Source: Patescibacteria group bacterium | Lineage (GTDB): Bacteria > Patescibacteriota > Minisyncoccia > Portnoybacterales > UBA2143 | DNA length: 45,114 nt | Reading direction: 5' to 3' | Assembly (NCBI GenBank): GCA_018819085.1 | Contig: JAHJQT010000032.1 | Coordinates: forward strand, 1-45,114 | Shown: positions 1-45,114 of the stretch, piece after piece | Layout: each line of letters begins with the position of its first letter | Position numbering within the stretch: the stretch's first letter is position 1 | Position numbers and translations under genes: made by a program | The notes under the pieces: model-generated | What the model was told of the DNA's origin: nothing | The model's input: only the letters and a program-made list of their open reading frames with translations | The model's database searches: none

Positions 1-126
1 CAGACGTTGTTACGCCAAAGCATCAGGTCTGAAAAGACGAGCTCCTACATTCGAATCTACGAACGAAAAAGTCGGACTGATCCGTGGGAAGTCGTCAAAC
101 AATCGTAAGACCGCACTTTCACATAA
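1..126 (+). other. GC-rich segment at the window edge. It is either the 3' end of an unidentified structured RNA or the C-terminus of a protein (frame 1 is open to a stop at about 111).
   Basis: GC content is about 48% against about 30% background. An intrinsic terminator follows directly. The element is truncated by the window edge, so it cannot be classified. Confidence 0.2.
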
Positions 127-160
127 CTCGCCATGTCTAAGACCTCTGGCGAGTTTTTTC
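127..160 (+). terminator. Rho-independent terminator
   Basis: Stem ctcgcca / tggcgag (7 bp) with a 13-nt loop, followed by TTTTTT. Confidence 0.6.
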
Positions 161-196
161 TTTTCTTGATTTTAATCAAAGAATTTGCCGCCAAAT

Positions 197-226
197 CAGA
201 AAATTTTTAAATTGAAAAATTTTCTG
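197..226. promoter_or_regulatory. Perfect 12-bp inverted repeat (cagaaaattttt-N6-aaaaattttctg), operator-like. A second short inverted repeat, gagtta/taactc, lies at 231-246.
   Basis: Palindrome read directly from the sequence, upstream of the CDS at 401. Confidence 0.4.
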
Positions 227-292
227 AAATGAGTTATGATTAACTCATAGAAAAACTTGAAATCGTCCAATCCGAAAGGGTCGCTTCTGCGT

Positions 293-329
293 GCGGGCGG
301 AAGGGGGGTTTGGGGGGAATTCCGCCCGC
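293..329 (+). other. GC-rich hairpin gcgggcgg...ccgcccgc enclosing two G6 tracts (GGGGGGtttGGGGGG)
   Basis: 8-bp GC stem read from the sequence. It is G-rich and anomalous in an AT-rich genome, and sits in the 5' region of the CDS at 401. Confidence 0.35.
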
Positions 330-400
330 CCTACAAATTTTTGGCGAAATCAGTTCGAATTTTTTCGAACGCACACCGCCAAATAAAAATAAAAAACACT

Positions 401-1003
401 ATGTCTAATATTATTAACCTAAAAGAAAAAGAAGTCCCGATGCAAAAGCCATCGAGGATCCTCGACGCTGAAAGCGTCGGGAAAAAACAGGTTAAAAAAC
501 CTGAACCAATTAAACAGAAAAAAACACCTGTTTTGAAAGAATCAAAAACACATTTAGAGTGGACAACTCCTGAATTTGAGTATTATAAGAATAGTCAAAG
601 CTGGTTTATTACCATAGGGGTAATTGCCGGAATATTATTAATTATAGCTATTTTTACAAAAAACTTCTTATTTGGATTACTTATTGGAATAAGCTATTTC
701 CTAATAACCACCTATTCATTAAAAAAACCAGATAATGTAAAATTATCAATTAGTCCTAAAGGAGTTAAAATAAATAATACACTTTATGAATTTGAAAATC
801 TAAGATCATTCTGGATTTTCTATGACCTTCCTGAAATAAAAGAATTGAGTTTAAGAAGTAAAAAAACAATTATGCCGTATGTTAGAGTGCCTATCGGAGA
901 TGAAAACCCTGTTGAAATCAGAAGAATCTTAATTAAGTATCTTCCTGAAAAAAAACATAAAGAATCCGCAATTGATAATTTAGCAAGAAATTTAAAATTC
1001 TAA
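401..1003 (+). CDS. Hypothetical membrane protein with two TM helices followed by a soluble, possibly bPH-like domain. The ORF-track start at 257 is a TTG in non-coding-looking sequence; ATG at 401 is preferred.
   Basis: Hydrophobic stretches IGVIAGILLIIAIF and LFGLLIGISYFLI. The ORF is continuous. Confidence 0.5.
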   Translation: MSNIINLKEKEVPMQKPSRILDAESVGKKQVKKPEPIKQKKTPVLKESKTHLEWTTPEFEYYKNSQSWFITIGVIAGILLIIAIFTKNFLFGLLIGISYFLITTYSLKKPDNVKLSISPKGVKINNTLYEFENLRSFWIFYDLPEIKELSLRSKKTIMPYVRVPIGDENPVEIRRILIKYLPEKKHKESAIDNLARNLKF

Positions 1004-1007
1004 TCAA

Positions 1008-1083
1008 GCGCCCATAGCTCAGTGGATAGAGTGCTTCCTTGCGGAGGAAGAAGTCGTAGGTTCAAGTCCTACTGGGCGTACCA
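1008..1083 (+). tRNA. tRNA-Arg, anticodon GCG, encoded CCA
   Basis: Manual cloverleaf fold: acceptor gcgccca/tgggcgt, anticodon stem cttcc/ggaag, loop ttGCGga, T-loop ttcaagt. Confidence 0.6.
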
Positions 1084-3135
1084 ATGTTATCTTTATCAAC
1101 TAAAATAGAATCTCTGAATAAAGTAGGTCCTGCTTATTTGAAAAAGCTTCATAAGCTTAATATCAAAACAATACAGGACCTATTTTTTCATTTTCCTCAT
1201 CGTTATGAAGATTTTAGTAAAAGAACTTCAATAAGCGAATTAAAAGAAGGTGAAAAAGCAACTATTCAAGCTGAAATTGTTGAAATTAAAAATACACGAC
1301 TTTTCCATAGAAAAATGTCTTTAACTGAAGCATTAGTTAAAGATAATACTGGCATGATTAAAGTTACTTGGTTTAATCAGCCATATTTAATTGAAACTTT
1401 AAAAAAGGGAAAAATCGCTAATTTTTCAGGAAAATTAAGTTTTTATAAAAAAACACTTTGTCTTTCTAATCCTGTTTATGAATTAGCAAAAAAAGAAACT
1501 ACGCACACTGGGAGATTAGTTCCTATCTATCCAGAAACAGAAGGAATTAGTTCTCGTTATTTAAGATTTTTAATAAAACCACTACTATATCTAACAGAAC
1601 AACTTGATGATTTTTTACCTACTCAGGTGAAAAATAAATTCAATTTAATGGATTTAGCTCAAGCTATTGAACAAATTCATTTTCCTAAAAATTTTTTATT
1701 AGAAAAAAAGGCTCGTAAGCGTTTAGCTTTTAATGAGCTTTTTTTAATCCAATTAGCTTCCCTTCAGCAAAAGCAAAAAATATTTAAAGAAAAAGCTATT
1801 AAATTACTATTTGATAAAAAATTAATCAAACCTTTTGTTGATAACCTACCTTTTAAATTAACTGATGATCAAAAAATAGCTGCTTGGGAAATATTTCAAG
1901 ATATAGTTAAGAATAAACCTATGAATCGCCTACTTAACGGAGATGTTGGATCTGGTAAAACTATTGTCGCAATTATGGTAGCCTTAGCAGTCGCTAAACA
2001 AAAATATCAAGTAGCAATAATGACTCCAACTGAAATTCTAGCTAAACAGCATTTTCAAACATTTAAAGATATGCTTAAAAATCAAAAGATAAAGATAGCT
2101 TTGTTAACTAGCAGTTCTGTTAAAAAAGCAGAATTAAAGAAAGAAATAACTCAAGGTAAAATAGATATTATTATCGGAACGCACGCAATCATACAAAAAG
2201 ATGTTTCTTTTAAAAATCTTGCTATGGCTATTGTTGATGAACAACATAGATTTGGTGTAGCTCAAAGAGCTGCTTTACAGAAAAAAATTTGCCAAATAGA
2301 TGATGGATTAAAAACTATTCCACATTTACTTTCAATGACAGCTACTCCTATTCCACGCACTTTAGCTTTAACGATTTATGGCGATCTTGATATTTCATTA
2401 ATTAAAGAGCTACCTAAAGGCAGACAGAAAATTATAACTAAAATTGTTTCTCCGAAAAATAGGGATAAAACATATAATTTTATTAAAGAACAGATAAAAG
2501 AAAAAAGGCAAGTTTTTGTTATTTGTCCTTTAATTGAAGAATCAAATAAATTAACAGAAATTAAATCTGTAACACAAGAATACGAGAAATTATCAAAAAA
2601 TGTTTTTCCAGAATTTAAATTAGCTATGCTTCATGGCAAATTGAAACCCAAAGAAAAAGAAAAAATTATGGATGAATTTAAAAAAGCAAAAACAGATATA
2701 TTGATTTCCACTTCAGTTGTAGAAGTCGGCGTTGATATTCCTAATGCCACTGTAATGATTATAGAAGGAGCTGACAGATTTGGACTAGCGCAATTACACC
2801 AGTTTAGAGGACGAATCGGTAGAGAAAAAGTACAATCACATTGCTTCTTATTCACTGATTCCAACGCTCAAAAAACCAATATGAGATTAAAAGCAATATT
2901 AACAGCTAAAGATGGATTTGAACTGGCTGAAAAAGATTTAAAAATCAGAGGAGCTGGTGATTTTATTGGAACTAGACAATGGGGACTGCCTGATTTAGTA
3001 ATGGCCTCATTAAATGATTTAGAATTAATAAAAAAATCCCGCGAGGTAGCAGAAATGATTTTAAAAAATAATCTTATTAATCAAACTATGAAATTGAAAT
3101 TAAAAGATCTTAATAAAGATATTCATTTGGAATAA
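1084..3135 (+). CDS. recG: ATP-dependent DNA helicase RecG
   Basis: Walker A GDVGSGKT, DEQH box (VDEQHRFGV), helicase C motifs (QLHQFRGRIGR), and an N-terminal wedge region. The ATG directly abuts the CCA of the tRNA. Confidence 0.85.
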   Translation: MLSLSTKIESLNKVGPAYLKKLHKLNIKTIQDLFFHFPHRYEDFSKRTSISELKEGEKATIQAEIVEIKNTRLFHRKMSLTEALVKDNTGMIKVTWFNQPYLIETLKKGKIANFSGKLSFYKKTLCLSNPVYELAKKETTHTGRLVPIYPETEGISSRYLRFLIKPLLYLTEQLDDFLPTQVKNKFNLMDLAQAIEQIHFPKNFLLEKKARKRLAFNELFLIQLASLQQKQKIFKEKAIKLLFDKKLIKPFVDNLPFKLTDDQKIAAWEIFQDIVKNKPMNRLLNGDVGSGKTIVAIMVALAVAKQKYQVAIMTPTEILAKQHFQTFKDMLKNQKIKIALLTSSSVKKAELKKEITQGKIDIIIGTHAIIQKDVSFKNLAMAIVDEQHRFGVAQRAALQKKICQIDDGLKTIPHLLSMTATPIPRTLALTIYGDLDISLIKELPKGRQKIITKIVSPKNRDKTYNFIKEQIKEKRQVFVICPLIEESNKLTEIKSVTQEYEKLSKNVFPEFKLAMLHGKLKPKEKEKIMDEFKKAKTDILISTSVVEVGVDIPNATVMIIEGADRFGLAQLHQFRGRIGREKVQSHCFLFTDSNAQKTNMRLKAILTAKDGFELAEKDLKIRGAGDFIGTRQWGLPDLVMASLNDLELIKKSREVAEMILKNNLINQTMKLKLKDLNKDIHLE

Positions 3136-3138
3136 AAA

Positions 3139-3166
3139 TTGACAAGAAGATAATTAATGTTATAAG
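3139..3166 (+). promoter_or_regulatory. Sigma-70-like promoter: TTGACA-16-TATAAG
   Basis: Near-consensus hexamers upstream of an AAGGAG RBS and the ATG at 3232. Confidence 0.5.
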
Positions 3167-3231
3167 ATTGAGATATAAAAGACAGGGTTGTTCTTTATTA
3201 ATTTTTTCTTTATTTAGACAAGGAGACAAAT

Positions 3232-3627
3232 ATGAAATGGAAGCATAGGAAAATATCTAGATCAGAAGCAGAAAGTCTCCTGAGAGAAAGAGAGAAAGAA
3301 CTTCTCCAAGGGTTATCTCGGTCAACCAAGAATCAACTTCTGAGATTACAAGGAAGGGAGAATTCTTCTCCGCGGGAATTAGGAGTCCACAGGATATTGT
3401 CTCAATTAAATTATGAGGCATGGATTTCCCTACAGGAAGCGAAAAGAACAATTCAAAATGGGGATTGGGGAATTTGCGAATGTGGGAAGCAAATCCCCGA
3501 AGCAAGATTAAGAATCTTCCCTGAAACAGAAATCTGCACGAAGTGCAAATCACTGCACGAAAAAACGGCTCTATTCAAATTGCCTCTGTTCCGCATGGTC
3601 GCCTACTCAGGAATAGGCGCCAGGTAA
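3232..3627 (+). CDS. DksA/TraR family C4 zinc-finger protein
   Basis: CxC-N17-CxxC motif (CECGKQIPEARLRIFPETEICTKC). Strong RBS. Confidence 0.6.
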   Translation: MKWKHRKISRSEAESLLREREKELLQGLSRSTKNQLLRLQGRENSSPRELGVHRILSQLNYEAWISLQEAKRTIQNGDWGICECGKQIPEARLRIFPETEICTKCKSLHEKTALFKLPLFRMVAYSGIGAR

Positions 3628-3711
3628 TATTTTGCATGATGATCGAGCGGGCGTACGCAGCTCTCGAGACACTCGCTCATTAGGCAAGGAAGAAATCCCT
3701 GTCTTGAATTA

Positions 3712-3762
3712 GCCGGAAAGGTATCGCGGAAACAAAAGCGATACCTTCCGGCTTCTTTTTTT
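3712..3762 (+). terminator. Strong intrinsic terminator between convergent genes
   Basis: Stem gccggaaaggtatcgc / gcgataccttccggc of about 15 bp, followed by a T-run. Confidence 0.7.
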
Positions 3763-5329
3763 ATTTCTTCTTTGGAGTTACCCAAAATCCCATATATTTT
3801 CCAATCATTAAGCGTGTTTGAGCTTCTAATCCTGGAATAGCTCCAAAGATAAGAATAGTAAAAGGAACCAAAATCCATTGAATAATCATACCAAAACTTT
3901 TTAAAAATCCTTTAATTCCATCATATTTATCCGGCCGTTTAGGCAAAAGCAAAGTACTATAAATAGCTGAACCGATTAATCCAATCATAGCTATCGTCAT
4001 TAATGTCCTAGTAATCCTTGGGAGATTATATGATAAAAGAGTAATATTAAATTTATCGCCTCCTAAATATAAAGGTAGCCAGCCAAGAAGAAAAATAAGC
4101 AAAGCATTAGTTGCCCAAGACCAAAAACCCTCAAGTTGAATCCATATCCAATGGATTTTTTTTCTTAAATTAATTTTCTTATTTTTATAAAAACCAAAAA
4201 ACAAAAAAGGAATATTTTCAACTCCCCATCCCCAACGCCTTTGTTGAATATAAACATTAAGAGACGTTTTAAAAAAACTATCTGATAAATTGGCATCCAT
4301 AGAAACAGGATAATTTAATGGAATAACTTTATAATCCCCATCATAATAAAGTAAATTCTGCCAAAATATACGAGAATCTTCAGAAACCATATTAACTGGC
4401 CAAAAATCAACTTCATTTAATGCAGTAAAACTCATTGATTGAGAAGAAAAAGTAGAAAGACGTTCTGGTCTTCCTTGTTGAATCATTTGCCAAAAAGTTC
4501 CTGAAGTTGCAACTACTCTAGAAATACAAGGTGCTTGCCAAATATTATTATTATAAACAGGTATAGGTTGATAGCTCGTTCTAGTTGGATTTTTAGTAGT
4601 CAAATAATGATAAGTTAAACAAGAAAAATATTTAGGATAAACTTGAGTATCAATATCAAAACAAGAAACAATAATATTTTCATAAGGAATTTTACCCCGC
4701 TCGGCGGGGTTTACATCTATTAATTCTTTCTTTGCTTGACGAGCTGCCCAAGTTGAATTAGCTCCTTTGCCAGCTAATTCACCAACAATATCTTTTGGAT
4801 GAATTGTAATTAAAAATTTATAAAAACTATCAGAATATTCTTTTTTTATTCTTTCGGCTATTTCTTGCGCAGGTTTTCCAGCTCTTTCTTCGGTCGCTAA
4901 AATAATCATCATCTTATTATTAGGATATTCCGTATCAAGTACCGCTTGAACAGTTTTTTTAACTAATTCATAAGGCTCTTTGTAAATTGGCAGAATTATT
5001 AAATGATAATAATCTTTGTAATCTTTATCTTTAATCGCTCTTAATTTTTCCATCCAGTTAATTCTTATATTATCTTGCATTTGCTTATAACTAATCCTCA
5101 AATGAAAAGATAAATAAACTGTTTTTAAAACCCAATAAACATCAAAAGTGATGATAAAAATTGCTACAAAAGCTGGGCTAATCCAAGATAAAAAAAACAC
5201 TCCCAAAAGAGTGAACCAGGCTAATGCTCCTGGTAAAATTTCAAAAGCCCGATAAATCATTCTTTCTTTCGGACTTTTTAAATCAGTTGCTTTTCCTAAT
5301 TTTAAATAATATTTATCTTTAGAAAGCAT
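3761..5329 (-). CDS. Family-2 glycosyltransferase, processive cellulose-synthase-like membrane GT
   Basis: D-rich GT-A motifs (FDIDTQ), the QxxRW motif (QQRRWGWG), and multiple TM helices. Confidence 0.65.
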   Translation of the reverse strand: MLSKDKYYLKLGKATDLKSPKERMIYRAFEILPGALAWFTLLGVFFLSWISPAFVAIFIITFDVYWVLKTVYLSFHLRISYKQMQDNIRINWMEKLRAIKDKDYKDYYHLIILPIYKEPYELVKKTVQAVLDTEYPNNKMMIILATEERAGKPAQEIAERIKKEYSDSFYKFLITIHPKDIVGELAGKGANSTWAARQAKKELIDVNPAERGKIPYENIIVSCFDIDTQVYPKYFSCLTYHYLTTKNPTRTSYQPIPVYNNNIWQAPCISRVVATSGTFWQMIQQGRPERLSTFSSQSMSFTALNEVDFWPVNMVSEDSRIFWQNLLYYDGDYKVIPLNYPVSMDANLSDSFFKTSLNVYIQQRRWGWGVENIPFLFFGFYKNKKINLRKKIHWIWIQLEGFWSWATNALLIFLLGWLPLYLGGDKFNITLLSYNLPRITRTLMTIAMIGLIGSAIYSTLLLPKRPDKYDGIKGFLKSFGMIIQWILVPFTILIFGAIPGLEAQTRLMIGKYMGFWVTPKKK

Positions 5330-5337
5330 GCTTGTAG

Positions 5338-5412
5338 TCTATTGTATTGAGAATTTGAAAACTATAATTGAAGAAATTCAGAAATGGTGTTTAGTAATTC
5401 CTGAATTAACTA
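5338..5412 (-). repeat. Conserved leader element, family 1, copy a, immediately 5' of the GT2 gene
   Basis: About 85% identical over about 75 nt to 6636..6710. Both copies abut an ATG start. Confidence 0.7.
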
Positions 5413-5433
5413 GACTATAGTTAGTATAGCAAT

Positions 5434-6177
5434 TTAATTTAAACTTTTAAAGTCCTTATCAAGAAACTTTCCTACTACATTATTTACTTCAACAATAATA
5501 TCCTCATGACGCCTATAATCATGCTCTGAATTTAGTTCATGTATAATTTTTGGCTCTAATACTGCTCGATAAGTCGTTTTTACATCTTCTGGCTCAACTA
5601 ATATGTCCTTAGTACCATAAAAAAATAACTTTGGTTTGGAACATTCTTTTAAACCATCGAGTATATTATGTTTAGTTGCATCTTCAAAATAGTTAAGAGG
5701 TAAATCAAATCTTTTTTTATTTTCCATATCATTGGGTGGCATATCTCTATACGATATTTTTACACCATCAGTTAATTTACTCTCATCAAATTCACTTGGA
5801 CCTGCATGAGACATAACCGCTATAATATGAGTCACATATTCGTTACTGGGGCCTGCAAGCATAGCCATACTTCCACCTCTACTGTGTCCCATTAGAATTG
5901 TCGGCTTATTACCAAAAAGATCAATTAATTCATTGATTGCTTTTAGATAATTGGTCATTGTATACAAATCAATACTACCAGGACTTTCCCATGTGCCAGG
6001 AGGATCAAAAGAAAAAGCAAAATATCCTTTATTCGATAGATAATCAACGTGACTAGTCATATGAGCGTAATCTTTTGTATCTAATTGACCTGGTAATAAA
6101 ATAGCAAGCTTAGAAGAAGTCTTATCCCCACGTGAATAGACTGCTAGTTCAAAACTTTTAGTTTTCAATATTTCCAT
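5434..6177 (-). CDS. Alpha/beta-fold hydrolase
   Basis: Nucleophile elbow GHSRGG. The Asp and His are positioned downstream as expected. Confidence 0.6.
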   Translation of the reverse strand: MEILKTKSFELAVYSRGDKTSSKLAILLPGQLDTKDYAHMTSHVDYLSNKGYFAFSFDPPGTWESPGSIDLYTMTNYLKAINELIDLFGNKPTILMGHSRGGSMAMLAGPSNEYVTHIIAVMSHAGPSEFDESKLTDGVKISYRDMPPNDMENKKRFDLPLNYFEDATKHNILDGLKECSKPKLFFYGTKDILVEPEDVKTTYRAVLEPKIIHELNSEHDYRRHEDIIVEVNNVVGKFLDKDFKSLN

Positions 6178-6217
6178 ATTTTAATTTATTAAAAAATATC
6201 ATAAAGAAAAAAATTAA

Positions 6218-6628
6218 TTATAACAATTTTTCTAAATCACAAAGAATATTATCTAAGTCAGAATCTAATATTTTTGCGGTATCAATAAAATTTCCTCTTT
6301 TTTTATTCCAATGAGCTACGAAATTACATCTCTGATCAATAATATATTTAATAATCTCTTCTTTTTTAATAGACTTATAATTAGCATTATTTTTTAATTC
6401 TGTGTTTTCAAATGAAATAGCTCTTGTATCTCTATCAAAAAGATTAGCTACTCTTATAATTAAATAATCCTGTAATATTCTGTTTAGTTTTCCTAATTCG
6501 TTTTCATTGCCAGAAATCACAGGAGTGGTCCATTCCAAAACAAGTTCCGAATTTGTATTTCGTAACATCTTTAAAGCTTCCTTGCAGTTTCTTATTATAT
6601 ATAATAACTGACCAAAATATCCAGTCAT
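6218..6628 (-). CDS. Hypothetical protein, possible HEPN-domain protein
   Basis: C-terminal RCNFVAH fits the Rx4-6H HEPN motif. Co-transcribed with the hydrolase. Confidence 0.3.
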   Translation of the reverse strand: MTGYFGQLLYIIRNCKEALKMLRNTNSELVLEWTTPVISGNENELGKLNRILQDYLIIRVANLFDRDTRAISFENTELKNNANYKSIKKEEIIKYIIDQRCNFVAHWNKKRGNFIDTAKILDSDLDNILCDLEKLL

Positions 6629-6635
6629 ATCACGT

Positions 6636-6710
6636 TCTATTGTATTGAGAATTTAAAAACTATAGTCCAAGAAATCCAGAAATGGCATATAGTAATTCAT
6701 GAGATTACTA
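6636..6710 (-). repeat. Conserved leader element, family 1, copy b, 5' of the HEPN-like gene
   Basis: Aligns with 5338..5412. Confidence 0.7.
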
Positions 6711-6727
6711 CATACAGGAATTGAACG

Positions 6728-7258
6728 TTAATCTTTGTCTTTAGGAATTAATGAAGCCACAGGCCCTACACACAAAAATGAATCGTTCATTTTGTCGCCA
6801 AATTCGAAATCCTTAGATAACACTTTTTTACAGGCCTCAACAAAGTCAAAATAAAAATATTCTATAACAAACACTTTTAACTCTTTTCCATCTGTTTTTA
6901 CATAATCTGGATGTTTCTTATATGGATGTACTCCATAAGGATCATTCTTGTTTTGAGTCACAATTATAGTCCCTGGACCAGACATATGAACCATACCACA
7001 TCTTAAATTAGAATACATCTGCTTTCTCAAATCGTGATAGCGCTCTGGGAACAATTCAATAATAGCATTTTCAAAATGTTTTTTACTAAGTCCAGGCTTT
7101 CTCCATTCACACTTAGAATCTATACATTTCCCTAAAAACTCGATTCCACTACAAACCAATAGAAAAGACATGTAAGGATCAATAAGAATAATTTCTCCTA
7201 ACTTTTCGATAAAGTGCTCTTTGATGAAGTCCTTAGGGTAGATATCCCTTTGTAACAT
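6728..7258 (-). CDS. Hypothetical protein (176 aa)
   Basis: ORF with an ATG. Downstream of the 64-aa gene in the same operon. Confidence 0.4.
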   Translation of the reverse strand: MLQRDIYPKDFIKEHFIEKLGEIILIDPYMSFLLVCSGIEFLGKCIDSKCEWRKPGLSKKHFENAIIELFPERYHDLRKQMYSNLRCGMVHMSGPGTIIVTQNKNDPYGVHPYKKHPDYVKTDGKELKVFVIEYFYFDFVEACKKVLSKDFEFGDKMNDSFLCVGPVASLIPKDKD

Positions 7259-7310
7259 AATATTCTCTTCTTAATTATCCCTACTGCCATTGCAGTTTTA
7301 CAGGAAGCCA

Positions 7311-7505
7311 TTATTTTTTCTTTTTTTTATCAATCTCCTTGGCTTTATTAACTAGATAAGAAGCCACATCCCATGGTTTTTTCTTTGCGACCTTATAATT
7401 ATCTATATTTTTATGGCGGATAAAGAAAATAAGATCGTTAGTTTTTTCTCTTTTTCTATTCCAACCAACAATAAATCCTTCTGATTCTTTAATTTTTTTA
7501 GGCAT
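7311..7505 (-). CDS. Small basic hypothetical protein (64 aa)
   Basis: ORF with a lysine-rich C-terminus. Preceded by the family-2 leader. Confidence 0.35.
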   Translation of the reverse strand: MPKKIKESEGFIVGWNRKREKTNDLIFFIRHKNIDNYKVAKKKPWDVASYLVNKAKEIDKKKKK

Positions 7506-7523
7506 AGATTAATATTTGATCAT

Positions 7524-7582
7524 TTTTATATCCCAAACCTCTCTTTAGAATCAATTCATCTTTAAATTAAATTTAACAAAAA
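7524..7582 (-). repeat. Conserved leader element, family 2, copy a
   Basis: About 85% identical to 8299..8357 (tttttatatYccaaaYctc...agaatcaattca.ctttaRa.taaatttaacaa). Confidence 0.65.
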
Positions 7583-7657
7583 AAAATATAACCAAAAACA
7601 AACTGAAAAACTACTGGCAGGACTCTTAATTTAAGAGTATCTCTTTATGAAAAATAA

Positions 7658-8287
7658 TTACTTCACGATGATTTTTTTTGTCTCTACGCCAAAAATTTCT
7701 CTTAGATGACCATCAACAAGCGTATCGTAAGTATCACATTCTTTAACTAGCTCTTTATTAACTATGTTTGATTCAGATAAACTTAATAAACTGACGTTAC
7801 TACCAAAATCCCTTAAACGTTTACACAGAGGAATAAAATCAGAGTCATTAGTTAACAAAAATAACCTCTCTAATTTACCAGTTGCCGATAACTGCAATGC
7901 GTCACAACATAACTCAGTATCAACCCCTTTTTCACTTTTGCTACACCTATCACGATACTTACTAGGTACAGTCTTCAAAAATTCATCATAACCCTTTGAC
8001 CCCCGTAATTTTCCGCCACAATACTTAAAATAAACATCTCTTATTAATCCTGGTTCTTTAAAATCTGGCAATGACAGATACTCTTCAATACGTGGATCAC
8101 CTTTAGCAAAATAATAAACAGCTCTCTTATACTGTCCGTTATGCAAATCTCTTAAATTAAGTATAAAATGATGGATCAATTTCAAAGGATCTAATTTATG
8201 TTCTTTGAAATTTTCTCTCTTCTTCTGAAGAACATAAATTTGAGAGATTAAAGCAGAACCATCTATAAAAAAATAATTACTAATCAT
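7658..8287 (-). CDS. NYN-domain (LabA/PIN-like) putative ribonuclease
   Basis: Motifs FIDGSAL, KGVDTELCCD and LLTNDSDFIPL. Confidence 0.65.
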   Translation of the reverse strand: MISNYFFIDGSALISQIYVLQKKRENFKEHKLDPLKLIHHFILNLRDLHNGQYKRAVYYFAKGDPRIEEYLSLPDFKEPGLIRDVYFKYCGGKLRGSKGYDEFLKTVPSKYRDRCSKSEKGVDTELCCDALQLSATGKLERLFLLTNDSDFIPLCKRLRDFGSNVSLLSLSESNIVNKELVKECDTYDTLVDGHLREIFGVETKKIIVK

Positions 8288-8298
8288 AATTTAAATTC

Positions 8299-8357
8299 TT
8301 TTTATATTCCAAATCTCAGTCCAGAATCAATTCAGCTTTAGAATAAATTTAACAATA
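8299..8357 (-). repeat. Conserved leader element, family 2, copy b
   Basis: Aligns with 7524..7582. Contains TTGATT-18-TATAAA; the TATAAA ends about 12 nt upstream of the ATG. Confidence 0.65.
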
Positions 8358-8371
8358 CCCTAGATAAAACA

Positions 8372-9316
8372 TCAACTCTTTACTTTTCTAAGATACTTAC
8401 CAAAAACCTTATGAAAATTTTCTGCTGTTACTTGCAACCAAGCAAAATATTCGTCCCATTTATCAGTATCATTGATACTACCCTCTCTTGATAATTTAAT
8501 GCGACTGGCTTTTTTATTTTCCAATGGCATCCATTCTATTTTTTTTGTTCCTAACTCACTCTCTATTTGTTTTTTCTGTATTTCAAGTCCTCTGAAAATT
8601 TCTTTTTTTCTTGGAATATATATTTCACATGACATAACACCACCAAGACTATTAACAGTTAATGCTATATGATAATCAGAACTACCAAGACTAATATCGT
8701 GCCAATGTCGAGGTCTGGGACTCCTTAATTTTAAATTAGTCCCATTTTGTTTTGCAAATTCATTAAATTTATCCCAAAAATTAAGTTGTTCAACTTTAGT
8801 GTCAGTTAAATTTGATTTTCCTGAAGATTGTTTTATTGCTTTCGCCCAATCATTTGGTTTGGCAATAATTTGAAATTTAGGTGCAAAAGGTGAATCAGCT
8901 ATTTGCCATAATTCCATCTTAATAGCAAAAAAGTTTATTTCTTCATCCGTATGTTCATTAAGCCAGTTAATAGCTTGTTTGTGTTCATCTCTTACATCTT
9001 TAACTATCCAAATAATTATTTCTGCATCATATCCTGAAGCATAAGTTATTATCTTACCAAGATGATCGTGATCAGTCGCTTCTAATTGATTCTCAATGAT
9101 AATCTTTCTACCAGTATTTTCTTCTTCTGCTAATATATCAACACTAAATTTACCAACACTAGCTTCGGTTTGTATTAAAGTTAAATCAATGCCTATTTCA
9201 TCACTCAATAAAGATAAGTTTTCATCTTCAGATAACCAATTAGTAAAATCAGTAGCTTCGTGATTCCACGCTTTTCGTAAATCGATTTGTTTTATTTTAG
9301 ATAAATTTTGTGACAT
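8372..9316 (-). CDS. DUF4268-family protein, possible PD-(D/E)xK nuclease fold
   Basis: N-terminus WNHEATDFTNWL...VGKFSVDILAEE...IIENQLEATDHDHLGKIITYA is typical of DUF4268. Confidence 0.55.
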   Translation of the reverse strand: MSQNLSKIKQIDLRKAWNHEATDFTNWLSEDENLSLLSDEIGIDLTLIQTEASVGKFSVDILAEEENTGRKIIIENQLEATDHDHLGKIITYASGYDAEIIIWIVKDVRDEHKQAINWLNEHTDEEINFFAIKMELWQIADSPFAPKFQIIAKPNDWAKAIKQSSGKSNLTDTKVEQLNFWDKFNEFAKQNGTNLKLRSPRPRHWHDISLGSSDYHIALTVNSLGGVMSCEIYIPRKKEIFRGLEIQKKQIESELGTKKIEWMPLENKKASRIKLSREGSINDTDKWDEYFAWLQVTAENFHKVFGKYLRKVKS

Positions 9317-9491
9317 ATGATTTATGATAAACCTAATATTTTTCAGCTTTCTCTGTCTATTTAATTTTAAGACTATTAATAATCGGCGTCAAATTTTCTT
9401 CAATTATTTCTTGTAATTTTTAATCCATTTTTTTGTTCTAATAAGTTTTTATTTGAAAATAGATATAACTAAAGTGATAAACAAAATCAAC

Positions 9492-12383
9492 CTATGCTAA
9501 AATATCTAAATTCCTTAAGTTACTTTCAATAAGAGTAATCTCTTCTTGCATTTTATTATCTTTTTTATAATCTTTTTGAATTTTCTTATATGCATACATT
9601 ATTGTTGTATGATCGCGCTTAAAAATATTACCAATAACAGGAAAAGAACTTTTAAGATGTTTTCTAATTAGATACATTGAAATTTGCCGCGGATATGCAA
9701 ATTCTTTTTTTCTAGAAATACTTTTAATTTCATTTTCCTTAATACTGTAAAAATCTGCGACTCCCTCTATAATCTTATCAGTAGATACATCAAGAGATTT
9801 TTCAAAACGATCGATATAATCTATAATTTTTATATTTCTTTTGCCTTTTTTACCTTCAAATATAGATGATTCTTCTTTAGGAATATCGTTAATAGTAATT
9901 ATTTCATCATCTCCGTATAACTTCGGCAAAGCGCTATTTATTATTTGTCGGACTCTTTCTCGACTTATTTTATATTTAAGAGATATTTCTTCTAATGTAT
10001 GTTTTCGATTTTCGTTTATGCCAAACTTCATTTCAACTATTTCTTTAAGCCTACCCCCAAGCACATCTATACGAGATACTAAAACATTTGCGTCATTTGT
10101 TTCTATATTACGATTAATAATATTTATATAGTCTTGGTGTAATGGTTTGTCTACGAACATTTCATATATAATTGCTCCAATTTCTAATTTTTTCATTATT
10201 ATATGCCCTGAAATATCAGTATGCGCATCATCAGTTTTTTGTCCAAGATTACCATTATTATATGCCTCTGCTACTGAAAGATTAAGAAATTCATCTAAAA
10301 TCAATTCTGCAAGATATAACTGCATAATAATTGATTTTTCTACATCAGACATTTTTGGATCTTCTCCAAAATAAATTTTGTTAATTGGATTTTTTCTATT
10401 TATAATTATAAATCCTGCCTCTTCTCCGAATTGCGCTCGAGCTTTTTGAATTTGCTCTGGCATATCTCTGAATTTCCAACCACGAAAAATTCCGGCGTCT
10501 TTGCCTTGCGGTGGTATCCTATTTTTATCATGGACATAAATTTTCGCATTACATTGATAATTATTCGATATCGCGATGACATTACCATTTTCATTACTTT
10601 TTTGACCTATAAAACCAATTGGTATCATTGCATTATTAGATTTACTGATTTTTTCTTTAGGAACTTTTACTTTTTTATCTAATAATATAATCGATGAGTT
10701 ATCAGATTCTAAATTAATAACTTCAGCAGTTTTTACTTTTTCTAAATCAACAAACAAATATAGTTTACTTTTCCTATTAGTTACTACAGAAAGTTCATTT
10801 GGATAAAATTCTATACCATTTTGAGGATAGAACAAATCACTTTGTATCACAGATACGAAACAAACAGCTTGAGATTCTTCACAAGTAGCAGTTATCTTAC
10901 CAACTGCATTCAAGGTGTTGGATTTAATTTTTATATGTTTTGAAATTATGCCATCCCTATTCGCATCCTCTTTTTTAAGAATAATTGTATCCGGTGTAAC
11001 TGAAATTTGTTTTTCATTACAAAGTAGAAACACTTTTGCATTTTGAGAAAAATCATCGATATTTATTTTAAGCTGTAAATAATATTGTTTATCAACTGTT
11101 ATTTTTATATTTTCTCTAGCAAACATTAACTCATTAATTTTTCTTGAATCTGGATTATCAAATGTTCCACCACTTTTTTCGCCAACAAGATCGGAATATA
11201 TCTTATTTAATTTTTTAAATACTTCTGAATGTCGTTTTTTTGTTTCTTCTGATAAATCACTTGCATCTTCTTCAGAATTTTTAAATTCATCAAATATTGG
11301 ATACAATAAATCTTTAACTTTATTAGAAAAATATTTATAAAACAGTTGAGATTTATCAAAACCATTTCTAGTATCAGTTAATATTTCTTCAGGAATCTCC
11401 TCATTAAGTTTTTCGTCAATAATTTCACGTGCATTAGTTAATTTTATATAACCAAAAATATTATTAGCCCCTAAATTTTTTTCAAATCCAAAAAAATCTA
11501 AATCATATACTGAATTATCATAATTAGCATCGTAAACCAATATTTTATTTGCATTCTCGCCAATTTTTTGTACCAAATCAAACTTAGCTTTATATAAACA
11601 AATATCTATTTCAACTGGCTTGAATTCTTCATACGGTTTAAAATATAACTTTTTGTCTAAAATCTTAGAAACATCGTTTGAATATAATTTTTCTACAAAT
11701 TTATATTCTATTTTTTTAGACACAGGATTTTTTTTGTTTTCAGTTTCAATTAATGTAATATTTCTATCAGGATTACTGTTAATAAATCGAAGCATGTATG
11801 AATCCGAAAGTCCTCTAAAAAGATTTTGAAACTCTGGCAAGTTAATTTTTTTAAAAGAAGGAAGCTCGAATTCTATAACTGTCCCATTTTTTTTAATATT
11901 ATACTTTTGTCTATATTTTTTTAATTCCTTTTTACTTAATCTATTGTGAGAATAAATTTGATCATCTTCTTTATAATAAAACGAGCAAATATATAATTCA
12001 TCGTCTTTTATTGAATAAAGATTACTTGTTGAAGATGGATTTAAAAACAAAACATCAGTCAATCCCTGACCATAGAGACCTCTTCCATCATGTCCTTTCT
12101 TCGATCCACTTTTAATTGCGCCGTATTTCCCAAAATTTTCTTCTATATCTTTTTGATTCATACCTTCCGCATAATCGATAACTCGAATAACTCTAGTTCT
12201 TCTATCTATATATATTTCAATACTCTTAATATAATCTATATTTATACCTTTCTTTTCTAATCGATTATAACTTTCATCAGAATTAGTTATAAGTTCAGTA
12301 AAGATTTTGTATATATCTCGTAGCGCTTTACCATGTCTTCTACTGGCAAATCTTTTTGAATTTTTTATTATGTGTTCTGGCAT
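9492..12383 (-). CDS. Large multidomain protein: N-terminal GHKL (Bergerat-fold) ATPase, then sigma-70 region 4-like HTH, then a C-terminal DnaA domain IV-like DNA-binding domain
   Basis: GHKL motifs: N-box ELITNSDESY, G1 VIDYAEGM, G2 GRGLYGQGL. FGINENRKHTLEEISLKYKISRERVRQIINSALPKL resembles sigma-70 regions 4.1/4.2. PRQISMYLIRKHL...IGNIFKRDHTTIMYAYKKI resembles DnaA domain IV. Confidence 0.6.
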   Translation of the reverse strand: MPEHIIKNSKRFASRRHGKALRDIYKIFTELITNSDESYNRLEKKGINIDYIKSIEIYIDRRTRVIRVIDYAEGMNQKDIEENFGKYGAIKSGSKKGHDGRGLYGQGLTDVLFLNPSSTSNLYSIKDDELYICSFYYKEDDQIYSHNRLSKKELKKYRQKYNIKKNGTVIEFELPSFKKINLPEFQNLFRGLSDSYMLRFINSNPDRNITLIETENKKNPVSKKIEYKFVEKLYSNDVSKILDKKLYFKPYEEFKPVEIDICLYKAKFDLVQKIGENANKILVYDANYDNSVYDLDFFGFEKNLGANNIFGYIKLTNAREIIDEKLNEEIPEEILTDTRNGFDKSQLFYKYFSNKVKDLLYPIFDEFKNSEEDASDLSEETKKRHSEVFKKLNKIYSDLVGEKSGGTFDNPDSRKINELMFARENIKITVDKQYYLQLKINIDDFSQNAKVFLLCNEKQISVTPDTIILKKEDANRDGIISKHIKIKSNTLNAVGKITATCEESQAVCFVSVIQSDLFYPQNGIEFYPNELSVVTNRKSKLYLFVDLEKVKTAEVINLESDNSSIILLDKKVKVPKEKISKSNNAMIPIGFIGQKSNENGNVIAISNNYQCNAKIYVHDKNRIPPQGKDAGIFRGWKFRDMPEQIQKARAQFGEEAGFIIINRKNPINKIYFGEDPKMSDVEKSIIMQLYLAELILDEFLNLSVAEAYNNGNLGQKTDDAHTDISGHIIMKKLEIGAIIYEMFVDKPLHQDYINIINRNIETNDANVLVSRIDVLGGRLKEIVEMKFGINENRKHTLEEISLKYKISRERVRQIINSALPKLYGDDEIITINDIPKEESSIFEGKKGKRNIKIIDYIDRFEKSLDVSTDKIIEGVADFYSIKENEIKSISRKKEFAYPRQISMYLIRKHLKSSFPVIGNIFKRDHTTIMYAYKKIQKDYKKDNKMQEEITLIESNLRNLDILA

Positions 12384-12387
12384 AATT

Positions 12388-13023
12388 TTAAAACTTTAAT
12401 AATTCAATAATATAATTCATAAAAGACAAAGCTTCTGTATTTTTTGTATTTTTACAAATATCTTTTAATTTTAAAATGCGTTTCTTAATTACTTCCTTTC
12501 TTGTAAAGGACATAACTCCTAAAAAAGAGAATATTTCAAACTCATTTATGCTTTCTTTATTTTCTTGCCATTTCTTAAATAAATTCGAATTTATTATTTC
12601 GTCTACATCGCCCTCAATTGATTTTATTCTTTTAGATTCGTTCTTTTTAGCTAAAACTTTTTTTTGTAGATTTGGGTTATTCAACATTTTTTTTGTCTCT
12701 TTCGCTACTTCTTTTCCTAATGTTGTAATTGAAAAATTAGTTCTAATATTTCCAACAGCCCAATTTCTATCAGTTGGTCTTAAATGCAATCTTAGTAAAT
12801 TAGAGATTCTATATAAATCAGGATATTCTTTGAATGTAATTAATGAAAACCTCTTAGGAAAAAATTTAAACATCGCTATGCCAATATATTCAAAATACAA
12901 TGGTATTCTTTTTTCTTCTAAAAAATACATAGTAAAAATCGCCAATTTATCTTGCGTAATATTTTCATATTGGTTTTCTTGAAAAGGATTAAGTTCTTTT
13001 ACAAATTTTTTATAAGCATCCAT
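12388..13023 (-). CDS. Hypothetical protein (211 aa), operon partner of the GHKL fusion
   Basis: ATG ORF with a 4-nt gap to the downstream gene. Confidence 0.4.
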   Translation of the reverse strand: MDAYKKFVKELNPFQENQYENITQDKLAIFTMYFLEEKRIPLYFEYIGIAMFKFFPKRFSLITFKEYPDLYRISNLLRLHLRPTDRNWAVGNIRTNFSITTLGKEVAKETKKMLNNPNLQKKVLAKKNESKRIKSIEGDVDEIINSNLFKKWQENKESINEFEIFSFLGVMSFTRKEVIKKRILKLKDICKNTKNTEALSFMNYIIELLKF

Positions 13024-13024
13024 A

Positions 13025-13252
13025 TTATAATTTAAATTCCTTATTTTTAGGAAAATGAAACTTTGATTTAGTTTCTTTTACTTTACGCTCAATTTCTGAA
13101 AAAATTTTATTTATCTCTTCTTCTTTATAACTATAAGCACTTCTATTAGAGCAATTACCAAGAACTTTAATTCTTTTCAGAACTTCATTTGTCCGATAAG
13201 TTGCTAATTTTTTGAATCTTTCTCTTTTAATCTCTTGATTTTGTTTGGTCAT
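13025..13252 (-). CDS. Small hypothetical protein. The ORF could extend to 13303 (92 aa); the MTKQNQ start is preferred on promoter spacing.
   Basis: 1-nt gap to the next gene. TTGTAT-17-TTATAT lies upstream. Confidence 0.3.
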   Translation of the reverse strand: MTKQNQEIKRERFKKLATYRTNEVLKRIKVLGNCSNRSAYSYKEEEINKIFSEIERKVKETKSKFHFPKNKEFKL

Positions 13253-13584
13253 ATTTTTAATATGTATATAATAAATACTATCACTATAATACAAGGATAT
13301 CATATCCTTATATTATTTGTCAATACCTTAGCTGTAGATAAAAAATATAAATAAATTTCATATAAAAAATACAATTGATCCTATCTTTCACCTAGACATG
13401 ATGCACTTAGTCTATACTTGTCCGTATTAAGACGTTAATATATAGAGTAATAGAAACTATTAGAAATTGATTATTACATCGTACACGCACATTTAGAACG
13501 TTCTATATGAGGAGGGGGTGTCTTCTAGATTTCCATGGCAGTAACGTACAGACGTAAGTTATTAATAAATGTTATACTGAATCT

Positions 13585-14346
13585 ATGGATAAAAATGAAA
13601 TAATCAAACAAATTCAAGATTTAAAGGCCATTACAGATGATTTAGAATCTGTGATAGTTAAGCTTATAAAAATTGATTCGGATAAGATAATTGATAGACA
13701 TTCTAATCACATTAAAAATCTAGAAGTTAAAAAACTCAAACAGGAACAATATCAAATTAAAAGAGGATATAGAATATTAATAAAAAAAATTAAAATACAA
13801 TTTGAGTTTTTACTTAAAAAATTAGATATTCGTAAGAAAATTAAAATTATCCCAGAATGGGCATTAGATGCAGACAACATTTTCGTGATTTGTTATACAC
13901 AAACTAACGAGCATGGCGATATGAATTATGATCTATCAGAATTATTCGATGTTCCTAAAAAGATAAAATCATATTTAATACAGCTTAATAAATATACAAA
14001 TAAAAAATTTAAAGAAAATAAAAAATATCCCCAGAAAGTTCCAAAAAATACTACTCCTTTAATTTTGTTTGATTCAAAAACTGGCATAGGTAGTGTTAAT
14101 GGATCTAAATTTGAGTTTCGTATCGGAAACAAGCCATACATATTTTTTAAAGAACTTTATAAAAATATAAACAAACCAATCCAAAGAAAGAAAGCACTAG
14201 AGTTAATAAATTTAATTGATTTAAGTGGAACAGAACAAGCAAAGCGATTGAATCGTTTTATTACAAGATTAAGACGAGAACTTGGACTAAATGCGAATCA
14301 TTTAATATTAAAACACAGTATAACCTTAAAAGGCGTAAAAAAGTGA
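13585..14346 (+). CDS. Hypothetical protein (253 aa), first gene of the integrative-element-like module
   Basis: ATG ORF with a strong terminator downstream. Confidence 0.4.
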   Translation: MDKNEIIKQIQDLKAITDDLESVIVKLIKIDSDKIIDRHSNHIKNLEVKKLKQEQYQIKRGYRILIKKIKIQFEFLLKKLDIRKKIKIIPEWALDADNIFVICYTQTNEHGDMNYDLSELFDVPKKIKSYLIQLNKYTNKKFKENKKYPQKVPKNTTPLILFDSKTGIGSVNGSKFEFRIGNKPYIFFKELYKNINKPIQRKKALELINLIDLSGTEQAKRLNRFITRLRRELGLNANHLILKHSITLKGVKK

Positions 14347-14397
14347 TATCAACAGTTGACCTATAGTTAGTCTAATTTATCAGAAGTTAAAATCATG

Positions 14398-14426
14398 ACA
14401 AGCTTAATACATAAGCTTGTTTTTTA
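14398..14426 (+). terminator. Intrinsic terminator
   Basis: Stem acaagctt / aagcttgt with a 7-nt loop, followed by TTTTTT. Confidence 0.65.
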
Positions 14427-14523
14427 ATTTTCTAATAAAAATATGACTATAACCAATCAACCGAGAGGGCCGCCACAATAGAATGGTTGTTCCTTAATTA
14501 ATAATTAAAATTAATAAAAAAAT

Positions 14524-14844
14524 ATGATAACAAAAGAACAATATAAAGAAATCTACGATAAATTTATTACCAGCTCACAAACCAAAGAAGACGTCTATAT
14601 GTTAATGCTTGGAATTGGCATCAACTGGAACAAAGTCAGAAAAATTATGAATCATCTTTATCCTTGGTTCTGGGATGATAATTGTATAGCTATTATAAAA
14701 ACACTTTTCAGAGATGACATAATAATCAAAGAACAATATATATTAGGAATTATTCGAAATTGGCTTTATCAAGCATGGCGAAATGATAAATATGAATTCA
14801 AAAATAAATGGTCTGAATCATCAATTAAAGAATTATTTTTATAA
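14524..14844 (+). CDS. Hypothetical protein (106 aa)
   Basis: ATG ORF. Confidence 0.35.
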   Translation: MITKEQYKEIYDKFITSSQTKEDVYMLMLGIGINWNKVRKIMNHLYPWFWDDNCIAIIKTLFRDDIIIKEQYILGIIRNWLYQAWRNDKYEFKNKWSESSIKELFL

Positions 14845-14849
14845 AAAAC

Positions 14850-15455
14850 ATGAGTGAAAAGCAAGGATGGATAAAATTATATAGAAAACTACTACATGAT
14901 CCAATTTTTACAAGCGACAAAGGACTAAAAATTTGGATCTGGTGTTTATTAAGAGCAAATCACAAAAATACTGAGATATTTTTAGGAAGACAAAGAATAA
15001 TACTTAAACAAGGACAATTTGTATTTGGACGTTACACAGCGAGTGAGGAGTTAAAAATATCACCATCAACAACTTGGTTCTGGATAAAAAAATTAAAGAA
15101 CGACGATTATATTGACATCAAACCAACTAATAAATTCAGTATTGTAACAATCAAAAAATGGAAAGAGTATCAAACATTATTAACAACAAATGAAAAACAA
15201 GTGAACACAGACAATAATGATAATAATGTAAATAATATTGATGAAGCTGCGCTTCAAGAAATTAATTATATGAAGAAGCAGCTTCTCAATATTGGAGTAA
15301 GACCTAAACTCGTAAATGAAATGAATAAACAAAAAGAGTTTTGGAGAGCAAAGAAAAACATTATTCGTAAATGTTTAATAAATAAAGAAATCGAAGATAA
15401 AGCAGCTTATATTGCTAAGATCTATTATTTCTGGAAAGAGAATGAAGCTAAATGA
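14850..15455 (+). CDS. Possible replication-initiator or replisome-organizer-like winged-helix protein
   Basis: N-terminal GWIKLYRKLLHDPIF...IWIWCLLRANH pattern resembles what I recall of plasmid/phage replication-initiator N-terminal regions. The C-terminus is basic. Confidence 0.3.
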   Translation: MSEKQGWIKLYRKLLHDPIFTSDKGLKIWIWCLLRANHKNTEIFLGRQRIILKQGQFVFGRYTASEELKISPSTTWFWIKKLKNDDYIDIKPTNKFSIVTIKKWKEYQTLLTTNEKQVNTDNNDNNVNNIDEAALQEINYMKKQLLNIGVRPKLVNEMNKQKEFWRAKKNIIRKCLINKEIEDKAAYIAKIYYFWKENEAK

Positions 15456-15664
15456 CAGGGGTTATAAACATTTGCATACTATCATACAATGCTCATGTCC
15501 TGCCTCTGAAAATTAAAAAAATGATTACAGTTGCAGAATTTAAAAAACTACATAATACAAAAACATTAGAATTAACTGATGAAGAAATAGAAGCAGTGAT
15601 TAATTTACTGTATCAATTAAGCGATCTATTATTTGAAATTTGGATCGAAGAAAAAAATAAATGA
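15452..15664 (+). CDS. Small hypothetical protein. An internal start MITVAEF at about 15521 is possible.
   Basis: Overlaps the neighbouring genes by 4 nt, so it may be translationally coupled. Confidence 0.3.
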   Translation: MTGVINICILSYNAHVLPLKIKKMITVAEFKKLHNTKTLELTDEEIEAVINLLYQLSDLLFEIWIEEKNK

Positions 15665-17199
15665 AATTAAACAGCGAATTACAAACAGGAATTATTTATT
15701 ATCGAGTTAGCACCGAAGATCAAGCTGAACATGGTGCTAGTTTAATGTACCAAAAAAGAAACTGTTCTGAATTTGCTGAAAAAAATAATATTAATGTCTT
15801 AAGACTATTTCATGACGATGGCGTCTCAGCAAAAACAACGAATAGAGCTGATTTGCAAGACATGCTCAAATACTGCAACAAAAACCATAAAAAGATTGAC
15901 TGCCTAATAGTCTATAAAATTGATCGACTCTCTAGAAATGTTAATGACTATACAAATATTCTGATCTTTTTAAATAAATTACAAATAAAACTAGTTTCTA
16001 CCACAGAATCAATAGATGATACGCCCACAGGTAAATTTATCGGCAACGTAATGGCTGCCTCTGCTCAATTTGATAATGACTTGAGAAGCGAGAGAGTTTC
16101 TTCTTGCATGATGGAGAGAGTAAGACAAGGACAATGGTGTTGGAAAGCTCCTCTTGGCTATTTAAATAGAGCAAACGAATATAGCCAAAAAATAGTTGTT
16201 CTAGATAAAGAAAAAAGCCGTTTCGTTAAACTAGCTTTTGAAAAATTCGCTACCGAACTTTATATTTTAGAAGACATTAGAAAATTAATTAATAAGAGAG
16301 GACTTAAAAACAATAGCGATAATGAAATTTCCTCTCAATTAATGCATAAAATTATAACTAATCCATTTTACTGTGGTGTGCTAAAAGTCAAAGGAGATTT
16401 ATACAAAGGAAAACATGAAAAAATAATTAGTGAAGAAACTTTTGATAAGTGCCAATCATTATTAAAAAGAAGCAATAGAGGAGAAAATATCTCAAGAAGA
16501 AGAACTAATGTTGATTTTCCTCTAAGAAATTTTGCAATCTGCTCTGTTTGTGAGCGTCCATTGACTGCTGCTTTCTCAACAGGTCATCGAGGTGGTAAAT
16601 ATCCATATTATCGTTGCTATAATAAATATTGTTCAGCTAAAAAATCTATTAATCAACAAAGTGTTGAAAATGACTTTTTAGAACTTTTAAAACAAATCAC
16701 TCCCAAGAGAGAATATTTAGATATATTTAAACCAATTGTAATTGATGTTTGGAACAAAAATTATAATGATCTTAATAAACGACGAAATGATATAATGAAA
16801 AAAATTGAGAAATTAAATAAAGAAAAAGAAAAATTAATTGATATGAAAAAGAAAGAATTGTTACCTGATGAAGATTTTAAAGAAGCATTCGAAGAAATAA
16901 AAGAGAAAATACGAAAAGAGATAATCTTAAGCGAAACCAGAATTGAACAATTCAATCCAACTGAAGCGATTAACTATGTATTCAACTTTATTACAAATAT
17001 ACCTGAGTTTTGGAAGAAAGCTGATTGCCAACAAAAAATTCGTTTACAGAGTTTAATTTTCACTGAAAAGCCCATTTATACCTATCCAAAGTTTGGAACC
17101 CCCAAAATTTGTTTAATCTTACAGCAAAAAACGCCTATCGCGAACGATAGGCATCTCATGGTAGCCCTACGGGGAGTCGAACCCCGGTTGCCAGATTGA
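15661..17199 (+). CDS. Large serine recombinase (integrase)
   Basis: Resolvase N-terminal domain with the catalytic Ser in YYRVSTEDQ, a recombinase domain, a zinc ribbon (CSVCERP...YYRC) and a coiled coil. The 3' end reads into tRNA-Glu. Confidence 0.8.
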   Translation: MKLNSELQTGIIYYRVSTEDQAEHGASLMYQKRNCSEFAEKNNINVLRLFHDDGVSAKTTNRADLQDMLKYCNKNHKKIDCLIVYKIDRLSRNVNDYTNILIFLNKLQIKLVSTTESIDDTPTGKFIGNVMAASAQFDNDLRSERVSSCMMERVRQGQWCWKAPLGYLNRANEYSQKIVVLDKEKSRFVKLAFEKFATELYILEDIRKLINKRGLKNNSDNEISSQLMHKIITNPFYCGVLKVKGDLYKGKHEKIISEETFDKCQSLLKRSNRGENISRRRTNVDFPLRNFAICSVCERPLTAAFSTGHRGGKYPYYRCYNKYCSAKKSINQQSVENDFLELLKQITPKREYLDIFKPIVIDVWNKNYNDLNKRRNDIMKKIEKLNKEKEKLIDMKKKELLPDEDFKEAFEEIKEKIRKEIILSETRIEQFNPTEAINYVFNFITNIPEFWKKADCQQKIRLQSLIFTEKPIYTYPKFGTPKICLILQQKTPIANDRHLMVALRGVEPRLPD

Positions 17200-17233
17200 A
17201 AATCTGACGTCCTAACCATTAGACGATAGGGCC
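17159..17233 (-). tRNA. tRNA-Glu, anticodon UUC, encoded CCA
   Basis: Manual fold: acceptor ggcccta/tagggct, anticodon stem tcaga/tctgg, loop ttTTCaa, T-loop ttcgact. Confidence 0.7.
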
Positions 17234-17278
17234 ATATTGTGATATTATACGGCTTAAGATATTATTTGTAAAGATAAA

Positions 17279-18391
17279 ATGATTATCTTAGGAATAGAAA
17301 CATCATGTGATGATACTAGTATTTCCTTGGTTAAAAAAAACGCCAAGGGTTTTAAAATTTTATCAAATGTTGTTTCATCTCAAATAAAGATACATGCCAC
17401 TTACGGCGGCGTAGTTCCTAATTTAGCTGCACGAGAACATTTAAAAAATATTGAACCGTGTCTTAAACAAGCAATGAAAGAGGCAAAAAATCCAAAAATT
17501 GATTTAATAGCTGTAACTCATGGACCTGGACTAATTCCCTCTCTCCTAGTTGGTGTTAATTTTGCTAAAGCACTTGCATATAATTGCAAAAAGCCAATTA
17601 TTGGGATTAATCATATTGAAGGACATATTTATGCTAATTGGCTTGATAATTCAAAAATAGAATTTCCTGTTTTAGCCCTAGTTGTTTCGGGCGGACACAC
17701 ACAATTAGTATTAATGGAAAAACATAATAAGTATAAATTATTAGGGGAAACAAGAGATGATGCTGTTGGAGAAGCTTTTGATAAAGTTGCAAAATTACTT
17801 GGACTTGGATATCCAGGAGGACCAATTATTTCTCAAAGAGCAGAAAAGGGAAATCCTAAAAAATTTAATCTACCTAGACCAATGATGAATAGACAAAATT
17901 TTGATTTTTCTTTTTCTGGATTAAAAACAGCTGTATTATATGAAGTAAGAAAAACATGGGGACAGTCCCCTGTAAAGCTGGGACTGTCCCCAGATTACAT
18001 AAATGATATGGCTGCTTCATTTCAACAAGCTGCAATTGATGTTTTAATTAACAAAACAATAAAAGCGGCTAAAAAGTATAAAGTAAAAAATGTTATATTA
18101 TCTGGCGGCGTAGCTGCTAATCAAGAATTAAGAAATCAATTACAAAAAGCTGTTAAAAAAGAATTGAGTCATGTTAGTTTTAAAATGCCTGAAATTAAAT
18201 TATGTACAGACAATGCAGCTATGATTGCTGCAGTTGCTTTCTATAAGCAGAGCTTGAAATTACTCATTCGTGAAGAAAATAAAAATAAATTTTTCTGTTC
18301 TTCCCTCACTCCTAATTATAAAAAGAAGCCAACCTCTAAACAAAGCTGGCTTCATATTAATGCTAATTCAAATTTAAAATTGTTTACCTAA
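17279..18391 (+). CDS. tsaD: tRNA N6-adenosine threonylcarbamoyltransferase TsaD
   Basis: Motifs GIETSCDDT, HIEGHI and SGGVAAN. Confidence 0.85.
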   Translation: MIILGIETSCDDTSISLVKKNAKGFKILSNVVSSQIKIHATYGGVVPNLAAREHLKNIEPCLKQAMKEAKNPKIDLIAVTHGPGLIPSLLVGVNFAKALAYNCKKPIIGINHIEGHIYANWLDNSKIEFPVLALVVSGGHTQLVLMEKHNKYKLLGETRDDAVGEAFDKVAKLLGLGYPGGPIISQRAEKGNPKKFNLPRPMMNRQNFDFSFSGLKTAVLYEVRKTWGQSPVKLGLSPDYINDMAASFQQAAIDVLINKTIKAAKKYKVKNVILSGGVAANQELRNQLQKAVKKELSHVSFKMPEIKLCTDNAAMIAAVAFYKQSLKLLIREENKNKFFCSSLTPNYKKKPTSKQSWLHINANSNLKLFT

Positions 18392-18418
18392 AAAAATAAT
18401 TCTGTTATATTAAAATCA

Positions 18419-20476
18419 ATGAAAGAACTACCAAAAGCATACGATCCAAAAGAAAATGAAGAAAAAATTTACCAACAATGGGAAAAGTCAGGATTTTTTA
18501 ATCCTGATAATTTACCTGTAAAGAAAAATGCTGAAACATATACCATTGTGATTCCTCCTCCCAATGTTACTGGAGAGCTTCATATGGGTCATGCTTTAAA
18601 TAACACTCTGCAGGATGTTTTAATTAGATTTAAAAGAATGCAGGGATATAAAACGCTATGGGTACCTGGAACTGATCATGCTGGGATAGCAACTCAAAAT
18701 GTAGTTGAAAAAAAATTAAAAAAAGAAGGCGTTACTCGCCATGATTTAGGACGAGAAAAATTTTTAGAAGAAGTTTGGAAATGGCAAAAAAAATACGGGA
18801 AAGTAATTCTAGAACAGCTTAAGAAAATAGGATGCTCTTGTGATTGGTCACGAACCGCTTTCACTATGAATGAAGATTATCAAGAAGCAGTTAAAACAGC
18901 CTTTCTTCACTACTACGAAAAAGGATGGATTTATCAAGGCAAAAGAGTGGTTAATTGGTGCTCAAGATGTCAAACAAGTTTATCTGATTTAGAATTGGAA
19001 TATAAGGAAGAAAAAAGTCATTTGTGGTATATAAAATATCCGTTGGCTAATTCAAAAGAATTTGTAATAGTCGCTACTACTCGTCCAGAAACAATGCTTG
19101 GAGATACAGCTGTTGCTGTTAATCCAGATGATGTTCGTTATAAAAAATTTATTGGAAAGAATGTAATTTTACCTTTAGTTAATAGAGAGATTCCAATCAT
19201 CACAGATAAAGCTGTTGATCCTGAATTCGGCACAGGTGCAATAAAAGTAACTCCAGCTCATTCACTTGTTGATGCAGAAATTGGAGAAAAAAATAAGTTA
19301 GAATCAATTCAAGTAATAAGCGATAAAGGAAGAATGACAAAAAAAGCAGGAAAAGATTTTGCTAGTTTGAAGATTCTTGACGCACGCAAAAAAGTTATTG
19401 AAAAATTAAAAAAAGAAAATTCAATTGAAAAGATTGAAGATTATTCACATCAAATCCCCTGTTGTTATCGTTGCAATAGTACTGTGGAACCATTAATAAG
19501 CAATCAATGGTTTCTAAAGATGGATAAACTTGCTGAAAAAGCAATTAAAGTAGTTAAAAGTGGCCAGATTAAATTTCATCCTAAGCGTTGGGAAAAAGTA
19601 TATTTTGACTGGTTAAAAAACGTTAAAGATTGGTGTATTTCGCGACAGATTTGGTGGGGTCATAAAATACCAATTGACGGAATTGATGATGTTTTAGATA
19701 CTTGGTTTTCTTCCGCGTTATGGCCTTTAGCAACTCTTGGTTGGCCTAAAAAAACAAAAGATTTAGAAATGTATTATCCTACTAATACTTTAAGTACTGC
19801 TCGAGATATTATTAATCTATGGGTAGCACGAATGATTTTTTCTGGATTGGAATTTACAAAAAAAACACCATTTTCAGATATATATATTCATGCCACTGTA
19901 TTGAATAAAGAAGGCAAAAGAATGAGCAAATCGTTAGGAACAGGGATAGATCCTCTAGAATTAATAAATCAATATGGAGCTGATGCTACACGCTTTGGTT
20001 TGCTTTACCAAGCATTTGAAGGACAAGACATAAAGTTTTCAGAAGACAACATATTGATGGGTAAAAAATTTATTAACAAAGTATGGAATGCAAGCAGATT
20101 CGCTTTAATGCAAATTGGAGATTCCAAAATACAAATCAAAGATCCTGAAACACAAACAAAATTAACTCAAGCTGATAAAGAAATATTAAAACAACTTAAG
20201 GAAGTAAATAGGAAAATAACAAAAGATATTGAAAATTATCAGTTTGGAAGCGCTACTCATTTAATTTATGATTTTTTCTGGCATGATTTTTGTGATAAAT
20301 ATATTGAATCAGCTAAAAAACAAGATGACCAAAAAACAAAAGAAATTCTTGCTTATATTTTAATTAATTCTTTAAAAATCCTTCACCCATTTATTCCATT
20401 TGCCACTGAAGCTATTTATCAAACACTATCATTTAAAGAAAAAGGATTATTAATGATTGAAGAATGGCCAAATTAA
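18419..20476 (+). CDS. valS: Valine--tRNA ligase, short form (685 aa) lacking the C-terminal coiled-coil domain
   Basis: Contains HMGH and KMSKS (RMSKSLG) motifs. Colinear with canonical ValRS through the editing region (TTRPETMLGD) and the anticodon-binding helices. Confidence 0.75.
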   Translation: MKELPKAYDPKENEEKIYQQWEKSGFFNPDNLPVKKNAETYTIVIPPPNVTGELHMGHALNNTLQDVLIRFKRMQGYKTLWVPGTDHAGIATQNVVEKKLKKEGVTRHDLGREKFLEEVWKWQKKYGKVILEQLKKIGCSCDWSRTAFTMNEDYQEAVKTAFLHYYEKGWIYQGKRVVNWCSRCQTSLSDLELEYKEEKSHLWYIKYPLANSKEFVIVATTRPETMLGDTAVAVNPDDVRYKKFIGKNVILPLVNREIPIITDKAVDPEFGTGAIKVTPAHSLVDAEIGEKNKLESIQVISDKGRMTKKAGKDFASLKILDARKKVIEKLKKENSIEKIEDYSHQIPCCYRCNSTVEPLISNQWFLKMDKLAEKAIKVVKSGQIKFHPKRWEKVYFDWLKNVKDWCISRQIWWGHKIPIDGIDDVLDTWFSSALWPLATLGWPKKTKDLEMYYPTNTLSTARDIINLWVARMIFSGLEFTKKTPFSDIYIHATVLNKEGKRMSKSLGTGIDPLELINQYGADATRFGLLYQAFEGQDIKFSEDNILMGKKFINKVWNASRFALMQIGDSKIQIKDPETQTKLTQADKEILKQLKEVNRKITKDIENYQFGSATHLIYDFFWHDFCDKYIESAKKQDDQKTKEILAYILINSLKILHPFIPFATEAIYQTLSFKEKGLLMIEEWPN

Positions 20477-20603
20477 AATTTCTAATTTTTAATTTCTATT
20501 AAATATCTAATAAATTAATTTCCAAACTAAATTAATTATGTTTGAAAATTAAAGAATTGATAATTTAATGAAAATTGATAATTGATAATTGAAAATTAAA
20601 TTC

Positions 20604-21353
20604 ATGCAATATGTTTTTTACATTTGTCTCGGTCTCTTGCCTAGTTTAATCTGGCTATCTTTTTATCTAAGAAAAGATAAAAACCCTGAACCTAATTCTA
20701 TAATTATAAGGGTATTTATTTGGGGAATGCTTTTAGCTCCACTAGCTATTATTCTAGAACTACTGTTAATCTGGATACTTAATCCAGGATATAATTTAAC
20801 AGCTCTTTTATCTCAAACAAATTCTGATAATATTATTAAAATAGTATTAGCTGCAACATTAATTCCAGCATTAGTTGAAGAATACTTAAAATATTCAATA
20901 ATAAAACATCGATTTCTTAGAAAACCTGAATTTGATGAACCAACTGACGTTATTTTATACTGTATTATAGCAGGATTAGGATTTGCTGCTATAGAAAATA
21001 TACTTGTTATTTTTAAAGGATCTTTTCCTAATTTTGGAGAATCATTTGGAATAATTGGATTTCGTTTTCTGGGCGCAACATTACTTCATGCTTTAGCAGC
21101 TGGGATAACTGGCTATTGGCTCGCCTTGGGCCTTTTGAATGCAAAAAAAAGAAAAATATTTATATTCATAGGATTAACTATTGCCATCGCTCTTCATACC
21201 TGTTACAATTATCTTATTATTACAGCGCTTAATAGAACAGACGGTTATAAGATAATTTTAATTTTTGCCACAGCTATTCTTCTATTTTCTGTAGCGCTAT
21301 TCGTTTCTCTCTATTTTAAAAAATTAAAAAAACAAAAATCTATTTGTAAATAA
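20604..21353 (+). CDS. PrsW-family intramembrane protease-like membrane protein
   Basis: EEYLKY (ExxK) motif and FRFLGATLLHAL motif in TM helices. The ORF-track start at 20589 is a TTG; ATG at 20604 is preferred. Confidence 0.5.
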   Translation: MQYVFYICLGLLPSLIWLSFYLRKDKNPEPNSIIIRVFIWGMLLAPLAIILELLLIWILNPGYNLTALLSQTNSDNIIKIVLAATLIPALVEEYLKYSIIKHRFLRKPEFDEPTDVILYCIIAGLGFAAIENILVIFKGSFPNFGESFGIIGFRFLGATLLHALAAGITGYWLALGLLNAKKRKIFIFIGLTIAIALHTCYNYLIITALNRTDGYKIILIFATAILLFSVALFVSLYFKKLKKQKSICK

Positions 21354-21429
21354 CTTCCTGAAGCCTGAAAAAAAAGACCTGAAATTCAAATTAAATTTCA
21401 AGTTTAAATACTCAAGCTTCAAAATTAAC

Positions 21430-21990
21430 ATGACTAAAAAACCTTCATTTTTTGAAAAATTAACTGGCGCTAGTTGGGAAGAGTCAGAAAAAAAAGTTTC
21501 TGAGAAAGATAAAAAATCGGCTAAAAATGAACTTATCATAAAAGAAAAAATAAATAAAATGAAAAAAATCAAATCAAAGAAAGATTCTTCTGAAAAAAAT
21601 GATAAGCAGGTTTCTTTTCAAAAAAAATCAGAAGAGAAAGAAGATTGGTTGGCCGAATCAGAAGGACAACTCACTATTGATGTATATCAAACTCCAAACG
21701 AAATAGTTATTAAATCAACTATTGCTGGAGTTAAGCCAGAAGATATTGATATTAGTATGACCAATGACATGATTACTATAAAAGGAAACCGAAAGAAAGA
21801 CGAGGATGCAAAAGAAGAAGATTATTATTATCAAGAATGCTACTGGGGACCTTTTTCCCGCTCTGTCATTCTCCCTGTAGATGTAGAAGTTGACCATGCT
21901 AAAGCAGGAATGAAAAATGGTATTCTAACAATTAAACTTCCAAAGATAGAAAGAGTAAAAACCAAAAAAATATCAATAGAAGCTGAATAA
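21430..21990 (+). CDS. Hsp20/alpha-crystallin small heat-shock protein with a Lys-rich N-terminal extension
   Basis: ACD signature from LTIDVYQTPNEIVIK to GILTIKLPK. Confidence 0.75.
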   Translation: MTKKPSFFEKLTGASWEESEKKVSEKDKKSAKNELIIKEKINKMKKIKSKKDSSEKNDKQVSFQKKSEEKEDWLAESEGQLTIDVYQTPNEIVIKSTIAGVKPEDIDISMTNDMITIKGNRKKDEDAKEEDYYYQECYWGPFSRSVILPVDVEVDHAKAGMKNGILTIKLPKIERVKTKKISIEAE

Positions 21991-22015
21991 TTTTAAATTT
22001 TTACGATCTTGAACT

Positions 22016-22045
22016 AAAACCCCGCTTATTGTTGCGGGGTTTTTG
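22016..22045 (+). terminator. Intrinsic terminator
   Basis: Stem ccccgc / gcgggg with an 8-nt loop, followed by TTTTT. Confidence 0.7.
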
Positions 22046-22060
22046 TGTTATTATTAAAAA

Positions 22061-23749
22061 ATGAAGAAAATTTATCGTAAAATAATAATAGGTCTTCTTA
22101 TTATTACCACAGGATTAATATATTTGATACTAATTCTTCAGATTGTTAATAATGAAAAAATAGCTTTTGGAATTAAAATAGCAGATGCTAATTTAGGTGG
22201 GCAAAATATTACAAAATCAAAAAATATATTAAAAGAACAATGGAATAATTTTAACGAACAAAACATAACTCTCTTATATCAAGAATATAATTGGCCTGTT
22301 AAATTACCTGACTTAGGATTTGAACTAAAAACACAAGAAACAATAGATAAGGCTTATAAAATTACACATCAAGCAAATATTATAATAAATATCAAAGAAC
22401 AATTATTCGCCTTATTTGGCTTATATCAAACTGAACCTATTTATGAAATAAACAGCAAAAAATTTGAAGAAAAAACAATTGAATTGTTTAAAAATATTGA
22501 AAAACCAGCTCAAAACGCCTCATTGATATTTAATGAAGAACTTAATAGCTTTTCCATTCAACACTCAACAAAAGGAACAACAATTGATAGAGAAAAATTA
22601 TTAAATAAGTTATCAGAAAATGTTTCTAGTTTTTCTTTACAATCAATTAATTTAGAATTAATTATTGATAATCCTTCAGTAATAAACAATGAAACTAATT
22701 TGGCGAATGAAAAAGCTCAAAAAATATTATCAAAACAGCCATACCAATTAATTCTTGAAGATAGAACATGGACAATTAATAAAGAAACTTTAATTGATTG
22801 GATTGAATTTAAGCCTGAGAATGAGATCAATTCTGATAATCAAATTCTTGGCGTTTTCTTAAACGAAGATAAAATTAAAGAATATTTATTAAAAATTTCT
22901 TATGAGATAAATAAGCCTGCAACTGATGCGCAATTAAAAACATCAAGTAGTACTGCTATTCTTTTTATACCAGATAAGCCTGGATTTGAAATAAAAACAG
23001 AAAAAACGATTGAACAAATAAATAACGATATTCTTGCTTTAGAGCCAAATAAAATAATAAATATTATAGCTGATAAATCATTACCTAAAATCACATTAGG
23101 AGAAACAAATGATCTAGGAATTAATGTCTTAATTGGCCAAGGAGTTTCTAATTTTTATGGTTCTTCAAAGAATAGAATTCATAATATAAAGACGGGAGCA
23201 GCAACATTAAATGGTATAATTATAAAGCCAAATGAAGAATTTTCTTTTAATTATTTTATAAACGAAACAGGACCAGAGCAAGGATATTTACAAGAATTGG
23301 TAATTAAAAAAGATAAAACAATTTTAGAATACGGAGGTGGATTATGTCAGGTTTCAACAACTATATTCAGAGCAGCAATTAAAGCAGGATTAGAAATAAC
23401 TCAAAGAAGACCACATGCATTTCCAGTAGGATATTATAATCCTCAAGGATTTGATGCTACTGTCTATAGCCCTTGGACTGATTTACGTTTTATTAACAAC
23501 ACACCGAATCATATTTTAGTTCAATCATTTGTTAGTGGCTATCAATTATTTTTTAATTTTTACGGCACTAATGATGGTAGAAAGATAATAGTAAAAGGAC
23601 CATATGTTTTAGAAAAAAAAGAAGACGGCTCAATGAAAACCGTCTTTACTCAAGAAATCTACCAAAAAGGAGAGCTTATTAGCAAACAAGAATTTTATTC
23701 TGACTACAAATCCCCTGACTTATTTCCCATAGAAAAAGAGGAAGAATAA
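22061..23749 (+). CDS. VanW-domain protein with an N-terminal TM helix
   Basis: C-terminus YGGGLCQVSTTIFRAA...RRPHAFPVGYY matches the VanW domain. Confidence 0.65.
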   Translation: MKKIYRKIIIGLLIITTGLIYLILILQIVNNEKIAFGIKIADANLGGQNITKSKNILKEQWNNFNEQNITLLYQEYNWPVKLPDLGFELKTQETIDKAYKITHQANIIINIKEQLFALFGLYQTEPIYEINSKKFEEKTIELFKNIEKPAQNASLIFNEELNSFSIQHSTKGTTIDREKLLNKLSENVSSFSLQSINLELIIDNPSVINNETNLANEKAQKILSKQPYQLILEDRTWTINKETLIDWIEFKPENEINSDNQILGVFLNEDKIKEYLLKISYEINKPATDAQLKTSSSTAILFIPDKPGFEIKTEKTIEQINNDILALEPNKIINIIADKSLPKITLGETNDLGINVLIGQGVSNFYGSSKNRIHNIKTGAATLNGIIIKPNEEFSFNYFINETGPEQGYLQELVIKKDKTILEYGGGLCQVSTTIFRAAIKAGLEITQRRPHAFPVGYYNPQGFDATVYSPWTDLRFINNTPNHILVQSFVSGYQLFFNFYGTNDGRKIIVKGPYVLEKKEDGSMKTVFTQEIYQKGELISKQEFYSDYKSPDLFPIEKEEE

Positions 23750-23752
23750 ACT

Positions 23753-24952
23753 TTATTTCTTCCTAAAACGTAAAGTAGAATAAAAATATTTAAAAATATC
23801 AATAAACTTAGCCAAATCAGTTCTAATCTGATTTTTTATTTTCTTTTCATACTCATCAAATCTATTATTATAATAATACTTCTTTTCCATTTTAACTAAA
23901 ATATTAGCAAACCAAATAGTTATAATTACAACTGGAAAAGCAATAATAACATCCATAAAATAATGTTGGCCTAAATATATCGCACCAACAGTAGAAAGGA
24001 AGTTCCAAGGCAAGGTAAAAAATATTGTTCTTCTATCTAATTTATATAAATAATATAAAATCAACAATGCCCAAGCAACATGCATGCTTGGAATTGTGCT
24101 AATAGGTATAACATCATTTCTCCCAATGCCAATATCTTCATGAAAATTTAATATCCTATAATCCAACTTATTATTAGCAATAATTTCTTTCACATCCATA
24201 TCAACTTTACTATAAATCTGACTTATTCTTTGAGGATTATAAATATTATTTAAATGTCTAGGACTATTAGCCGGATATATTATCCAAACAGGCAAAGCAA
24301 TCATAACAGCTAAAGTCATTGCCACTATATATTCACTAAATAATTCTCTTTTTTTACTGAAATATAAAATGACCCATGTTATTCCCATCATTGAACCTAA
24401 AAAAAGATAACCAAAAATCAATAAAGGAATCATTTTAAAAAACAAATCAACTTGATAATAAGAACCTAAAAAAGGATAAAAACCAAATAATTTATTGTCC
24501 ATATTCATTAATAGACTATCAATAAAATTTCCTTTTAATAAAATAGCTAAAAGTCCTAGTAATATGGTTATAAAGCCAAAAAAAATACTCACAGAAAAAA
24601 GTGGTTTAATAATTATTAAACTGGTAAAAAATATTTTTTTAATTTTACTTGAAGTATTCTTAAAAGGATTGGATAAAGAAAAAAAACTAATTTTTTTTTC
24701 AATCAAAGGATTTAGCCAATTTATTATATATAGATAAAGTTTATAAAAAATATAAAGATAAATAAAAAGAAAAACAAAAGAAAAATATTTTACTCCAATA
24801 GCAAGATGTTTAAACCCATAGTCAAAAAAATCAGTAAAACCTGATTTAAGTCCATTCAGAATAAAATAAGCAGAAATCAGAACTAAAGAAAAAATAAATA
24901 AAATATATTCTTCAATCTTAATAGATCGAAGAATATTTTTAATTTTAATCAT
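23753..24952 (-). CDS. PAP2-superfamily polytopic membrane protein
   Basis: C-terminal PSMHVAW and GQHYFMD motifs. Trimmed from the ORF-track start at 25045, which runs through tRNA-Leu. Confidence 0.45.
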   Translation of the reverse strand: MIKIKNILRSIKIEEYILFIFSLVLISAYFILNGLKSGFTDFFDYGFKHLAIGVKYFSFVFLFIYLYIFYKLYLYIINWLNPLIEKKISFFSLSNPFKNTSSKIKKIFFTSLIIIKPLFSVSIFFGFITILLGLLAILLKGNFIDSLLMNMDNKLFGFYPFLGSYYQVDLFFKMIPLLIFGYLFLGSMMGITWVILYFSKKRELFSEYIVAMTLAVMIALPVWIIYPANSPRHLNNIYNPQRISQIYSKVDMDVKEIIANNKLDYRILNFHEDIGIGRNDVIPISTIPSMHVAWALLILYYLYKLDRRTIFFTLPWNFLSTVGAIYLGQHYFMDVIIAFPVVIITIWFANILVKMEKKYYYNNRFDEYEKKIKNQIRTDLAKFIDIFKYFYSTLRFRKK

Positions 24953-24964
24953 AATATTTAATAG

Positions 24965-25048
24965 TGCCTTGGGAGAGATTCGAACTCTCAATCCCTTGCG
25001 GGAACTTGGTCCTAAGCCAAGCACGTATTCCAGTTCCGCCACCAAGGC
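24965..25048 (-). tRNA. tRNA-Leu, anticodon UAG, long variable arm, no encoded CCA
   Basis: Manual fold: acceptor gccttgg/ccaaggc, anticodon stem cttgg/ccaag, loop ctTAGga, T-loop ttcgaat. Confidence 0.7.
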
Positions 25049-25090
25049 ATATTTATATTTTAAACTTTTTACTGATTAAATCAAGGTGTA

Positions 25091-25156
25091 TCAAGGACGG
25101 TCTTTAAAATATACGTCCTTTACAAAGGACGTAATATATTTAAGGACCGTCCTTTT
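25091..25156. promoter_or_regulatory. Operator-like cluster of nested palindromes built on AAGGAC(N)GTCCTT half-sites
   Basis: aaggacggtc (25093) is complementary to gaccgtcctt (25145). Inner palindrome tacgtccttt-acaa-aggacgta at 25112-25133. aaggaccgtcctt at 25142-25154 is itself a near-palindrome. Confidence 0.5.
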
Positions 25157-25174
25157 ACACATTACCTCTCCATC

Positions 25175-25203
25175 TTGACTTTTTTAAATTTATTATATAT
25201 AAT
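25175..25203 (+). promoter_or_regulatory. Sigma-70 promoter: TTGACT-17-TATAAT
   Basis: Near-consensus hexamers, followed by an AAGGAGG RBS at 25279. Confidence 0.65.
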
Positions 25204-25294
25204 ATAAACAATGAAATTTGGCTAGAGGGGCTGAATTTTCAAGCCCTTTAAAAATTTATAAACTTATTCTTACTACAGAAAAGGAGGAAAGAAA

Positions 25295-26398
25295 ATGGAA
25301 AATTTTCTAACTGGCATTTACATTGGGTTATATATAATCGGAATCATAACAATTATCATAGGCCCTATTGTTTTAGTTTACTTTTTAGCAAAAAACAATA
25401 TTTTCTTTACTATTGTCAAAGAAGGCCAAGCAAAGGCAATCTTAAAATTTGGAGCATTCCAAAGAATGATTATGTGTTATCAAGGATATGGATTCAACGA
25501 AGAATGGGATATTTGTCAAAGAGTTACTCAAGGAAACGAACCTAATTTAAGAGGAGTTTTAGGGGCAGTAAAAAACAGCAATGATGAAATAATAGGAAAT
25601 TGCCAGTTAAGAAAAGAACTGATCAGAATAGGCGGTTTAATGTGGATAGGCATTCCATTAATTCATTCTGTGCATAAATACGAATTCAGATGGACGTCAT
25701 TTGAACAAGCTGAAGAGGGAGGAAAATTGATAGATAAAAAGGTACCTCACGCAGGAGAAAAAATAGATTACATTCTAGTCCAAGATGACATCTATTATAC
25801 TTTTCTTGGCGACGCTGACACAAAAGAACTAATACCAGTAGATATGGAACTGCTTTTAACAATTAGAATAATTAATCCATACAAGGCGCTGTTTCGCGTT
25901 CAGAATTGGCTTGAAGCAGTCCAAAATCAAACAAAGCCAGCTCTTCGAGGATTCGCCGCTGATAAAAACTATGCGGATCTGATCGGAAAAAAAGAAGAGA
26001 TAGAAAGAGAAGCAGACACTTTTCTTGCCGAATCAGGAATTCACAGATACACAGAAAGAAATTATGGCGCTCGTTTAAAAAGAGTTGGCATGGTCAGTAT
26101 TAATCTTTGCGGAGAAAGAGGAAAAGCTTACCTTGAGGCCTCTACAAAACAATATGAGGCTGATAGAGAAAAAGAAAGAATTGAAACAATCGCTAATGCT
26201 GAAGTTGAAAGAATTAATAAAGTATATAGCGAGATAACAAGTCATGGAAGTGAAGGATTATTCATTAGAGCTAACGAGGCAATTGAAGAAGCCGGACGAG
26301 GCCCAAGCAATTTAGTTATATTTCCATTAGGATCCGCCAAATCAATGTTAAAAGATTTAACTGGTGGAATAATTAAAGAAAAGAGGAGTAGGAAATGA
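25295..26398 (+). CDS. SPFH/band-7-like membrane protein with an N-terminal TM helix and a C-terminal coiled coil
   Basis: FFTIVKEGQAKAILKFG follows the TM helix. ...TKELIPVDMELLLTIRIINPYKALFRVQNW...ALRGFA...YGARLKRVGMVSINL fits the SPFH pattern. Confidence 0.45.
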   Translation: MENFLTGIYIGLYIIGIITIIIGPIVLVYFLAKNNIFFTIVKEGQAKAILKFGAFQRMIMCYQGYGFNEEWDICQRVTQGNEPNLRGVLGAVKNSNDEIIGNCQLRKELIRIGGLMWIGIPLIHSVHKYEFRWTSFEQAEEGGKLIDKKVPHAGEKIDYILVQDDIYYTFLGDADTKELIPVDMELLLTIRIINPYKALFRVQNWLEAVQNQTKPALRGFAADKNYADLIGKKEEIEREADTFLAESGIHRYTERNYGARLKRVGMVSINLCGERGKAYLEASTKQYEADREKERIETIANAEVERINKVYSEITSHGSEGLFIRANEAIEEAGRGPSNLVIFPLGSAKSMLKDLTGGIIKEKRSRK

Positions 26399-26880
26399 AT
26401 ATCTTGGCAACTATATTAGGTATCTTTATTGTTCTCTCCATGTTTTCTTTAATCATCTATTTAGCGGTTAAAAAGAAAGTTTGGCTAATTATGATTATTG
26501 GAGGAGTTCTCGTTATCGGAATAATCTTTATATTAATTAACTCTTCAGAAAAACCAAAAATTACTAACAAAACATCAACCTCAACCGCTCAACAAAAACC
26601 TCGCGCTTCACGAACCCTCTCTGCAACTTTCAAACTACCAGCTGATGGAACAATAGTCAGCCGTGATGAAAATGGACGGGAAATTTCTTATAAAAAGGGG
26701 CAGTATGTCCGTTTTGAACAACTAACTGCCTCTGGTAAGTTTGTTTATGTTAATCCCGATTCTCCATCATGGGAAACCAATAAAAGATCCTGCATAAGCG
26801 GACCTGCTTCTTCTGATGGAACCATAAAACTCATGTCCTGCTCAGGACGAGAAATGAGTTTAAGGGTAACCGTTCAATAA
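26395..26880 (+). CDS. Hypothetical membrane protein with two TM helices and an extracytoplasmic domain, translationally coupled to the SPFH-like gene
   Basis: 4-nt overlap with the upstream gene. Hydrophobic N-terminus. Confidence 0.45.
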   Translation: MNILATILGIFIVLSMFSLIIYLAVKKKVWLIMIIGGVLVIGIIFILINSSEKPKITNKTSTSTAQQKPRASRTLSATFKLPADGTIVSRDENGREISYKKGQYVRFEQLTASGKFVYVNPDSPSWETNKRSCISGPASSDGTIKLMSCSGREMSLRVTVQ

Positions 26881-26898
26881 ATAACAAAACAACCAAAA

Positions 26899-26936
26899 AG
26901 CCAGACAAGGAAAAACAACCTTGCTCTGGCTTTTTA
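26899..26936 (+). terminator. Intrinsic terminator, possibly bidirectional
   Basis: Stem gccagacaagg / ccttgctctggc, followed by TTTTT. Confidence 0.6.
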
Positions 26937-26959
26937 AATTTAAATGATATTTAAATGTA

Positions 26960-27301
26960 TTAATTGATTCCTACCAATCCTTTAATTACCATTATCAATC
27001 CTTTAGAAACTAATGCAATAGCTATGCCAACCAATGCCCAAATAAGCATTTTTCTTGCTGTACCTATTGCTTCTTCATTTCCTGATGAAGTAATCCACTT
27101 AAAACCGGCAAAAAGCAACATAAATAAAGCTACGGCAAGAACAATACCAAAAAAATAATTCACTATAGTATCTAATAATTCAATTATCTTATCCATACTC
27201 GTTATATCAGAATCCGGAATTGTTGGTTCTGCTGCAAATACAGTCAAAGAAAATCCGAATAATATAAGACATGATAAGCTCGCAATTATTATTTTTTTCA
27301 C
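26960..27301 (-). CDS. VirB2/TrbC-like pilin-family small membrane protein, paralog 1
   Basis: Signal peptide and two TM segments with a conserved SSGNEE linker. GTG start 6 nt after an AAGGGGG SD. The ORF-track TTG start at 27322 is rejected. Confidence 0.5.
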   Translation of the reverse strand: MKKIIIASLSCLILFGFSLTVFAAEPTIPDSDITSMDKIIELLDTIVNYFFGIVLAVALFMLLFAGFKWITSSGNEEAIGTARKMLIWALVGIAIALVSKGLIMVIKGLVGIN

Positions 27302-27344
27302 AAATTTCACCCCCTTTCGCAATTTTTAATTTAATTTATTATAT

Positions 27345-27710
27345 CTAATTAGCACCTAAAAGCTCTTTAATTATGCTTGTAAAACCAGCTCCTATTAAAC
27401 AAACAGCAAGCCCTACAGCTGCCCAAAGCATTGTTTTCTTTGCTTGAGTTACTTTCTCTTCACTTCCTCCAGAAACCATAAACATAAAACCTCCAATTAA
27501 AAACATTAATGTTGCTAAAGGAATAGCAATTATAAAAATCCAATATGCAATAGCACTAATTAACTCATCAAAACTAGTTGAATTAAGAGGATTTGAAATA
27601 GACCCACCTTCACCTGGCGGAGGTAATGTAGCGCTAGCAAAAAAAGGCAGTCCAAATACTAAAACTGGAATAATTAATAAATAAGTTTTTTTTAATATTT
27701 TTTTAATCAT
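27345..27710 (-). CDS. VirB2/TrbC-like pilin-family small membrane protein, paralog 2
   Basis: Same topology. FMVSGGSEEKVTQAKK aligns with paralog 1. Confidence 0.5.
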   Translation of the reverse strand: MIKKILKKTYLLIIPVLVFGLPFFASATLPPPGEGGSISNPLNSTSFDELISAIAYWIFIIAIPLATLMFLIGGFMFMVSGGSEEKVTQAKKTMLWAAVGLAVCLIGAGFTSIIKELLGAN

Positions 27711-27720
27711 ATTTTTTTAA

Positions 27721-28158
27721 TCATAATTCAGGTGTAGAACAACTAGGAAAATGATTCCATGCCCATATTATTGTACCAGAACTTGAATCAGGATTCACTA
27801 ATGTTTTCATTAAGGTATCAATCAATAACCAACTACAAAAGATAATTAGTAATCCAATGACCGTACTAGTAAAAATGCTTTTTGCTAAACCAACTTTCTG
27901 TTCATTCCCAGCTGATGTTAAAAAAATAATTCCTGCTGCTACAAATAAAAGAGTTGCAATCGGAATAGCTAAATTAAAACTAATAAAATTAATTATATTA
28001 CTCGCTAGATTCCAAATATGACAAAGAGTACAAGATGATTGACCACTACCTCCACAAGGAACTATTGGTCCAGTATGAATACCAGCATAAACAGAATTGG
28101 CTCCTACGAATATAATAATAACTAAATAAATAATAAAAAATATTTTAAAAGCTTTCAT
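27721..28158 (-). CDS. VirB2/TrbC-like pilin-family small membrane protein, paralog 3, with a Cys-rich N-terminal region
   Basis: FLTSAGNEQKVGLAKS aligns with paralogs 1 and 2. Signal peptide present. Confidence 0.45.
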   Translation of the reverse strand: MKAFKIFFIIYLVIIIFVGANSVYAGIHTGPIVPCGGSGQSSCTLCHIWNLASNIINFISFNLAIPIATLLFVAAGIIFLTSAGNEQKVGLAKSIFTSTVIGLLIIFCSWLLIDTLMKTLVNPDSSSGTIIWAWNHFPSCSTPEL

Positions 28159-28165
28159 TGGATTA

Positions 28166-29458
28166 TTATTTCATTAAAAGATTAATCTGATTAATTGATT
28201 TTTCAATTGACTTTTTAATTGTCTCTTCTCCTAATACTATTGATTCTATCATATCAGCAAAAATATTTTCAATAGACAAACTATCAACTTGATACCATGA
28301 TTGAGCAGATAATGATTGCTCAGCAAAAATACCTACATCTTTATCATTCTTTTGCCAATTAACTAAATCCCTACGAGCTGTTGGTTTTTTTGTTTTTTCC
28401 AAATATTTCTGAGAACTTTCTTTTTGCGTTATCCAATTTATAAACTCCCATGCCTGTTCTGAACTCTTGGAATTACGAGAAACAGTCATGCCCCAATAAT
28501 TAGCATAATCAATATCTTTTTCCGAACTTTCAATTTGAGGCATTTTTGATACTCCAAAATTTAGATAAGGCGATTTAGCTCTGATAGTTGGTAAATGATA
28601 AGAGTAATTAAACATCATAGCTGTTGATCCTTCGTAAAAAGCATCAATAGAATAATGCATTCTTGTATTCCAAGTATAAGATGATTTTAGAGGATTAGCA
28701 AAATCAATATAAAATTCTAAAGCTCTTTGCCCTGGATAAAAATTTTCATTATCTAATTTAATAGCTTCATCAAAAACAGCTTCTGTTTTATTTTGATTCA
28801 CCATTTGAGCACCTGATTGCATCATTAAAAGTGATAAAATATCAGTTGAACGATTAACATTTCTTGCTGTACCCAAAGAAGCCCCAGCACGAATAATATT
28901 ATCTCTATCATCTTTTATGGTTAATTTATTTAAAACATCTAAAAATTCTTCCCAAGTTTCAGGTGGTTGAGAAATACCAACAGTATTAAAAATGTCTTTA
29001 TTATAATAAAGCGCTAATGTATCAACACTTAAAGGAAGAGCAACAATTTGATCATCTATAACAAAATCCTTATAAACAACATCAACAAAATTATCTTGAA
29101 TGTCCTTGATTAATATTAAATCAGATGGAGCAGCCCAAATTTTATTTTCGTATTTAGGCACCCAAGTATGATGAATCATAAAAAGATCGGGACCTCTTCC
29201 ACTTGCCATAGCTTCAAGCAAATCTTTTTCGTATGTCGCATAAACCTTTTTGTAATATTTAATTTTTGTCTTTGGAAATTCTGCATTAAAATCTTGAATC
29301 AATTCATTAAAAACATCAGAATCATCATAAACTCCCCAAAACTCTAGCTCTGTTGATTGTAAAGGACTAGATTTGCACCCTGGAAAAGCAATTGCTAAAC
29401 TAAAAACAAACAAAGGAATAATAAATGTATATAAAGTGACAGTTTTTATTTTGAACAC
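28166..29458 (-). CDS. Extracellular solute-binding lipoprotein (ABC-type SBP family 1-like)
   Basis: Lipobox AFPGC. About 400-aa periplasmic binding-protein-like sequence. GTG start. Confidence 0.5.
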   Translation of the reverse strand: MFKIKTVTLYTFIIPLFVFSLAIAFPGCKSSPLQSTELEFWGVYDDSDVFNELIQDFNAEFPKTKIKYYKKVYATYEKDLLEAMASGRGPDLFMIHHTWVPKYENKIWAAPSDLILIKDIQDNFVDVVYKDFVIDDQIVALPLSVDTLALYYNKDIFNTVGISQPPETWEEFLDVLNKLTIKDDRDNIIRAGASLGTARNVNRSTDILSLLMMQSGAQMVNQNKTEAVFDEAIKLDNENFYPGQRALEFYIDFANPLKSSYTWNTRMHYSIDAFYEGSTAMMFNYSYHLPTIRAKSPYLNFGVSKMPQIESSEKDIDYANYWGMTVSRNSKSSEQAWEFINWITQKESSQKYLEKTKKPTARRDLVNWQKNDKDVGIFAEQSLSAQSWYQVDSLSIENIFADMIESIVLGEETIKKSIEKSINQINLLMK

Positions 29459-29574
29459 AAAATTAAATTTACTTTAGTTATTAACTTTTTAATGTCATTC
29501 CCAACTTGATTGGGAATCCAGATTAATTTATTTCCTGGATCCCCGCTTTCGCGAGGATGACACCAAGTATGTAT

Positions 29575-30108
29575 TTATTTTCTAAAAATAAGTCCGTAGT
29601 GATGATTATCTATTTTTAATTCTTTTTCAAATTCAAACCCTTCTAATTTAACTAATTGTTGTGCTTCTTCTTTTGAAATTAACCAGCCATCCTTAGGTGC
29701 TAAAGATGAATCTTTAATCCACTCCACAAGAACAAGCGTATTATTGTCTTTTAAAACTCTTTTTGCTTCTTTGACTATCTCAGATTTTTTTTGTGATTGA
29801 AATAAAATATTTCGTAAAAGAACTAAATCTATTGATTCATTGTCTAATTTTGAACCATTAAGATTCTCAAGATTACAATGAATTGTCTCAATGTTTGATA
29901 TATTTTCTAATTCTGCTTTGCTTTCAACTGCTTCTAATGTATCTTTTATAACATCCAAAGCATAAACGTGCCCTTGTTCAGCAATTTTTGCCATCGGAAT
30001 ACTGAAATATCCATTACCACAACCAAAATCAGCAATATGCATATTATTACGAATATCTATTTGCTTTAAAATTTCTGTGGGTTGAAGAAATCCATTATTA
30101 TTTTCCAT
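29575..30108 (-). CDS. Class I SAM-dependent methyltransferase
   Basis: Motif I DFGCGNGYF. ATG at 30108 is preferred over the TTG at 30123. Confidence 0.6.
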   Translation of the reverse strand: MENNNGFLQPTEILKQIDIRNNMHIADFGCGNGYFSIPMAKIAEQGHVYALDVIKDTLEAVESKAELENISNIETIHCNLENLNGSKLDNESIDLVLLRNILFQSQKKSEIVKEAKRVLKDNNTLVLVEWIKDSSLAPKDGWLISKEEAQQLVKLEGFEFEKELKIDNHHYGLIFRK

Positions 30109-30113
30109 ATTTT

Positions 30114-32549
30114 TTATATACAAGCTACTGAAACAACTTTATCTCCCTGCCTTAATTTCATAATTTTAACTCCTTGAGTTGCTCTACCTAAAGAAGAAAT
30201 ATTCTTAAGTTTAGTTTTAATTACCTTCCCTTTGCTAGAAATAGCAATTAGATCTTCTTGTCCTTTATCTAATATCTCGCTTACAACAATATCCCCCGTT
30301 TTACTGTTAATTTTAGCTGTTTTAATTCCTATGCCACCTCTTTTTTGAACCTTATAAAATTTCAAATATGTTTTTTTACCAAATCCATTTTGAGTAACAA
30401 CAAGAATCTTTAAATTCTCTTTATCTATACTTTCACTAATAATATCCATTCTTACTAATTTATCATCTTTTCTTAAATTAATTCCCTTAACACCAGAAGC
30501 TGCTCTACCCATTGATCTAACATCACTTTCTTTAAAACGAATACTTTGACCTTTTGATGTAACTAACATAATCTGATCTTCACCAGAAGTAAGATTAGCC
30601 CATTTAAGCTTATCTTCTTTTTTTAATTTAATTGCAATCAAACCACTAATACGAACATTAGAAAAGTCTTCTATTTTTGTTCTTTTAATTATACCATTTT
30701 CAGTAGCCATTACCAAATATTTAACATTATCCCCTTTGCTAATATTAAGAACCGCTGTGATTTTTTCATTTGGACCTAATTGTAAAATATTAACAATAGC
30801 TTGTCCGCGAGCTACTCTTTTTGTTTCAGGAAGTTCATAGGCCATTGATTTGAAAACACGTCCTTTATTAGTAAAGAATAAAATATTGTCATGTGTTGAA
30901 ACGTGCATGAAATGCCCTACTACATCTTCTTCCCTAGGAGTTATTCCAACAACTCCTTTGCCTCCTCTATTTTGAGCACGATATGCTTGCGGATTGACTC
31001 TCTTTATATAACCTCCCTCTGTTAAAATAATTATACAATCTTCTTCCGGAACTAATTCTTCTATATTCAATTCACCTACTTGACGAATATTAACTTTAGT
31101 TCGCCTTGCATCACTATATTTCTCCTTTAATTCTTTGAGTTCTTTCTTAATTACAGTTAATATTTTTTCAGGACTTTTAAGTAGTACTTCTAATTCTTTA
31201 ATTAATTGCCTTTTTTCTTTTAATTCATCTTTTATTTTCTTTTGTTCTAAACCAGCCAGTGTCTGTAGTTTCATTTCTAAAATAGCTTCTGTCTGCTTCT
31301 CGCTTAATTTGAATTTCTTCATTAAGTTCCTACCCGCCTCTTCCTTATTCTTAGATTTTTTAATTGTATTTATAACAGCATCAATATTATCAAGGGCTTT
31401 ACTTAATCCCATTAAAATATGAGCTCTTTCTTTTGCTTGGTCTAATTCAAATTTAGTTTTCCTAGTAATAATTTCTTGACGATGCTTGATGTATTCTTCT
31501 AAAAAATTAGACAATGATAAAACTTGTGGTTGAATTCCATTAACCAAAGCAAGCATGTTCATATGAAATGTTTTTTGTAAATCAGTGAATTTGAAAAGAT
31601 GATTAAGTATTTTTTTAGGATAAGCATCATTTTTTAATTCAATAACAATTCTGACTCCTTCTTTATTATTCGATTCATCGCGAATATCTTTAATGCCTTG
31701 TATTTTCTTATTCTTTACTAAATCAGCTATTTTAATTATTAAATTAGCTTTATTGACACCATAAACCATTTCATTGACTAAAATCTTGAATTTACCTTTT
31801 TTATCTTCAATAATTTCAGTTTTAGCTCTCATAACAATAGGACCCTTACCAGTACTGTATGCTTGAATCATTCCTTTACGATCATAAATTTCACCACCAG
31901 TTGGAAAATCAGGTCCTTTAATAAATTGAAAAAGATCTTTTACTGTTGCTTCTGGATGATCAATAAAATAGAGTATTCCATCAATTACTTCTCCTAAGTT
32001 ATGAGGAGGTATATTTGTCATCATACCAACAGCGATACCCATAACTCCGTTTAATAAGAGTTGAGGTAATTTTGCAGGAAGAACAACTGGCTCTTTGCGA
32101 GTTCCATCATAATTATTAATCCAATCAACTGTTCCTTTGCCAATATCTAAAAGCATTTCATCAGTGATTTTAGACATTTTTACTTCTGTATAACGAAAAG
32201 CTGCAGCATTATCTCCATCCATAGATCCAAAATTACCTTGTCCATTAATTAATGGGTATCTTAATGAAAAATCCTGAGCCATTCTAACTAAAGAATCATA
32301 CACAGCAACATCACCATGAGGATGATATTTTCCAAGAACTTCTCCTATTACAGTAGCTGATTTTCTATGCTTAGCAGAGCTTGTTAATCCTAATCCATGC
32401 ATAGCGTATAAAATACGACGATGAACAGGTTTGAGACCATCACGAACATCAGGCAAGGCACGCGAAATAATTACACTCATAGCGTAATCTAAATATGACT
32501 CTTCCATTTCTTTGACAATTGAATATTTTTTAATATTACCTATTTCCAT
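30114..32549 (-). CDS. gyrA: DNA gyrase subunit A
   Basis: N-terminus [15 protein letters not shown], an active-site Tyr region (AAAFRYTE), and C-terminal beta-pinwheel repeats with a GyrA-box-like QKRGGIG. Confidence 0.85.
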
Positions 32550-32555
32550 AATATA

Positions 32556-32876
32556 TTATTGAGAAAGTGGCAATTTAGCCGGCTTTGCTTTATTTGATTC
32601 ATTAACTTGCTCTATAATTTTATTTTGATCTTCTATTTCTTTTTCAAAAAAAGCACCAATACTCGCCTTAAAAGCATCTTTTAAAGAAATCATATCATCG
32701 CTAATACTAATATTTTCTTTTTTGTTATCATCCTCAATTAATAAAGAATGTTTTAGAGAAATAACCCAGATAGTAATAACAAGAAACATACAAATAAAAA
32801 CAGATGCCCATAAAAATTGAATACGGACACGACGAGGCTTTTTTTGAATTTTTTGAACAAAATCAATTAATGACAT
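32556..32876 (-). CDS. Hypothetical membrane protein (about 106 aa)
   Basis: One TM helix. ATG at 32876 is preferred over the TTG at 32897. Confidence 0.35.
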   Translation of the reverse strand: MSLIDFVQKIQKKPRRVRIQFLWASVFICMFLVITIWVISLKHSLLIEDDNKKENISISDDMISLKDAFKASIGAFFEKEIEDQNKIIEQVNESNKAKPAKLPLSQ

Positions 32877-33026
32877 AATTATAAATCTAAAATTCAAAGC
32901 ACCAAATCACAAATAAATTCAAAATAATAAATCTAAAATTCAAAAAAATAATTATGTTTTGGATTTTGAATTTTGGACATTGTAATTTATTTATTATTTG
33001 CAATTTCGGATTTTAAATTTAAATAT

Positions 33027-33674
33027 TCATGGCTTCATTAAAATTACTTCCATTTCTTTTCCAATCAAATCTTTCTTTTTTATAGTTAATTTATCAACAG
33101 CTTCTATTCCATTTAATCCCATCTCTTTTAAAAAGTCTTTAACATCATCTAATTTTATCTTAATTCCAGGAAGATTATAATGCATAGGAATAATAATTCT
33201 TGGTTCAATTTGATTAACTATTTTTACAGCTCTTTTCGCTTCGATTGTACAATTTCCTCCAACAGGAATCATTAAAATATCAATATTTCCAATTTTCTCT
33301 ATTTGTTTATCTTCTAATTTATCTTGCCCAAAATCTCCTAAATGACAAATTCTTATTTTATCAATTTCCATTACATAAATAATATTCTGTTCTTTTTTTT
33401 CTTGATCATGAAAACTACGACAACCAACTATGCTAACTCCTTTAATCTCATATTCTCCTGCGCTATCAATAATAAATGGTTGACTGCCTTCCATTCCTGT
33501 AATCGCCTTAACATTATTATGATCATAATGTTGATGAGAAACAGTCACAATATCCGCACTACAACGAGGCGGATTTAATCCGGTCTTTTTATCAAACGGG
33601 TCAGTTAAGACAATTAAATGACCTCCTTGATTAGTTATTTTAAAACAAGAATGTCCGTACCAATTTATAATCAT
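33027..33674 (-). CDS. MBL-fold metal-dependent hydrolase (UPF0173-like)
   Basis: HQHYDH motif. N-terminus MIINWYGHSCFKI. Confidence 0.7.
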   Translation of the reverse strand: MIINWYGHSCFKITNQGGHLIVLTDPFDKKTGLNPPRCSADIVTVSHQHYDHNNVKAITGMEGSQPFIIDSAGEYEIKGVSIVGCRSFHDQEKKEQNIIYVMEIDKIRICHLGDFGQDKLEDKQIEKIGNIDILMIPVGGNCTIEAKRAVKIVNQIEPRIIIPMHYNLPGIKIKLDDVKDFLKEMGLNGIEAVDKLTIKKKDLIGKEMEVILMKP

Positions 33675-33711
33675 AAATTTAATATTAATATTTTATCATA
33701 TATTTAAACCC

Positions 33712-33740
33712 TTGCCAAGCCGGTAATCATAAGCTATACT
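33712..33740 (+). promoter_or_regulatory. Sigma-70 promoter: TTGCCA-17-TATACT
   Basis: Near-consensus hexamers about 30 nt upstream of the S1 gene. Confidence 0.5.
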
Positions 33741-33771
33741 TCAATATATTATTTATTAAAATATTAACACT

Positions 33772-34854
33772 ATGATTAAAAAAGAAACAAAAACAATGAA
33801 GGAGTTACTTGCGAAAGAAAAAGAAGTTTCTTCTCTTCCTCAGCCGGGTGATATAGTTGAGGGCAAGATTATAAAAAAGAGTAATAATGAACTAATATTA
33901 GAATTAGAACCTTTTGGTACTGGAATCGTTTATGGAGCTGAATTAAGGGAAAACAGAGATATGATTAGAGATTTAGAAATTGGTAAAAAAATTTCAGCTT
34001 TGGTTTTAGATTCAGAAAATGATGATAATTATATAGAATTATCTTTAAAAGAAGCAAACATAGAAAAAGGATGGTCTGCTATTAGGCAAGAAGAAGAATC
34101 TAATAAAACTGTTTCTGTTAAAATAATAGAAGCTAATAAGGGAGGATTAGTAATAAGATTATCAGGAATCATAGGATTTCTTCCCGTATCACAACTTTCA
34201 GCTGATAATTATCCAAAAGTAGAAGATGGAGATAAAAATAAAATTCTTCAAGAACTTAATAAGTTTATAGGGACAGAAATGGAAGTTAAAATTATCGGAC
34301 TGGACAAAAATACAGATAAATTAGTTGTTTCAGAAAAAGTTTGTCAAGAAAAGAAATTACATGAAAATTTAAGTAATTATAAAAAAGGAGATACTATTGA
34401 AGGGACTGTTACTGCTTTAACTAATTTTGGAGCTTTTGTTAAATTTGATGAAAATATAGAAGGACTTATTCATATATCTGAACTTGGTTGGCAAATTATA
34501 GACCATCCTAATCAAGTAATTAAAGAGAAAGATAAAGTTAAAGCTCAAATAATCGACATACGTAACGGACAAGTTTCTCTTTCCATTAAAGCGCTTAAAA
34601 AAGATCCTTGGGAAAAAATTAAAAAAGATTTTAAAAACGAACAAACAGTTAAGGGTAAAGTTATTAAATTCAACCCATCTGGAGCATTTGTTGAAATAAA
34701 AAAAGAAATTTACGGAATGATCCATCTTTCTGAATTTTCAAAACAAAATAAAGAGATGGAAAATGTTCTTAAGATAGGAGAATCTTATAACTTCGAAATA
34801 ATATCATTTATTCCTGAAGCGCATAAAATGATATTAGGAATAAAAAATATATAA
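33772..34854 (+). CDS. Ribosomal protein S1-like protein with four S1 domains
   Basis: Repeated S1 motifs GDIVEGKII..., GDTIEGTVTALTNFGAFVKF and GKVIKFNPSGAFVEI. Confidence 0.65.
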   Translation: MIKKETKTMKELLAKEKEVSSLPQPGDIVEGKIIKKSNNELILELEPFGTGIVYGAELRENRDMIRDLEIGKKISALVLDSENDDNYIELSLKEANIEKGWSAIRQEEESNKTVSVKIIEANKGGLVIRLSGIIGFLPVSQLSADNYPKVEDGDKNKILQELNKFIGTEMEVKIIGLDKNTDKLVVSEKVCQEKKLHENLSNYKKGDTIEGTVTALTNFGAFVKFDENIEGLIHISELGWQIIDHPNQVIKEKDKVKAQIIDIRNGQVSLSIKALKKDPWEKIKKDFKNEQTVKGKVIKFNPSGAFVEIKKEIYGMIHLSEFSKQNKEMENVLKIGESYNFEIISFIPEAHKMILGIKNI

Positions 34855-34858
34855 TAAT

Positions 34859-36682
34859 ATGAAATATCTATTTAAAAATTTAATTATTGCTTTTTTGGTA
34901 TTTCTAGCAATTGCCGGTTCTTTTACGCTTTTTAATAATACTACAGAAGAAGCAGAAGAATTATCTTTAAGTAATCTAGTTGAACAGATTAATCAAGAGA
35001 ATGTATCAGTCATTACTATTAAAGGAGATAAACTAGAAATTGAACTAAAAGATAGTACAAAACAAGAAGCCACAAAAGAAAGAGAAACTTCACTAACAGA
35101 ATCATTAAAAAATTACGGGGTTGACTCAGAAAAATTAAAATTAGTTAATCTTGAAATAAAGGGAGAATCAGGAGCAGCTTTTTGGGTAGGAAATATTCTT
35201 CCATTTCTCTTACCTTTACTTATTATTGGTTTCCTATTTTGGTTTATGTTTAGAGGAGCGCAAAAAGGTCAAATGAAAGCATTTACATTTGGACGATCTA
35301 AAGCTCGTTTAATTGATCCTAAAGATAAAAAAAATAAAATAGGATTTAAAGATGTTGCTGGACTAAAAGAAGCAAAGGAAGAATTAGAAGAAATAGTTGA
35401 ATTTCTTAAAACGCCTAAAAAATTTATTGATTTAGGTGCAAAGATTCCAAAAGGAGTATTGCTCGTTGGAGCGCCTGGAACAGGAAAAACACTTTTAGCA
35501 AGAGCTGTTGCAAGTGAAGCAAGTGTTCCTTTCTTTAGTGTATCTGGATCAGAATTTGTTGAAATGTTTGTAGGAGTCGGAAGCTCACGAGTACGCGATC
35601 TCTTTCAAACAGCTAAAAAAAATGCTCCAGCATTAATTTTTATTGATGAACTTGATGCAATTGGCAGACAAAGAGGAGCTGGTATTGGAGGAGGACATGA
35701 CGAAAGAGAACAAACCCTTAATCAAATACTTGTTGAAATGGACGGATTTGAAGTAAATACAGGAGTTATCCTTATAAGCGCAACAAATAGACCTGATGTC
35801 CTTGATCCAGCATTGCTTCGTCCTGGACGTTTTGATAGGAGAATTACATTAGATTTACCTGATATTAAAGATAGAAAAAAAATCTTAGAAATTCATTCTC
35901 TTAATAAACCTTTCGAAAAAGATGTTAATCTTAAGGAAATTGCAGAAAGAACACCTGGTTTTTCAGGTGCTGATTTAGCTAATCTTGTTAATGAAGCAGC
36001 TATTTTAACAGCAAGACAGAATAAGAAGAAAATAAGCCAAGATGAATTAAGAGAATGTATTGAAAAAGTACTCTTAGGACCTGAAAGAAAAAGTAATATA
36101 CTTTCTAAAGAAGAAAAAGAAATTGCTGCTTATCATGAATCAGGCCATGCCTTAACAGCTGCTTTATTGCCGAATGCTGATCCAGTTCAAAAAATATCAA
36201 TAATATCAAGAGGGATGGCTGCTGGTTATACATTAAAACTCCCTCTTACGGATAAACATCTTCACTCACGCTCTGAATTTATTGATGAACTAACTGTTTT
36301 ATTAGGAGGATATACAGCTGAAAAACTTGTATTTAAAGAACTAACAACCGGAGCTTCAAATGATTTACAAATAGCTACTGAACTAGCACGTAAGTTAGTG
36401 ACTAAATATGGTATGAGCGAAAAATTAGGTCCCCGAACATTTGGCGGAAGAGAAGAAATGGTTTTTCTTGGTAGAGAAATTTCTACAGAAAAAGATTATT
36501 CTGAAGAAATCGCTTCTCAAATAGACAAAGAAGTCTCAAAATTTACTGATAATGCTTATAAAACAGCTACAAAACTTATTACTGATAATAGGAAAAAATT
36601 AAATCAAATTGCTCAAGTACTTATAAAGAAAGAAGTTATTGAAAGAAAGCAGTTTGAAGCATTGATGAAAAAGAAAGTTTAA
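34859..36682 (+). CDS. ftsH: ATP-dependent zinc metalloprotease FtsH
   Basis: N-terminal TM helices, AAA+ Walker [12 protein letters not shown], and HESGH zinc motif. Confidence 0.9.
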
Positions 36683-36765
36683 AAATTATTGTTGTTTTCT
36701 AAAAATATTTATGATATAATGAACCTATGAATACTCTTTGAGTAAATGATAAATAAAGGTTCATT

Positions 36766-37434
36766 ATGGCAAAAAAAATAGAACGAAGAAAAGCAATAGC
36801 ATTAAGAAAACAAGGTAAAAGTTATAGTCAAATCAAAAAAATTGTAAAAGTAAGTAAGGGCACTTTAAGTTGTTGGTTAAGAGACTATCCTCTTCCCAAA
36901 CAAAGAATAATAGAACTCTGTAATAAGAATGAACAAAGAATAGAAAGATTTCGGCAGACTATGCGAAGAAAAAAAGAAAAGCGATGGAATGAAGCATTTG
37001 AAAAAGCAAAAAAAGAATTACTTCCCCTTTGTAAAAAAGAATTATTGATTGCTGGATTATTTCTTTATTGGGGTGAAGGCACAAAAAAGATGGCCGAAGG
37101 ACTTGCTGTTGCCAACACTAATCCAGAAATTGTAAAATTTACTATTTTCTGGATGACTAAAATTCTAGGCATACAAAAATCTAAACTCAAAGCAAAGCTC
37201 CATTTATATAATGATATGAATATTAAAAAGGAGCATTTATTTTGGTCAAAAGAAACAGGAATTTCTCTAAAACAATTTAGAAAACCATATATCAAAAAAA
37301 CAACTACTATGTCAGTAGATTATCCAGGATTCAAACATGGTACTTGTGCTATATTTGGAGGCAATGTAATATCAAAAGAGATGGTAATGATGAGTATAAA
37401 AGCTATTGCAGAAAAGTATAATAAGAAAATTTAA
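36766..37434 (+). CDS. Free-standing LAGLIDADG-like homing-endonuclease-family protein with an N-terminal HTH
   Basis: N-terminal resolvase/sigma-like HTH (ALRKQGKSYSQIKKIVKVSKGTLSCWL). LIAGLFLYWGEGTK plus the downstream spacing resemble the LAGLIDADG fold pattern. Confidence 0.35.
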   Translation: MAKKIERRKAIALRKQGKSYSQIKKIVKVSKGTLSCWLRDYPLPKQRIIELCNKNEQRIERFRQTMRRKKEKRWNEAFEKAKKELLPLCKKELLIAGLFLYWGEGTKKMAEGLAVANTNPEIVKFTIFWMTKILGIQKSKLKAKLHLYNDMNIKKEHLFWSKETGISLKQFRKPYIKKTTTMSVDYPGFKHGTCAIFGGNVISKEMVMMSIKAIAEKYNKKI

Positions 37435-37440
37435 TCTAAG

Positions 37441-37512
37441 GGGCGTATAGCTCAATGGCGGAGCAGGGCTCTTATAAGGCCAAGGTTCCTGGTTCGAATC
37501 CAGGTACGCCCA
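37441..37512 (+). tRNA. tRNA with apparent anticodon UAU (Ile). There is a G-A mismatch at the top of the anticodon stem and no encoded CCA.
   Basis: Manual fold: acceptor gggcgta/tacgccc, D-stem gctc/gagc, anticodon loop ctTATaa, T-arm cctgg-ttcgaat-ccagg. Confidence 0.5.
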
Positions 37513-37532
37513 CATAATAATATTTTATTTAC

Positions 37533-37607
37533 GGGCTCATAGCTCAGTGGTAGAGTGCGTCGTTGACATCGACGAGGTCATAGGTTCAATCCCTATTGAG
37601 CCCACCA
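37533..37607 (+). tRNA. tRNA-Val, anticodon GAC, encoded CCA
   Basis: Manual fold: acceptor gggctca/tgagccc, anticodon stem cgtcg/cgacg, loop ttGACat. Confidence 0.7.
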
Positions 37608-37717
37608 AGATAAAAATACTCGTTAATTCGGGTATTTTTATTTTTAAAATATTATTTCTTTCTATAGACCTATAATAAAACAATAGCTATAATGATTATA
37701 AATAGGATTCCAAATTT

Positions 37718-38863
37718 ATGAAAAATAAAAAGTTTCAAAAACAAAATTTAAGAACATGGATTGAAATTAATCAATCAGCTTTAAAAAACAATTATAATAC
37801 ATTTAGAAGTTTAATTGACCCAAAATGCCTTTTAATGGCCATTGTTAAATCAAATGCTTATGGTCATAGTTTAATTGATTTTTCTCGCACTGTTGAAAAT
37901 CTTAAAGTTGATTGGCTTGGTGTTGATTCAATTGTAGAAGCTGAAAGCCTAAGAAAAGCTGGTCTTAAAAAACCTATCTTAGTTTTAGGATATACTCTAC
38001 AAAATAAAATCAAAGAAGCTATTAAAAAAAACATATCTTTAACAGTAGCTGACTTACCAACCCTTAAAAGTTTTAAAGAAATTAAAAATAATAAGAAATT
38101 AAAAATTCATATAAAAATCGATACTGGAATGAATCGTCAAGGATTTTTTATTTCAGAAATTCCTAATGTATTAAAAATTTTAAAATTACAGCCTAATATA
38201 ATATTAGAAGGTGTTTATACTCATTTTTCTTCAGCTAAAAATCCATCGTTTCCTTCAACAACTCTTCATCAAATTGAAGAATTCAAAAAAAATATCGATC
38301 TTTTTGAATTAGCTGGATTTAAAAAATTTTTAAAACATGCAGCAGCAACATCTGGCACGATTATTTTCCCACAAAGTCATTTTGATTTAGTTAGAATTGG
38401 AATCGGACTTTATGGTCTTTGGCCATCAAAAGAAATTAAAGAAGCATTTAAAAATAAAATAAAACTTAAACCAATTTTATCTTGGAAAACAATTATTTGC
38501 CAAATTAAAAAAATACCAAAAAAAAGTAAAATTGGATATGATTTAACAGAAACATTAAGTCATGCTTCAAGAGTCGCAATTTTACCAATTGGTTATTGGC
38601 ATGGTTTTCCAAGATCACTTTCAAATATTGGGAAAATTTTAATTCATGGTAATGAAGCAAAAGTACTTGGCCGAGTTTCAATGGATATGATTAGTGTTGA
38701 TATTACAGATATTAAGAATGTAAAAATTGGAGACGAAGCTATTATAATAGGAGAAAGTAATAAGTCAAAAATATCAATTGATGATATGGCCTATTTAAGC
38801 GACACTGTTAATTATGAAATCGTTACTCGCCTAAATCCATTAATAAAAAGAATAATTATTTAA
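37718..38863 (+). CDS. alr: Alanine racemase
   Basis: PLP-lysine motif AIVKSNAYGHS. C-terminal domain with the YxxRL-like region and overall colinearity. Confidence 0.8.
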   Translation: MKNKKFQKQNLRTWIEINQSALKNNYNTFRSLIDPKCLLMAIVKSNAYGHSLIDFSRTVENLKVDWLGVDSIVEAESLRKAGLKKPILVLGYTLQNKIKEAIKKNISLTVADLPTLKSFKEIKNNKKLKIHIKIDTGMNRQGFFISEIPNVLKILKLQPNIILEGVYTHFSSAKNPSFPSTTLHQIEEFKKNIDLFELAGFKKFLKHAAATSGTIIFPQSHFDLVRIGIGLYGLWPSKEIKEAFKNKIKLKPILSWKTIICQIKKIPKKSKIGYDLTETLSHASRVAILPIGYWHGFPRSLSNIGKILIHGNEAKVLGRVSMDMISVDITDIKNVKIGDEAIIIGESNKSKISIDDMAYLSDTVNYEIVTRLNPLIKRIII

Positions 38864-38961
38864 TAAATAAATCTTTAATAAATTATATAATAAATACTCG
38901 TTATTCGAGTATTTTTATTAACTTGCTTTTTAGCTTAAATTCTGTTATTTTATCTCTATAT

Positions 38962-39037
38962 GGGCCGATAGCTCATCTGGTAGAGCGCCGCACTTGCACT
39001 GCGGAGGCGGCAGGTTCGAGTCCTGTTCGGTCCACCA
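38962..39037 (+). tRNA. tRNA-Ala, anticodon UGC, encoded CCA
   Basis: Manual fold: acceptor gggccga/tcggtcc, anticodon stem ccgca/tgcgg, loop ctTGCac. Confidence 0.7.
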
Positions 39038-39042
39038 AAATT

Positions 39043-39732
39043 ATGAAAATTATATATGAAGATAAAGATATTATTGTAATTGATAAACCAGCTAATTTAA
39101 CGGTTCATCCTGTACATCCAGAACAAGATAATACTTTAGTTAATGAATTACTCACCTATTATCCAGAAATTAAAAATGTAGGAGAAGACGCTTTAAGGCC
39201 AGGCATTGTCCATCGTTTGGACAAAGACACATCTGGTTTAATAGTTATAGCTAAAAATAATAAATCTTTTGAATATTTTAAAAATTTATTTAAAGATAGA
39301 AAAATTGTTAAAAAATATCTAGCCTTAGTCCATGGAAAAGTTAAAGACAATAAAGGAATAATAACGAAATCAATCAGTTTATCAAAAAAAGACCATAAAA
39401 AAAGAAGTGCTTTATTAGATAATAATTCAAAACCAGCCTGGACAGAATATGAGGTTATAGAAAGATTTAAAGATTATACTTTATTAGAAGTTTATCCAAA
39501 AACAGGCAGAACGCATCAAATTAGAATTCATTTAAAATCGATTGGTCATCCAGTCGTTGGAGATAAACAATATAAGTTTAAAAGACAAGTTTGTCCTAAA
39601 GAATTAAAAAGACAATTTTTACACGCTCAATACTTGAAATTTAAAATGTCTAATGGTAGTATAATGGAATTCAAATCAAAACTTCCAAAAAATTTAAAAG
39701 ATACATTAAAAGAAATTCAAAACAATGAATAA
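39043..39732 (+). CDS. RluA-family pseudouridine synthase without an S4 domain
   Basis: Catalytic HRLDKDTSG motif. Trimmed from the ORF-track start at 38923, which runs through tRNA-Ala. Confidence 0.7.
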
Positions 39733-40147
39733 ATTAGACGAATTTAATAAAAAACAATTAAAGAAAGATTTACCTGAAATTAAATCAGGAAATACTGTCT
39801 GTGTCCATCAAAAAATAAAAGAAGGCGACAAACAAAGAATTCAAATTTTTGAAGGATTAGTTATTGCTAAAAAACACGGCAAAGGGATTAACGCAACTAT
39901 CACAGTTAGAAAAATGAGCAAAGGAATTGGTGTAGAAAGAATCTTTCCTATTCATGCTCCATTTATTGAGAAAATAGAGGTAGTTAAAAAGCATAAAGTT
40001 AGACGTGCTAAGCTTTATTATATCCGCGATAAATCAGCTAAAAAAGCCCGACTTAAAGAAATCAAGGAACAACCAAACAAAATTTCTTCTAAAAAGAAAA
40101 CTGAAACTAAAGAAGTTAAAGAAGAAAAGCTAGCTGAAAAAAAATAA
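39725..40147 (+). CDS. rplS: 50S ribosomal protein L19 with a Lys-rich C-terminal tail
   Basis: Core [38 protein letters not shown]. Confidence 0.85.
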
Positions 40148-40231
40148 GCCCAGGTGGCGAAATTGGTAGACGCGCAAGCTTGAGGGGCTTGTGTCTTTCG
40201 AGATGTGCGGGTTCGACTCCCGCCCTGGGCA
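40148..40231 (+). tRNA. tRNA-Leu, anticodon GAG, long variable arm, no encoded CCA
   Basis: Manual fold: acceptor gcccagg/cctgggc, anticodon stem caagc/gcttg, loop ttGAGgg, T-loop ttcgact. Confidence 0.65.
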
Positions 40232-40271
40232 CAATTTGACATAATTGTTTATAAAATATAAGATTAGAGTA

Positions 40272-40598
40272 ATGCCTAAAAAAATCGATAAAAATCAACC
40301 AGTTACCTATTTAGAATTAGAAAAACTGTTAACTCAACAAACAGTAGTTATTTTAAGTGCGGTTGATGAAAAAATAGGAAGATTAGATGAAAGAATAATT
40401 AGATTGGAAATAAAGATTGATAAGAAAATAGAAAAGATGGAAGAAAGAATTAATAAAAAGATTGACCGTTTAACCACTACGCTAGATAAATTTCTAAAAC
40501 GAATGAGCGATATGGAAGATGAATTCAAAATCATGAAAATGGATATCAATCGCCTCAAAAAAATAATTAGTGAAAAATTAGGCGTAGAGATACTTTAA
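40272..40598 (+). CDS. Hypothetical coiled-coil protein
   Basis: ATG at 40272 (MPKKIDK) is preferred over the TTG at 40245. Heptad-rich sequence. Confidence 0.35.
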   Translation: MPKKIDKNQPVTYLELEKLLTQQTVVILSAVDEKIGRLDERIIRLEIKIDKKIEKMEERINKKIDRLTTTLDKFLKRMSDMEDEFKIMKMDINRLKKIISEKLGVEIL

Positions 40599-40622
40599 TT
40601 TATTTTTAAAAGATATATTTTT

Positions 40623-40650
40623 AAAAGGTATCCGATTGGATACCTTTTTT
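40623..40650. terminator. Bidirectional intrinsic terminator
   Basis: aaaaggtatcc-gatt-ggatacctttttt. Perfect 7-bp stem flanked by an A-run and a T-run, between convergent genes. Confidence 0.75.
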
Positions 40651-40656
40651 AGTTAC

Positions 40657-41955
40657 TCACAGTATCAACATTTCCCCGATTTTATAAACATCCCCTGCAC
40701 CCATAATAATAATTATATCTTTCTCTTTTGTATTCTTTTTTAAATATTTTACTATATCGTCAAAATTCTTAAAATAACGAACAGATGGATTAATTTTCTT
40801 TATTTTATTAACTAAATCTTTAGCATGAATACTTTTATCATTTTTTTCTCGAGCTGCATAGATATCAGTAATAATTATATCATTTGCTTGATTAAAACTT
40901 TTAGCGAAATTGTTTAATAAAAATTTTGTTCTTGAATAAAGATGCGGTTGAAAAACAATAAAAATTTTCTGTTTAGGAAATTTTTCTCTAGTTGCTTTAA
41001 TGGTTGTCTGCACCTCTGAAGGATGATGGGCATAATCATCATAAACTAAAGCATTTAATTTTGTTTTCCCTTTATACTCAAACCTACGCCATGTTCCAGC
41101 ATATTCTTTGAGCAATCTCTCAGCTTTTTGCTTTTTAATATTAACTGCTTTAGTAACAGACAAAACCGCTTGAGCATTACATAGATTATGACTACCAGGC
41201 ACTTTTAATTCTAATTTATTTTCTTTAGTATAATCAATTATCTTTGCTTTTACTTTAGATAATTTTAGAGCTTGTTTCGTATTTTGTTCATTAGGATTGC
41301 AAATGATTAAACCATTTTGCGGCACCTTACTAATTAATTTAGCAAAAACCTTTTGAATATTTTTAATATTTTTAAAATAATCTAGATGATCATTATCAAT
41401 ATTAGTAATAATCAAAATATCTGGAAAGAGATTAAGAAATGACCCCTTATACTCACAAGCTTCAACTATAAGATACTTGCTTGTGCCTGAAATAAAATTA
41501 TCTTTTTCTTTTCTTAAAAACCCACCAATTATAACTGTGGGATTCTTTTTGGCTGAAATCATTACTTCAGCCAACATAGCTGTAGTTGTAGTTTTACCGT
41601 GAGTCCCAGAAACAGCAATAGTATATTTATTTTTTGAAATTAAGCCAAGCGCTTCAGGATATGAGTAAACAGGAATATTTAATTTTCTTGCTTGAATTAA
41701 TTCTGGATTATTCTGTTTAATAGCAGGAGAATAAATAACTATATCTATATCTTCAGTAAGATTTGATTTTTTATGACCAATAAAAATTCTGGCACCTAGT
41801 TTTTTAATACGTTCCAATGCAGGTCCAGACGATATATCCGAACCAGTTACTTTTTTCTTATTTAAAAGCATCATCCGCGCTAGAGCTGAAACGCCAATTC
41901 CACCAATACCTATAAAATGAGCTTTTTTAATTTGTTTAAATAAATCCTGATTCAT
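40657..41955 (-). CDS. murC: UDP-N-acetylmuramate--L-alanine ligase
   Basis: N-terminus HFIGIGGIGVSALA. GTHGKTTTT P-loop. Confidence 0.85.
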   Translation of the reverse strand: MNQDLFKQIKKAHFIGIGGIGVSALARMMLLNKKKVTGSDISSGPALERIKKLGARIFIGHKKSNLTEDIDIVIYSPAIKQNNPELIQARKLNIPVYSYPEALGLISKNKYTIAVSGTHGKTTTTAMLAEVMISAKKNPTVIIGGFLRKEKDNFISGTSKYLIVEACEYKGSFLNLFPDILIITNIDNDHLDYFKNIKNIQKVFAKLISKVPQNGLIICNPNEQNTKQALKLSKVKAKIIDYTKENKLELKVPGSHNLCNAQAVLSVTKAVNIKKQKAERLLKEYAGTWRRFEYKGKTKLNALVYDDYAHHPSEVQTTIKATREKFPKQKIFIVFQPHLYSRTKFLLNNFAKSFNQANDIIITDIYAAREKNDKSIHAKDLVNKIKKINPSVRYFKNFDDIVKYLKKNTKEKDIIIIMGAGDVYKIGEMLIL

Positions 41956-43286
41956 TTTAACTCTTTAACTAATTTTACAAATTGATCTCCCCTATCATAT
42001 TCATTTTTAAAAACACCAAAACTTGCTGCACCTGGACACAAAAGAATAATATCATTTTTTTTTGCAAAATTACGTGCTTTAATAAATGCTTCTTTCATAT
42101 TATTAACAACGTCAACTGGTTCTGATAAATGTAAAAGAATTTTATTGGTAGCTGTTCCTTTAATTAAAATTACTTTTTTAACTTTCTTGTTTATAAATTC
42201 TACCACCTCCTTATAATCCAACTCCTTATCATTTCCACCAGCTATTAAAATAATATTCTTATCATCTAATGCTTTTAAAGCAGCCATAAGTGCATCTGGA
42301 GTTGTAGCATTTGTGTCATTATAATAAACAATACCTTTAAATTTCCTTATTAACTCAAGTCGTCCAGGTTCTCCATGATAATCCTCCACTCCTTTTTTAA
42401 TTTGAGACATATTTAATCCTAAGATTTCTAGAACTTTTACTGCTAAAGTAATATTTAATTTATTATGCTCGCCAATAAGATTAATTTTCCAATCTTTAGG
42501 AATATGTTTTTTTATTTGAATGACTTTACTTCTAATCTTATTTTTAAATCTTTTTTTAATCTCTTGCTCTGTTTGTTCGCTAATAATTAAATAATCATTT
42601 TTATTCTGATATTTAAAAATATTCGCCTTATCATTAAAATAACGTTGCGTATCTCCTTTATAATAATTCATATGATCGTGCATAAAATTAGTAAAAACAG
42701 AAATATGAGGACTTATTTTAAAATCTCCAAAACCCTGTAATTGCCATGAATCAAGCTCTAAAACAACACAATCGCCTTTTTTTGCTTTTTTAAGCAAAGG
42801 CAAAGTAGCCATTCCTTTAATATTACCACCTAAAAAAACATTCCTATTTTTTAAAGAATGTTTTAATGAATTATAAATAAGATTTGTAACTGTTGATTTT
42901 CCTCGAGTCCCCGTAATTCCAATAATTGTTGCTGGTGATAATTTAGCAAAAAGCGATGCGTCCATTTCTACTAGAATATTATTCTTTCGCGCTTCTTTAG
43001 TGTATATAGAATCAAAAGGAACGTTTGCAGCTTTAATGACAATATCACATTTTTTAAAATCAGCTAATCTATGTTTTCCTAAAACATATTTAATATTTTC
43101 AAATTTTTTTAACTTATTTAAAGATGATTCTAATTCTTTCTTATTTTTTAAATCAGTTACTAATAAATCAGCTCCACACTCTGCTAAAAATTTAACTACA
43201 CCTATGCCACGACCTAAAAGACCAAGCCCCATAACTGTAATTCTTTTATTCTTAAAATATTGTCTATAATCTATTCCTTCTTTCAT
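41952..43286 (-). CDS. murD: UDP-N-acetylmuramoylalanine--D-glutamate ligase
   Basis: N-terminal Rossmann motif VMGLGLLGRG. GITGTRGKST P-loop. 4-nt overlap with murC. Confidence 0.85.
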   Translation of the reverse strand: MKEGIDYRQYFKNKRITVMGLGLLGRGIGVVKFLAECGADLLVTDLKNKKELESSLNKLKKFENIKYVLGKHRLADFKKCDIVIKAANVPFDSIYTKEARKNNILVEMDASLFAKLSPATIIGITGTRGKSTVTNLIYNSLKHSLKNRNVFLGGNIKGMATLPLLKKAKKGDCVVLELDSWQLQGFGDFKISPHISVFTNFMHDHMNYYKGDTQRYFNDKANIFKYQNKNDYLIISEQTEQEIKKRFKNKIRSKVIQIKKHIPKDWKINLIGEHNKLNITLAVKVLEILGLNMSQIKKGVEDYHGEPGRLELIRKFKGIVYYNDTNATTPDALMAALKALDDKNIILIAGGNDKELDYKEVVEFINKKVKKVILIKGTATNKILLHLSEPVDVVNNMKEAFIKARNFAKKNDIILLCPGAASFGVFKNEYDRGDQFVKLVKELK

Positions 43287-43287
43287 A

Positions 43288-44487
43288 CTAAATCTTGATT
43301 ATTTTACTATTCTTTTTCTCTAAAAGATTAAAAACCATACTAGCTAAGGCAGCTAAAACAAAAACCCATTGAATGTCAAAAAAGAATGAAATAATAATAA
43401 TTAAGATAATCATTAAAACACGCCCAAAATTTAAAGCCATTTCATGTAAAACAGTAAATTCATCAACATAATGTTCTTGATCAGCTGCTATTTCATAAGT
43501 TAAAGCGTCAAAAGGAGTTCTTAAAAAAATACAAGTAATACTATGATACGCACCAACAACAAAAATTTGGAAAGCAGTTGAAATAAAGACTTTAATTAAC
43601 CATCCAAAGGAATATAGGAAACTTCCCCATTTTAAAATATTTTCTTTTTTAGCTTTTGAGTCTATGTATTTGCCTAAAAAAAGCTGTGCAATAACAGAAA
43701 TAGCAATAATTAAAGTAGAGATAGCACCGACTTTAAAATAATTACCATCTAAAAGCTGGTAAATAAAAATTGGCCAGACAGTTACTCCAATTATATTTTC
43801 AGATCCATCAGCTATATAAGCTAAGACAGTATTTCTTCTTTTCTTTGAAAAAAATTGTTTCCATGTTTCTTTGACTGTCCAGACAAACTTTTCTCTAGTT
43901 CTTGGAATTGTTAAATAAGGAATACCAGAAAGAAGATAAAGAATAATTGCGATAATAAAGAGAACATCAAAACTAAAATAACTTACAATAATTCCGGCTA
44001 TAAGTGGAATAAACACCCCTAAGGTAGAACGAGTTGCTTCAATAATACTAACTTGCCTGCCTCTTGTTTTTTTATTGGTAAATTTTGCAAAATTAACATG
44101 ATAAGGAAGCCAATAAAGCAAACGATAAAAAACAAGAATTAGAAGAGAGAAAGGAATCAAGTATTTTAAATTATTTTGATCTATGAAATAAAAAATTATA
44201 TAAAAAATTATTCCCAAAACAACACTAGCCCGTAAAGCATTCCTGAATCCAAATTTATTTAAAAATTTTATTCCGAAAGAAACAGTAATCCCATAAAAAA
44301 AAGCAGCGAGTCCATAATAAACCATTACTAATTGGAAATTTTTATCAAAAAGATTATATAAAAAGATAGGCAAAAATATGCCCAACATAGCAGAAGCAAT
44401 CATTACTATTGTTTTTCCTGTATATAAACGAACAAATCCCTTTGATAAGGATTTATTAAAATATTTTTTTTCTAAAAAATTAAGCAT
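43288..44487 (-). CDS. Polytopic membrane protein, probably an MFS-type transporter
   Basis: About 10-12 hydrophobic helices. No SEDS (FtsW) motifs, although it sits next to murD. Confidence 0.35.
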   Translation of the reverse strand: MLNFLEKKYFNKSLSKGFVRLYTGKTIVMIASAMLGIFLPIFLYNLFDKNFQLVMVYYGLAAFFYGITVSFGIKFLNKFGFRNALRASVVLGIIFYIIFYFIDQNNLKYLIPFSLLILVFYRLLYWLPYHVNFAKFTNKKTRGRQVSIIEATRSTLGVFIPLIAGIIVSYFSFDVLFIIAIILYLLSGIPYLTIPRTREKFVWTVKETWKQFFSKKRRNTVLAYIADGSENIIGVTVWPIFIYQLLDGNYFKVGAISTLIIAISVIAQLFLGKYIDSKAKKENILKWGSFLYSFGWLIKVFISTAFQIFVVGAYHSITCIFLRTPFDALTYEIAADQEHYVDEFTVLHEMALNFGRVLMIILIIIISFFFDIQWVFVLAALASMVFNLLEKKNSKIIKI

Positions 44488-44549
44488 TAAATTTATTATA
44501 GCAAAAACTGGAGTTTTTTGAAAATTTCTGATAAGATATTATTGTTATC

Positions 44550-44622
44550 GGGCGGTTAACTCAGTGGCCAGAGTATCTCGTTTACATCGAGAGAGTCAGA
44601 GGTTCAAATCCTCTACCGCCCA
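44550..44622 (+). tRNA. tRNA-Val, anticodon UAC, no encoded CCA
   Basis: Manual fold: acceptor gggcggt/accgccc, anticodon stem tctcg/cgaga, loop ttTACat, T-loop ttcaaat. Confidence 0.65.
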
Positions 44623-44698
44623 CATACTTTTTATCCAAAACTTGTTTTGGTAATAAAAATTATGCCCTGAGCGAAGTCGAAGGACCAAACACCGTATA

Positions 44699-44783
44699 TG
44701 GTGGGATGTGCCGAATTGGCAAGGCACTGGTTTCGAAAACCAGCGGGCTTTAAGCCCATGCGAGTTCGAATCTCGCTCCCACC
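44699..44783 (+). tRNA. tRNA-Ser, anticodon CGA, long variable arm, no encoded CCA
   Basis: Manual fold: acceptor ggtggga/tcccacc, anticodon stem ctggt/accag, loop ttCGAaa, variable stem gggct/agccc, T-loop ttcgaat. Confidence 0.6.
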
Positions 44784-45114
44784 GCAAGAAAAAATAAACG
44801 AGGTTCGCCCCGCCACCGCTCGCTAACGCTCGCCACCCCGCAAAAAAGTTTTCTTCGCATTTTTTATTTTGCGCGCGTCAGATTTTTTTTTCTAAATTGA
44901 AAACGGAAAAAGGAATCCGACACTTGCGACAATTCAAAAATTAACCGAAACTCTTGGAATTTCGGCTGATGAATTATTGAAATAAACTATTTAAGTTATA
45001 TATTATGAACAAAAAATTTATAATCAAAAATGTTGCCAACTTTAGAGATAATTATTTAGCAGATTATATAAATCAATATATAAAAAATGATAATTTTTAT
45101 AACCTTGGATGGGG

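Follow-up and report, generated by a model that had tools for sequence, protein, structure and literature searches.

Two families of short repeated sequence, here called F1 and F2, precede unrelated genes in a stretch of 45,114 nt of Patescibacteria DNA (the window). In the reading that we favour, with a probability of roughly 0.6, F1 is the right-end module of mobile cassettes that carry no transposase, and F2 is a sigma-70-like promoter present twice. F1 may be so assigned because the window shows the signature of a cassette found in a second contig (L012), namely end motifs together with the tetranucleotide CTAC bracketing an array. Hence, both families belong to known kinds of element, as F1 is a cassette end-piece and F2 looks like an ordinary duplicated promoter.

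Two families of intergenic repeats

The F1 copies at 5338–5412 (copy A) and 6636–6710 (copy B) share 84 % identity, ungapped, over 75 nt (86 % over 72 nt and 82.4 bits by blastn), and the F2 copies at 7523–7579 (copy A) and 8299–8355 (copy B) share 84 % identity over 57 nt (63.5 bits). All four are intergenic, read on the minus strand and precede genes of that strand. The two pairs are among the top three self-matches in the window; a palindrome at 25083–25163 (68 bits) ranks between them. With 20 first-order Markov shuffles of the window as the null, the top self-match per shuffle scored 34.6–48.2 bits, and as both pairs exceed every one of the 20, they are not a chance product of AT-rich sequence. 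The two families thus exist as the preliminary description of this DNA had them (82 and 63 bits against no more than 48 in the shuffles), and the similarity, at 84 % identity, survives the check for AT bias that had been proposed as a means of refuting it.

That each F1 copy ends exactly at an ATG was an approximation: the similarity ends short of it by 8 nt in copy A and by 7 nt in copy B. The repeats were correctly said to precede unrelated genes (the downstream proteins are non-homologous) and to have moved independently of those genes. Within the window, nhmmer returned no additional F1 or F2 copy; a third F1 copy (copy C) lies in L012, bringing to three the F1 copies in all of the sequence searched.

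In copy A, the putative right-end module of an 8.0-kb cassette, a hairpin (5375–5407; 11 bp stem, 11 nt loop) is followed by a spacer that includes TATAGTTTT and then by a terminal 19-mer that is invariant, AAATTCTCAATACAATAGA. Positions 5339–5352 form the inverted-repeat core, and a −10-like hexamer, TACAAT, at 5341–5346 is 11 nt from the ATG of the core GT2 gene, a label backed by source names and by PF13632 on homologues. Copy B is internal, lying between the genes for a 176-aa and an HEPN-like protein. Its hairpin (6673–6706) is degraded by a 1-nt insertion and mismatches, its terminal 28 nt are intact bar one position, and TACAAT (6639–6644) is 10 nt from the ATG. The start codon of the HEPN-like gene at 6628 is backed by a homologue alignment that starts at residue 6; the protein has no profile match, its label resting only on an R-x5-H motif read in the translation. 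Within F1, conservation is strongest over the 3′ 28 nt, which lie beyond the hairpin, and the inverted repeat itself makes up the invariant 19-mer. The 11-bp stem is intact in the CTAC-flanked ends (copies A and C) and not in internal copy B.

F1 could also be a structured cis-regulatory RNA (a 5′-UTR element or riboswitch-like) or else encode a conserved antisense micro-ORF of 30–32 aa. The hairpin is retained in all copies (91 % of cells paired) with fold z-scores of −2.6, −1.7 and −1.9 on the sense strand, and an antisense frame (YCIENLKTI...) is open through all three copies, with an ATG in A and C. However, a search of Rfam with E up to 10 returned no match to F1, no covariation supports the hairpin among the three sequences, the invariant segment is predicted to be unpaired, and the downstream genes are functionally unrelated. 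As for the micro-ORF, the differences between A and C, as read from the sequence, are all non-synonymous, those between A and B are distributed 5/2/5 over the codon positions, copy B has no start codon, and at this base composition a frame stays open for 25 codons with a probability of about 0.1. Either form of this explanation appears very improbable. The hairpin was not called as a terminator by the scan.

A cassette closed by F1 and its empty site

Copy C (7368–7443 of L012) is 91 % identical to copy A and 87.5 % identical to copy B, and is found in an unrelated contig of 37 % GC from a different Patescibacteria. Apart from F1, L012 and the window share only three matches, of 30–53 nt and at chance level, none of them comparably extended. 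In L012, inverted repeats (CTATYGTATTGAGA) and a 4-bp duplication of CTAC bracket a 530-bp cassette, which has a 138-aa ORF as its cargo and is closed by F1. The inverted pair consists of CTATCGTATTGAGA at 6918–6931 (plus strand) and CTATTGTATTGAGA at 7425–7438 (minus strand), with 0.2 expected, and the ends are similar in inverted orientation over about 50 nt. The exact empty site is present in L102, a near-identical strain, with flanks 100 % and 99.5 % identical to those in L012; here CTAC is single, and its 4 nt overlap both L012 junctions. Relatives of L012 have a short empty junction in which tRNA-Lys is followed after 4–14 nt by the ATG of NIF3.

Mobile insertion cassettes (MICs), exemplified by MIC231 of Bacillus cereus and mic-qnrD of Proteeae, are mobilised in trans by the transposase of a cognate IS with matching ends. 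A MIC has imperfect inverted repeats, a short target-site duplication and one or more passenger genes but no transposase (PMC3913671), and all three features are found in the L012 cassette. Comparison of the filled site in L012 with the empty site in L102 ties F1 to the cargo upstream of it, and not, as originally thought, to the downstream gene as its leader. GT2 orthologues of relatives (87, 83 and 74 % amino acid identity) also have no F1 upstream; hence F1 is not ancestral to GT2. The suggestion of a MITE-like or recombination-related element was essentially right for F1.

Correia/CREE and other MITEs are non-autonomous, have inverted repeats and a short target duplication, lie near genes and may supply promoters, and they are short, non-coding and highly repeated. 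The F1 elements differ in carrying ORFs (138 aa in one, about ten genes in the other), in the two to three copies found (three copies of the end) and in a duplication of CTAC rather than TA, and classification as MITEs in the strict sense was rejected. Ends of the IS200/IS605 type (PATE-like), which have a subterminal hairpin on each side and neither inverted repeats nor a target duplication, were also rejected, as the F1 elements have both inverted repeats and a 4-bp duplication, with a hairpin at the right end only.

The array in the window

The putative right copy of the target-site duplication in the window, CTAC at 5334–5337 (minus strand), is 4 nt upstream of the GT2 ATG, and together with F1 copy A forms the right end at 5334–5352. 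The putative left end (13318–13337, minus strand) consists of CTAC at 13334–13337 and then the 16-mer AGCTAAGGTATTGACA at 13318–13333, which shares 13 of 16 positions with the left-end motif of L012, AGCTATCGTATTGAGA, and has an inverted orientation with respect to the F1 terminus. A search for CTAC followed by a left-end match of 13/16 or better gave a single site in the window and 0 hits across 300 shuffles, a statistic that is partly post hoc since the site was noticed before the test. In about 200 kb of Patescibacteria loci, the relaxed motif CTANNGTATTGANA was found only at the five proposed ends. The window ends match each other at just 12 of 18 positions (13318–13333 against 5338–5352), and plain local alignment of the L012 left end to the window gave no significant match.

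The unit so delimited (5338–13333, minus strand; 7,996 bp) takes in the whole co-oriented array and, on the strength of its end motifs and CTAC duplication, is a putative single transposase-less cassette. Its cargo comprises genes for 92-aa, 211-aa and 963-aa (GHKL ATPase and HTH) proteins, a DUF4268/PDC-S11 protein, an NYN protein (Pfam, E = 8.5e-12), 64-aa and 176-aa proteins, the HEPN-like protein and an alpha/beta-hydrolase. Relatives lack the region in their GT2 neighbourhood, and it is variable among them; the strains of the window species that were recovered all have the same internal arrangement. Profiles from Pfam, NCBIfam, PADLOC and PHROGs identified no transposase or integrase in any cargo protein, and pattern scans found no autonomous partner with matching ends.

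An integron-like cassette array with attC-like repeats had also been proposed, and the array is indeed co-oriented, with small, unrelated, defence- or TA-like genes, and F1 lies at the 3′ end of ORFs as an imperfect hairpin with bulges in copy B. In integrons, an imperfect palindrome (attC) follows each ORF of a co-oriented array of small accessory genes; it is conserved and bipartite (R″-L″...L′-R′), measures about 57 nt or more and folds in single-stranded form. F1 does not have this R″/L″–L′/R′ architecture: its pairing spans just 33 nt, an outer stem is present in copy A only, and conservation peaks outside the hairpin. F2 is unstructured. No tyrosine or integron integrase was found with profiles in 20 ORFs at 257–21353, and the sole recombinase found, a large serine recombinase (15661–17199), is encoded outside the array. 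In addition, it is the 3′ end of a tRNA, and not an attI or attC site, that bears the L012 insertion, with its transposition-like junctions and 4-bp duplication. An integron-like array is, on this evidence, barely credible.

The layout of the repeats, F1B-[HEPN, hydrolase]-F1A with a spacing of 1298 nt and F2B-[NYN]-F2A with a spacing of 776 nt, recalls the PeSLs (promoter/stem-loop regulatory cassettes) of T4-type phages, in which a stem-loop and promoter motifs flank ORFans in hyperplastic regions, repeat–ORF–repeat layouts occur, and modules are inserted or deleted by homologous recombination (Arbiol et al. 2010; PMC2839356). In F1, a stem-loop precedes a promoter-like segment (the −10-like box); the module is flanked by ORFans, and its region is variable. 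No stem-loop is present in the F2 repeat itself. The repeats might therefore be PeSL-like linkers, with all shuffling due to homologous exchange and mini-circles and none to transposition. However, PeSLs have no inverted-repeat ends or target duplications, whereas the F1 junctions are of the transposition type and in a cellular genome. Homologous exchange does not produce such ends with a 4-bp duplication, and the empty sites indicate that no F1 was resident at the L012 insertion site. As a general account, linkers are decidedly unlikely.

For the internal copy B and for F2, homologous exchange with mini-circles is nevertheless the model that we prefer, alongside mobile cassettes for F1. Copy B would be an internal module junction, most simply produced by recombination between a resident F1 and a circular [HEPN-hydrolase-F1] module. 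This is offered as a model only, because no CTAC follows copy B and no left end adjoins it. The likeliest origin of F2 would be a module insertion of the same kind, by recombination at the promoter, with the duplication itself being the part that is observed.

F2 copy A (minus strand) is upstream of the 64-aa gene, the ATG of which is 19 nt downstream, and consists of an AT-rich tract, TTGATT at 7549–7554, an 18-nt spacer and TATAAA at 7525–7530. Copy B (minus strand) has the same layout, with TTGATT at 8325–8330 and TATAAA at 8301–8306, and the ATG of the NYN gene is 13 nt downstream. TTGATT-18-TATAAA is thus present in both copies, as previously described, and the similarity ends these 19 and 13 nt short of the start codons. 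No significant fold was found on either strand (z-scores 0 to +0.6), nor was an inverted partner or a third copy. The conserved stretch begins precisely with the AT-rich tract and goes no further than the −10 hexamer, and because this matches a promoter footprint and there is no fold signal, F2 is read as a sigma-70-like promoter that occurs twice, flanking the NYN gene.

F1 probably also carries an outward promoter, as TACAAT is found 10–11 nt from the ATG at all three F1 junctions. No canonical −35 lies at 16–18 nt from TACAAT, and a consensus promoter scan, which on this AT-rich DNA performed no better than on shuffles, did not report TACAAT as a −10 box in F1 copy A or B. It placed a single site within F1, ATGCCA-18-TATAGT in copy B, which copy A does not share. 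The F2 repeats had been thought to give near-leaderless mRNAs with no Shine-Dalgarno sequence; this is not special to these genes, as only about 6 of 43 window ORFs have an SD-like motif at the usual −14 to −5 position. Gene starts with a short leader and no SD are the norm in this genome.

Could both families then be plain promoter/operator modules for a shared regulator, duplicated by ordinary recombination and with no role in mobility? All copies are upstream of genes with −10-like hexamers near the ATG, and the 11-N11-11 inverted repeat of F1 and the GAAT-TG-ATTC dyad of F2 are possible operators. Both families (F1, 75 nt and 84 %; F2, 57 nt and 84 %) also fit the operational definition of putative mobile promoters, a purely descriptive category of sequences of 50–100 nt that are at least 80 % identical and lie upstream of non-homologous genes, some across distant taxa (Matus-Garcia, Nijveen & van Passel 2012; PMC3488235). 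For F2, this explanation overlaps with the one that we favour. For F1, however, L012 and L102 show arrival with the upstream ORF as one bracketed unit with a target duplication, and the invariant 19-mer is an inverted repeat; F1 thus differs from putative mobile promoters in that its vehicle, a cassette with inverted repeats and a target duplication, has been identified. No regulator common to both contigs was found, nor was a cognate one identified. Overall, we consider promoter/operator modules without mobility somewhat improbable.

A proposed cassette family in Patescibacteria

We propose that F1, a module of about 76 nt in which a hairpin and a spacer are followed by a terminal inverted repeat, marks a cassette family in Portnoybacteria-like Patescibacteria, the members of which would be moved in trans by some transposase or recombinase. 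Insertion would sever the downstream gene from its own promoter, so that F1 would supply an outward promoter with a very short leader; the hairpin may insulate the cargo or bind the mobilising enzyme. The 8-kb unit in the window resembles a MIC in having the ends and CTAC duplication of the L012 cassette. The F1 cassettes differ from known MICs in that no cognate insertion sequence or transposase was found, and in having a long right end (about 76 nt, with the hairpin) and a left end of about 20–50 nt. They also differ in their Patescibacteria host, in the landing of insertions 4 nt upstream of start codons, and in that one member is an 8-kb defence-like array with internal repeats of the end module.

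It is also conceivable, though unlikely, that the F1 module is the recognition site of a cassette-mobilising system new to knowledge, which inserts cargo at CTAC-N4-ATG, a few nucleotides upstream of start codons, with the displaced gene re-promoted by an outward promoter built into the module and further modules stacked at resident end-modules. If so, defence genes would accumulate in an integron-like manner without an integron integrase or an element-encoded transposase.

To our knowledge, the mobile elements of Patescibacteria (CPR), which are ultra-small and uncultivated, have been catalogued only sparsely, and the assembly of their defence islands is not well understood. The cassettes documented here make up a concrete non-autonomous family, including a polymorphic insertion with a filled and an empty site, and among the genes in the 8-kb array of one member are a candidate defence gene (PDC-S11) and one with an NYN nuclease domain. 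In annotation, F1 should not be treated as a gene-specific leader. The CTANNGTATTGANA end motif and the F1 model can be used to look for further members and for the missing transposase. All three junctions are immediately upstream of an ATG, an arrangement that suggests re-promotion of the downstream gene by the end module; if true, this would make insertions tolerable in very compact genomes.

Two repeat pairs and the search for further copies

The window has a GC content of 29 %, and the minus strand carries every gene across 3761–13303. Two families of duplicated repeats, each preceding otherwise unrelated genes, were found where the preliminary description had located them. The two copies of the first (F1; copy A at 5338–5412 and copy B at 6636–6710) share 84 % identity over 75 nt without gaps (blastn, 82.4 bits) and those of the second (F2; 7523–7579 and 8299–8355) share 84 % identity over 57 nt (63.5 bits), both scores lying far over the top self-match obtained when the window was shuffled 20 times with a first-order Markov model (no greater than 48 bits). 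Because of this shuffle maximum, and because the direct repeats that rank next in the unshuffled window are weaker (approximately 70–78 % identity over 40–44 nt), the similarity is real and not an artefact of AT bias. In minus-strand orientation, each copy takes up most of an intergenic region. F1 ends 8 nt from the ATG of a 522-aa gene (copy A) and 7 nt from that of a 136-aa gene (copy B), and F2 ends 19 and 13 nt from the ATGs of a 64-aa and a 209-aa gene, respectively.

Profiles of F1 and F2 (nhmmer) found no more copies in the window or in approximately 700 kb of fetched loci. A scan of metagenomes returned a single contig, L012, with a third F1 copy; the scan did not return the JGI contig of the source organism itself, so the collection is incomplete in this respect. 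The 19-mer shared by F1 copies gave one match in viral contigs, which is coding, and 13 in genome contigs, 0 of them with flanking similarity. The middle part of F1 had no match in viral contigs and the F2 pattern none in viral or genome contigs, leaving F2 with no third copy there, in the window or in the fetched loci. All 63 matches to a relaxed inverted-repeat pattern in viral contigs were chance or coding, and BLAST against plasmid and phage collections found nothing relevant. Of the 13 genome-contig matches to the 19-mer, that in a Candidatus Taylorbacteria contig (MHRX01000043.1, 4190–4208 of the fetched locus) is exact and lies at the 5′ end of a 728-aa ORF, followed by ccgATG; F1 similarity is absent outside the 19-mer and this is probably a chance match.

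The window includes further repeats. An 84-nt self-complementary palindrome at 25083–25163 (83 %, 68 bits), the second-strongest self-match of the window, is intergenic and adjoins tRNA-Leu. The copies of a 34-nt direct repeat (91 %) lie just after tRNA-Val (37610–37642) and just before tRNA-Ala (38887–38919), and the arms of a 30-nt inverted repeat (93 % complementary), one of which is within the 522-aa gene, lie at 4027–4056 and 33673–33702, sites 29.6 kb apart.

Filled and empty sites of F1

The 522-aa protein is a family-2 glycosyltransferase (GT2) by source naming, with PF13632 on its homologues. Its gene, which has thousands of homologues, is part of the core set in Portnoybacteria-like Patescibacteria. 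Because of an in-frame TAG directly upstream of the GT2 ATG, an alternative genetic code or an N-terminal extension of the ORFs was rejected. In orthologues sharing 87 %, 83 % and 74 % identity, the GT2-DksA-RecG neighbourhood is retained and there is no F1 upstream. GT2 of the 74 % relative is preceded, in order, by TsaD, tRNA-Glu and two further genes, and hence everything in the window from GT2 (5329) to tRNA-Glu (17159) is lineage-specific. F1 copy A is placed exactly where this lineage-specific insert meets GT2.

The third F1 copy, at 7368–7443 of contig Ga0307422_1000341 (L012), shares 91 % identity with copy A and 87.5 % with copy B. This contig has a GC content of 37 %, and the rest of it shows no meaningful nucleotide similarity to the window, its three blastn matches being of 30–53 nt and with chance-level E-values. 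Here, a NIF3-family core gene has its ATG 4–8 nt beyond the end of F1. In relatives with NIF3 identities of 93 %, 90 %, 89 % and 87 %, tRNA-Lys is followed, after 4–14 nt, by the NIF3 ATG, and in a near-identical strain from another sample (L102), whose flanks are 100 % and 99.5 % identical to those of L012, the site is empty, with ...CCCCTAC directly joined to TAAAATG. The filled site consists of ...CCCCTAC, an insert (ATTTTTAGCTATCGTATTGAGATTAACAAAAT-ATG...138-aa ORF...TAA-F1...TCTCAATACAATAGA) and then CTAC and TAAAATG, such that the CTAC tetranucleotide can be aligned with each of the two junctions. The 530-bp insert is bracketed by the inverted pair CTATCGTATTGAGA / CTATTGTATTGAGA (chance expectation for such inverted matches, 0.2 per locus with two mismatches allowed), and the inverted similarity reaches approximately 50 nt. 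Its sole coding content is a 138-aa protein that matched no Pfam, NCBIfam or PADLOC profile and only one profile overall, that of a PHROG family with no known function; read from its sequence, the protein may be a minimal nucleotidyltransferase.

Mobile insertion cassettes (MICs) are defined by inverted-repeat ends, a target duplication and a passenger gene, with no transposase (PMC3913671), and the L012 insert shares all of these published features. Hence, the invariant 19-mer of F1 is a right terminal inverted repeat. F1 represents a new family within a known kind of element, the transposase-less MIC. The preliminary description, which had offered a regulator binding site, promoter cassettes or recombination scars as explanations, was thus right in part, F1 being a cassette end. 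The reading of F1 as purely an operator or promoter is contradicted by the pair of filled and empty sites.

On the minus strand, F1 includes a hairpin, AATTCAG(G)AAT-N11-ATTTCTGAATT, a spacer, TCTT....TATAGTTTT, and the 19-mer AAATTCTCAATACAATAGA, which is identical between copies A and B. Copy A has a stem of 11 bp; a 1-nt insertion and mismatches have degraded that of copy B. Both CTAC-flanked copies (copy A and that in L012) retain the hairpin intact, and the internal copy B has it in degraded form, a distribution that fits a possible role in end recognition or cargo insulation. The three sequences provide no covariation evidence either way, and Rfam returned no match to F1 or F2 at the gathering threshold or at E-values up to 10. 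A structured RNA or an antisense micro-ORF draws on the hairpin and on an open frame and has no support beyond these; the substitution pattern led to rejection of the micro-ORF. A template/variable repeat pair of a diversity-generating retroelement was also discarded, as mismatches are not confined to adenine positions and no reverse transcriptase is present.

A putative 8-kb unit in the window and its cargo

On the minus strand, a putative left end, comprising CTAC (13334–13337) and then AGCTAAGGTATTGACA (13318–13333), is found at the start of the co-oriented array, with 13 of the 16 positions of the latter sequence agreeing with the left-end motif of L012. At the right end, F1 copy A finishes with ...TCTCAATACAATAGA (5338) and is followed by CTAC (5334–5337), AAGC and the GT2 ATG. 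CTAC with a match of at least 13/16 within 8 nt was found once in the window and in 0/300 shuffles, a statistic that is partly post hoc; the left end was spotted before the CTAC duplication was derived from L102. The relaxed end motif CTANNGTATTGANA picked out only the five proposed ends in approximately 200 kb of Patescibacteria loci. A plain Smith-Waterman comparison of the L012 left end with the window, made without the CTAC criterion, was not above chance, and it is only in combination with the CTAC duplication, derived independently, that the putative left end becomes convincing. The strains recovered for the window's species included none with an empty site, which would join ...TTTTTTATCTAC to AAGCATGCTTTC. 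With this reservation, the whole minus-strand array at 5338–13333 (7,996 bp) is best interpreted as a single cassette belonging to the L012 family.

The 209-aa protein contains an NYN domain. Near the 5′ end of its gene, a poly-A run (8262–8269) has one extra A in two strain variants, changing the called gene from 209 to 173 aa, and this could be a phase-variation-like frameshift. The 136-aa HEPN-like protein (6218–6628) had no profile match. Alignment with a 43 % identical homologue starts at residue 6, which makes the ATG at 6628 the true start; the NCBI 116-aa model probably begins 20 codons too far downstream and is probably too short. The one distant homologue of this gene (P0002, locus L026) is without F1. 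The DUF4268 protein (8372–9316) gave a full-length match to the PADLOC candidate single-gene defence system PDC-S11 (E = 4e-124). A 963-aa protein (9492–12383) has an N-terminal GHKL-type ATPase, sigma-70 region 4 and a DnaA C-terminal helix-turn-helix, and a weak MzaA-like match. Beyond the left end, a separate small integrative element (13338–17233) adjoins the cassette and includes a DnaD-like helicase loader (14850–15455) and a large serine recombinase (15661–17199), the 3′ end of this ORF overlapping the 3′ end of tRNA-Glu (17159–17233, minus strand).

None of the array cargo proteins matched a transposase or integrase profile. An attC-like nature of F1 and F2, one form of recombination scar that had been suggested, was not borne out, failing on the integrase, none being found in profile searches of 20 ORFs across 257–21353, and on the architecture, the location of the conservation and the L012 junctions as well as on the folding test; F2 gave no fold signal on either strand (z-scores 0 to +0.6).

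Internal repeats and putative promoters

Copy B of F1 is followed by ACGTGAT-ATG. Neither CTAC nor the left-end motif is present beside it and, hence, it is not a second transposition junction. Both families have a repeat-module-repeat layout, namely F1B-[HEPN-like, hydrolase]-F1A and F2B-[NYN]-F2A, and a circle made up of a module and a repeat would give exactly these layouts on entering a resident repeat. Such integration has been demonstrated for the PeSL promoter/stem-loop cassettes of T4-type phages (PMC2839356), and serves as a model for the F1B and F2 layouts here.

No inverted partner of F2 was found when one was looked for. The conserved stretch of F2 runs from an AT-rich tract through TTGATT and an 18-nt spacer to TATAAA, where it ends, and its boundaries are those of a sigma-70-type promoter. 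F2 qualifies as a putative mobile promoter under the operational definition of that class (PMC3488235). Read from the sequence, the TTGATT −35 is also present in the putative tRNA-Lys promoter of the L012 relatives. F2 appears to be an ordinary duplicated promoter-like module and may be purely an operator or promoter.

In both independent F1 insertions, 4 nt separate the insert from the downstream start codon, which belongs to a core gene that would be cut off from its earlier promoter. TACAAT is found 10–11 nt from the ATG at all three F1 junctions. An SD-like motif at −14 to −5 is present for only approximately 6/43 window ORFs, and many window genes have a −10-like hexamer within approximately 6–12 nt of the ATG, suggesting that short-leader or leaderless expression may be widespread in this genome; positional enrichment of these hexamers upstream of ORFs is too weak to count as evidence (n = 42). 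No −35 hexamer lies at the canonical distance from the F1 TACAAT, and a promoter consensus scan was no better than shuffles in this DNA. The simplest reading is that F1 likely carries an outward promoter making a very short leader. The constant spacing to the ATG would then reflect either selection for tolerated insertions or target choice.

The end module of this MIC family is long, bears a hairpin and likely serves as an outward promoter as well. The value of these findings is that a mobile-cassette family and its target preference are documented in Patescibacteria, and F1 and the end motifs provide a handle for finding the missing mobilising enzyme.

Follow-up and report, generated by a model that had tools for sequence, protein, structure and literature searches.

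A defence-type accessory island of predicted nucleases in a tRNA-Glu-linked variable region of a Patescibacteria genome

Patescibacteria are ultra-small bacteria with genomes of roughly 1 Mb, commonly portrayed as having little classical immunity. Genes that act in conflicts with phages and mobile elements belong to several described families. HEPN RNases are recognised by an Rx4-6H motif located where helix 3 ends or in the next loop, and no fewer than 16 HEPN clades have links to restriction-modification (R-M) systems (PMC3710099). They include RNases embedded in R-M operons, such as PrrC within EcoprrI, the toxins of HEPN-MNT toxin-antitoxin (TA) systems (PDB 7ae2, 5yep, 8xdj), and the AbiU2 HEPN family (PF18734; Lactococcus AbiU; Anantharaman et al. 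2013). The DUF4268-containing protein MdgA is a modification-dependent anti-phage nuclease, which is inactive as the E77A mutant (Cell Host Microbe 2025, PMC12366544). Genomic and defence islands next to tRNA genes, and the genomic islands reported from Patescibacteria (PMC12455944), combine variable content and conserved flanks with a tRNA anchor, a site-specific recombinase and a slightly lower G+C content.

The window analysed here is a stretch of 45,114 nt from a Patescibacteria group bacterium (GCA_018819085.1, contig JAHJQT010000032.1, forward strand). A minus-strand block at positions 5434-9316 carries six ORFs that do not overlap and are separated in the ORF listing by gaps of 40-152 nt (Table 1). 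All six had been called at these positions in the first-pass annotation, and every motif quoted there (RCNFVAH, GHSRGG, FIDGSAL...LLTNDSDF and ENQLEATDHDHLGKIITYA) was found in the translations. Four of the six genes are predicted from their sequences to encode nucleases of kinds used against phages. We regard the block as an ordinary accessory island of defence type and not as a new kind of system; as judged from sequence, it is probably a mosaic in which independent modules of one or two genes mostly encode predicted nucleases for conflicts with phages and mobile elements, and it forms the inner part of a larger variable region.

Table 1. Features of the variable region and its anchors (positions in the window)
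Feature	Position	Strand	Remarks
522-aa membrane-protein gene, conserved	3761-5329	-	Left anchor of variable region
Repeat A, copy 1	5338-5412	-	Directly upstream of 522-aa gene
Alpha/beta-fold hydrolase, 247 aa	5434-6177	-	GHSRGG nucleophile elbow; Abhydrolase_1
AbiU2-like family HEPN protein, 136 aa	6218-6628	-	Rx5H motif (RCNFVAH)
Repeat A, copy 2	6636-6710	-	Conserved 5' region directly upstream of 136-aa start codon
HEPN-like predicted RNase, 176 aa	6728-7258	-	Family without Pfam model
Lysine-rich orphan ORF, 64 aa	7311-7505	-	Upstream of 176-aa gene
Repeat B, copy 1	7523-7579	-	Upstream of 64-aa ORF
NYN nuclease (LabA/DUF88-type, PIN-like), 209 aa	7658-8287	-	Pfam PF01936
Repeat B, copy 2	8299-8355	-	Upstream of NYN gene; TTGATT-N18-TATAAA
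PD-(D/E)xK-like nuclease (N-terminal) and DUF4268 (C-terminal), 314 aa	8372-9316	-	PADLOC PDC-S11
Tightly packed three-gene operon, 92, 211 and 963 aa	9492-13303	-	
Four small genes and 512-aa large serine recombinase (15661-17199)	13585-17199	+	Resolvase, Recombinase, Zn_ribbon_recom
tRNA-Glu(UUC)	17159-17233	-	Right anchor of variable region; ARAGORN; Rfam 64.7 bits

The locus varies between sister species

The variable region measures 11.8 kb and lies between the 522-aa gene and tRNA-Glu/tsaD. Sister species retain recG, the 522-aa gene, tRNA-Glu, tsaD and valS, while the genes between the 522-aa gene and tRNA-Glu are wholly different. In locus L008 (recG 82% identical at the amino acid level), the order is recG, dksA, a 517-aa gene, three unrelated genes, tRNA-Glu, tsaD and valS; in locus L007 (recG 85%), recG and the 517-aa gene are followed by a MazG-like gene, an uncharacterised gene, and a C5 methyltransferase fused to LexA, paired with a type II restriction enzyme. 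The 522-aa gene keeps its position in both, with 86-88% amino acid identity, and is 58% identical in L011. None of the six block genes occurs in L007 or L008, though both flanks are kept at 76-88% amino acid identity, and homology to L008 restarts exactly at the 3' end of tRNA-Glu. The pairing of tRNA-Glu with tsaD is found in L008, L034, L036 and L041 as well, and farther relatives (tsaD 56-57% identical) carry biosynthetic or cell-wall genes beside tRNA-Glu. Conserved flanks enclose differing content when L007, L008 and L034 are compared with the window, as expected of a hotspot; the recovered copies of the block are all from one population (99-100% identity), so that the comparison is one between species.

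The first-pass annotation had suspected such variability, and the absence of the block from L007 and L008 agrees with it. It had also placed the block between recG/dksA and tsaD/valS, next to an integrase. The core genes are indeed there, but the 522-aa gene sits between dksA and the block, and tRNA-Glu intervenes between the recombinase and tsaD. The integrase exists as a large serine recombinase, but it lies 6.3 kb from the block, beyond the 92/211/963-aa operon and four small genes. The locus resembles the tRNA-adjacent islands described above in each of the features listed, except that its recombinase is of the large serine type. As such enzymes leave no long direct repeats at the ends, the element boundaries cannot be fixed.

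Predicted nucleases and their gene partners

PADLOC found no validated defence system in the window; its matches were the PDC-S11 candidate together with weak NYN and MzaA-domain matches. That the block lacks housekeeping genes held up, as profile searches led to conflict-type families (PDC-S11, NYN, AbiU2-like HEPN and the HEPN-like 176-aa family). In the 314-aa protein, residues 1-311 align with positions 1-314 of the 318 in profile PDLC04911 (PDC-S11, E 4e-124), listed in PADLOC as a candidate single-gene system only. The DUF4268 identity proposed earlier was borne out by a Pfam match (PF14088, E 6.9e-31) of 107.6 bits against a curated threshold of 27, and PHROGs returned phrog_27742 (E 1.7e-62). 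Like PDC-S11 proteins, it is a single protein of about 310 aa whose N-terminal part holds a nuclease-like motif (D60, E75-x-Q77) and whose C-terminal part is DUF4268, the domain also present in MdgA and MdgB (PMC12366544). An alignment of five sequences covering four bacterial phyla and one archaeon shows no variation at E51, D60, E75, N76, Q77, D82, H83 and H85. Of the four plasmid homologues examined, three have R-M genes of type I or II as neighbours, in line with the likeness to MdgA/MdgB-type nucleases, and the remaining one adjoins a GIY-YIG nuclease. The putative tie to the validated MdgA runs through the DUF4268 domain, with PDC-S11 itself being a candidate.

The 209-aa protein had been described as a NYN/PIN-like RNase, and this is sustained both by its match to Pfam NYN PF01936 (E 8.5e-12, 46.2 bits, curated cut-off 24.2) and by intact acidic catalytic residues, with D9, G10, E119, D123, N147, D148 and D150 invariant among 16 homologues. 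In these respects it is like the LabA/DUF88 NYN proteins; unlike them, it has no known partner domain, and a defence role is putative for the subfamily. The 115 homologues at 37-63% identity, which include Alphaproteobacteria, Acidobacteria and metagenomic contigs, indicate a patchy, transferred distribution. A 111-aa gene upstream of the alphaproteobacterial homologues is missing in the window. One plasmid homologue is surrounded by TA, Fic, HipA and type I R-M genes. Another homologue directly follows dnaA-dnaN, a core context that counts against the defence reading.

For the 136-aa ORF, which NCBI annotates as 116 aa, we preferred the longer start because the family alignment conserves residues 8-22. 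Of 45 family sequences, every one (100%) has H106 and at least 90% have R100, the two residues forming an Rx5H motif, and a helix at 91-104 is followed by a loop that holds H106, in agreement with the HEPN topology. The protein itself scored 11.2 bits (E 0.26) against HEPN_AbiU2 (PF18734), below the gathering threshold of 26.8 bits, and P0002 scored 19.6 bits. Nevertheless, 31 of the 45 relatives match this model at E<=0.01 (best 1.1e-8), so we place the protein in a family related to HEPN_AbiU2 and not as a proven member, which supports the HEPN-like nature claimed earlier. It shares with AbiU2 HEPN proteins a conserved R-x5-H where helix 3 ends and, as predicted, an all-helical bundle; it differs in length (136 aa against a 193-position model) and in lacking a Sel1-repeat or R-M partner, being followed instead by the hydrolase gene, 40 nt downstream. 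Its closest homologue lies three genes from tsaD and adjoins HicA, a sign, like the position of the closest 176-aa homologue (below), that the hotspot recurs. The hydrolase belongs to a generic family without a defence link (Abhydrolase_1, E 2.3e-11, 44.3 bits, cut-off 25.8; phrog_789 esterase/lipase, E 5e-10; no PADLOC match). A functional HEPN-hydrolase unit is not supported, as the hydrolase gene is beside neither of the two AbiU2-like homologues examined.

The 176-aa protein has no model in Pfam, NCBIfam, PADLOC or PHROG. In 27 family sequences E40, R86 and H91 are invariant, and K44 is present in at least 90%. E40 falls in helix 28-46 and R86 closes helix 72-86, with H91 located in the loop, so that an Rx4-6H motif is combined with an upstream acidic Ex3[KR] in helix 2, as in HEPN proteins. 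Compared with R-M-embedded HEPN RNases and HEPN-MNT toxins, it has a beta-rich insert after its Rx4H; it lacks the ABC-ATPase domain of PrrC and the MNT partner of the toxins, its family is without a Pfam model, and no R-M genes are near it in the window. Three of seven other homologue contexts are in or beside type III R-M operons: in two lineages the gene separates Mod from Res, and a third has it downstream of the Mod-Res pair. Another homologue is cargo of a serine-recombinase element with Rep and RelB/ParE (L025/L026). The gene for the closest homologue (62% identity, L034) begins, in another species, 15 nt beyond a tRNA-Glu that diverges from tsaD; a gene pair comes next, one member Phd-like (Pfam E 0.021, sub-threshold) and the other RelE-like (recognised by eye, no Pfam match). 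A 64-aa ORF lies 52 nt upstream of the window gene and has no match in Pfam, NCBIfam, PADLOC or PHROGs. The two had been described as arranged like a TA pair, but a type II pair is not supported: tblastn found no 64-aa relatives near 176-aa homologues in any of the seven contexts, and the closest homologue has the tRNA upstream in place of the 64-aa gene.

Origin and possible role of the block

Beyond the block, the 963-aa protein combines a GHKL-type ATPase N-terminus (HATPase_c_3, E 1.1e-4, below cut-off) with sigma-70 region 4 (Sigma70_r4, E 9e-10) and DnaA domain IV (Bac_DnaA_C, E 2.7e-25). Its PDB sequence matches are restricted to the two HTH domains, and no full-length relative was found in metagenome, viral or plasmid searches. 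The plus-strand genes that follow probably serve a small integrative element as its integration module, with the 3' end of the recombinase ORF overlapping tRNA-Glu. The segment at 9.4-17.2 kb looks like a later insertion of such an element at the 3' end of tRNA-Glu, the order of insertion being what we infer. It is possible, but rather doubtful, that the whole of 5.4-17.2 kb is instead one integrative element, with the six genes as cargo of the serine recombinase and not an older island invaded later. The recombinase abuts tRNA-Glu, sister genomes lack everything between it and the 522-aa gene, and a 176-aa homologue is already cargo of the L025/L026 element; however, the recombinase of that element and the window's own share only 29% identity. 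The G+C content differs, being about 0.30 in the block and 0.24-0.28 over most of 9-15 kb (a weak signal), and in L034 the 176-aa homologue adjoins tRNA-Glu directly, and the 2.2 kb available there hold no recombinase. Neither an att repeat nor a tRNA fragment was found at the left end of such an element. Repeat A, 75 nt long with copies 84% identical, also argues against a single element, as it is found both in the promoter region native to the 522-aa gene and in L007, where a third copy (8400-8521) lies upstream of the MazG-like gene. It has no Rfam match and no covariation support for an RNA structure. Repeat B (57 nt, 84% identical) contains promoter-like hexamers, read directly from the sequence. 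An integron-like cassette array using these repeats as recombination sites is highly improbable and effectively refuted: the only recombinase is of the serine type and no IntI-type tyrosine recombinase is present; each family has two copies, directly upstream of start codons and not downstream of cassettes; the repeats show no conserved hairpin or covariation (covariation term +2.2) such as a structured attC would have; and the promoter-like hexamers of repeat B speak against it as well.

As to function, the HEPN and NYN genes could be addiction or toxin modules, or remnants of these, that stabilise the locus or the neighbouring element and have no role in phage defence. Homologues adjoin classical type II TA pairs (ParE/Phd, RelB/ParE, HicA), and the best structural matches of both HEPN families are toxins of HEPN-MNT systems. 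We nevertheless consider this unlikely, given that the block has no MNT or other recognisable antitoxin, that the candidate 64-aa partner is not conserved and three contexts are R-M operons, and that the DUF4268 nuclease does not suit a TA role. A collection of ordinary accessory genes, for RNA metabolism and esterases, gathered where recombination is frequent and free of any conflict function, would account for the NYN homologue after dnaA-dnaN, the generic hydrolase and the metabolic genes beside tRNA-Glu in distant relatives. This is quite improbable, however, since the PDC-S11 match points to conflict functions, as do the homologues embedded among R-M genes and the type II R-M system that L007 has at the same spot.

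In the mosaic that we favour, each module would have its own short upstream region. The PDC-S11 protein would most likely be a single-protein restriction nuclease, type IV-like, directed against invading DNA; the NYN protein would be a stand-alone RNase; the AbiU2-like HEPN RNase with the downstream esterase-type hydrolase, and the 176-aa HEPN-like RNase preceded by the 64-aa orphan, would each make up one module. If they resemble characterised HEPN systems, the HEPN proteins would remain latent as metal-independent endoRNases until activation and would then cleave RNA of the host or the phage. Anti-phage activity of the block and its triggers are putative; what the sequences show directly is the gene content, the families, the intact catalytic motifs and the variable locus. 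More speculatively, and with considerable doubt, the 176-aa protein may represent an unannotated HEPN clade at home between type III mod and res, a PrrC-like latent RNase restrained by the R-M complex and freed once a phage has knocked out restriction. On this view, two copies, that of the window and the one located 15 nt from tRNA-Glu in a related species, would be "escaped", R-M-independent versions, the former possibly restrained by the basic 64-aa orphan.

Two proteins annotated as hypothetical gain a better annotation, both as HEPN-type, although the practical gain is modest, and the 176-aa family is a candidate R-M-associated HEPN family that deserves a Pfam model. A 4-kb cluster of four predicted conflict nucleases shows that even such small genomes keep a turnover site for these genes, in this case a tRNA-Glu/tsaD-linked hotspot at which a sister species has a type II R-M system. 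Being defined, this hotspot could be mined throughout the clade.

Gene content of the block and its variable setting

As the first-pass annotation had described, six non-overlapping ORFs lie on the minus strand between positions 5434 and 9316, and all of the motifs quoted there were found in their translations. Three of the ORFs passed curated Pfam thresholds (Abhydrolase_1, NYN and DUF4268). Besides showing this domain content, the genes of the block are accessory, keep their catalytic motifs intact and have neighbourhoods of conflict type that recur. Five other assemblies also carry the block, 99-100% identical, and the segment that runs from dksA into the beginning of the DUF4268 gene (3136-8699) is 100% identical in two assemblies of the same population, L003 and L004, with the exception of a frameshift in the NYN gene (8267). 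G+C content is about 30% throughout the window, being slightly lower between 9.4 and 17.2 kb.

Coordinates of the features in the window and in the compared loci
Feature	Sequence	Positions	Strand	Remarks
Hydrolase	window	5434-6177	-	generic GxSxG esterase-type enzyme
136-aa AbiU2-like HEPN protein	window	6218-6628	-
176-aa HEPN-like protein	window	6728-7258	-
64-aa ORF	window	7311-7505	-
NYN domain protein, 209 aa	window	7658-8287	-	Pfam
314-aa DUF4268 protein	window	8372-9316	-	PADLOC PDC-S11, full length, E 4e-124; phrog_27742
963-aa gene	window	9492-12383	-	last of three-gene operon
211-aa gene	window	12388-13023	-
92-aa gene	window	13025-13303	-
Serine recombinase ORF and tRNA-Glu	window	15661-17233
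Repeat A, two copies	window	5338-5412; 6636-6710	-	75 nt, 84% identical
Repeat A, third copy	L007	8400-8521		upstream of unrelated gene
Repeat B, two copies	window	7523-7579; 8299-8355	-	57 nt, 84% identical
T7 homopolymer	window	8261-8267		NYN codons 5-7
111-aa gene	L032; L033	1444-1779; 4663-4998		2 nt upstream of NYN homologue
tsaD-linked HEPN loci	L034; L027	805-1991; 111-2817
mod/res, split versus intact	L018 vs L019	3461-4998 + 5506-7769 vs 3463-4998 + 5545-7770

A RecG scan of the genome collection retrieved two sister species (loci L007 and L008), neither of which carries the block. In L008, recG, dksA and a 517-aa gene (86% identical) are followed by three genes (encoding 250 aa, a 695-aa GHL15/FG-GAP protein and a 344-aa DnaA-like protein), tRNA-Glu, tsaD and valS. 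In L007, recG and a 517-aa gene (88% identical) precede four genes, which encode a 228-aa MazG-like protein, a 276-aa protein, a LexA-fused C5 methyltransferase and a type II restriction enzyme. Nucleotide homology ends 8 nt upstream of the start codon of the 522-aa gene and restarts exactly at the tRNA-Glu 3' end; therefore, the whole region from 5.4 to 17.2 kb is variable, and the six genes are unshared. The presence of conflict-type families and the absence of all six genes from the sister loci support the original interpretation of defence-type gene content at a variable site. In more distant relatives, whose tsaD is 56-57% identical, tRNA-Glu is still paired with tsaD, and biosynthetic or cell-wall genes lie alongside.

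HEPN proteins and their neighbourhoods

Both HEPN proteins would be latent, metal-independent endoRNases. Their nearest homologues adjoin tsaD in two other Patescibacteria contigs, one of them directly after tRNA-Glu, and are accompanied by Phd/RelE-like or HicA genes. The vicinity of tsaD and tRNA-Glu may be a hotspot that recurs in this clade. Searching plasmids by tblastn with either protein gave no match, and a Foldseek search of the PDB with a model of the 176-aa protein gave no significant one.

The 176-aa homologues were compared in seven independent contexts. Two homologues are flanked by type III Mod and Res in unrelated neighbourhoods, and another is two genes downstream of Mod-Res; one each adjoins ParE/Phd, comes after an HNH gene, or is carried as cargo, along with RelB/ParE, by a serine-recombinase/Rep element. 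The closest homologue (62% identity) starts 15 nt past a tRNA-Glu; the tsaD from which this tRNA gene diverges is 68% identical to that of the window. Downstream of the homologue comes a Phd-like/RelE-like pair, in which the Phd assignment is below threshold (Pfam E 0.021) and the 82-aa partner, RelE-like by eye, has no Pfam match. By analogy with PrrC, an HEPN RNase encoded inside an R-M operon (PMC3710099), members of this family might act together with type III R-M systems, an analogy drawn from that precedent and from gene position within such operons. In some assemblies, mod and res of these operons are broken into two ORFs, while both are intact in another; frameshifts (phase-variable forms) or faulty assembly could account for the broken versions.

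Two pairings proposed earlier found no support. None of the searches returned a relative of the 64-aa ORF, and none of the seven contexts contains one, leaving a toxin-antitoxin pair with the 176-aa protein unsupported; nor was any other conserved partner found across these contexts. Likewise, a hydrolase gene is absent from both of the 136-aa homologue contexts examined (L027 and L028), leaving an HEPN-hydrolase unit unsupported. The genes upstream in these two contigs resemble neither one another nor the hydrolase, so that no conserved partner of the AbiU2-like protein emerged; its closest homologue lies in a run of genes for 442 aa, HEPN, 113 aa, HicA and tsaD.

NYN and DUF4268 proteins

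Residues D9, D123, D148 and D150 are invariant in 16 homologues of the NYN protein, which would be an Mg-dependent RNase. Its 115 homologues (37-63% identity) include proteins from Alphaproteobacteria, Acidobacteria and metagenomic contigs, and their contexts are mixed: one follows dnaA-dnaN, one is paired with a caspase-like protease among transposases, and another is surrounded by TA, Fic, HipA and type I R-M genes in the accessory part of a plasmid. In the alphaproteobacterial cases, a conserved 111-aa gene, which has no Pfam family and is absent from the window, is found immediately upstream. In L003 and L004, one base is added to the T7 homopolymer, shifting the frame of the NYN N-terminus with loss of the invariant D9; this difference could stem from phase variation or from misassembly of the homopolymer.

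PDC-S11, the PADLOC family matched by the 314-aa protein, is a candidate single-gene system. An alignment with plasmid homologues from Deinococcus, Marinitoga, Agrobacterium and the archaeon Haladaptatus showed E51, D60, E75-N-Q77 and D82-H83-x-H85 to be invariant. R-M genes (type I or type II) adjoin three of these four homologues, and a GIY-YIG nuclease gene adjoins that of Haladaptatus. DUF4268 has been found together with GmrSD type IV enzymes (PMC4619093) and also occurs in the metagenomic MdgA and MdgB, which protect E. coli against T4 and not against T4-GT7, MdgA being inactivated by E77A (PMC12366544). The 314-aa protein has the DUF4268 domain described for MdgA and MdgB. As a single polypeptide, it would most likely restrict foreign, possibly modified, DNA. 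PDB sequence searches with the NYN and DUF4268 proteins gave no match.

Repeats, the right-hand segment and element boundaries

Repeat B precedes both the 64-aa ORF and the NYN gene and holds TTGATT-N18-TATAAA, a sequence arrangement suggesting duplicated promoters that drive separate modules. A scan for consensus promoters and terminators gave counts equal to the shuffled expectation. Two different window genes have repeat A immediately before their start codons, and the repeat acts like a transferable 5' regulatory region at the point of insertion; RNA-structure support for it was sought and not found, and tRNA was the sole Rfam match in 5-17.4 kb. An integron/cassette reading of the intergenic repeats was rejected, the repeats showing neither a conserved hairpin nor covariation.

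At its right-hand end (9.4-17.2 kb, 7.8 kb), the variable region consists of a tight 92/211/963-aa operon and a group made up of four small genes with a large serine recombinase. The 963-aa protein has a GHKL-type ATPase N-terminus (HATPase_c_3, sub-threshold), sigma-70 region 4 (E 9e-10) and DnaA domain IV (E 2.7e-25). Metagenome, viral and plasmid scans gave no full-length relatives, the plasmid matches being to separate sigma-4 and DnaA-IV domains. The 344-aa DnaA-like gene of L008 occupies the equivalent spot.

Lying on opposite strands, the final 41 nt of the recombinase ORF and the tRNA-Glu 3' end overlap, so that the junction of integration probably falls within the tRNA gene or at its end. 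No direct repeat or tRNA fragment (up to 3 mismatches) marking a left end was found; serine recombinases are expected to leave no direct repeat at the ends. Aligning the tRNA flank with L008 gave similarity limited to the tRNA, which is uninformative on att. The whole variable stretch might be a single element, although we consider this rather unlikely. A later arrival of the recombinase element, inserted so as to separate tRNA-Glu from an older island, is favoured because the closest 176-aa homologue abuts its tRNA directly, and because repeat A of the block is common to the native 522-aa upstream region and L007.

The block is an ordinary defence-type island, of a kind already documented in the Patescibacteria lineage (PMC12455944). 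It provides better annotations for two proteins and a candidate HEPN family associated with R-M systems.

Follow-up and report, generated by a model that had tools for sequence, protein, structure and literature searches.

A probable integrated element of a large serine recombinase family at the 3′ boundary of a patescibacterial tRNA-Glu gene

The window analysed here, a stretch of 45,114 nucleotides from a Patescibacteria group bacterium (contig JAHJQT010000032.1), contains next to a tRNA-Glu(UUC) gene a rightward operon that closes with a large serine recombinase (LSR) and, further to the left, a series of leftward genes (Table 1). The LSR matches the Pfam families Resolvase (PF00239, E 4.8e-34, residues 11–159), Recombinase (PF07508, 3e-16) and Zn_ribbon_recom (PF13408, 6.6e-8), as well as PHROG 95, annotated 'integrase' (1.5e-90). 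Consistent with the earlier note, which had recognized a serine recombinase with a YYRVSTEDQ motif and a zinc ribbon, this motif falls in invariant columns of an alignment with 21 homologues (Y13, Y14, R15, V16, S17 and T18 are all invariant), as do the zinc-ribbon cysteines C294, C297, C319 and C324. The reading frame is intact and retains every catalytic and zinc residue, so that the gene is not the broken pseudogene against which that reading had been set. The AlphaFold model of a homologue that is 54% identical to the LSR of the window (P0025) predicts a coiled coil made of helices 347–394 and 400–423 (pLDDT 80–92).

Table 1. Features of the tRNA-Glu locus (window coordinates)
Feature	Position	Strand	Evidence or remark
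attL (outer): core GTAG (5334–5337), then orphan coding fragment VVYCIENLKTIIEEIQKWCLVIPELTRL and stop; P′ arm	5334..5420	+	tblastn
Alpha/beta hydrolase, cargo between the two orphan tails	5434..6177	-	Pfam Abhydrolase_1 2.3e-11
136-aa ORF, cargo between the two orphan tails (block 5434..6628)	6218..6628	-	
Second orphan integrase tail FYCIENLKTIVQEIQKWHIVIHEITTYRN and stop, without GTAG core	6635..6724	+	repeat search, tblastn
Cargo block: 176-aa ORF, 64-aa ORF, NYN-domain protein, DUF4268 protein	6728..9316	-	Pfam; PADLOC PDC-S11 4e-124
NYN-domain protein	7658..8287	-	Pfam NYN
DUF4268 protein	8372..9316	-	Pfam DUF4268
Cargo operon: 963-aa fusion of GHKL ATPase, sigma-70 region 4 and DnaA C-terminal HTH; 211-aa and 92-aa ORFs	9492..13303	-	Pfam
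253-aa and 106-aa ORFs that open the rightward integrase operon	13585..14844	+	no Pfam, PHROG or PADLOC match
DnaD-like helicase loader or replisome organiser	14850..15455	+	PHROG 2514 3e-26, 7498 1e-18, 186 2e-13
70-aa ORF directly upstream of the integrase	15452..15664	+	homologues in other LSR loci
LSR, 512 aa, intact, integrated form	15661..17199	+	last 13 codons and stop are antisense tRNA-Glu
Hairpin (17133–17152) followed by U6 on the tRNA strand, 7 nt past the tRNA 3′ end	17124..17156	-	fold -18.7 kcal/mol, z -5.2
attR core GTAG, complement of tRNA positions 74–71	17161..17164	.	att-site comparison in 14 loci
tRNA-Glu(UUC), target gene, intact after insertion	17159..17233	-	ARAGORN

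The end of the LSR gene lies, as the earlier note had it, inside the opposite-strand tRNA: ARAGORN places the tRNA such that the two genes overlap by 41 nucleotides including the stop codon (17159–17199), and the C-terminal tail of the protein, MVALRGVEPRLPD, is antisense tRNA sequence. Among 77 related loci, 47 have the LSR stop 39 or 41 nucleotides inside a tRNA-Glu and in the same frame, others end in tRNA-Ala, tRNA-Arg(UCU) or tRNA-Leu, and a tRNA-antisense C terminus (...RGIEPLLPG) is found in 103 of the 114 full-length homologues. The stop codon depends on the target tRNA, being TGA for Glu and TAG for Arg-UCU, with read-through in Ala-UGC, which accounts for overlaps of 39 or 41 in some loci and 63–69 nucleotides in others. 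An accidental overlap unrelated to integration, in which the recombinase frame simply reaches its first stop within the adjacent tRNA, would be compatible with the position of the tRNA-derived residues outside the folded domains and with the low confidence at which the equivalent region of P0025 is modelled. The recurrence of the same frame and overlap across many Patescibacteria lineages nevertheless leaves this explanation with practically no probability and, together with the exact coincidence of the synteny break in relatives with the tRNA end, refutes it. Because of the overlap, the integrase gene is omitted or cut short by annotation pipelines, and the family is consequently under-reported. 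A genome-collection scan with the full-length LSR alignment relied on generic motifs and retrieved mostly unrelated recombinases, the useful loci being L008–L012 only, and IMG/VR contains nothing related to the C-terminal region specific to the family.

The hairpin that follows the tRNA lies antisense to the integrase codons for KTPIANDRH. It was missed by a simple terminator scanner and found by folding, and equivalent covarying hairpins with U-runs are present in all ten of the other loci compared. From its structure, the hairpin and its U6 run look like a replacement intrinsic terminator of tRNA-Glu, the gene being preceded by a promoter-like site (TTTACA-17-TATAAT, 17272–17244).

Comparison with close genomes, which the earlier note had called for, shows that three relatives of the same genus (L159, L162 and L166) keep both flanks at 84–87% nucleotide identity, including on the left the start of a 522-residue gene, and have no LSR. 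Synteny breaks at 5329–5411 and at the 3′ end of tRNA-Glu (17157–17161), and where the window has 11.8 kb between these points, the relatives have different cargo of about 4 kb; the gene order is thus not the identical, indel-free one that would have spoken against an insertion. In L166 (5612–5650), the start of the corresponding 517-residue gene is still joined to a tRNA-Glu 3′ fragment, and this junction matches the attB site (B+B′) reconstructed for the window.

The left break coincides with the first of two orphan coding fragments, both of which encode the C-terminal tail of homologous, non-integrated LSRs (...VDYCIENL...W...). When the tails of attP-form LSRs (P0025, P0028, P0063 and L098) are used in tblastn searches, the two fragments are the top two matches of the window (E 3e-6 to 4e-4). 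They are 84% identical to each other (dN 0.14, dS 0.47), and dN/dS is about 0.2 over 14 such tails. In about two dozen loci, orphan tails lie on the strand of the LSR and 3–10 kb upstream of it. Because of the second copy, the position of the left end is ambiguous: this copy may be an alternative, inner end, which would define a 10.5-kb element, or else the relic of an earlier insertion. One assembly, L002, breaks at this copy.

At the other junction, attR, the element (P arm) lies to the left and the chromosomal tRNA (B′ arm) to the right. Over 14 loci, attL, attR and attP have in common only GT(A/G)G, at tRNA positions 71–74, and 0–4 further bases. The short core that the earlier note expected of a serine integrase is found here, attL and attR of the window sharing only GTAG(Y)C, with no flanking repeat of 11 nucleotides or more in the window; in agreement with that note, the left side has no extended direct copy of the tRNA 3′ end, the best match (10 nucleotides, E 1.7) being no better than chance. 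The crossover falls at the very 3′ border of the tRNA; the codons taken from the tRNA thus belong to the chromosome and not to the element. A dyad-symmetry scan of five attP sites for the crossover dinucleotide gave no clear centre. L123, L131, L126 and 17-nucleotide repeats had suggested a crossover in the anticodon loop or T loop. This is rejected: GT(A/G)G is all that the LSR junctions have in common, the repeat in L131 is part of a tyrosine-integrase element, and the 17-nucleotide repeats come from a separate 'X' unit. Such units, of about 200 nucleotides, occur at the same tRNAs in other genomes and match no Rfam family. A speculative and rather unlikely possibility is that they represent miniature elements, non-autonomous and with a second crossover site in the T loop.

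Two circular contigs of the family, L098 and L172 (terminal overlaps of 130 nucleotides and of 30 exact nucleotides, respectively), carry the attP form directly, with attP within the integrase reading frame, and the AlphaFold model of an attP-form LSR shows the tail as a low-confidence helix only. L098 is a circular permutation of the integrated L090 (89.7% nucleotide identity), and the two part exactly after ...TTTGGTAG. Taken together with the sharp breaks at both ends and the LSR-free relatives, these circles bear out the proposal of a mobile element integrated at tRNA-Glu. We conclude that 5334–17164 is probably an integrated element of about 11.8 kb, belonging to a Patescibacteria-wide LSR family that occupies the 3′ boundary of tRNAs, mostly tRNA-Glu.

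The excised form would be a circle with attP within the last ~30 integrase codons, as seen in homologues and presumably in the element of the window, and its integrase would carry the conserved tail ...V(D/V)YCIENL..I.EI.KW... Recombination of attP with attB at the GT(A/G)G core would insert the element downstream of the tRNA and ahead of what had been the next feature, here the start of the 522-residue gene, and would strand the tail-coding fragment at the far end as attL. The integrated frame would then enter the antisense tRNA and end at a TGA complementary to anticodon bases 35–36 and A37, the integrase losing its last ~27 residues and gaining 13 in a presumed swap, while the hairpin and T-run of its 3′ coding region would stand in for the tRNA terminator. 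Excision would restore the full-length gene, perhaps aided by the product of the 70-aa ORF. The predicted junctions of the window are ...CGATAGGCATCTCATG-GTAG-TCTATTGTATTGAG... for attP and ...AGAAAGCATGCTT-GTAG-CCCTACGGGGAG... for attB.

The same mechanism may have operated long ago and left an island that is now fixed, its integrase kept by chance or in another role, for example shuffling segments between the two tail-bearing sites. All seven public contigs of the strain (99.9–100% identical) carry the element, with no circular or empty-site form among them; the predicted attP junction has no match in IMG/VR, and the protein cluster of the LSR contains no attP-form variant. The outer attL is moreover orthologous to a decayed copy in L159 that has an in-frame stop, so that an old date is possible for the whole insertion or, failing that, for this junction, and relatives that lost the LSR retain tail relics. 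Against such fixation stand the intact LSR with its full set of catalytic and zinc residues, the two orphan tails, which are still open with dN below dS, and a cargo wholly different from that of the relatives, which implies turnover since the species split. We regard a fixed island as a real possibility, although not the one we would expect.

The integrated-element reading extends leftwards over genes that appear to be cargo and include a candidate defence gene. The earlier note had allowed for some 12 kb in this direction, which agrees with the junction at 5334 and with the homologues that several cargo genes have inside other LSR elements: those of the 176-aa and DUF4268 proteins are in L151 and L094, and the 92-aa protein is 67% identical to the product of the gene at the equivalent position in L130. 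The repeats that it took for a 'cassette array' are displaced 3′-end fragments of the integrase gene itself, which mark the left boundary. An island of composite origin, in which the LSR element comprises the rightward operon only (~13.3–17.2 kb), the leftward 5.4–13.3 kb being older and unrelated and the tails deriving from vanished insertions, would fit the two tail copies, the divergent intergenic region at 13304–13584 and the tandem or relic arrangements that many loci of the family show (L143, L153 and L120 among them). However, neither a tail fragment nor a core-like junction is present near 13.3 kb, the elements that hold the 92-aa, DUF4268 and 176-aa homologues (L130, L094 and L151) have the same layout of leftward and rightward operons, and typical elements of the family measure 5–10 kb; a composite origin is therefore improbable.

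Within the rightward operon, the DnaD-like protein is presumed from its PHROG matches to provide the replication function of the excised circle. These matches uphold the replication role that had been assigned to this gene, as that of a loader or organiser and not of a proven initiator; the protein has no sequence relative in the PDB. At the corresponding position, 33 related loci encode a rolling-circle Rep with HUH and Y motifs. The 253-aa ORF was ruled out as a relative of that Rep (hhalign probability 0.5%). Homologues of the 70-aa ORF are found immediately upstream of the LSR in nine other loci and in L172, and its product is a candidate accessory or directionality factor.

Serine integrases such as those of phiC31, Bxb1, TP901-1 and A118, SPbeta SprA, CcrAB and TnpX serve temperate phages and integrative elements; they recombine attP with attB and require a directionality factor for excision. 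The LSR family described here shares with them the three-domain architecture and, judging from the P0025 model, probably the coiled coil, as well as a very short common core with no need for long homology, and an attP adjoining the integrase gene. It differs in inserting at the 3′ boundary of a tRNA gene and not in a protein-coding gene, in having attP inside the integrase frame, such that the C terminus differs between free and integrated forms, and in a P arm that, in the window element, apparently also provides a terminator on the opposite strand. Durrant et al. (PMC10083194), in a large survey of LSRs, nowhere mention tRNA. In the literature we found neither a prior description of this LSR-at-tRNA arrangement nor a serine-recombinase integrase gene that spans its own attP.

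Archaeal elements of the SSV1 type do have attP within the integrase gene and a tRNA target; their enzymes are tyrosine recombinases, and integration cuts the gene into two large portions and duplicates a long stretch of the tRNA (PMC8371274). The likeness, direct in L098 and L172 and deduced for the window from its orphan tails, is an analogy and not membership as the enzyme class differs: here a serine recombinase acts, ~27 codons are lost and 13 gained, and only 4–8 bp are shared. In the integration-dependent immunity of mycobacteriophages such as BPs and Brujita, which use a tyrosine integrase, attP lies in the repressor coding sequence. There, too, integration alters the C terminus of a protein and can act as a switch between free and integrated states; the protein remodelled in these phages is the repressor, whereas here it is the integrase itself and the switch is only a candidate. 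Tycheposons of Prochlorococcus rely on tyrosine recombinases and have incomplete copies of the tRNA at their flanks (bioRxiv 10.1101/2020.12.28.424599). Like the present family, they are small cargo elements with a recombinase and a replication gene beside a specific tRNA, and pile up in tandem with relics in a hypervariable island whose newest end is at the tRNA; unlike theirs, the flanks here share a short core only, and what remains on the left is a tail of the integrase instead of a piece of tRNA. In actinomycetes, the integrative rolling-circle plasmids of the pSAM2 type rely on a tyrosine integrase, and a segment of the tRNA is duplicated when they insert. They likewise form a small replicating circle that integrates site-specifically at a tRNA 3′ end, and an HUH Rep is present in most members of the LSR family, whereas the window element has a DnaD-like protein and no HUH Rep. 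The serine enzyme and the lack of a 15–60-nucleotide tRNA repeat in the window set it apart from tyrosine-type elements (P4-like, tycheposons, pSAM2). A true element of that type, with a 47-nucleotide repeat and a PF00589 integrase, occupies the same tRNA-Glu in L131.

As the integrase gene spans its own attP, the free and integrated states encode different enzymes. A tentative and rather unlikely extension is that the tail swap acts as a built-in state sensor, and that the element also pays for its site with a new tRNA-Glu terminator. The full-length integrase with its ...YCIENL...W... tail would then be made from the free circle only and be tuned for integration, and the tail-less enzyme of the integrated copy would have other activity, stability or binding partners and thereby favour one direction of recombination. 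The integrase coding sequence may in turn supply tRNA-Glu with a terminator and, here, an encoded CCA.

Patescibacteria have very small genomes, and few mobile elements have been described from them. The locus defines in this group a widespread family of 5–12-kb integrative plasmid-like elements, with rules to locate both ends, and accounts for a hypervariable island beside tRNA-Glu that carries candidate defence genes. It also adds a serine-recombinase case of an integrase gene spanning its own attP, and serine integrases aimed at the 3′ edge of tRNAs, a highly conserved and universal site that may interest genome engineers.

The ORF at 15661..17199 on the forward strand of the window, a Patescibacteria contig of low GC content (~30%), is intact and encodes 512 aa matching Pfam Resolvase (4.8e-34), Recombinase (3e-16) and Zn_ribbon_recom (6.6e-8) and PHROG 95 'integrase' (1.5e-90). 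Its YYRVST catalytic motif and four zinc cysteines are invariant columns in 21 homologues, and by every sequence feature tested the enzyme belongs to the large serine recombinase (LSR) family. As the earlier note had read it, the ORF runs into the 3' end of tRNA-Glu(UUC) on the opposite strand. It overlaps the 3' 41 nt of the tRNA gene, its C terminus (...HLMVALRGVEPRLPD, then stop) is antisense tRNA sequence, and its TGA stop is complementary to A37 and the two anticodon bases before it (35-36). The LSR appears in the public contig record as a 282-aa fragment (MBU1177150.1), and in the gene calls that NCBI and JGI made for identical contigs (L005, L006, L007) it is missing entirely; the omission is probably due to the tRNA overlap, and the family is likely to be under-annotated.

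The overlap is a family trait, with chance excluded. The closest homologues show 45-67% identity, measure about 507-515 aa and come exclusively from Patescibacteria; almost all finish in ...[LMI]V[AP][PL]RG[IVF]EP...., the translated reverse complement of a tRNA acceptor/T arm. Among 114 full-length homologues, 103 C termini are tRNA-antisense, four carry a different conserved tail and seven are odd or cut. The set of 77 loci is made up of the window itself, 5 genomes and 71 metagenome contigs; in 47 of these the LSR stop codon lies 39 or 41 nt inside an opposite-strand tRNA-Glu, and other LSRs end in tRNA-Ala(UGC) (63-69 nt or read-through), tRNA-Arg(UCU) (39 nt) or tRNA-Leu. Overlap length follows from the anticodon: in the LSR frame, NUC (Glu) gives TGA, UCU (Arg) gives TAG, and UGC (Ala) gives none, the ORF reading on.

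The four homologues with different ends (P0025, P0028, P0063 and P0092) share ...SS.V followed by a tail such as DYCIENLHPLVLDIKKWAIGIKVLTQTSF, which the AlphaFold model of P0025 renders as a low-confidence helix. Two circular contigs encode LSRs of this free form: L098 (11,164 nt, terminal overlap of 130 nt) and L172 (10,823 nt, exact 30-nt terminal repeat), the latter encoding P0025. L098 is 89.7% identical over 3.5 kb to L090, an element integrated at tRNA-Glu, whose gene order is circularly permuted in L098. The two are collinear through ...CTCTTTGGTAG, after which L098 continues as ACCACTGTATTCAGAAT... (tail) and L090 as CCCCAACGGGATTCGAACC... (tRNA). The divergence point therefore places attP, the site on the excised circle, within the last ~30 integrase codons, and integration therefore swaps tail-coding DNA for chromosomal tRNA DNA. 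Two genes ahead of their LSR, some elements (L090 7403-8527, L098 1842-2969, L102, L104 and L109) additionally encode a tyrosine recombinase (PF00589, 3.4e-12), which may resolve circle multimers.

About two dozen integrated loci have an orphan fragment coding for this tail, 3-10 kb upstream of the LSR and in its orientation. Fourteen such tails give a mean dN of 0.16 and dS of 0.81 (ratio 0.2), values that would fit a sequence translated during part of the element's life, though also serving as a DNA site. At L143, two elements stand in tandem: the first LSR (the free-form P0092) reads into the tail of the second, whose own LSR ends in tRNA-Arg. Alignment of left junctions (attL), right junctions (attR) and attP from 14 loci reduces what they share to GT(A/G)G and at most four additional bases, in keeping with the short crossover core that had been expected. 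This core corresponds to tRNA positions 71-74 on the tRNA strand, which puts the crossover at the very 3' end of the tRNA and leaves the mature tRNA body intact. No exact crossover dinucleotide emerged from a dyad-symmetry scan.

Within the integrase coding sequence, a hairpin on the tRNA strand (17133-17152) lies 7 nt beyond the tRNA 3' end, folds at -18.7 kcal/mol (z -5.2) and is followed by U6. At other loci a hairpin of different sequence occupies the same position, followed by a U-run, in 10/10 cases, and the displaced B arms at attL likewise form a hairpin with a T-run. We infer from these folds that the tRNA receives a new terminator from the element; most of the semi-conserved protein stretch ...K(K/R)ELA.A.S... 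would then be translated antisense terminator.

Two orphan tails are present in the window (Table), and they outrank all other tblastn matches there with each free-form tail used as query (E 1e-6 to 4e-4; next >0.02). The repeats of the 'cassette' array in the earlier note are integrase tails of this kind, repeat D1 having two copies.

Table. Coordinates of site-related features in the window and in related loci
Feature	Locus	Coordinates	Strand	Remark
Orphan tail, first copy	Window	5334-5420		Begins GTAG like attR; encodes VVYCIENLKTIIEEIQKWCLVIPELTRL, then stop
Orphan tail, second copy	Window	6635-6724		Encodes FYCIENLKTIVQEIQKWHIVIHEITTYRN, then stop
attR core GTAG	Window	17161-17164
tRNA-Glu(UUC)	Window	17159..17233	-
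'X' unit	L120	1980-2222
'X' unit	L153	94-320, 2484-2732
'X' unit	L153	12373-12790	-
'X' unit	L140	2368-2598
'X' unit	L126	4630-4858, 10364-10592
'X' unit	L150	1-182
'X' unit	L130	4-186
tRNA-Glu 5'-part repeat	L097	935-956
tRNA-Glu 5'-part repeat	L122	2730-2751
tRNA-Glu 5'-part repeat	L138	2686-2707
tRNA-Glu 5'-part repeat	L142	1680-1696
tRNA-Glu 5'-part repeat	L104	10978-11012
tRNA-Glu 5'-part repeat	L157	10690-10708

Three relatives of the same genus (L159, L162 and L166; TsaD 75-79% identical) share with the window both the left flank (RecG, (DksA) and a 517-aa gene) and the right flank (tRNA-Glu, TsaD, ValS onward), at 84-87% nucleotide identity. The comparison with relatives that the earlier note had proposed reveals alignment breaks at both ends: alignment stops at 5329-5411 and restarts at 17157-17161, and between these points the relatives lack the LSR and carry other cargo, about 4 kb of unrelated genes. 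As delimited by the synteny breaks and tail positions, the island thus spans 5334-17164, about 11.8 kb, close to the previously suggested 12 kb; should the inner tail be the functional left end, the element proper would measure 10.5 kb. The left edge of the L159 island carries an integrase tail (5880-5957), an orthologous attL with an in-frame stop. At L166 5612-5650, the start of the 517-aa gene is joined directly to a 27-nt tRNA-Glu 3' fragment whose break lies in the T loop and which is closer to the window's tRNA than to L166's own; this junction matches the empty chromosomal site (attB) rebuilt from the left arm of the window attL and the right arm of attR. The predicted attB reads TTTAGAAAGCATGCTT/GTAG/CCCTACGGGGAGTCGAACC and the predicted attP junction CGATAGGCATCTCATG/GTAG/TCTATTGTATTGAGAATTTG, a variant with the 6635 copy also being possible. 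The encoded CCA of the window tRNA-Glu comes from the P arm and is absent in the relatives. Despite the 84-87% identity of the flanks, compensatory changes also distinguish this tRNA from theirs at numerous paired positions in each half.

The island is present in all seven public contigs of the window strain, the protein cluster of the window LSR contains no free-form variant, and the predicted attP junction has no match in IMG/VR; the element may therefore no longer be mobile. Its outer attL may be older than the divergence from L159.

In 33 loci an HUH rolling-circle Rep (PF23343, 2.3e-13) with invariant HYH and YxxKY motifs is encoded upstream of the LSR. In the window a DnaD-like protein stands in its place: ORF 14850..15455, already suspected of a replication role, has hits in three PHROG families named 'DnaD-like helicase loader' (3e-26 to 2e-13). 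A 253-aa window ORF was ruled out as Rep, being unrelated to the family Rep. An ORF of 58-70 aa, found immediately ahead of the LSR in the window as well as in no fewer than 10 other loci, is by its position a candidate accessory factor. Homologues of three cargo genes inside other LSR elements argue that the leftward window genes are part of the element: the 176-aa ORF has one in L151, the DUF4268 protein one in L094, and the 92-aa ORF is 67% identical to a gene in L130, all three elements keeping the window's leftward-operon/rightward-operon layout. The DUF4268 protein matches PADLOC candidate PDC-S11 (4e-124), and cargo of other elements includes type III restriction-modification genes. At 9492-13303 (minus strand), a 963-aa fusion of GHKL ATPase, sigma-70 region 4 and DnaA C-terminal HTH shares an operon with ORFs of 211 and 92 aa; the fusion protein's sole PADLOC match is to its HTH part (MzaA, 1.5e-7). 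A repeat pair on either side of the NYN-domain gene (7523-7579 and 8299-8355, 84% identical), each copy just upstream of a minus-strand gene start, has the look of a promoter or 5' leader that was duplicated, not of a site for recombination.

A conserved GC-rich 'X' unit of about 200 nt, found in related loci outside the window, starts with a perfect 17-nt copy of the adjoining tRNA's 3' end, which breaks off in the T loop; a hairpin and T-run close the unit. Single or tandem beside tRNAs, and in L126 splitting an LSR tail, it belongs to no Rfam family and may represent either an RNA gene or an integrative element in miniature. Repeats of the tRNA-Glu 5' part (17-35 nt), 20-360 nt past the tRNA 5' end in six loci, may reflect additional insertions, or relics, on the gene's other side. 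An 8.6-kb element (L131 1621-10381) occupies the same tRNA-Glu, flanked by a 47-nt tRNA repeat, and encodes a tyrosine integrase, an HTH_17 protein, a small terminase subunit, an AAA_25 protein and a subtilase + AAA pair. It has displaced an LSR and its tRNA 3' half from the tRNA, so that recombinases of two classes compete for the tRNA-Glu site.

The literature searchable here, itself incomplete, yielded no published description of this LSR/tRNA/attP arrangement. The system differs from described LSRs in that the target is a tRNA 3' edge, attP lies inside the integrase ORF, and the P arm would serve both as coding sequence and as terminator; a large LSR survey never mentions tRNA (PMC10083194). 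SSV1-type archaeal tyrosine integrases, with attP in the int gene and a tRNA target (PMC8371274), are among the closest analogies to the family. Tycheposon-style tRNA-seeded islands are similarly close to the window element. Integration-dependent immunity in mycobacteriophages is another close analogy to the family.
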